Source: a virus (lineage: Duplodnaviria; Heunggongvirae; Uroviricota; Caudoviricetes). Taken from it: a DNA stretch of 4,914 nucleotides. The position numbers and the translations under genes were made by a program. Shown piece by piece: positions 1-4,914 of the stretch (the first letter of the stretch is position 1; each line of letters opens with the position of its first letter). A model generated the notes under the pieces. That model searched no databases and was not told the DNA's origin. It worked only from the letters and a program-made list of their open reading frames with translations. The stretch lies in the IMG/VR virus record IMGVR_UViG_2734482547_000011; one strand, given 5' to 3'.

Positions 1-25
1 GGGAAAAATATCATCAGATGGCTGC

Positions 26-214
26 TTAAAAAAAGAACAAATGGTAGTGTCCGCTATTGCCAGTACACCTCAGGGTATAAGGGGTTATGGCCACCGGACT
101 ACCAAACGGCTGCCAGCCCTCTTTCAGTTTATGTGTCAGCTTTTCCGCAAGATCTGACGGCGGCGCCGCCCTGACAACATCATAGTGTTTAAATGCCATG
201 GTTCTTTCCACCAT
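26..214 (-). CDS. Small hypothetical phage protein (57-62 aa); possibly a conserved small lambdoid-prophage family, family name not confirmed
   Basis: ORF in six-frame track (MVERTMAFKHYDVVRAAPPSDLAEKLTHKLKEGWQPFGSPV...). An internal ATG at 197-199 (MAFKHYDV...) is preceded by GGTGGAAAG, a plausible SD, so the true start may be there. GC content is host-like, unlike the AT-rich DNA just upstream. Family assignment is from memory only. Confidence 0.45.
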   Translation of the reverse strand: MVERTMAFKHYDVVRAAPPSDLAEKLTHKLKEGWQPFGSPVAITPYTLRCTGNSGHYHLFFF

Positions 215-229
215 CTGAAAAATAATTCT
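212..229. repeat. Direct repeat copy 1: CATCTGAAAAATAATTCT
   Basis: Matches 366-383 (CATCAGAAAAATAATTCT) at 17 of 18 positions, with a 13-bp exact core GAAAAATAATTCT; seen directly in the sequence. Confidence 0.6.
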
Positions 230-365
230 TTAAAATACCTGACATGTAATACAGAAAAAACACAAAACCATACCTTAAATAAAAACCTGATTATCAAGCA
301 GATATGCATGGATAAACTACAAGACGAGATATAAACCACCCTGCATTTAAATAAACAATAAACAA

Positions 366-383
366 CATCAGAAAAATAATTCT
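366..383. repeat. Direct repeat copy 2: CATCAGAAAAATAATTCT
   Basis: Second copy of the 18-bp direct repeat, lying just upstream of the candidate promoter of the 460-795 ORF. Confidence 0.6.
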
Positions 384-390
384 GCTCTAT

Positions 391-420
391 GGTTTACATT
401 CAAAAATATCATTTATACTT
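391..420 (+). promoter_or_regulatory. Candidate sigma70-like promoter for the 460-795 ORF
   Basis: TTTACA at 393-398 and TATACT at 414-419 with a 15-bp spacer (shorter than the optimal 17), in AT-rich DNA about 40 bp upstream of the ORF start. Sequence reading only. Confidence 0.25.
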
Positions 421-459
421 TTCAGAACATCACCAGCAAGGCATAAACAAGGAAACTAA

Positions 460-795
460 ATGAAGTGGATTGTGATTGATACAGTTATCCAGCCATCATG
501 CGGAATATCTTTTTCAGTCATATGGAGTAAAATAAAATTAATAATCTGGTATCAATCGGATGCTTTCTTACCTCCTGAAAGTATATTTACACTGACTCAC
601 ACAGGCATCATGCTCAATAACAAAGTGCTACCTGTAACCATTTACAACGTAGTACCATTCAATAAAACATTCTGGAATTCAATCAAAAATAGCCAGGAAT
701 GCCCTACAAATACAGATAACGTATTGAATGAATGCTTTAATAACCGTTGCACTCTGCAAATATGTCCTTATGGACTAAAACAACAAAGTCCATAA
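460..795 (+). CDS. Hypothetical orphan protein, 111 aa, AT-rich, with a Cys-containing C-terminal region (moron-like cargo gene)
   Basis: 336-nt ORF in roughly 30-35% GC DNA, where stop codons are frequent, so an open frame of this length is unlikely by chance. AAGGA lies 7 nt upstream of the ATG. It is transcribed opposite to the phage late operon. A perfect 20-bp palindrome follows 36 nt after the stop. The C-terminus has 4 Cys ([26 protein letters not shown]). I recognise no family. Confidence 0.45.
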
Positions 796-830
796 GGAGT
801 TTACTCACATCTGACAAAATCAATATAAAC

Positions 831-850
831 AGCCCCTCCGGAGAGGGGCT
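831..850 (-). terminator. Perfect 20-bp palindrome AGCCCCTCCGGAGAGGGGCT (8-bp GC-rich stem, 4-nt loop); possible terminator or insulating hairpin
   Basis: Arms are exact reverse complements. On the minus strand the hairpin is followed by GTTTATATTGATTTTG (T-rich); on the plus strand there is no T-run. It sits between convergent transcription units. Confidence 0.35.
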
Positions 851-1242
851 GGAGAGTGGCGCTATGTGCCATTGCATGGTGCCGGGTGCCTCCCGGTGAA
901 TTCAGTACCAGCACCTGAATCCGCGATTATCCCATATACCTACTCGCTGATTGCCCCTCCGCACAGGGGGATTCACCATGCCAGTTTCTTTTAACAAACT
1001 CCCCGCAAACCAGACAACAGTCAACCGCCTGAATTGTGAAGTATTTAAAAATTTCTCCCGCTAACTGATACCCGGCTAACAGTCTGGCGTTTTCTTTTTC
1101 AGCAACGGGAAAGCAACAACCACCACACCCGCCACCAGCACACCGTCAGCCAGCACTGACATTATCCGGCTGCTGCAATGCCATTCACAAAAACAGTAAG
1201 CAATCACTTTTTACCGTAACAGGTGATAATCCAGATATGTAT

Positions 1243-1596
1243 CTACCCCAGATGAGTAATCCGAAGTTCATCCATACCACAGGTCCTGGCTATTCTGTTG
1301 TACTCCTGAACAAGAGCAAATAATTCTGAATTAGCAACCATGAACTCATCGCAAACCCTCTGTATAGCATCACTATTCAGAATAATAACGTCTCTTCCCG
1401 AAAGACGATCAGGAGTACAGAACAAAACTGTCAAACGGCTGAAGGCCTTTGCTCGTGCTGCATTGACTATATCAATACGCTGCCTAAGGATGAAACACCC
1501 CGACGCCTCATCAATATTCACTCTACCCACACCATATGAATGATAAATATTTAATGCTGAAAAAACCATTAGACCGTATAACAAACACTCAATCAA
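1243..1596 (-). CDS. Doubtful ORF (117 aa from a TTG start, 108 aa from the first ATG); hypothetical or degraded
   Basis: ORF track only. The start codon at 1596 is TTG, there is no convincing SD before either TTG or the first ATG (1567-1569), and I recognise no family. It occupies the position where stx-phages carry cargo. Confidence 0.2.
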   Translation of the reverse strand: MIECLLYGLMVFSALNIYHSYGVGRVNIDEASGCFILRQRIDIVNAARAKAFSRLTVLFCTPDRLSGRDVIILNSDAIQRVCDEFMVANSELFALVQEYNRIARTCGMDELRITHLG

Positions 1597-1706
1597 TACT
1601 TAACAGAACTTTTATTTTTGACAAACATAAAATATTTTCAACAATATCCTGAGCCAGGTATATTTCAGTATAAGGCTCTGCCGGAAGGAATCTGGAAGAA
1701 TGAATA

Positions 1707-1783
1707 TGGCGCGCTGTACTGGATTCGAACCAGTGACCGATTGCTTAGAAGGCAATTGCTCTGTCCGGCTGAGCTAACAACGC
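1707..1783 (-). tRNA. tRNA-Arg (anticodon UCU), phage-encoded argU-like
   Basis: Minus-strand sequence GCGTTGT-TA-GCTC-AGCCGGACA-GAGC-A-ATTGC-CTTCTAA-GCAAT-CGGTC-ACTGG-TTCGAAT-CCAGT-ACAGCGC-G-CCA folds as a canonical cloverleaf: 7-bp acceptor stem (one G:U), TTCGAAT T-loop, anticodon loop CT-TCT-AA, encoded CCA. Confidence 0.85.
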
Positions 1784-1796
1784 TGAATACCGATAA

Positions 1797-1876
1797 TGGA
1801 CCGCCATCGGGGACCCGCCCCCGCACCAACAACCCTGTTATCGTGTCGTCTGCTCTTCCTGATAAGCTAATGGCGG
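1797..1876 (-). tRNA. Degenerate tRNA-like element (possible tRNA pseudogene at the middle position of the cluster)
   Basis: Perfect 7-8-bp acceptor-like pairing (ACCGCCAT...ATGGCGGT) followed by CCA, and a D-arm-like TAGCTTATCAGGAAGAGC, but no canonical anticodon stem-loop and no GTTCRANYC T-loop (GGGGCGGGTCCCC instead). About 4 nt longer than a standard tRNA. Confidence 0.3.
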
Positions 1877-1883
1877 TTTGTGA

Positions 1884-1959
1884 TGGTGGCCCTTGCTGGA
1901 TTTGAACCAGCGACCTGGCGATTATGAGTCGCTCGCTCTCACCACTGAGCTAAAGGGCC
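1884..1959 (-). tRNA. tRNA with CAU anticodon, most similar to tRNA-Ile2 (lysidine, reads AUA)
   Basis: Minus-strand GGCCCTT-TA-GCTC-AGTGGTGA-GAGC-G-AGCGA-CTCATAA-TCGCC-AGGTC-GCTGG-TTCAAAT-CCAGC-AAGGGCC-A-CCA; canonical cloverleaf with one A:C mismatch closing the anticodon stem. Closely resembles my recollection of E. coli ileX. A tRNA-Met assignment cannot be excluded from sequence alone. Confidence 0.8.
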
Positions 1960-1961
1960 GG

Positions 1962-1998
1962 GAGCAGAATAATAACGGTCCGTAATTAATTCCGCAAT
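1962..1998 (-). promoter_or_regulatory. Weak candidate promoter in front of the tRNA cluster
   Basis: On the minus strand: TTGCGG, 17-nt spacer, TATTAT, then 9 nt to the mature tRNA 5' end. The -35 hexamer is poor (3 of 6) and overlaps the terminator U-tract. Confidence 0.2.
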
Positions 1999-2022
1999 AA
2001 AAAACCCGCTCGGCGGCGGGTT
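1997..2022 (-). terminator. Rho-independent terminator downstream of the Q-like gene (tR'-like position)
   Basis: Minus strand reads AACCCGC-CGCCGA-GCGGGTT followed by TTTTTTATTG: a GC-rich 5-7-bp stem plus a six-T run, about 40 nt after the Q-like stop codon. Confidence 0.6.
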
Positions 2023-2061
2023 GTAGAAACTCTTCTAACGTCAGGCATAAAACGCCCATAG

Positions 2062-2916
2062 TTATGACGAATTTACCACAGATTCCGGAAAAATCAACCT
2101 AGTTACCTTTTTTAACTGCCGCTCAGCCCATGCTTCTTCAATATCAAACCGAGTCACCAGCGCATCATAGAATTTCTTAACTGTTTTTTCCCATGACGCG
2201 CGTGTTATCTGGTTTGTCACCTCGCATATAGCATTAAATGCCTCCGTTGATGGTAGTCTTTCATAGCCACGACCACCACAACGCTGGCAGTCTCTGATAA
2301 CAGGCATACCACGTTTTACCGACTCTTCACGATGAATGGCGACACCACGCCCACGGCAATCCTTACAGGCGGTGGAAACCTCACCCTTTCCGCCACACTC
2401 CGGACAGGCAACTTTTACCACCTCCCTGACTTTTTTCCATTCTTCCCAGTAAGACGGATACACACCTTTCGTACACTTTGCCCATACCGGCGGCTTACCA
2501 TCCGGATACTGGACCTTGTTTGTAAAAACTACGCTTTCAATAAATTTTTCCCCATAGCAACAAGGGCACTGCTTTTTACTCGCTGCGCTGCGGGCATAAT
2601 CCTCAAAAGCGTACGAAGCCATAATGCGCATCACTACCGGTTTTATTTCTGCCGGAAGTTTTCTCAACGCCGCCACACGATCGCACCGACTGAGTGCATA
2701 ATCTGCCAGTAATTCTGTTGCCCGCGCCCTGTCATTCATACTGATGCCCATTTTCCCCAGGAACGCAGAAAACCCCATCTCAGCCCGATTCTGTGTCATG
2801 CCCTGCGCGGCCATCACATCAGTGATACTCAGCGCATCTTTTGACGTTGAGGCCGATGCATCGGTCAGGCAAGGGGATTTTGGGGAGTAGTATTTCGGTA
2901 AATCTTCCAGTTTCAT
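2062..2916 (-). CDS. Phage late-gene antitermination protein Q-like, 284 aa, with three CxxC-G-x-G zinc-knuckle motifs
   Basis: Canonical ATG with a 4-nt ATGA overlap onto the rusA stop. Position (after rusA, before terminator and tRNA cluster) matches lambdoid Q. Motifs CPECGGKG, CKDCRGRG and CQRCGGRG indicate a zinc-binding domain. Functional call is from gene order and recalled family features, not a search. Confidence 0.6.
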   Translation of the reverse strand: MKLEDLPKYYSPKSPCLTDASASTSKDALSITDVMAAQGMTQNRAEMGFSAFLGKMGISMNDRARATELLADYALSRCDRVAALRKLPAEIKPVVMRIMASYAFEDYARSAASKKQCPCCYGEKFIESVVFTNKVQYPDGKPPVWAKCTKGVYPSYWEEWKKVREVVKVACPECGGKGEVSTACKDCRGRGVAIHREESVKRGMPVIRDCQRCGGRGYERLPSTEAFNAICEVTNQITRASWEKTVKKFYDALVTRFDIEEAWAERQLKKVTRLIFPESVVNSS

Positions 2917-3287
2917 TTTTTGACCTGCTCTTCATGCATTATGGGGTAAATCTTCACCCCCAGACGTCCACCAGATACTGGCTGACCACGAACGATATTG
3001 ATTTCATCAAACTGCTCATCGTCCATTAACACTCCCGCATGTGTCAGTGCATCCAGTGGTGCTTTCAGGATATTGTCCAGGTCACGACGGCGCTTATCCG
3101 GTGGCTCTGCAATAATCTTTATCGCCAGTCTTCCGGACAGGCTTAATTTCAGTCGCTGCTGACGGACAATAAGCGCCACATCCCGGCGATAACGCTCACC
3201 GGCTTTTGATACAAAATATGTGTTGTCACGACGTCGCCAGTAAGTATTCACCGTCGGCGGATAAGGTAAAATAAACTCATGGCGCAT
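2913..3287 (-). CDS. rusA: RusA-family Holliday junction resolvase (crossover junction endodeoxyribonuclease)
   Basis: 124 aa. Blocks LPYPPTVNTYWRRR, VSKAGERYRRDVALIV, PDKRRRDLDNILKAPLDALTHAGVLMDDEQF and SGGRLGVKI align with recalled E. coli RusA (LPWPPSNNRYYR..., [40 protein letters not shown]). Start ATG overlaps the upstream stop (TGATG). Confidence 0.88.
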   Translation of the reverse strand: MRHEFILPYPPTVNTYWRRRDNTYFVSKAGERYRRDVALIVRQQRLKLSLSGRLAIKIIAEPPDKRRRDLDNILKAPLDALTHAGVLMDDEQFDEINIVRGQPVSGGRLGVKIYPIMHEEQVKK

Positions 3288-3544
3288 CAGCGCAGCACCT
3301 CCTGCACCAGTTTTTCAAACTTTCCGACTCTGGTTTCCAGCTCTGCCACACAGTCCACCAGCTCATCTACTGCTTTCTGTGCGCGATGCTTCGCCTGCAT
3401 CAGTTCCCGAAGCGCGGGTACCATATCTTTACGGATAGCGTCTTTTGTTATGCCCGTTTTTTCGAGTTGTTCAGCATGACGCAGCATTTCCTGCGCGTGT
3501 TTACGCAATTGTTCAGGGGTAAAAGTCATTGTCTGGTTGTTCAA
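3287..3544 (-). CDS. Hypothetical nin-region phage protein, 80-85 aa, predicted helical or coiled-coil
   Basis: ORF track. Start is either TTG at 3542-3544 (GGAG about 9 nt upstream) or ATG at 3527-3529 (MTFTPEQ...). Its stop overlaps the rusA start, indicating one operon. Family not recognised. Confidence 0.55.
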   Translation of the reverse strand: MNNQTMTFTPEQLRKHAQEMLRHAEQLEKTGITKDAIRKDMVPALRELMQAKHRAQKAVDELVDCVAELETRVGKFEKLVQEVLR

Positions 3545-3664
3545 AAGAAACGCTCCATCTTACTGCTGTCAGTTCGTTTATTACTGTATCTGCGCGGATT
3601 GCCGGGCTTCATGGGAGTGGAAAGCACCCGTGCACTTTCCTGGTCCACAGGCAGAAAATGTCCG

Positions 3665-3820
3665 TAGACTGGCCCCCTGAATCTCCAGACAACCAGTATC
3701 ACTTAAATAAGTGATAGTCTTAATACTAGTTTTTAGACTAGTCATTGGAGTACAGATGATTGATGTCTTAGGGCCGGAGAAACGCAGACGGCGTACCACA
3801 CAGGAAAAGATCGCAATTGT
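3665..3820 (+). mobile_element. IS2 left-end fragment (156 bp: terminal inverted repeat plus the first ~21 codons of insC), truncated
   Basis: Identical over 156 bp to the IS2 end at 4374-4529 (TAGACTGGCCCCCTGAATCTCCAGACAACC...), then diverges at 3821. Confidence 0.85.
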
Positions 3821-4143
<323 letters not shown>

Positions 4144-4373
4144 NNNNNNNNNNNNNNNNNNNNNNNNNNNNNNNNNNNNNNNNNNNNNNNNNNNNNNNNN
4201 NNNNNNNNNNNNNNNNNNNNNNNNNNNNNNNNNNNNNNNNNNNNNNNNNNNNNNNNNNNNNNNNNNNNNNNNNNNNNNNNNNNNNNNNNNNNNNNNNNNN
4301 NNNNNNNNNNNNNNNNNNNNNNNNNNNNNNNNNNNNNNNNNNNNNNNNNNNNNNNNNNNNNNNNNNNNNNNNN
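4144..4373. other. Assembly gap (230 N)
   Basis: Uninterrupted run of N; the flanking sequences are both IS-derived repeats. Confidence 0.99.
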
Positions 4374-4464
4374 TAGACTGGCCCCCTGAATCTCCAGACA
4401 ACCAGTATCACTTAAATAAGTGATAGTCTTAATACTAGTTTTTAGACTAGTCATTGGAGTACAG

Positions 4465-4830
4465 ATGATTGATGTCTTAGGGCCGGAGAAACGCAGACGG
4501 CGTACCACACAGGAAAAGATCGCAATTGTTCAGCAGAGCTTTGAACCGGGGATGACGGTCTCCCTCGTTGCCCGGCAACATGGTGTAGCAGCCAGCCAGT
4601 TATTTCTCTGGCGTAAGCAATACCAGGAAGGAAGTCTTACTGCTGTCGCCGCCGGAGAACAGGTTGTTCCTGCCTCTGAACTTGCTGCCGCCATGAAGCA
4701 GATTAAAGAACTCCAGCGCCTGCTCGGCAAGAAAACGATGGAAAATGAACTCCTCAAAGAAGCCGTTGAATATGGACGGGCAAAAAAGTGGATAGCGCAC
4801 GCGCCCTTATTGCCCGGGGATGGGGAGTAA
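4465..4830 (+). CDS. insC: IS2 transposase OrfA (InsC), 121 aa
   Basis: Translation [56 protein letters not shown]... matches recalled IS2 InsC. True start is the ATG at 4465, not the upstream ATG at 4420 used in the ORF track. Confidence 0.9.
4782..4788 (+). promoter_or_regulatory. Programmed -1 ribosomal frameshift site A_AAA_AAG (IS2 OrfA to OrfAB)
   Basis: The heptamer A AAA AAG is in the insC zero frame, and the -1 frame continues open as [42 protein letters not shown] (InsD N-terminus). Confidence 0.8.
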
Positions 4831-4914
4831 GCTTAGTCAGCCGTTGTCTCCGGGTGTCGCGTGCGCAGTTGCACGTCATTCTCAGACGAACCGATGACTG
4901 GATGGATGGCCGCC
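4788..4914 (+). CDS. insD: IS2 transposase OrfB (InsD), N-terminal part; 3' end outside the window
   Basis: The -1 frame relative to insC is open from 4788 to the window end, and the translation matches the recalled InsD N-terminus. Confidence 0.8.

Follow-up and report, generated by a model that had tools for sequence, protein, structure and literature searches.

Organization of the locus

We analyzed a 4,914-nucleotide stretch of DNA (the window) from a Caudoviricetes record (IMG/VR IMGVR_UViG_2734482547_000011), whose features are collected in Table 1. The late genes of the prophage read on the minus strand, on which the order is RusA, Q antiterminator, tRNA(CAU), tRNA-Arg(UCU), a slot (1706..215) and a DUF1737 gene; the slot is the variable accessory-gene ("moron") region of a lambdoid prophage, flanked by the Q/tRNA block on one side and the DUF1737/lysis block on the other. 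A weak candidate pR'-like element (TTGATT-N16-TAAATT, 2097..2070), which fell below the threshold of the scan, was read by eye within the 3' end of Q. Between the two tRNAs lies a relic of argN in which both ends are kept and ~45 nt of the interior are replaced; this relic gave no ARAGORN or Rfam tRNA match, and three ARAGORN tRNAs are found in Escherichia coli CFT073. For the ileZ-like tRNA(CAU), the RefSeq label in both CFT073 and E. coli 042 is tRNA-Ile. The tRNA-Arg(UCU) is the upstream anchor of the interval that corresponds to the position of stx in Shiga toxin phages. At the opposite end, the DUF1737 ORF is authentic over 70-214 only, its C-terminus having been swapped for IS600 sequence. 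Window positions 92-200 are 84% identical to the 5' end of the esterase gene of an Stx2 phage, and DUF1737, which is homologous to the N-terminal part of NanS-p esterase in Stx2 phages, anchors the slot on its downstream side and is conserved there.

Base composition changes in steps along this region, with a GC content of 0.29-0.36 over 201-800, 0.46-0.52 over 701-1200, 0.34-0.43 over 1201-1700 and 0.545 in the tRNAs. A preliminary description of 215-1706 had reported a sharp compositional break, a doubtful 117-aa ORF, a hairpin-rich segment and an AT-rich gene on the opposite strand in what it took to be a cargo slot between Q with its tRNAs and the lysis side. Each of these items was recovered: the GC steps are real, the ORF occupies 1596..1243 on the minus strand and is the longest that a scan of the slot returned, the hairpins (830-851, 882-896, 899-921 and 954-970) all fall within 821-1010, and the gene described as lying on the opposite strand occupies 460..795 on the plus strand. 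The slot itself was likewise borne out, with its anchors in order, tRNAs that match their Stx2-phage counterparts at 87% identity, and lysis genes in its relatives.

Table 1. Features annotated in the window, with the evidence for each.
Feature	Coordinates	Strand	Evidence or remark
IS600 (IS3 family) end	1..69		Cuts into the DUF1737 gene; 1-~80 matches IS600 ends at 95-100%
DUF1737 ORF	214..26	-	Pfam PF08410, 57 bits; phrog_2036
iraL promoter and 5' UTR	327..459	+	-10 TATACT at 414-419; TSS 427; corresponds to the CFT073 -100..+33 complementation fragment
iraL, 111-aa RssB anti-adaptor (IraM/IraL/RssC family)	460..795	+	NCBIfam NF007393
STnc100-family sRNA	1010..821	-	Rfam RF02076, 132.4 bits (GA 47), model 1-206, E=5e-30
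DUF3927 small membrane protein, 43 aa, GTG start	1207..1076	-	Pfam PF13064, 95.6 bits; phrog_1470 "TciB-like"
92-aa gene, GTG start, unnamed family	1521..1243	-	phrog_2873 (234 bits) / phrog_4827
tRNA-Arg(UCU), argO-like	1783..1707	-	ARAGORN; Rfam tRNA, 68 bits; aligns to Stx2 phage argO
Relic of middle tRNA-Arg(UCG), argN	1784..1883	-	Alignment to CFT073
tRNA, CAU anticodon, ileZ-like	1959..1884	-	ARAGORN and Rfam
tR'-like intrinsic terminator	2003..2022	-	Just downstream of Q; terminator scan
Q antiterminator, Q82 / PF03589 type	2916..2062	-	Pfam PF03589, 184 bits
RusA	3287..2913	-	Pfam, 61 bits; precedes Q

The opposite-strand gene is iraL

The product of the plus-strand gene matched NCBIfam NF007393 (IraM subfamily) at 162 bits (cut-off 121) over residues 1-110 of 111, and matched the IraM structure PDB 8TWD at E=6e-31. 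It is identical to IraL of CFT073 at 110 of 111 residues, the sole change being S74 here for L74 in CFT073. RefSeq names the gene "IraM". The authors of PMC4045071 assigned iraL alleles by a coding region that is, along its full length, at least 95% identical to that of CFT073 iraL, together with a conserved promoter, and 460..795 falls within this definition: in addition to the protein identity, the 245 nt upstream carry 3 differences, and the published 5'RACE sequence agrees with window 427-458 at 31 of 32 positions. Over 215-470, 3 of 256 positions differ from CFT073, two of them within 327-459. Compared with IraL of CFT073 (c1429), which lies in the potB prophage (Hryckowian et al., 2014; PMC4045071), the gene has the same promoter, TSS sequence and neighbors (DUF3927, STnc100, DUF1737, tRNAs and Q); as differences, the argN tRNA is intact in CFT073 and an IS200C separates Q from the tRNAs there, while the prophage described here is cut by IS600 and IS2. 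The protein is 61% identical over 107 aa to IraM of K-12 (b1160; PDB 8TWD), with which it shares family NF007393 and an identical 12-residue motif at the N-terminus, whereas the context of K-12 iraM, beside e14, is different. Expression of iraM in K-12 is regulated by PhoP/Mg2+.

PMC4045071 reports that CFT073 IraL binds RssB and stabilizes RpoS (immunoblot, two-hybrid and pulldown), that expression of iraL takes place in log phase, and that the IraL-RssB contacts are unlike those of other characterized anti-adaptors. From the 99% identity to the CFT073 protein we infer that the IraL encoded here would also bind RssB and lengthen the half-life of RpoS. In the proposed mechanism, iraL would be expressed within 215-820 from a sigma-70 promoter of its own (TSS 427) on the strand opposite to the late genes, IraL would bind the adaptor RssB so that RpoS is not passed to ClpXP, and more RpoS would be present during exponential growth.

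Morons of the lambda type, in the concept of Hendrix and Juhala, are exemplified by bor and lom. Like these, iraL would be autonomous, with its own promoter, placed between conserved phage genes and of benefit to the lysogen, and its composition is unlike that of its flanks (GC 0.29-0.36 against 0.45-0.55 over most flanking phage genes). Unlike these, it runs counter to the late operon, to which it is convergent, and an evident terminator for it alone was not seen: the hairpin that follows iraL (830-851) is without a U-tract on the plus strand. Since iraL would form an autonomous unit, it could be active in a lysogen without Q, even in a prophage remnant bounded by IS600 and IS2.

STnc100 separates two cargo sub-slots

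The hairpin-rich segment is mostly an STnc100-family sRNA, whose 3' end is an intrinsic terminator made up of a stem (851..830) and a U-tract. Thermodynamic folding was unremarkable (z=-1.5); the identification comes from the covariance model and not from free energy. The RNA lies after the cargo at the stx position and before the DUF1737/esterase gene, as it does in the Stx2 phage Lyz12581Vzw, where STnc100 (4031..3830) begins 74 nt past the end of stxB (4106) and ahead of the DUF1737-esterase gene; such a position after stx2B agrees with PMC12370729 and PMC12711010. According to these two papers, STnc100 overlaps EcOnc27/sRNA103, which lies downstream of stx2B, and is related to PasD; EcOnc27/sRNA103 is a discrete Hfq-associated RNA in O157:H7 (PMC12711010), and an 11-nt complementarity to stxB was reported for the Stx2-phage sRNA (PMC12370729). 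The copy described here resembles that of the Stx2 phage in lying on the late-gene strand, ~65-75 nt past the last cargo gene and before the DUF1737 gene; it differs in that it follows DUF3927 and not stxB, that the two copies share only 76% nucleotide identity, and that the stxB target of the reported complementarity is absent.

We conclude that STnc100 is a conserved anchor and a recombination boundary that separates two cargo sub-slots, which makes it a practical landmark to delimit the stx-equivalent interval. The whole of 215-1706 had been proposed as that interval; only the 696 bp of 1011-1706, from the argO-like tRNA to STnc100, correspond to it exactly, and iraL occupies the second sub-slot, from STnc100 to DUF1737. 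Stx2 phages (Lyz12581Vzw; 933W type) have the same order of anchors, namely Q, ileZ, (argN), argO, cargo, STnc100, DUF1737-domain gene, holin and lysozyme. In contrast, their stx-position interval measures 1405 bp, their Q has 144 aa (284 aa and of the PF03589 type here), DUF1737 forms the N-terminus of a 645-aa esterase (a stand-alone short ORF here), and stxAB are present while no iraL sits between STnc100 and DUF1737. The absence of Shiga toxin genes, as had been suspected, was confirmed by BLASTN against the Stx2 phage, which aligned the tRNAs, STnc100 and DUF1737 only; a possible Stx remnant was sought in 1011-1706 and rejected, this interval being without similarity to stxAB of Lyz12581Vzw.

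The slot is carried by many annotated prophages and is built of exchangeable pieces

Positions 70-2100 are collinear at 98-99.6% identity with many genomes, including annotated prophages of CFT073 (98.1% over window 70-2001) and 042 (99.2% over window 70-2200). In CFT073 the order is Q, IS200, ileZ, argN, argO, DUF3927, the IraM-annotated gene, DUF1737, holin, YdfR, lysozyme and lysis protein, and the gene order in 042 is the same; these near-identical prophages run on into holin, YdfR, lysozyme and Rz directly after the slot. Since positions 1-69 are IS600 and the lysis genes are outside the window, the lysis side of the slot was deduced from these prophages. A single place covering at least 80% of window 1-2100 was found in 863 of 5426 complete E. 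coli genomes, the iraL module alone in 1429 and 1011-1706 alone in 1183, so that the slot sequence is present in roughly 16-26% of them, as well as in the potB prophage of CFT073.

Other phages share parts of this stretch. Phage mEp460 shares 873-2100 only, vB_EcoS-640R1 shares 70-1039 and 1742-2200, and an Stx2 phage shares the anchors alone. Mosaic breakpoints lie at 831, 873, 1039 and 1699-1742. The breakpoints against mEp460, vB_EcoS-640R1 and the Stx2 phage, together with the GC steps, support the earlier suggestion of separately acquired modules, which would be exchanged independently. The slot would thus consist of three pieces (1011-1706, 1010..821 and 215-820), with cargo swapped by recombination at the anchors provided by the tRNAs, STnc100 and DUF1737.

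Taken as a whole, the slot is explained best, and we hold this with high confidence, as a moron region with swapped pieces that contains the known prophage cargo iraL and STnc100 and two tiny genes. It is ordinary in the sense that its cargo is known and occurs in roughly one in five complete E. coli genomes.

Two small genes in the stx-equivalent interval

The interval 1011-1706 contains the 43-aa DUF3927 gene and the ORF described as doubtful. The DUF3927 protein matched PF13064 (gathering score 25) over profile positions 7-53 only and phrog_1470 at E=8e-13; its gene is annotated as WP_000562553.1 in CFT073 and 042, and its position relative to STnc100 is that of stxB. A literature search for DUF3927 or TciB gave no relevant paper.

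The doubtful 117-aa ORF is a real gene, yet a shorter one of 92 aa. Its relatives (21 cluster representatives; 91-106 aa; 22-63% identity) cover only residues 26-117 of the longer ORF and share the conserved motifs ERAxAFSRLTVLFCTPDR and ANxEL..LVxEYN. Omega was 0.22-0.31 in the core, compared with 0.81 in the 25 upstream codons of the 117-aa ORF, and in each of three pairwise comparisons the third-position excess of the core was twofold. Both shifted frames, and two frames on the opposite strand, gave ~0.8-1.2; the third opposite-strand frame gave 0.29, but it contains 4 stop codons per sequence and has the same third-position excess. The position of the start is conserved, with a good Shine-Dalgarno (SD) sequence in the relatives at loci L009 and L008. 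An AlphaFold2 model of the 92/117-aa ORF (pLDDT 69) predicted a two-helix hairpin with a disordered N-terminus, for which Foldseek against the PDB returned generic coiled-coil and hairpin matches only, none below E=0.058. A Pfam scan of ten family members gave only noise, a tblastn search of 50,697 phage records with the 117-aa ORF found mEp460_ev081 alone, and PADLOC defence models matched none of the slot proteins or those of the fuller cassette described below.

At L009 and L010 the relatives of the 92-aa gene are found in the order Q ... AraC, ORF92, TerB-like, DUF3927, holin, and in STEC1585 in the order tRNAs, TolA-like, AraC, ORF, NanS-p, holin; they thus resemble the prophage AraC cassettes (the class of O157:H7 PsrA/PsrB/PatE), directly following an AraC/HTH_18 gene within the same slot from Q to holin, whereas the window contains no AraC gene. 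In L009 the DUF3927 gene overlaps the upstream TerB-like gene, which suggests translational coupling. The stretch 1011-1706 would then be a reduced form of a cassette of AraC regulator (phrog_1450), 92-aa protein, TerB-like protein (phrog_632) and DUF3927 that is intact in other prophages, in which the 92-aa gene and the gene for the DUF3927 membrane peptide would be left, both co-oriented with the Q-dependent late transcript. Because the SD sequence ahead of the 92-aa gene is GTGGG here (weak) in place of the AGGAG or GGGAG of its relatives, and because the AraC and TerB-like neighbors are missing, this copy of the gene may be decaying.

Alternatively, the two genes are not relics and form a working late module under pR'/Q control like stx, with a role such as membrane exclusion or colicin tolerance (as hinted by the name "TciB-like"). 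This reading is possible though doubtful. It is favored by the location of both genes exactly between argO and STnc100, the site of stxAB, and by their orientation; by the conservation of the 696-bp interval at at least 95% identity in over 1000 genomes; by the purifying selection on the 92-aa family; and by annotation, PGAP treating DUF3927 as intact and PHROG placing it in the moron/host-takeover category. Against it, the AraC and TerB-like companions of fuller cassettes are gone and the SD sequence of the 92-aa gene is degraded, while DUF3927 is N-terminally shortened (43 vs. 50 aa) and has lost its overlap with the TerB-like gene; the searches of PADLOC models, structures and functional literature also returned no match, analogue or paper. 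Equally tentative is our proposal that the 92-aa protein could be a genuine part of the recurrent AraC/ORF92/TerB-like/DUF3927 cassette at the stxAB position, where it might partner or modulate either the TerB–DUF3927 pair in the membrane or prophage AraC regulators belonging to the Psr/PatE class, and that late read-through past the STnc100 terminator, antisense to iraL, could switch off IraL and lower RpoS upon induction.

It is improbable that the 117-aa ORF is spurious and that 1208-1706 codes for no protein and is a spacer or a regulatory stretch, which is what the RefSeq annotation implies. PGAP places no CDS there in the records inspected (CFT073, 042 and STEC1585), Pfam and NCBIfam gave no match to the 117-aa ORF, the translation-start signals are weak in this copy, and the first 25 codons are non-coding-like in their omega. 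A spurious frame would nevertheless have to account for relatives that keep it open together with the motifs, for omega and third-position values that most other frames lack, for a conserved start preceded by a good SD sequence in L009 and L008, and for matches to two PHROG families.

The prophage is a remnant bounded by IS elements

All E. coli matches to the slot end at position 70, next to the IS600 end, and fragments of IS2 and IS21 are found from 3665, together with an assembly gap (4144-4373), upstream of RusA, indicating that the prophage here is a remnant bounded by IS600 and IS2. An exact 45-mer spanning the IS600/DUF1737 junction was missing from the species-representative genomes, and in the single E. 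coli genome with coverage of window 1-110 the IS600 lies elsewhere, in a different prophage. Since IS600 and IS2/IS21 bound the prophage and no lysis genes are visible, Q-dependent late transcription may not extend through to lysis genes.

Genomes of Shigella are rich in IS elements and their prophages are decayed. That this entire copy is silent, as inert debris broken by IS elements, would fit with the cut in DUF1737, with the IS fragments and gap upstream of RusA and with the degenerate argN tRNA, and is nonetheless very unlikely: iraL has kept both an intact ORF and its mapped promoter, nearly the same as in the functional CFT073 allele, STnc100, two tRNAs and the Q ORF are all of full length, and iraL is enriched in Shigella (PMC4045071).

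The least credible reading, that of the preliminary description, is a novel uncharacterised cargo standing in for a toxin or virulence factor; the two small genes of the exact stx interval are without known function and STnc100 is without an established target, but iraL, the largest of the slot genes, is characterized, the hairpins belong to a curated sRNA family, DUF3927 is annotated, no match resembled a toxin or secreted effector, commensal as well as pathogenic E. coli commonly carry the segment (863-1429 of 5426 genomes), and the collinear alignment to annotated prophages has already largely refuted it.

With the slot read as a moron region of swapped pieces, one position in the late region holds Shiga toxin in some phages and a regulator of host physiology in others (here IraL, which would raise RpoS in growing cells), with a conserved sRNA marking the edge of the exchangeable cargo. 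The contents of the slot are already in the literature and databases, and the value of the analysis lies mainly in correct annotation: a small conserved gene in the stx-equivalent interval, which is present in more than 1000 complete E. coli genomes, appears to be systematically missed by RefSeq. Two further ORFs on the plus strand (747-899 and 866-994) are antisense to STnc100 and without family matches, and we do not regard them as genes; one of the two is entered as a PGAP pseudo-CDS in 042 and CFT073.

Organization of the late regulatory region

Read on the minus strand, the window is the part of a lambdoid prophage that regulates its late genes. GC content was 0.29-0.36 at 201-800, 0.46-0.52 at 701-1200, 0.34-0.43 at 1201-1700 and 0.545 over the tRNAs. 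The window contains no lysis genes; in the near-identical prophages of E. coli 042 and CFT073, holin, YdfR, lysozyme and Rz come directly next.

Features of the window
Feature	Position	Strand	Evidence
IS600 (IS3 family) end, inserted in DUF1737 gene	1-69		
DUF1737 ORF	214..26	minus	profile match; next after the slot (1706..215)
Opposite-strand ORF	460..795	plus	ORF scan
STnc100, full length	1010..821	minus	RF02076, 132 bits vs 47
DUF3927 gene, 43 aa	1207..1076	minus	95.6 bits; phrog_1470 'TciB-like'
ORF92	1521..1243	minus	phrog_2873, 234 bits; phrog_4827 weakly
117-aa ORF	1596..1243	minus	ORF scan
tRNA-Arg(UCU)	1783..1707	minus	tRNA calls
tRNA, CAU anticodon	1959..1884	minus	tRNA calls
Intrinsic terminator	2022..2003	minus	terminator scan
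Q antiterminator, PF03589 type	2916..2062	minus	profile match
RusA	3287..2913	minus	profile match
Truncated DUF968/YdfU-like ORF, 85 aa	3544..3287	minus	phrog_2565

The stx-equivalent slot and its modules

The preliminary description had placed a cargo slot without Shiga toxin at the stx-equivalent position, 215-1706, and the order of anchors agrees with that of the Stx2 phage Lyz12581Vzw: Q, ileZ-argN-argO, stxA-stxB, STnc100, DUF1737-esterase (NanS-p), DUF1378, DUF826, holin, lysozyme (argO end 5437; stxB end 4106; STnc100 4031..3830). Since only three anchors aligned between the two by BLASTN, namely the tRNA block (window 1699-1999, 87%), STnc100 (831-1039, 76%) and DUF1737 (92-200, 84%), the real stx-equivalent interval is, judging from this alignment, the narrower 1011-1706 (696 bp, compared to 1405 bp in Lyz12581Vzw). 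The AT-rich gene of the slot, iraL, lies on the far side of STnc100, in a second sub-slot bounded by DUF1737. Shiga toxin is absent from the slot, which showed no long ORF and no toxin family match, and to which stxAB of the Stx2 phage did not align. The 117-aa ORF, the opposite-strand ORF and the hairpins were found at the places described, the hairpins all inside 821-1010. The slot is therefore real and toxin-free, and its content is known and common; calling it uncharacterised largely fails, given its collinear alignment to annotated prophages, the very finding named beforehand as refuting. Remaining novelty is limited to an unannotated 92-aa gene family and a possible antisense relation of late transcription to iraL.

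Phage mEp460 has only 873-2100 in common with the window, its cargo on the other side being TolA-like, and phage vB_EcoS-640R1 shares 70-1039 and 1742-2200. The iraL module was present in 1429 of 5426 complete genomes, the 1011-1706 interval in 1183, and window 1-2100 at a coverage of at least 80% in 863. Mosaic breakpoints lie within or next to STnc100, the tRNAs and DUF1737, a placement that fits recombination at conserved anchors and supports the proposal of separately acquired modules.

ORF92 and the DUF3927 gene

The 117-aa ORF had been considered doubtful. Its 92-aa core (ORF92) is a real gene, with 17 close relatives and 21 cluster representatives; relatives of 91-106 aa (22-63% identity) align to residues 26-117 only and have strong motifs in common. 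Against two relatives of 72-75% nucleotide identity, the core showed an omega of 0.22-0.31 and a twofold third-position excess, whereas the 25 upstream codons gave 0.81 and no such excess. Omega was ~0.8-1.2 in the two shifted frames and in all but one of the three opposite-strand frames; that remaining frame gave 0.29, yet contains 4 stop codons in each sequence. ORF92 starts with GTG at 1521, preceded by a degraded GTGGG where the relatives have AGGAG or GGGAG. Its AlphaFold model, a predicted helical hairpin, had no informative neighbor in a structure search, and no defense-system or Pfam assignment was found. RefSeq has no CDS over ORF92 in CFT073, 042 or STEC1585, although the interval is present in more than 1000 complete E. 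coli genomes.

In two loci with ORF92 relatives (L009 and L010) the cassette reads Q ... N6-methyltransferase, AraC/HTH_18, ORF92, TerB-like (phrog_632), DUF3927, holin; STEC1585 has, in sequence, tRNA-Ile, tRNA-Arg, TolA-like, AraC, the ORF, NanS-p and holin, and in a further locus (L008) the relative is preceded by a Q-like gene and a tRNA. Because all that the window retains is ORF92, at 75% nucleotide identity to L009, and a portion of DUF3927, we read 1011-1706 as a putative reduced remnant of an AraC/ORF92/TerB-like/DUF3927 cassette. The DUF3927 gene ends 65 nt upstream of STnc100, where stxB sits in Stx2 phages.

STnc100

Published work locates STnc100 75 nt downstream of stx2B and describes it as overlapping the Hfq-bound EcOnc27/sRNA103 and as related to PasD (PMC12370729, PMC12711010). 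In the window its 3' end is a terminator at 851..830 (terminator scan). On the strand opposite to it, RefSeq annotates a pseudo-CDS for a partial 'hypothetical protein' (window 866-994, plus; 9797-9922 in the 042 locus L001; 18269-18394 in the CFT073 locus L005), which had no family match and is probably an annotation artifact over the sRNA. vB_EcoS-640R1 (L002) has two copies ~280 bp apart (5752-5940 and 6216-6409), the second only ~78% identical to the window, consistent with PasD/STnc100 diversification (2026 bioRxiv preprint).

iraL and late transcription

By its sequence, the opposite-strand ORF is iraL: its product scored 162 bits against the NCBIfam IraM model (cut-off 121), is 61% identical to K-12 IraM (partial structure, 8TWD), and matches at 110 of 111 residues the CFT073 protein that RefSeq names IraM, which is c1429/IraL of the potB prophage. 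The RefSeq name for iraL is 'anti-adapter protein IraM'. The iraL mRNA start mapped by 5'RACE, ACATCACCAGCAAGGCATAAACAAGGAAACCA (PMC4045071), corresponds to window 427-458 with one mismatch, and the upstream region is virtually the same in the window and CFT073. Binding to RssB and exponential-phase stabilization of RpoS have been demonstrated for CFT073 IraL (PMC4045071).

In the lysogen, iraL would be transcribed from its own sigma-70 promoter and IraL would sequester RssB, letting RpoS escape ClpXP, as shown elsewhere. Judging from orientation, a Q-dependent late transcript would carry ORF92, DUF3927 and STnc100, starting at a weak pR'-like site in the 3' end of Q and usually stopping at 2022..2003; upon induction, it would continue across iraL in the antisense direction.

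In 2003-2100 (minus), this pR'-like site (TTGATT-N16-TAAATT) lies within the last codons of Q, ahead of the terminator. Together they would yield a short RNA of ~65-70 nt, presumably a counterpart of the 6S RNA of lambda and of StxS in Stx phages. In this stretch Rfam gave nothing beyond a sub-threshold Trp_leader-like match.

tRNA block, insertion sequences and prophage edges

In the ileZ-argN-argO trio the central tRNA (1784-1883, minus) is degenerate and uncalled by ARAGORN and Rfam: both ends match CFT073 argN (tRNA-Arg UCG) and ~45 interior bases are replaced. This variant is not a sequencing error, because E. coli 042 has an identical one. Between Q and the tRNAs, CFT073 carries IS200C with its STnc490 RNA (L005 16567-17158), absent from the window and 042.

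E. coli matches to the prophage all end at position 70, next to the IS600 end. At the other edge, the DUF968/YdfU-like ORF matches phrog_2565 solely at its C-terminal end (positions 121-203 of 204) and is apparently a piece of a longer gene, cut where an IS2-like element starts. The left end of an IS3-family (IS2-like) element occurs twice, in identical copies of 156 nt: the first (3665-3820) is truncated and adjoins a C-terminal fragment of IS21 istB (PF01695, 3879-4142), and the second (4374-4529), separated from it by an assembly gap of 230 N (4144-4373), runs on into transposase orfA (PF01527).

Follow-up and report, generated by a model that had tools for sequence, protein, structure and literature searches.

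A probable iraL anti-adaptor gene as moron cargo of a decayed lambdoid prophage

Organization of the locus

The window—the whole stretch of 4,914 nucleotides that was analysed—belongs to a decayed, IS-riddled lambdoid prophage. It features a short AT-rich segment with a single open reading frame on the plus strand, framed by phage genes on the minus strand and by insertion sequences at both ends:

1–72, IS600
26–214, minus strand, left flank with a DUF1737 remnant ORF (Pfam PF08410, 1.5e-15), cut by IS600 at ~72
201–830, iraL-specific AT-rich cassette (moron), comprising the CDS with its promoter, ~260 bp of DNA upstream and 35 bp on the 3′ side
449–453, plus strand, AAGGA ribosome-binding site by direct reading of the sequence, with the ATG 6 nt on
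460–795, plus strand, CDS of 111 aa with ATG start and TAA stop, very probably iraL
821–1010, minus strand, STnc100-family prophage sRNA (Rfam RF02076, full model 1–206, 132.4 bits; gathering score 47)
2062–2916, minus strand, antiterminator Q (284 aa)
2913–3287, minus strand, RusA
minus strand, tRNA-Met(CAT) and tRNA-Arg(TCT)
minus strand, phrog_2873 ORF and DUF3927/TciB-like ORF
3664–4914, IS2 and IS21 fragments

The segment 4374–4914 was also considered as an IS66-family element, which was rejected since BLAST shows IS2. The orientation of the frame against RusA, Q, and the tRNAs bears out the earlier note, made from the letters of the window, which had described a gene running opposite to the phage late operon.

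The open reading frame is coding

The frame had been put forward as a 336-nt ORF that is unlikely to arise by chance in DNA of about 30–35% GC and that carries a well-spaced AAGGA ribosome-binding site. The site lies where expected, and the GC content agrees with 34.5% for the ORF and 32.2% for the segment 201–830, compared with 47–52% for the flanks. When 201–830 was shuffled 5000 times with its dinucleotides preserved, an ORF of at least 111 codons turned up 37 times (p ~0.007), so that the length alone is moderately improbable, not overwhelmingly so. The GC level across the codon positions of the ORF is flat.

The coding status was further judged on 85 related loci, mostly from IMG/VR viral contigs, 81 of which were scored via an exact match of the start string. 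All 81 retain the intact 111-codon frame, leaving no frameshifted or stop-containing orthologue among the scored loci, and so does an additional full-length locus (L006) that falls outside this set because of a start-string mismatch. Nine of the 11 segregating sites in the CDS are synonymous, and the polymorphism density amounts to 39 per kb in the CDS and to 160–190 per kb in the flanks, hence a 4–5-fold reduction. As judged by this pattern of variation, the CDS is under purifying selection, and the related loci provide stronger evidence for coding than the ORF length alone. A chance open frame within AT-rich non-coding DNA, for which the moderate length statistics and the flat codon-position GC could be quoted, is vanishingly improbable: this reading is refuted by the match to a named protein family (NF007393), by the bias toward synonymous variation together with the reduced polymorphism, by a solved homologue (8twd_A), and by published data on the protein level (PMC4045071).

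Assignment to the IraM/IraL family

The 111-aa protein had been regarded as an orphan that could not be placed in any family. This does not hold: a profile search assigns it to NCBIfam NF007393 ("anti-adapter protein IraM"), the score being 162 bits with a cut-off of 121, and the alignment covers residues 1–110 of 111 on profile positions 1–113 of 114. The protein is identical to IraL of CFT073 (c1429, WP_000871291.1) in 110 of 111 residues—the sole change being L74S—and shares 61% identity with K-12 IraM (YcgW, b1160), ungapped over 107 residues. A phmmer search matches PDB 8twd_A, namely IraM 1–78 bound to RssB, with E=6e-31. E. coli 042 and CFT073 carry the region of 861 bp around the gene at 99% identity or more, and in both genomes PGAP names the gene "anti-adapter protein IraM," a label that this automatic annotation gives it in about 1400 complete E. 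coli genomes. PHROGs phrog_4407 matches over the full length with 241 bits under the label "unknown function." Pfam scans of the protein yielded no meaningful family at E≤0.01 or at E≤10; PF11183, which we take to be the PmrD family, is listed among the precomputed database hits for its relatives.

ORF 460–795 is, hence, very probably iraL, an RpoS-stabilizing prophage moron whose product belongs with IraM, IraL, and RssC among the RssB anti-adaptors. The gene is already known from lambda-like prophages of E. coli and Shigella, and its promoter, RssB-binding activity, and distribution were published in 2014. In that work (Hryckowian et al. 2014, mBio; PMC4045071), IraL of CFT073 was reported to bind RssB and to stabilize RpoS in logarithmic phase. 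Deletion of iraL lowers the log-phase level and stability of RpoS in CFT073 and the RpoS level in Shigella sonnei. IraL was described as active in unstressed log phase, with RssB contacts differing from those of IraM and an IraL–IraM identity of 58.9%, and its site in CFT073 was termed the "potB genomic island" (PMC4045071).

Promoter and transcription start

The putative promoter was placed from the published transcription start site (TSS; PMC4045071), which was transferred to the window via sequence identity:

393–419, plus strand, sigma-70-type iraL promoter
393–398, plus strand, candidate −35 element TTTACA, with a 15-nt spacer
414–419, plus strand, −10 element TATACT, placed from the published TSS
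427, plus strand, iraL TSS from 5′-RACE in CFT073

The 5′-RACE mRNA end in log-phase CFT073 reads ACATCACCAGCAAGGCATAAACAAGGAAACCA (PMC4045071), and window positions 427–458 read ACATCACCAGCAAGGCATAAACAAGGAAACTA, matching in 31 of 32 bases. The published transcript start, ACATCACCAGCAAGG…, falls on window base 427, in line with the transcript start near 420–430 anticipated in the earlier note. The promoter is identical in E. coli 042 (130 bp upstream) and differs by 1 base in CFT073. The alternative −35 registers GTTTAC and GGTTTA (~391–398) give spacers of 16 and 17 nt, respectively, and 19 of the 85 loci show a deletion or a polymorphism at C397.

The spacer of the iraL promoter is non-optimal. 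A strict consensus promoter scan passed over it; the scan made three calls, as many as expected by chance.

Regulatory sites were also sought. K-12 IraM is an RssB anti-adaptor reported to be induced by Mg2+ starvation via PhoP. The best PhoP-box candidate matches in 11 of 12 positions on the minus strand at 348–364; since at least one such match occurs in 22 of 200 shuffles, it is not significant and was discarded. The half-site GGTTTA at 391–396 has no partner. IraL rises in a fur mutant of CFT073; a Fur box was rejected, the best match in the window reaching 11 of 19 positions.

RssB-contact residues and the Cys-rich tail

The structure of the IraM–RssB complex (PDB 8TWD) defines 14 contact residues of IraM in three clusters, and the N-terminal domain of IraM features a PmrD-like fold (PMC10844676). 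The window protein carries ten of the 14 contact residues unchanged, and the other four are conservative substitutions (T13S, L75I, H63N, and I64V). Cluster I is identical in all 5 residues; cluster II in three of five, with T13S and L75I; and cluster III in two of four, with H63N and I64V. An AF2 model based on the 16-sequence alignment features a strand-rich part (residues 3–66) and a helix (69–76) at a mean pLDDT of 59.9. Searching with this low-confidence model, Foldseek returns 8twd_A as the sole significant match (E=7e-6, TM 0.37–0.46).

The C-terminal part of the protein features four Cys residues in a CPx(9–11)Cx(4–5)Cx4CPYG motif, giving substance to the Cys-containing C terminus that the earlier note had pointed out. 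None of the 16 aligned family members departs from C81, C92, C97, and C102, and the homologues from Citrobacter and Escherichia sp. have the four Cys as well. They lie outside the crystallized IraM fragment, which was truncated because of the proteolytic instability of the tail (PMC10844676). The AF2 model is uninformative on the Cys-rich tail, with pLDDT values below 50 over residues 80–96 and 103–111. The invariant Cx10Cx4Cx4C motif could act as a metal- or redox-sensing switch over protein stability.

The hydrophobic N-terminal region described earlier is real; however, it resembles neither a transmembrane segment nor a signal peptide. The maximum 19-residue Kyte–Doolittle mean is 1.44, below the usual transmembrane-helix threshold of 1.6, an Asp occupies position 7, and the region aligns residue for residue with the cytoplasmic β-barrel of IraM that was solved with RssB (8TWD), so that the hydrophobicity corresponds to the β-strands of this barrel. 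A product acting as a defence, anti-defence, secreted, or membrane protein is accordingly very improbable. Such a role could be suspected from the hydrophobic N terminus, from the PHROGs label, and from the slot between Q and the lysis genes, which is often home to such cargo. However, the barrel alignment and the hydropathy contradict it, PADLOC defence-protein models gave no match for the 111-aa protein at E≤0.01, and a specific cytoplasmic function was demonstrated experimentally (PMC4045071). The defence or anti-defence function proposed earlier thus finds no support, whereas the proposal of lysogenic conversion was right in spirit, iraL rewiring the general stress response of the host.

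The L74S allele

The exact window protein occurs on at least 999 contigs under the name "MULTISPECIES anti-adapter protein IraM [Shigella]." Among complete E. coli genomes (n=5426), the exact window sequence is absent, the best match being 99.4%. Taken together with the IS600, IS2, and IS21 fragments, this points to a Shigella chromosome as the most likely source of the window. S74 is unique among the 16 aligned family members, the other 15 having Leu or Ile, and adjoins RssB-contact residue 75 (L75 of IraM, in cluster II). This substitution is the only reason for doubting full activity of the IraL encoded in the window.

The gene could be iraL by descent and yet encode an inactive or weakened allele, L74S disrupting the C-terminal helix in a prophage dismantled by insertion sequences. 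The replacement of an otherwise invariant Leu/Ile beside a contact residue speaks for this, as do the interruption of the prophage by IS600, IS2, and IS21 and the iraM pseudogene of another genome (L014), which indicates that decay happens in this family. A weakened allele is nevertheless improbable: the exact protein, found on at least 999 contigs and named as a multispecies Shigella protein, has become fixed across a large lineage in which the frame is intact; promoter, ribosome-binding site, and TSS are the same as in E. coli 042; and the phenotype of the S. sonnei ΔiraL mutant favours function (PMC4045071). We infer that the S. sonnei strain of that study carries S74. The Shigella L74S allele, thus taken as a functional iraL, presumably behaves like IraL of CFT073.

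The palindrome, STnc100, and the stop-codon hairpin

Two inverted repeats are found around the 3′ end of iraL:

765–798, plus strand, 12-bp perfect inverted repeat (arms 765–776 and 787–798, 10-nt loop) spanning the iraL stop codon
830–851, minus strand, palindrome forming the Rho-independent terminator of STnc100: 9-bp GC-rich stem (830–838 and 843–851), 4-nt loop, then TTTATATTGATTTT on the minus strand

The second repeat is the one described in the earlier note as a perfect palindrome with an 8-bp stem. It is real and perfect, but the stem comprises 9 bp. A terminator scan calls it on the minus strand alone, with the T-rich tail TTTATATTGA, and its alignment to the STnc100 covariance model falls on the last stem and the U-tail. 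The two genes, iraL and STnc100, run toward each other, and 26 nt separate their 3′ ends. STnc100 occupies the same site in CFT073, Nil3, PhiR5_1, and an O157 Stx2c prophage, and is absent at the K-12 iraM locus. The palindrome is kept in phages that lack iraL, and the homology with these phages starts exactly there. It is, hence, part of the phage backbone, where it terminates STnc100 and bounds the iraL cassette on the right.

Taken as iraL's own terminator, the palindrome would complete an autonomous promoter–gene–terminator cassette. It lies 35 nt past the stop codon, the plus strand is A-rich just before it, and its folding energy is −19 to −20 kcal/mol on both strands, with a stable plus-strand fold at −19 kcal/mol. 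In addition, bidirectional terminators are often shared by convergent genes. However, the plus strand continues with GAGAGTGGCG and has no T run, and the T-tail on the minus strand, the STnc100 alignment, and the conserved position in phages without iraL assign it elsewhere. We regard this reading as possible but doubtful. As a stop for iraL, the palindrome serves at most as a shared, bidirectional one, and the STnc100 terminator remains its assignment.

STnc100 copies in EDL933 are transcribed, one of them confirmed by Northern blot (PMC5331693), and the sRNA was detected in vesicles of STEC (PMC12370729). A 2026 preprint relates STnc100 to PasD; its function is hypothetical in the literature. 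One related locus (L096) reproduces the position published for the sRNA, "75 nt downstream of stx2." Inspected by eye, the DNA upstream of 1010 shows no clear sigma-70 promoter, and STnc100 may be a 3′-UTR product of the DUF3927 gene. The near-overlapping 3′ ends could couple iraL and STnc100 via shared termination or antisense read-through.

The first repeat, which the earlier note had missed, folds as RNA with −17.5 kcal/mol and encodes the QQSP tail of IraL. No covariation is observed in this hairpin across the 85 loci: the common change A774G keeps a G–U pair, and two rarer changes break pairs.

Cassette boundaries and prophage context

PhiR5_1, Nil3, and a Stx2a phage—all without iraL—match the window at 70–200 and from 831 onward, with ~231 bp of unrelated DNA in between. 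As these phages share only the two flanks, the cassette spans ~201–830, that is, ~630 bp at 32% GC, and coincides with the GC trough. At minimum, window 70–1039 is common to all iraL loci. On the left, the DUF1737 remnant represents the 5′ end of a nanS-p-type esterase gene of intact phages; its homologues are the start of the 662-aa PhiR5_1 gene and the SASA esterase of the Stx2c prophage, and in 042 and CFT073 it is a pseudogene. Directly beyond this flank, 042 and CFT073 carry holin, lysozyme, Rz, and terminase. Since the left flank runs into the lysis genes in these genomes, iraL lies in the Q-to-S cargo region, in opposite orientation.

The reading of iraL as a moron, lying in the cargo region between Q and the lysis genes, holds, with three of the four classical hallmarks of a moron present. 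The cassette is present or absent between conserved flanks, as seen in the three iraL-less phages, and its base composition is distinct (32% versus 47–52% GC). An own promoter is indicated by the identity of the promoter and TSS sequences, with expression taken from the literature. An own terminator is the missing hallmark, the plus strand having no terminator-like site. Thus, the "classic moron layout" proposed earlier is largely right: the low-GC cassette and the promoter stand, and the cassette is absent from phages that share the flanks, but the palindrome belongs to another gene.

Proposed mechanism

The mechanism of iraL in the window is most likely the published one of RssB anti-adaptors, because ten of the 14 RssB contact residues are identical and four conservative. 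RssB binding, RpoS stabilization, the TSS, and the IraM–RssB structure enter this model from the literature; the present analysis contributes the family assignment, the close identity to the tested protein, the conserved contact residues, the matching promoter, the limits of the cassette, and the purifying selection. Having a sigma-70-type promoter of its own, iraL would be read against the direction of the phage late operon and without depending on it, and would therefore be expressed in the lysogen during growth. The predicted N-terminal β-barrel of IraL (~residues 1–78, PmrD-like fold) would bind RssB, clamping the α4–β5–α5 face of the receiver domain, the linker, and the C-terminal domain. 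RssB bound in this way would exclude RpoS and, hence, block its hand-over to ClpXP. RpoS would then accumulate, and the general stress regulon would be active even in log phase.

Distribution and wider reading

Among complete E. coli genomes, 4758 of 5426 have a family member. Sorted by best match, 1415 records are iraL-type (at least 95% nucleotide identity) and 3332 iraM-type or intermediate (60–80%); 27 records fall at 90–95% and 1 at 80–90%. Relatives are encoded by 4 deposited phage genomes as well as by 267 viral contigs of IMG/VR, an otherwise intact phage with iraL being vB_EcoS-640R1, and further homologues in E. albertii, Citrobacter (54%), and Escherichia sp. (33%). Protein clusters at 88%, 75%, 69%, and 65% identity span the gap between IraL and IraM, which was reported empty in 2014 (PMC4045071). 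The member in O157:H7 strain 17B6-2 has 74% identity and is directly flanked by stx2cB and the nanS-p-type esterase. Literature searches found no experimental data on the protein of the O157:H7 Stx2c prophage (WP_001303568.1) and nothing relevant linking IraM or IraL with morons or Stx2 phages.

The position of iraL in this window, the 74% allele behind stx2cB, and the 88%, 75%, and 69% intermediates motivate a wider conjecture: the IraM family as a whole might be cargo of the lambdoid-phage "stx slot," always tail-to-tail with STnc100, and the Cys switch together with the coupling of iraL and STnc100 would then link phage state, sRNA, and RpoS level. We consider this unlikely. The family member directly beside stx2c in O157:H7 would let RpoS control and toxin genes travel together. 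For annotation, phrog_4407 is still labelled as of unknown function in PHROGs despite a characterized member. In addition, the locus serves as a calibration case, in which a reader without tools recognized a moron and the TSS to within a few bases and left the gene unnamed.

Comparison with known systems

IraL of CFT073 is the closest known system. Besides the 110 of 111 shared residues, it has the promoter and TSS sequence and the lambdoid-prophage slot in common with the window, including the flanks: the DUF1737 remnant on one side; STnc100, DUF3927, and the tRNAs on the other. The window differs by the L74S substitution of the Shigella allele, by the truncation of its prophage by IS600, IS2, and IS21, and by a Q allele of 284 aa instead of 273 aa. 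The CFT073 site was published as a genomic island, not as a phage moron in the Shiga-toxin-gene slot.

K-12 IraM shares all four C-terminal Cys residues with the window protein. In contrast to iraL, its gene has a different promoter region and is located next to e14 in a context without STnc100, and IraM lacks the 4-residue QQSP tail that the inverted repeat contributes to IraL; the 765–798 hairpin is absent from K-12 iraM.

PmrD gives its name to the fold described for the N-terminal domain of IraM (PMC10844676). The targets differ, being PmrA for PmrD and RssB for the family in the window, and our own Pfam scans of the window protein gave no PmrD-family match. The tail with four Cys is presumably missing in PmrD.

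The STnc100/PasD prophage sRNAs are represented by window 821–1010 as a full-length match, which belongs to the phage backbone and not to the iraL cassette.

The gene of the O157:H7 Stx2c prophage (WP_001303568.1) lies immediately downstream of stx2cB and has neither the QQSP tail nor the 765–798 hairpin of iraL. It resembles iraL in its 74% identity and in its orientation, and the module has the same build: the 5′ end of the esterase, AT-rich upstream DNA, the gene itself, and the STnc100 terminator, with window 70–1039 aligning at 69%.

Insertion sequences at the window ends

The left end of the window consists of an IS600 end, and base 70 is where homology to every other iraL locus begins. 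The 72-bp IS600 end is also found, in inverted orientation, at the other end of L015, an IMG/VR contig gathered for comparison. From 3664 to 4914, nested IS debris takes the place of the prophage early region.

1-72: IS600 end, truncating a DUF1737 ORF (26-214)
~3664-3830: truncated left end of IS2
3879-4140, minus strand: istB fragment of IS21
4144-4373: masked run of N
4374-4914: another left end of IS2, including the first ORF of the element

Prophage genes downstream of iraL

The features below lie between iraL and the IS debris.

821-1010, minus strand: STnc100-family prophage sRNA (Rfam RF02076)
1076-1207: DUF3927/TciB-like ORF
1243-1596, minus strand: 117-aa ORF matching phrog_2873 (function unknown in PHROGs)
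1884-1959: tRNA with anticodon CAT

The sRNA matches its family model over the full length at 132 bits and is convergent with iraL. Because no obvious sigma-70 promoter was seen directly upstream of position 1010, on its 5′ side, STnc100 may be a 3′-UTR product of the DUF3927/TciB-like ORF. Residues 10–117 of the 117-aa ORF match phrog_2873 full-length at 234 bits, and PGAP annotates no gene at this position in E. coli 042 and CFT073, which carry the same iraL locus; this ORF is therefore probably a real but unannotated phage gene. ARAGORN calls the tRNA tRNA-Met; the annotations of E. coli 042 and CFT073 give it as tRNA-Ile. It is probably a lysidine-modified tRNA of the ileX/ileZ type—a type typical downstream of Q in lambdoid phages.

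Sites upstream of iraL

209-229 and 363-383: 21-nt direct repeat, CACCATCTGAAAAATAATTCT and CAACATCAGAAAAATAATTCT, 154 bp apart
348-364, minus strand: PhoP-box-like site, TGTTTATTGTTTATTTA, matching 11 of 12 specified bases

The cassette has the first repeat copy at its left edge; the second is just upstream of the iraL −35 element. K-12 iraM has been reported to be PhoP-dependent; the PhoP-box-like site, 63–79 bp upstream of the iraL transcription start, was not significant in a shuffling test (22/200).

IraM-family relatives

L096 (NZ_CP038414.1, E. coli O157:H7 17B6-2), 5001-5324, opposite strand: third IraM-family allele, WP_001303568.1
L014 (CP178306.1, E. coli), 6001-6318: disrupted iraM-type gene

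WP_001303568.1 is 74% identical to IraL, and its gene is located in an Stx2c prophage, directly between stx2cB/STnc100 and a nanS-p-like esterase gene. A literature search for a link between the IraM family and Stx phages found no paper. The gene in L014 is broken by frameshifts and stops, which shows, in this one genome, that the family can decay.

The IraL protein

679-681: L74S substitution (codon 74), marking the Shigella allele of IraL
700-795: Cys-bearing tail (residues 81–111)
765-798: perfect 12-bp inverted repeat spanning the iraL stop codon

Ser at position 74, which adjoins the RssB-contact residue 75, is unique to this allele; all other aligned members carry Leu or Ile. C81, C92, C97, and C102 are invariant across every family member and fall outside the only crystal structure, and the AF2 pLDDT of the tail that bears them is below 50; this tail is a possible metal-binding element. 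The inverted repeat appears to have arisen when the CPYGL codons were duplicated locally in inverted orientation, an event that would have created the C-terminal QQSP tail of IraL; IraM and the Stx2c-phage allele lack this tail.

Follow-up and report, generated by a model that had tools for sequence, protein, structure and literature searches.

The stretch of DNA analysed here (the window; 4,914 nucleotides of a Caudoviricetes virus, IMG/VR record IMGVR_UViG_2734482547_000011) carries a series of genes typical of a lambdoid late region on its minus strand. They run from RusA (2913-3287) and a Q antiterminator of 284 aa (2062-2916; PF03589) through two tRNA genes identified with ARAGORN, tRNA(CAU) (1884-1959) and tRNA-Arg(UCU) (1707-1783), to an unassigned 117-aa ORF and a DUF3927 gene recognised by family search (1076-1207). 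On the plus strand iraM (460-795; NCBIfam, 162 bits) converges on this series, with a DUF1737 gene (family search) beyond it, and the interval between iraM and DUF3927 is a convergent intergenic region, as an earlier note on this sequence had it. The small RNA (sRNA) gene discussed below lies in this interval, co-oriented with Q, the tRNAs and DUF3927, and occupies the 'moron' slot of the late region of a lambdoid prophage. E. coli 042 has the same order of genes; 551 bp around the element match at 100% identity there, and holin, lysozyme and terminase genes follow. A place in the lambdoid late region between Q and the tRNAs on one side and the lysis genes on the other is one of the features by which genes of the STnc100 family are recognised.

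Three GC-rich hairpins had been noted in the interval from the plus strand, and all of them are present: AGCCCCTC-CGGA-GAGGGGCT at 831-850 (an 8-bp stem, or 9 bp if taken as 830-851, with a 4-nt loop), CCGGG-TGCCT-CCCGG at 882-896, and CCCCT-CCGCAC-AGGGG at 954-969. The first had been called a perfect palindrome; its stem is perfect, but the loop CGGA is not palindromic and the whole is therefore not a strict palindrome. The first and third hairpins do have a motif in common, GCCCCTCCG (832-840 and 953-961). Two elements had been overlooked, namely a fourth hairpin at 898-922 and an 8-bp long-range helix between GCATGGTG (874-881) and CACCATGC (974-981), complementary at 8 of 8 positions, which surrounds the hairpins at 882-896, 898-922 and 954-969 and includes the ATG at 978. 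That ATG had attracted attention because it stands 6 nt downstream of a Shine-Dalgarno-like AGGGGGA (965-971) and opens a 28-codon frame (978-1064, plus strand; translation MPVSFNKLPANQTTVNRLNCEVFKNFSR), all of which can indeed be read in the sequence.

Comparison of the window with all Rfam families, a check that the earlier note had itself proposed, gave a full-length match on the minus strand (1010 to 821) to RF02076, the gammaproteobacterial sRNA STnc100. The match scores 132.4 bits, against a gathering score of 47, with an E value of 5.4e-30, and spans model positions 1-206 of 206 without truncation. The three hairpins seen on the plus strand are the P2, P5 and terminator helices of the STnc100 model, read from the other strand. 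Hence the suggestion of a structured small RNA was right as to the RNA and wrong as to its strand, which the Rfam match, the balance of G.U and A.C pairs and the position of the T-run all place on the minus. We consider it very probable that window positions 821-1010 (minus strand) hold an STnc100-family prophage sRNA gene, whose transcript would start near 981, stop at the 851-830 hairpin and act in trans in dependence on Hfq.

The predicted mature RNA (822-981, minus strand; approximately 158-160 nt) extends from the G of GCAUGGUGAAUC at 981, an inferred 5' end, to the U-tract past the terminator. It opens with the 5' arm of P1, GCAUGGUG (974-981), whose opposite strand holds the ATG at 978-980 and which pairs with the 3' arm CACCAUGC (874-881) to close the structured domain. 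Within this domain lie P2 (CCCCU-GUGCGG-AGGGG, 954-969), the 5' arm of which is the AGGGGGA of the plus strand, then a first variable region (923-953; alignment columns ~61-112) where other members have unrelated sequence, then P4 (GGAUUCAG-(9 nt)-CUGAAUUC, 898-922), which emerged from the fold and from covariation and had gone unmentioned, and finally P5 (CCGGG-AGGCA-CCCGG, 882-896). A second variable region, AAUGGCACAUAGCGCCACUCUCC (852-873), separates P1 from the terminator and is, by analogy, a candidate seed. The core that characterises STnc100, a closing helix around CCCCC..GGGGG, GGAUUCAG..CUGAAUUC and CCGGG..CCCGG, was found in the single-sequence fold, in the alignment and by RNAalifold. 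Structure in the region is above chance: relative to shuffled sequences, the fold of 821-1010 has z-scores of -2.3 (minus strand) and -3.2 (plus strand), and the predicted mature RNA folds at -69.5 kcal/mol (z -3.08).

The RNA is bounded at its 3' end, on the same strand, by a rho-independent terminator, as in other members of the family. Its helix, CAGCCCCUC-UCCG-GAGGGGCUG (851-830; whole element 821-851), is a 9-bp stem with 7 G-C pairs and is followed in the DNA by TTTATATTGA; a terminator-like site was reported for the minus strand only, and the plus strand past the 831-850 hairpin reads GGAGAGTGG, with no T-run. The U-tract of this copy (UUUAUAUUG) is short and interrupted, and most homologues have a longer one; compared with copies that end in UUUUUU, this copy may terminate less efficiently and bind Hfq more weakly.

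The pairing was examined across homologous prophage regions. Pattern scans of public collections yielded 124 loci (exact 25-mer matches in genome contigs accounted for 4, and the diversity came from viral contigs), and these, together with the E. coli 042 locus, provided 85 distinct homologues, 100% to ~68% identical, which were aligned with MAFFT. The compared sequences are related, and their conserved positions are not independent observations. Over the five helices (34 pairs), 95.3% of alignment cells form standard pairs, compared with 39-51% when the partners are slid by 1-3 columns; in the core alone the paired share is 97.9%, and compensatory changes occur in P1, P4 and P5. Changes on both sides occur in 15 pairs, a number equalled by none of 500 shuffles. 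The clearest covariation is in P4, which is 98% paired with compensatory changes in 4 of its 8 pairs (at one, for example, AU in 42 sequences and GC in 35) and in which another pair is G.U in 74 of 82 sequences. P1 is paired in 99% of cells over the 85 sequences, with three GC-to-AU double changes and 24 G.U or U.G cells, P5 is 98.6% paired, and in the terminator helix every one of the 8 pairs shows compensatory changes when alternative terminators are compared. P2 and most of P5 hardly vary and therefore offer no covariation evidence for or against pairing. RNAalifold, given the same alignment, independently recovered P1, P2, P4, P5 and the terminator. Thus the conservation of pairing that the earlier note had set as a check is borne out, with compensatory changes, in these 85 homologues.

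The same alignment separates the two strands. Helix cells contain 158 G.U pairs and 7 A.C, and pairing stands at 95.3% on the minus strand as against 90.0% on the plus; since each G.U pair becomes an A.C mismatch on the opposite strand, and since only on the minus strand is the terminator hairpin followed by a T-run, the RNA is assigned to the minus strand. This bears directly on the proposal that a plus-strand transcript is regulated by the 954-969 hairpin, which would hide the Shine-Dalgarno sequence AGGGGGA and so control translation of the 28-codon ORF. Its ingredients exist (the motif, the 6-nt spacing, the ATG and the open frame), the plus strand folds stably (the z of -3.2 given above), and read-through from iraM could provide a plus-strand RNA; but the 158 G.U cells would turn into A.C mismatches in such a transcript, and the frame does not behave as a gene. 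In 84 homologous contexts the frame from the equivalent ATG is 2, 5, 10, 13, 16, 17, 20, 21, 24, 27, 28, 33, 34 or more than 50 codons long, and of the 61 unique versions no more than 13 have the 28-codon frame intact. A gap-free alignment was obtained for 31 versions; in these, codon positions 1, 2 and 3 hold 21, 20 and 19 variable sites, with no third-position excess, and the codon changes relative to the window comprise 61 synonymous, 215 non-synonymous and 7 stops. A search of Pfam and NCBIfam returned no match for this ORF, nor for a 42-aa ORF at 866-994 (plus strand) or a 37-aa ORF at 801-914 (minus strand). In Sakai-type copies the conserved DNA motif inside the 'ORF' is kept although the frame ends at codon 10, which places the conservation at the nucleotide level. 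Conservation of the ATG and AGGGGGA is explained by their position in arms of helices P1 and P2, and the remainder of 978-1064 is the reverse complement of the sRNA promoter region; the 28-codon ORF is thus a chance frame over a P1 arm and the promoter, not a gene. With the frame unconserved, no coding pattern and the helices forming on the other strand, the idea of a hairpin that sequesters a ribosome-binding site is largely refuted, and we regard it as scarcely credible. Ribosome footprints have been reported on some STnc100 copies of EDL933 (PMC5331693), for which reason the 37-aa GTG-initiated ORF within the sRNA (801-914) was also considered; its start codon is missing in many homologues and its length ranges from 14 to more than 80 residues, and it was set aside.

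Seen across its members, STnc100 is a mosaic. A near-invariant scaffold, made up of GCAUGGUGAAUC, P2, P4 and UCACCGGGAGGCACCCGGCACCAUGC (P5 with the 3' arm of P1), is combined with two stretches that are swapped among members, one between P2 and P4 (923-953 in the window) and one between P1 and the terminator (852-873). Two further pairings were entertained and rejected. An outer helix of the 190-nt fold, GGGGAGU / ACUCUCC, probably lies upstream of the transcription start, and the same 5' type also occurs with many 3' variable regions that have no partner for it. An alternative pairing of the CGGAGGGGC motifs, P2 with the terminator, is at odds with copies in which P2 is unchanged where unrelated hairpins replace the terminator.

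Transcription probably starts at window position 981 on the minus strand, as judged from promoter geometry and from the published 5' end of the related PasD2, which lies on the same G. Comparative alignment of upstream regions predicts an extended -10 element, TG-T-TAAAAG (-15 to -7; 988-996), whose TA at -12/-11 persists in the majority of upstream types, several of them very divergent, but is missing from some (e.g. L063), and a weak -35 element, TTGTCT (-36 to -31; 1012-1017), with a conserved TTG. Upstream of GCATGG, divergent members have at fixed spacing TG-n-TAAAAN, then TTGTCT or TTGCCT 18 bp further, then TGTnA-N6-TCACA. A weak sigma-70 promoter, TTGTCT-18 bp-TG-n-TAAAAG, would on this comparison drive the sRNA; it agrees with the consensus at 8 of 12 positions and was not reported by the promoter scan. 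The third upstream element appears in the window as a predicted CRP-like box, TTTTA-AATACT-TCACA (1035-1050); its centre lies at -61.5 relative to the inferred start, 8 of its 10 core positions match, and it may assist the weak promoter. A box near -61.5 has the geometry of a class I CRP-dependent promoter. Homologues match at up to 9 of 10 core positions, and 24 of the 31 upstream sequence types have a site that matches at 8 or more of them, compared with approximately 4% of shuffled sequences (site anywhere). In 23 of the 24 types that have one, the centre falls between -60.5 and -62.5; these sequences are related, and shared descent of the promoter module could be partly responsible for the conservation of the box.

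In many loci an intrinsic terminator stands directly upstream of the conserved box, so that the sRNA must there have a promoter of its own. A subgroup with unrelated upstream sequence (EDL933, PasD) has TTGATT or TTGACT, a spacer of 17 or 18 bp and TAAAAA, with no CRP-like box. The published 5' end of PasD2 (741157), an estimate from RNA-seq coverage and not from primary-transcript mapping, coincides exactly with the G of GCATGGTGAATC. The Hfq-crosslink cluster of EcOnc27 in strain Sakai begins approximately 40 nt upstream of GCAUGG; the RNA may therefore be longer than predicted, or may be processed out of the mRNA of the gene upstream, which here is DUF3927. Two other promoter arrangements were discarded. 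A sigma-54 promoter had been suggested by a ChIP-exo study in Salmonella (PMC10794520), and inspection by eye revealed no TGGCAC-N5-TTGC motif; a TTGACT at -43 to -38 taken as the -35 element would have GAGTTT or GCATTT as its 17-bp-spaced '-10', both of them poor. It is conceivable, and we suggest it only tentatively, that most STnc100-type sRNAs, this copy included, are under a class I CRP-cAMP-dependent promoter composed of TGTnA-N6-TCACA at -61.5, a weak -35 and an extended -10. No report of a CRP-dependent promoter for STnc100-type sRNAs was found in the literature searched.

Several relatives of this element have been studied in pathogenic E. coli. Eight Sakai prophages carry convergent, Hfq-bound sRNA genes in the moron slot 3' of pR', and EcOnc27 is the one located 3' of stx2B (Tree et al. 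2014, PMC4104026). EcOnc27 is identical to sRNA103 of EDL933 (PMC7873438, PMC12711010) and has been detected by Hfq-CRAC and Northern blotting (PMC7873438, PMC4104026, PMC12711010). Overexpression of sRNA103 raises fimZ and espA transcripts through a mechanism that is unclear (PMC7873438, PMC12711010); no target of any STnc100 member is known to be a direct one. In our searches, Sakai Sp5 has an STnc100 match of 208 bits on the late strand, 75 nt after stx2B, with the anti-sRNA AsxR tail-to-tail on the other strand. The window copy resembles EcOnc27/sRNA103 in relative strand, helices, terminator type, upstream box and its slot between Q, pR', tRNAs and moron gene on one side and the lysis cassette on the other. 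The two copies are ~72% identical over the core and differ in both variable regions, in the upstream gene (DUF3927 in the window, stx2B in Sp5) and in the convergent partner downstream, which is protein-coding iraM in the window and AsxR in Sp5. EDL933 has 11 STnc100 copies, all of them with transcriptome reads, and STnc100_4 is positive by Northern blot (PMC5331693); the published coordinate of STnc100_4 fails to map onto the RefSeq EDL933 record. STnc100 has also been reported from outer-membrane vesicles of STEC (PMC12370729), and sequence variants of the family near stx2 are statistically linked to the risk of HUS (PMC12711010).

A second group of relatives is represented by PasD1 and PasD2 of EPEC E2348/69, which have been detected by Northern blot, with Hfq-dependent stability reported and many RIL-seq partners (Pearl Mizrahi et al. 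2021, PMC8550237), and for which a common ancestor with STnc100 has been proposed (bioRxiv 10.64898/2026.05.13.724894). They have in common with the window copy the 5' motif GCAUGGUGAAUC, the layout of P1, P2 and P4, a terminator, and a place after DUF3927 in the lambdoid late region. PasD2 differs in falling below the Rfam STnc100 gathering score, in its degenerate P5, and in a promoter with a near-consensus -35 and no CRP-like box. The PasD seed UGUGAG is absent from the window copy, which has AAUGGCACAUAGCGCCACUCUCC at that place and is accordingly not of the PasD type.

Other small RNAs of the late region differ from the element. The anti-sRNAs AsxR and AgvB (Tree et al. 2014, PMC4104026) come from the same moron-slot surroundings, and in Sp5 AsxR is encoded on the strand from which the earlier note read the hairpins; they are, however, only 51-60 nt long and unrelated in sequence, and the corresponding convergent space in the window is held by iraM. 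An anti-sRNA of this type on the plus strand was rejected, since neither strand of the window matches RF02703 or RF02702 at E values up to 1, compared with 88 bits for the Sakai Sp5 control. IpeX, from the DLP12 prophage of E. coli K-12, is likewise a prophage sRNA of the Q-to-lysis interval, beside the moron gene nmpC and with targets in the core genome; homology was dismissed, as the MG1655 segment 571000-579000 (quuD-nmpC-essD) has no STnc100 match at the gathering score. StxS, which is Hfq-associated, and lambda 6S RNA are small late-region prophage RNAs as well, short pR'-tR' transcripts whose origin, pR', directly follows Q. The corresponding position in the window is ~2003-2097, approximately 1 kb upstream of the STnc100 gene, and a terminator scan reported a terminator-like site at 2003-2022.

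Taken with what is published on these relatives, the window copy would be transcribed from about 981 to the 851-830 hairpin, ending near 822-829, as an RNA of ~160 nt whose conserved 5' multi-helix domain may serve as a stable scaffold. With Hfq, it would act in trans by pairing to mRNAs or other sRNAs through a variable single-stranded stretch. The most likely stretch would be 873-852, just 5' of the terminator, the best candidate for a seed because the PasD seed UGUGAG sits at the equivalent variable stretch 5' of its terminator. In a lysogen, the terminator might in addition bar transcription that has not been modified by Q from the lysis genes. The Shine-Dalgarno motif, ATG and 28-codon ORF of the plus strand are a by-product of helix arms and promoter sequence.

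Two other readings concern the function. The hairpins could be mere terminators or insulators, separating iraM from DUF3927, or moron transcription from the lysis genes, with no separate RNA function. The 830-851 hairpin is after all a terminator between convergent genes, and the element precedes the lysis cassette in all the contexts observed. Yet a terminator has no need of a 110-nt domain whose four conserved helices covary and whose loops are near-invariant. This domain also carries its own elements resembling a promoter and is found right behind another terminator, and its homologues accumulate as discrete transcripts, of which EcOnc27 and PasD are Hfq-associated (PMC5331693, PMC8550237, PMC7873438). 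This makes the insulator reading quite improbable. Nor do we think it likely that the RNA works mainly other than by base-pairing, whether as a cis element of the Q-antiterminated late transcript, concerned with its processing or stability, or as an RNA that binds or sponges a protein such as CsrA or Hfq. In its favour are the orientation along with late transcription, the conservation of stems and loops at the level of nucleotides (P2 and P5 nearly invariant), which suggests sequence-specific recognition, the existence of tandem arrays, and the fact that no RNA is more abundant than PasD2 in CsrA ternary complexes (bioRxiv 10.64898/2026.08.12.744399). The window copy does have several GGA motifs, but six in 190 nt is only modestly above the ~3-4 expected (our rough estimate from base composition), and for PasD a seed is defined, along with a large number of RNA partners that depend on Hfq (PMC8550237). 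The preferred reading is thus still a trans-acting, Hfq-dependent sRNA.

The element is an ordinary member of an already catalogued family of Hfq-associated sRNAs of lambda-like prophages. Similar sequence is found in 2859 of 5426 complete E. coli genomes, at up to 12 places per genome, and tandem arrays of 2-4 copies exist. In the RefSeq annotation of E. coli 042, EDL933 and E2348/69, 'hypothetical protein' pseudogenes lie antisense to STnc100/PasD-type sRNA genes, and the sRNA is absent among the features returned. The element belongs to a curated Rfam family, occurs in over half of the complete E. coli genomes and has been discussed in EHEC and EPEC work, and the value of the locus as a discovery is small. 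What the analysis does is to correct the strand and to remove a tempting reading as a small ORF with a riboregulator. New are only a predicted, testable start site and a possible CRP input, both of which come from the comparison of promoters. If the latter is true, lambdoid prophages couple an sRNA scaffold with a swappable seed to the catabolite state of the host, and the PasD branch would have exchanged a CRP-dependent promoter for a constitutive one.

The sRNA gene of the window, a minus-strand member of the Hfq-associated STnc100 family (Rfam RF02076), is convergent with the gene for a prophage-borne homologue of the anti-adapter IraM, in an AT-rich segment (460-795, plus strand; NCBIfam 162 bits against a cut-off of 121). 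The hairpin at 830-851, the terminator of the sRNA, has no T-run on the iraM strand (plus). Across STnc100 and PasD genes, RefSeq/PGAP places partial "hypothetical protein" pseudogenes in antisense in E. coli 042, EDL933 and E2348/69 (window 866-991, plus strand; 4167-4292, 4229-4372 and 1198-1439 in the homologous loci L001, L128 and L129, respectively), and the sRNA itself was absent from the features returned for all three records. Spurious ORFs probably gave rise to these pseudogenes, as artefacts of the annotation. Upstream of the sRNA, the region of the CRP-like box contains AATTCAG (1029-1035), complementary to the arm CTGAATT (899-905) of the sRNA hairpin P4. Covariation is present in P4 but absent from the upstream motif, and the complementarity is therefore probably a coincidence.

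Further upstream, a 117-aa ORF (1243-1596, minus strand) lies between tRNA-Arg and DUF3927. It had no match in Pfam or NCBIfam and carries no annotation in E. coli 042, and could be a moron gene or else non-coding. A tRNA gene with anticodon CAU (1884-1959, minus strand) is called Met by ARAGORN, while its equivalent is tRNA-Ile in the RefSeq annotation of E. coli 042 and ileZ2 in Sakai; the next gene is tRNA-Arg(UCU) (1707-1783, minus strand), and this cluster, CAU then Arg(UCU), is the one typical of Stx-type lambdoid phages. A hairpin that resembles a terminator, T-run included, closely follows the Q gene (2003-2022, minus strand), and a weak promoter-like TTGATT-16-TAAATT, found by eye, overlaps the end of Q (2070-2097, minus strand). 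Together these elements form a candidate pR'/tR' pair (2003-2097, minus strand), whose product would be a short leader RNA of the StxS or lambda 6S kind. An Rfam Trp_leader match to the same interval is weak (25.7 bits, under the gathering score) and looks spurious.

The segment at 3661-4540, which adjoins the prophage and is partly masked, represents an IS insertion that is either nested or rearranged. A repeat of ~165 bp, comprising the end of an IS66-family element and the start of its first protein sequence, occurs in two copies (3661-3829 and 4374-4540). The first copy is broken at ~3830, after which come the 3' portion of an IstB-like ORF of IS21 type (3879-4143, minus strand) and a run of 230 N (4144-4373).

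Elsewhere, STnc100 genes form tandem arrays directly 3' of prophage tRNAs, with four copies in locus L009 (2265-3380, minus strand), and two in L012 (3121-3798, plus strand) and in other loci; arrays are also present in L020, L021, L027, L039, L068, L077 and L079. Copies within an array are spaced ~470 bp apart and share a common scaffold, with variable regions that differ from copy to copy. In L070 (7958-8219) a 90-bit STnc100 match stops one base short of a tRNA gene (8146-8219), and unrelated sequence stands upstream in the usual place of TTTGTTAAAA. The copy on an 888-bp contig assigned to Xanthomonas pisi (L005; NZ_JPLE01000080.1) is identical to that of the Stx2 phage Sp5 of E. coli Sakai; the contig most likely reflects contamination of the assembly with E. 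coli or phage DNA. In the MAFFT alignment of 85 distinct homologues (A1) the family is a mosaic: a given 5' promoter type, variable region 1, variable region 2 or terminator type recurs alongside many different versions of the others, the pattern expected if prophages recombine with one another.

Follow-up and report, generated by a model that had tools for sequence, protein, structure and literature searches.

The tRNA-like element on the minus strand of the window at positions 1877 to 1797, with the RNA-sense sequence ACCGCCAUUAGCUUAUCAGGAAGAGCAGACGACACGAUAACAGGGUUGUUGGUGCGGGGGCGGGUCCCCGAUGGCGGUCCA, is probably a tRNA pseudogene, a degenerate allele of argN, which is the middle gene of the ileZ-argN-argO cluster found in lambdoid and Stx-type phages immediately behind Q and its terminator. 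The window is the complete 4,914-nt stretch of viral DNA (IMGVR_UViG_2734482547_000011) that was analysed. Homology, position, the loss of canonical features and relaxed constraint in the population are the basis of this reading, and the element is both tRNA-derived and devoid of features needed for function. An earlier note had put it at 1797-1876, which is the right place and one base short of the end at 1877 now found on the minus strand. The element and its parts, followed by its neighbours in the window, are:

1797-1877, minus strand: tRNA-like element, 81 nt including A(-1) and CCA, probable degenerate allele at the argN position (sequence, fold, alignments)
1870-1877, minus strand: acceptor 5' strand ACCGCCAU, A-1 plus positions 1-7, pairing perfectly with 1800-1807 (fold)
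1852-1867, minus strand: D arm, stem GCUU/GAGC with one U.G pair and 8-nt loop AUCAGGAA with G18 G19 (fold)
1824-1851, minus strand: aberrant 28-nt segment AGACGACACGAUAACAGGGUUGUUGGUG in place of position 26, anticodon arm and variable loop (fold, alignment)
1808-1823, minus strand: T-arm remnant, 5-bp stem CGGGG/CCCCG (1823-1819 with 1812-1808) and 6-nt loop GCGGGU (fold, alignment)
1797-1807, minus strand: acceptor 3' strand AUGGCGGU, U73 opposite A-1, then encoded CCA at 1799-1797 (sequence, fold)
1707-1783, minus strand: canonical tRNA-Arg(UCU), argO-like, downstream of the element (ARAGORN; Rfam 68 bits; argO in the 933W record)
1884-1959, minus strand: canonical tRNA with anticodon CAU, ileZ-like, upstream of the element (ARAGORN; Rfam 72.5 bits)
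1969-1997, minus strand: counterpart of pT, a putative tRNA promoter in 933W, with the sequence TTGCGG-17-TATTAT and its end some 10 nt ahead of ileZ (alignment with 933W)
2003-2022, minus strand: intrinsic-terminator-like hairpin with U run, tR'-like, downstream of Q (hairpin search; weak Trp_leader/isrK-like Rfam matches)
2062-2916, minus strand: gene for the late antiterminator Q, located upstream of the three-gene cluster (Pfam Antiterm PF03589, E=7e-55; 'antitermination protein' by PGAP in the homologous locus)
2913-3287, minus strand: rusA, upstream of the cluster

The minimum-energy fold pairs 1877-1870 with 1807-1800 in an 8-bp acceptor helix, made up of the canonical seven pairs from C1-G72 to U7-A66 and an extra A(-1):U73 pair, and the element has the 7-bp acceptor stem, discriminator and encoded CCA of a canonical tRNA (RF00005). 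A(-1) was found in all 61 alleles of a flank-anchored IMG/VR scan, although the spacer before it varies. U8 and A9 are present in the fold, and the D arm, UA-GCUU-AUCAGGAA-GAGC, has the stem length of 3-4 bp, the G18 G19, the U8 and the A14 of a canonical one, being 1 nt shorter than that of 933W argN and of the same length as in the chromosomal xtpA tRNA-like sequence. The canonical anticodon arm, with its 5-bp stem, 7-nt loop, U33 and anticodon, is missing; segment 1851-1824 folds as a 6-bp stem with an 11-nt loop or as a 7-bp stem with a 3-nt loop, and its 5' part, AGACGACA, is common to the element and the xtpA tRNA-like. In the T arm the stem is present, is homologous to that of argN and abuts the acceptor 3' strand, but the 7-nt loop T54-Psi55-C56-R57-A58 is lost, as GCGGGU replaces UUCGAGU and T54, Psi55 and A58 are gone. 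The fold bore out what had been noted of the perfect 8-bp acceptor pairing, the CCA and the retained D arm, and the aberrant 28-nt segment agrees with the claimed lack of a canonical anticodon. The T arm had been called unrecognisable, which is right for the lost loop and wrong for the 5-bp stem, which is intact.

ARAGORN found only the two flanking tRNAs in the window, with no call, no anticodon and no tmRNA at the element. The Rfam tRNA model left the element unmatched at E<=10, both in the whole window and in a 99-nt search, and the gathering threshold of that covariance model (29 bits) was not reached; a standard cloverleaf with a T loop, which by the earlier note would have refuted the observation, was found by neither program. 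The positional counterpart in the Stx2 phage P8983 scores 54.8 bits on the same model. Other curated Rfam families, searched at permissive thresholds with the window and the 99 nt, gave a 9-bit chance match as the sole result. An 8-bp inverted repeat is estimated to arise by chance in 4.9 kb about 0.08 times per spacing, or about twice over spacings 50-80. Because the inverted repeat is not beyond chance and the fold is thermodynamically unexceptional, with a z-score of only -1.6, the reality of the tRNA-like element at 1797-1877 rests on homology, and sequence comparison confirmed it.

In the GenBank record of the Stx2 phage 933W (AF125520) the order of features is Q, pR', terminators, pT, ileZ (AUA), argN (CGH), argO (AGA) and stx2, and this is matched in the window by Q, terminator, tRNA-CAU, element and tRNA-Arg(UCU). 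The argN of 933W and of P8983, a tRNA-Arg(UCG), lies where the element does, flanked by ileZ and argO and with Q upstream. It has identical acceptor strands, including A(-1) and U73-CCA, and the same D stem and T stem, and 62 positions are identical between the element and 933W argN in alignment. In contrast to argN, with its 5-bp anticodon stem, anticodon loop CUUCGAA and T loop UUCGAGU, the element has neither loop, and the UCG anticodon in a functional cloverleaf is absent from it. Since slot and alignment agree, the element is a positional and sequence homologue of argN. The assignment to the middle slot of an Stx-type three-tRNA cluster, between a CAU tRNA and tRNA-Arg(UCU), was thereby upheld, and the suggested alignment to the middle tRNA of Stx phages did find similarity, in the argN of 933W and P8983.

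All tRNA-related features of the window lie on the minus strand, with spacers of 6 nt from the ileZ CCA to the element and 13 nt from the element to argO. The CAU tRNA is a tRNA-Ile reading AUA, as its homologue is labelled tRNA-Ile by PGAP and the 933W record gives ileZ with the codon AUA. The pT block (TTGCRG-17-TATTAT), annotated for 933W at L240 1583-1611, is kept in the window, where the putative homologue stayed below the threshold of the promoter scan. The cluster region matches Escherichia phage mEp460_ev081 at 100% identity and occurs widely among prophages of E. coli. Downstream of the cluster, a member of the STnc100 sRNA family was matched at 821-1010 on the minus strand (Rfam, 132 bits, E=5e-30), located downstream of a small DUF3927 ORF at 1076-1207; STnc100 also occurs in locus L069. 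On the opposite strand of the late region, at 460-795 (plus), there is an ORF equivalent to one that PGAP annotates as anti-adapter protein IraM, for which Pfam gave no match in the window, and it is adjoined by a truncated DUF1737 ORF at 26-214 (minus). Upstream of rusA, at 3879-4830, where related prophages have a DUF968 gene, insertion-sequence fragments were found, one encoding the C-terminal portion of an IstB-like ATPase and the other being an ORF for an HTH transposase of the IS3 family, and the prophage is therefore interrupted there.

Forms intermediate between argN and the element were found in other phages. The middle element of the Stx2e phage phiP27 (AJ298298) and that of IMG/VR locus L036 are in the same position and carry the aberrant anticodon-arm segment base for base, the phiP27 counterpart being identical to the element at 76 of 82 aligned positions. 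Both keep the canonical T loop UUCGAGU where the element has GCGGGU, and the T stem of phiP27 contains a single G.G mismatch; the phiP27 record names only ileZ and argO and leaves the middle element unannotated. Locus L069 has the reverse combination, an otherwise canonical tRNA-Arg(UCG) with a normal UCG arm and the same broken G-rich T loop as the element. Each lesion of the window allele can thus occur without the other, L036 and phiP27 carrying one and L069 the other, and in these sequences this fits stepwise decay plus recombination. The 'tRNA-Pseudo-TTG' of Yersinia phage YeP1 (MK733259) is a tRNA-like relic with a related body that stands right after Q in a lambdoid late region. Its anticodon stem CGAUAAC/GUUGU is also found in the aberrant segment of the element; unlike the element, it has a normal T loop, a 7-nt loop CAUUGCC in which position 33 is A, and C7-G66 instead of U7-A66, and the order differs in that it precedes the CAU tRNA. 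The arm of the window allele looks like a further degenerated version, in which a 3-nt loop sits on a YeP1-like stem, CGAUAAC/GUUGUUG. Prophage attachment sites of E. coli K-12 hold other non-functional tRNA-derived fragments (e.g. ptwF, pawZ and pauD). Those are duplicated 3' pieces made by integration, whereas the element appears as a full-length gene decayed in place within a phage genome. A literature search on ileZ/argN/argO, on lambdoid tRNA pseudogenes and on yahM plus tRNA returned nothing on the element.

The state of the middle slot was investigated in IMG/VR with a scan anchored only in the two flanking tRNAs, which recovered 61 different middle sequences from about 120 loci; together with a second scan, about 240 related loci were covered. 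The window allele is the commonest single allele of the flank-anchored scan (19 loci) and makes up about 27% if close variants are included. In 117 complete clusters ARAGORN called ileZ 116 times and a tRNA-Arg(UCU) at the argO position about 112 times, but a middle tRNA only 80 times. When a strict test was applied, requiring no stem mismatch, a T loop TTCRANY and U33, an intact middle cloverleaf with canonical T loop remained in only 46 of 125 clusters. Judged by these sequences the argN slot is dispensable in general, and it decays by several independent routes. Besides the window type these are an A58G type, a type of 66 nt that has lost its anticodon arm, and a type with two C.A mismatches in the acceptor. 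Two alleles of the A58G type (a01 and a03, in loci such as L019 and L008; about 20 loci) combine A58G in the T loop with a T-stem A.C and an acceptor A.A mismatch, and ARAGORN still calls them tRNA-Arg(UCG); routine annotation takes them as functional, although they are probably pseudogenes in disguise. In phage PPompW_EH2201 (L002 1594-1669) and two IMG/VR loci the middle tRNA is called tRNA-Lys(UUU), with C33 instead of U33, a compensatory change of U7-A66 to C7-G66 and an acceptor G3.U70 pair. G3.U70 is the classical alanine identity element, and this middle tRNA may be either another pseudogene or a potentially mischarging tRNA.

By BLAST, a copy at least 90% identical to a 100-nt segment was found in about 1,790 of the searched E. 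coli complete-genome records, 1025 of them at 99% identity or more. The window allele is present in about one third of complete E. coli genomes and is always unannotated, PGAP having placed no annotation at the element in any listed genome.

Constraint was assessed within the window-type lineage by the second scan, anchored on the spacer variant and the flanking tRNAs, which gave 123 loci with 21 middle alleles. The G run of the former T loop (1813-1823, minus strand, in the window) was found in lengths of 4, 5, 6, 9, 10, 11 and 12; long runs are linked to U8>G and have the look of a slippage-prone homopolymer, part of which may be sequencing error. The acceptor stem is broken without compensation in several alleles (AUGACGG, AUAGCGG, AUGGCGA and CCGGCAU), further variants have 1-nt deletions in the T stem, U8>G or loop substitutions, and stem-breaking variants amount to about 30 of the 123 copies. 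No compensatory pair changes or covariation were seen in the middle element among the 21 alleles and 123 loci. Of these 123 loci, 109 have an identical ileZ, and the variants of argO are mostly structure-preserving, namely wobble-to-Watson-Crick changes, variable-loop changes and one compensatory double change in the T stem. Disruptive argO variants also exist, with two rare T-stem breaks and a CCA>CUA change in 18 of 123 loci; the latter allele (CTA in the DNA) would need repair by the CCA-adding enzyme to function. The contrast between the element and its flanking tRNAs is one in the kind of change and not in the amount, and it comes from few independent events. The evidence for relaxed constraint on the window-type element, from few events in a modest sample, is good but not conclusive, and within that sample the pattern is the one expected of unconstrained evolution.

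The view of the earlier note that this may be a decaying tRNA gene is the one that has prevailed, as the element goes undetected by ARAGORN and Rfam, its loops are destroyed, its stem breaks are uncompensated and its homopolymer varies. What speaks against a pseudogene is that the window allele is very common and that the majority form of the window type retains perfect acceptor and T stems and the CCA. As a pseudogene, the element would have inherited its acceptor helix, D arm and T stem from argN, the anticodon arm having been replaced by a non-decoding segment. The loss of the T loop and the anticodon loop would leave it with no tRNA elbow, no displayed anticodon and no part in translation; because there is no T54-A58, no Psi55/C56 to meet G18/G19 and no anticodon loop, it should be unable to decode. 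It is most likely co-transcribed with ileZ and argO from the late promoter or from the putative tRNA promoter. From what is known of tRNA processing in general, the acceptor/T-stem minihelix with its CCA could be excised by RNase P and 3' trimming, and the excised element would presumably be a short-lived by-product that is degraded, with ileZ and argO maturing normally. A retained function of the element is unsupported.

The body of the element has a chromosomal relative. Nearly every E. coli genome has by BLAST an 80%-identical copy adjoining yahM (L124 2507-2588), which agrees with the element in its acceptor strands, in its shortened D loop and at the junction GGAAGAGCAGACGACA; ARAGORN gives it as an odd 'tRNA-Ser(GGA)' and Rfam makes no call. 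In the K-12 record xtpA (b4845) is annotated across it. xtpA has been described as a leaderless mRNA with a tRNA-like sequence (Muto et al. 2022, J Biochem 171:459, as cited by RegulonDB v12, PMC10767902). The chromosomal relative is already described, the phage allele is simply unannotated, and pseudo-tRNAs are a known kind of sequence. The first 34 nt of the xtpA tRNA-like are identical to the phiP27 form and differ by 1 nt from the window form (ACCGCCAUUAGCUCAUCAGGAAGAGCAGACGACA), and the phiP27-type element combines this xtpA-identical start with a phage-like T arm. The sharing between phiP27 and xtpA suggests recombination or common descent. A resemblance of the xtpA tRNA-like to phage or island tRNA-Arg was reportedly noted by its describers. 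The element and the xtpA tRNA-like also have the same acceptor 3' strand, CCA, shortened D loop and additional nucleotides at the junction of D and anticodon stems, where the element, with AGACGACACG, has extra nucleotides relative to the AGACG of xtpA. Unlike the element, the xtpA tRNA-like is chromosomal, has its own sigma-70 promoter, lies inside a 60-codon ORF without flanking tRNAs, and combines a normal T loop, UUCGAGG, with an anticodon position that holds a 7-bp stem and a 6-nt loop. A GcvB/aminoglycoside phenotype has been reported for xtpA. The element lacks the marks of an xtpA-type leaderless mRNA (own promoter, start codon at the 5' end, ORF through the tRNA-like). The XtpA-equivalent frame in the window has no start codon, is preceded by ileZ and runs on through the tRNA genes, and a coding role was rejected, the open frame being merely a translation of three tRNA genes. 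The xtpA promoter block was absent from phages, and IMG/VR yielded no phage copy of either the chromosomal-type T arm or the Salmonella-type arm. That the xtpA leader is a decayed ileZ was likewise rejected, as 857 of 2000 shuffles scored as well in local alignment, and the alignment of the downstream flank of xtpA with argO was not significant either.

The loci compared for xtpA were L124 2392-2608 (xtpA/yahM) and L127-L146. In them the 82-nt xtpA tRNA-like shows no variation among E. coli, E. albertii, E. whittamii, E. ruysiae and Escherichia sp. E1V33 and a single change in Shigella, and the leader beside it has about 20 variable columns. Codon 4 of the XtpA frame is a stop in E. albertii, in E. 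whittamii and in one divergent E. coli; the frame of E. whittamii is shifted in addition, and that of E. ruysiae has lost its ATG. Within E. coli the tRNA-like is identical in 93% of genomes compared with 57% for the neighbouring 82 nt. By comparison of these sequences, the peptide alone does not seem to account for how well the xtpA tRNA-like is conserved. Relatives that share the body and carry other arms occur in Salmonella diarizonae/arizonae, Citrobacter, Pseudocitrobacter and Buttiauxella, a body identity that is partly imposed by the search pattern. The genes of S. diarizonae/arizonae and Citrobacter amalonaticus (L128 2761-2835, L136 4309-4383, L145 1-75) have a 5-bp stem of ACGAC or AUGAC with GUUGU and a 6-nt loop C-N-GGA-W, in which ARAGORN reads a 2-nt 'anticodon' gg, and two of the Salmonella/Citrobacter relatives reach about 38 bits on Rfam. 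These three lie in island-like contexts, with an integrase fragment and the isrN sRNA near that of L128. The genes around the Salmonella, Pseudocitrobacter and Buttiauxella relatives differ from case to case (an integrase fragment, IS200, unrelated metabolic genes), and no functional lead came from them.

An unlikely alternative is a neofunctionalised tRNA-like RNA, the body of which would be retained for a task other than decoding, for example to regulate or to serve tRNA-binding enzymes or tRNA-targeting nucleases as a decoy or ligand, with an anticodon arm that is free to vary or under diversifying pressure. The body is near-identical in phages and chromosomes and the arms are varied (UCG, UCU, UUU, UUC, 6-nt C-N-GGA-W, A33, 11-nt loop), the xtpA tRNA-like is invariant over its 82 nt in Escherichia even where the XtpA frame is broken, and the window allele is frequent. 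Because of that invariance, the shared body can be under selection in another context. However, the uncompensated acceptor and T-stem breaks and the slipping G run are the opposite of a maintained structure, covariation was not seen, the body identity in the genome scan is partly due to the search pattern, and the T loop that most tRNA-binding proteins need for elbow recognition is gone. It is similarly improbable that the element belongs to a family of non-decoding tRNA-like RNAs with one invariant body (8-bp acceptor, D arm, T stem and CCA), a free-running arm and a role at the RNA level as decoy, ligand or processing handle. One pointer to such a family is that the xtpA tRNA-like stays invariant where the XtpA frame is destroyed. 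If it were true, recombination would have exchanged the phage copy with the chromosome, and that copy would be a member that is still active or was inactivated recently.

The earlier note had also considered a structure kept as a processing signal or as an integration target, and neither use gained positive support, with no insertion in about 240 loci and no covariation. For the former, the acceptor/T minihelix and CCA would be kept for maturing the 3' end of ileZ and the 5' end of argO from a polycistronic precursor. The acceptor/T minihelix is a minimal RNase P substrate, and it is this minihelix (acceptor plus T stem) and the CCA that have survived best; with spacers as short as 6 and 13 nt, a deletion could disturb the processing of the neighbours. 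A processing module is nevertheless doubtful, as clusters exist with a 66-nt middle element without anticodon arm or with the 1-nt spacing of the PPompW type, as each flanking tRNA is itself a full substrate of RNase P/RNase E that should need no neighbour, and as the stem breaks affect about a quarter of copies (about 30 of 123). An attB-like target for another mobile element is very improbable. tRNA genes, often their 3' halves, are common integrase targets and relatives in Salmonella lie near an integrase fragment, but argO directly follows the element in all of the phage and prophage loci covered, and no duplicated 3' half was found nearby. That the element is a functional tRNA which decodes with an unusual anticodon arm, such as an expanded loop or a frameshift-type decoder, can practically be set aside. 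It has the encoded CCA, the perfect acceptor stem and the D arm with GG, but an anticodon loop of 7-9 nt with U33 is missing, T54, Psi55 and A58 are absent from the T loop, the covariance model scores it below detection, and the length of the G run is polymorphic.

Taking the element as an argN pseudogene, about one third of complete E. coli genomes carry an unannotated relic between two annotated tRNAs, and a further share of the 'tRNA-Arg(UCG)' calls in lambdoid prophages would be hidden pseudogenes with A58G and stem mismatches. These annotation gaps and hidden pseudogenes therefore bear on phage tRNA counts and on codon-supply arguments for Stx phages, as argN would frequently be dead and ileZ and argO kept. 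The points on annotation and evolution leave the current understanding of phage biology unchanged. Through intermediate or mosaic alleles (phiP27, L036 and L069) the element links phage argN to the xtpA tRNA-like, and this series offers a concrete case of decay, recombination and exaptation of a phage tRNA gene.

Follow-up and report, generated by a model that had tools for sequence, protein, structure and literature searches.

The open reading frame at positions 2062..2916 (minus strand) of the stretch of DNA analysed here (the window, 4,914 nucleotides of IMG/VR record IMGVR_UViG_2734482547_000011) very probably encodes a lambdoid prophage's antiterminator of late genes, Q, which by homology would act by the lambda-type mechanism. 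Its long architecture with four cysteine knuckles is, as judged from sequence comparison, the standard architecture of the Q-lambda family. Gene, family and mechanism are known and annotated already, and databases list the exact protein of 284 amino acids under the name 'antitermination protein [Shigella sonnei] / MULTISPECIES [Shigella]'. Family and mechanism being textbook knowledge, the discovery value is small; it lies in a common, predicted second zinc module and in the Shigella allele described below. The gene and its neighbour are located as follows.

2062..2916, minus strand: Q antiterminator gene of the Q-lambda family (ORF list, PF03589, phmmer, Foldseek); the normal form has 273 amino acids
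2913..3287, minus strand: rusA, 124 amino acids, directly upstream of Q (PF05866, E = 1.8e-16)

The frame of 284 amino acids which the original prediction had placed here was found in the ORF list on the minus strand, with 284 codons and a stop codon that lies inside the coordinates. The start codon ATG of Q (2916-2914) overlaps the stop codon TGA of rusA (2915-2913) as ATGA, an arrangement compatible with the translational coupling to rusA that had been proposed.

The protein matched the Pfam family PF03589 (Antiterm) with 183.6 bits (cut-off 26.7 bits, E = 7e-55), and lambda Q scored 193.4 bits against the same family, with two matching stretches as in the Shigella Q. The 87-position PF03589 model covers residues 24-111 (2584-2847) and 182-265 (2122-2373) of the Shigella protein; this double match, which is also seen in lambda Q, may go back to an old duplication inside the gene or be peculiar to the model. 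PHROG 127 ('anti-termination protein Q-like') matched Q with an E-value of about 1e-110. In a phmmer search of the PDB sequences the protein matched Q-lambda (7UBM/7UBN chain Q, E = 1.8e-40), with which it is colinear except for residues 114-181: residues 1-113 correspond to lambda 1-113 (84 bits) and residues 182-273 to lambda 116-207. An AlphaFold2 (AF2) model of Q, calculated from 111 sequences (mean pLDDT 76), matched Q-lambda entries alone when compared with the PDB using Foldseek, the top match being 7ubn_Q (E = 8e-13, TM 0.73, about 31 % identity in the Foldseek alignment). [quoted passage not shown] There are three unrelated Q families, Q21 (PF06530), Q-lambda (PF03589) and Q82 (PF06323) (Yin et al. 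2022, PMC9388147), and neither PF06530 nor PF06323 was among the Pfam matches of Q at E ≤ 0.01. The identification as a Q-like antiterminator is thus borne out by PF03589, by PHROG 127 and by the Foldseek matches.

The lambda protein consists of a 'body' (residues 61-113 and 153-207) and a zinc-ribbon 'arm' (residues 114-152), and its N-terminal approximately 60 residues refold into a torus or nozzle in the RNA-exit channel (PMC9388147). The Shigella Q can be divided correspondingly.

2737..2916, minus strand: N-terminal segment, residues 1-60, homologous to the torus/nozzle region of Q-lambda (colinear alignment)
2578..2736, minus strand: first half of the Q body (helices), residues 61-113, aligned to lambda 61-113
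2374..2577, minus strand: module without lambda Q counterpart, residues 114-181, aligned to a gap in lambda Q
2263..2373, minus strand: lambda-type zinc-ribbon arm, residues 182-218, with the tip at 199-203, aligned to lambda 116-152
2098..2262, minus strand: second body half, residues 219-273, with HTH and C-terminal helix, aligned to lambda 153-207
2062..2097, minus strand: read-through tail LIFPESVVNSS and stop codon TAA, resulting from an 8-bp deletion and overlapping pR'

G39 of the nozzle-forming N-terminus is conserved with lambda, and V6 of lambda is replaced by L. The pLDDT of residues 1-30 was low, as expected because the corresponding segment is disordered in free Q. In the body, AF2 helices were predicted over residues 60-108 (pLDDT 87-94) and, in the second half, over residues 223-233 and 239-272. 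The arm cysteines C184, C187, C210 and C213 align with C118, C121, C144 and C147 of lambda and are invariant, as is the arm glycine G203, which is kept in Q; in Foldseek an arm-only AF2 model superposed on the arm of lambda (40 residues, rmsd 1.4-3.2 Å, 39-40 % identity). The tip of the Q-lambda arm contacts sigma region 4, the body and the base of the ribbon contact the beta' zinc-binding domain, and the C-terminal residues 195-207 touch both the torus and the flap-tip helix, substitutions of L202 or T206 abolishing antitermination (PMC9388147). Both of these C-terminal contacts with the flap-tip helix are conserved in the alignment, as L268 and T272. The other flap-tip-helix contacts of lambda, C53, H56 and L58, are L53, M56 and I in the Shigella Q, and the arm-tip residue E134 is V200, so the details of the contacts may differ from those of lambda.

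Four knuckles were found in Q: C117-P-C-C120-YGEK, C171PEC174GGKG, C184KDC187RGRG and C210QRC213GGRG. The first is degenerate in the Shigella protein and has the form CxxCxGxG in relatives. Knuckles 3 and 4 correspond to the Cys4 site present in lambda itself, and knuckles 1 and 2 lie inside the 114-181 block. Each of the eight paired cysteines is kept in at least 114 of the 116 full-length relatives in the alignment (at least 98 %), and this near invariance indicates that the motifs are real and under selection rather than due to chance. Three CxxC knuckles in the C-terminal half had been predicted; their position was correct and their number was not, there being four.

The knuckles had also been described as DnaJ-like, a description that holds for the motif but not for a domain or fold. 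The CxxCxGxG motifs gave a match to the DnaJ cysteine-rich family PF00684 with E = 1.2e-6, at 29.2 bits below the cut-off of 32.7 bits, and the inserted module alone gave 11.6 bits; a similarly weak match was obtained with lambda Q, through its single zinc ribbon. With the NCBIfam model TIGR02349 the best score of Q was 28 bits against a cut-off of 377 bits. Foldseek found no significant DnaJ structure, the best match being DnaJA2 (7zhs, E = 0.5, TM 0.31, rmsd 8.8 Å). A DnaJ-like domain as the family of the protein was rejected, the matches being sub-threshold (Pfam, NCBIfam) or non-significant (PDB and BFVD folds). The source of one homologue calls it 'chaperone protein DnaJ', and one could suppose from this name, the motifs and the weak DnaJA2 match that the gene codes for a DnaJ-type, chaperone-like zinc-finger protein instead of a transcription factor. 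Given the scores below the cut-offs, the equal match of lambda Q, the lack of a J domain and the strong evidence for the Q family, such a protein is hardly credible here, and this reading is effectively refuted already.

The inserted module consists of knuckle 1 (C117, C119, C120), a beta-hairpin (125-136/159-170) with a loop (137-158), and knuckle 2 (C171, C174). In the AF2 model knuckle 1 runs into the long hairpin, the second strand of which continues straight into knuckle 2 (pLDDT of the strands 70-88). The loop is the least conserved part of the protein, with 9 % identity and 40 % gaps, and varies from about 6 to about 55 residues among diverse relatives. Across the family, knuckles 1 and 2 are present either both or not at all. 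From this co-occurrence, the predicted hairpin topology and the pairing of knuckles 3 and 4 alone in lambda, we infer that knuckles 1 and 2 form a second zinc site, i.e. that pairing would be sequential (1+2, 3+4). The module alone matched no Pfam family in the profile search, and an arm-only AF2 model (residues 108-222, pLDDT 81) had no significant fold match over the module in the PDB or BFVD with Foldseek. Nothing describing the extra module of PF03589 proteins was found in the literature searched; in a 2026 preprint on Pas sRNAs, PF03589 appears merely as a neighbouring gene. BLASTP of the insert against the arm gave a weak match of 29 residues (E = 0.007 for that single comparison), which is at most suggestive of an origin of the module by internal duplication of the zinc ribbon.

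The module is located exactly at the junction of body and arm defined by the lambda structures. It adjoins, in the alignment, the positions at which lambda residues 110-112, 117 and 122-126 touch the beta' zinc-binding domain (PMC9388147). It would most likely be a structural strut or an extra contact to the polymerase. The more specific proposal, that it is a second zinc site making its own contact in the loading complex, with the beta' zinc-binding domain, the flap, NusA or upstream DNA, is considered unlikely; if true, most proteins of the Q-lambda family would load on the polymerase, or depend on NusA, in a manner somewhat unlike lambda.

The predicted target of Q is just downstream of the gene, followed by a terminator and tRNA genes.

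2092..2097, minus strand: predicted pR' -35 hexamer TTGATT, in the same layout as lambda pR' (TTGACT) and the annotated phi80 pR'
2076..2091, minus strand: pR' spacer TTTCCGGAATCTGTGG, 16 nt, candidate Q-binding element by its likeness to mEp237 and phi80
2070..2075, minus strand: predicted pR' -10 hexamer TAAATT, identical to lambda
2055..2063, minus strand: predicted sigma-dependent pause element AACTAT then GGG, 6 nt past the -10 hexamer (lambda AACGAT GGG)
1996..2022, minus strand: predicted intrinsic terminator, tR'-like, with a 7-bp GC-rich stem and U tract (terminator scan, RNA fold)
1884..1959, minus strand: tRNA with CAT anticodon, the first gene past the terminator (Met by ARAGORN; Rfam; tRNA-Ile by PGAP)
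1707..1783, minus strand: tRNA-Arg (TCT) (ARAGORN, Rfam, E. coli annotation)
1243-1596, minus strand: ORF of 117 amino acids just past the tRNA genes, phrog_2873 (unknown function, E = 4e-70)

The Q-binding element of lambda sits between the -35 and -10 hexamers. The cassette TTGATT-16-TAAATT-CGTCAT-AACTAT-GGG of the window can be compared with TTGACT-17-TAAATT-TGACTC-AACGAT-GGG of lambda. The spacer TTTCCGGAATCTGTGG resembles the mEp237 spacer TTTCCCGAATCTGTGT and the phi80 spacer TTCGCGGAAAAACTGGA, in the latter of which the Q-binding site is annotated as TCGCGGA, compared to TCCGGAA here. In lambda the Q-binding element adjoins the pause element on its upstream side (PMC9388147). By analogy with these phages we infer that the corresponding elements function as pR', Q-binding element and pause site at the Shigella locus. 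The pause hexamer (2058-2063) differs between loci that otherwise hardly differ: the window has AACTAT, E. coli HM24 AACAAT and mEp460 AATGAT, with A at position 2 and T at position 6 kept in all three loci. The terminator lies approximately 40-65 nt past the predicted pR' start and is identical in E. coli HM24 and mEp460. No Rfam family covers the short pR' transcript. The 117-amino-acid ORF had no Pfam or NCBIfam match, and no gene is annotated at the equivalent position in E. coli HM24.

In this arrangement the HTH body and the zinc-ribbon arm of Q would bind the candidate Q-binding element in the pR' spacer, with RNA polymerase held at the predicted sigma-dependent pause AACTAT, 6 nt past the -10 hexamer. 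Together with NusA, the N-terminal approximately 60 residues would refold as a nozzle inside the RNA-exit channel, where the nozzle of Q-lambda with NusA blocks terminator hairpins (PMC9388147). The terminator at 2022-1996 would then no longer stop the polymerase, which could go on to transcribe the tRNA genes and the remains of the late operon.

The original prediction regarded the protein as a distinct Q lineage, the engagement of which with the polymerase may differ from the characterised types. A separate lineage of this kind, engaging RNA polymerase differently by means of DnaJ-like zinc knuckles, is very unlikely. The protein exceeds lambda Q (207 amino acids) in length by 66-77 residues, and its module both adjoins the lambda residues contacting the beta' zinc-binding domain and has no solved structural counterpart. 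Yet it is homologous to Q-lambda over its full length and colinear with it in the nozzle segment with G39, the HTH, the zinc-ribbon arm and the C-terminal helix with L268 and T272, its promoter and pause have the lambda-type layout, and it does not match Q21 or Q82. The PF03589, phmmer and AF2/Foldseek matches place it in the Q-lambda family, one of the two structurally characterised families, so that a distinct lineage is not supported.

The long form is, moreover, common in this family, phi80 Q with its annotated Q-binding site included. When 1.84 billion cluster representatives were searched exhaustively, only 235 clusters were found. Among the 120 closest clusters at 90 % identity, 110 had a length of 245-285 amino acids. 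Among 34 aligned full-length representatives at 50 % identity, about 28 had the four-knuckle form (approximately 80 % of family clusters) and about 5 the two-knuckle form, lambda Q among them. The four-knuckle form being the family majority, it is lambda Q that appears as the reduced outlier. The structural paradigm thus rests on a trimmed outlier that is the sole solved member of the family, and the common form carries an uncharacterised, predicted second zinc module at the hinge facing the zinc-binding domain of the polymerase. A homologue of 337 amino acids, on a 1.8-kb NCBI contig, starts mid-protein (MRIMASY...), runs through knuckle 2, restarts at approximately residue 20 and continues to the end, and is either a partial tandem duplication of Q or an assembly artefact.

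The difference in length to lambda Q is due to the internal module of 68 residues (114-181). The earlier statement that Q is much longer than lambda Q was therefore correct, although the length of 284 amino acids is itself specific to this allele, the norm being 273. The Q proteins of mEp460, E. coli HM24 and FDAARGOS_944 (98-99 % identical) have 273 amino acids and end in ...KKVTR-TAA. A DNA alignment with HM24 and mEp460 shows that 8 bp are missing from the window at approximately 2100/2101, corresponding to a single copy of the direct repeat AGGTAAC[T/A]; the junction (2100-2101, minus strand) lies between ...GGTAACT and AGGTTGATT. With this deletion the stop codon TAA behind ...KKVTR is lost and LIFPESVVNSS is appended, which results in the 284-amino-acid form. 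The extended frame crosses the -35 and -10 hexamers of pR' and stops at the TAA at 2064-2062, overlapping the predicted pR' start site. All 115 full-length homologues in the 116-sequence alignment end at ...TR or ...TQ, the deletion and tail being unique to this allele, and the tail is predicted to be disordered (AF2 pLDDT below 50). By this 8-bp slip the C-terminus of a regulator has become fused to the promoter region that it targets, a modest experiment of nature on how far changes at the Q C-terminus are tolerated.

In Shigella chromosomes the Q locus has IS21 on its upstream side and, approximately 2 kb downstream, an element of the IS3 family. No holin, lysozyme, other lysis or structural genes were found at this IS-bounded locus, and the present activity of Q is therefore uncertain. 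In an E. coli prophage that is intact, genes for esterase, holin and lysozyme follow the corresponding Q-tRNA unit. Nested IS debris replaces the prophage replication genes. A perfect direct repeat of 156 bp is present at 3665-3820 and 4374-4529, the first copy truncated; each copy consists of an IS end and the start of an IS3-family orfA (HTH_Tnp_1), and the copies are separated by a C-terminal fragment of IstB_IS21 (3882-4142, minus strand) and, at 4144-4373, by sequence masked as N. The iraM anti-adapter gene (460-795, plus strand; PRK09919, E = 4.7e-48) is on the opposite strand in the prophage late region, a placement also seen in E. coli prophages, and a match to the STnc100 sRNA (RF02076, 821-1010, minus strand, 132 bits, E = 5e-30, Rfam) lies between DUF3927 and iraM. 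An IpaH-type effector gene with LRR_TTSS and NEL E3 ligase domains (L009 1156-2907) is located approximately 7 kb upstream of the Shigella Q remnant.

It is possible, though less likely than not, that the Shigella gene is a decaying relic which no longer codes for a working antiterminator. The added tail, found in no other of the 116 homologues, abuts the residues equivalent to L202 and T206, in the very segment that touches the flap-tip helix and torus in lambda, and by analogy could impair the allele; IS insertions have removed the late operon. The frame is, however, otherwise intact, with few substitutions compared to the Q of the active phage mEp460, and the 284-amino-acid allele is kept, and fixed, in Shigella (at least 1000 contigs). 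The pR' promoter, pause element and terminator are intact in the DNA alignment, and a tail predicted to be disordered may be tolerated.

Compared with known systems, Q shares with the DnaJ cysteine-rich domain (PF00684) four glycine-rich knuckles of the CxxCxGxG type, presumably binding two zinc ions. The knuckles of DnaJ structures pair in a nested manner (1+4, 2+3), unlike the sequential pairing predicted from the model of Q, which also has no J domain. The Q of phi80 (gp17, 269 amino acids), reportedly studied experimentally by Guo and Roberts in 2004, is 41 % identical to the Shigella Q from end to end, with the inserted module and the four knuckles present in both, and in the phi80 GenBank record pR' is annotated together with a Q-binding site within the promoter spacer; phi80 Q differs in having CxC instead of CxxC in knuckle 3 and a normal C-terminus, ...KVTR. 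The closest relatives, mEp460 Q and the E. coli prophage 'antitermination protein' (both 273 amino acids), are 98-99 % identical in protein and nearly identical in the pR', terminator and tRNA sequence downstream, whereas they have kept the 8 bp and the TAA and differ by 1-2 bases in the pause hexamer (AACAAT, AATGAT). Lambda Q (207 amino acids; PDB 4MO1, 7UBJ-7UBN) has in common with the Shigella protein the PF03589 family, the nozzle segment, the four-helix HTH body, the Cys4 arm and the C-terminal helix, as well as the gene position and the cassette of pR', -10 hexamer, 6 nt and AACNAT-GGG pause followed by a terminator. It has no equivalent of residues 114-181 with knuckles 1 and 2 and the beta-hairpin, carries E134, C53 and H56 in place of V200, L53 and M56, and has a pR' spacer of 17 nt instead of 16 nt with a different Q-binding element sequence.
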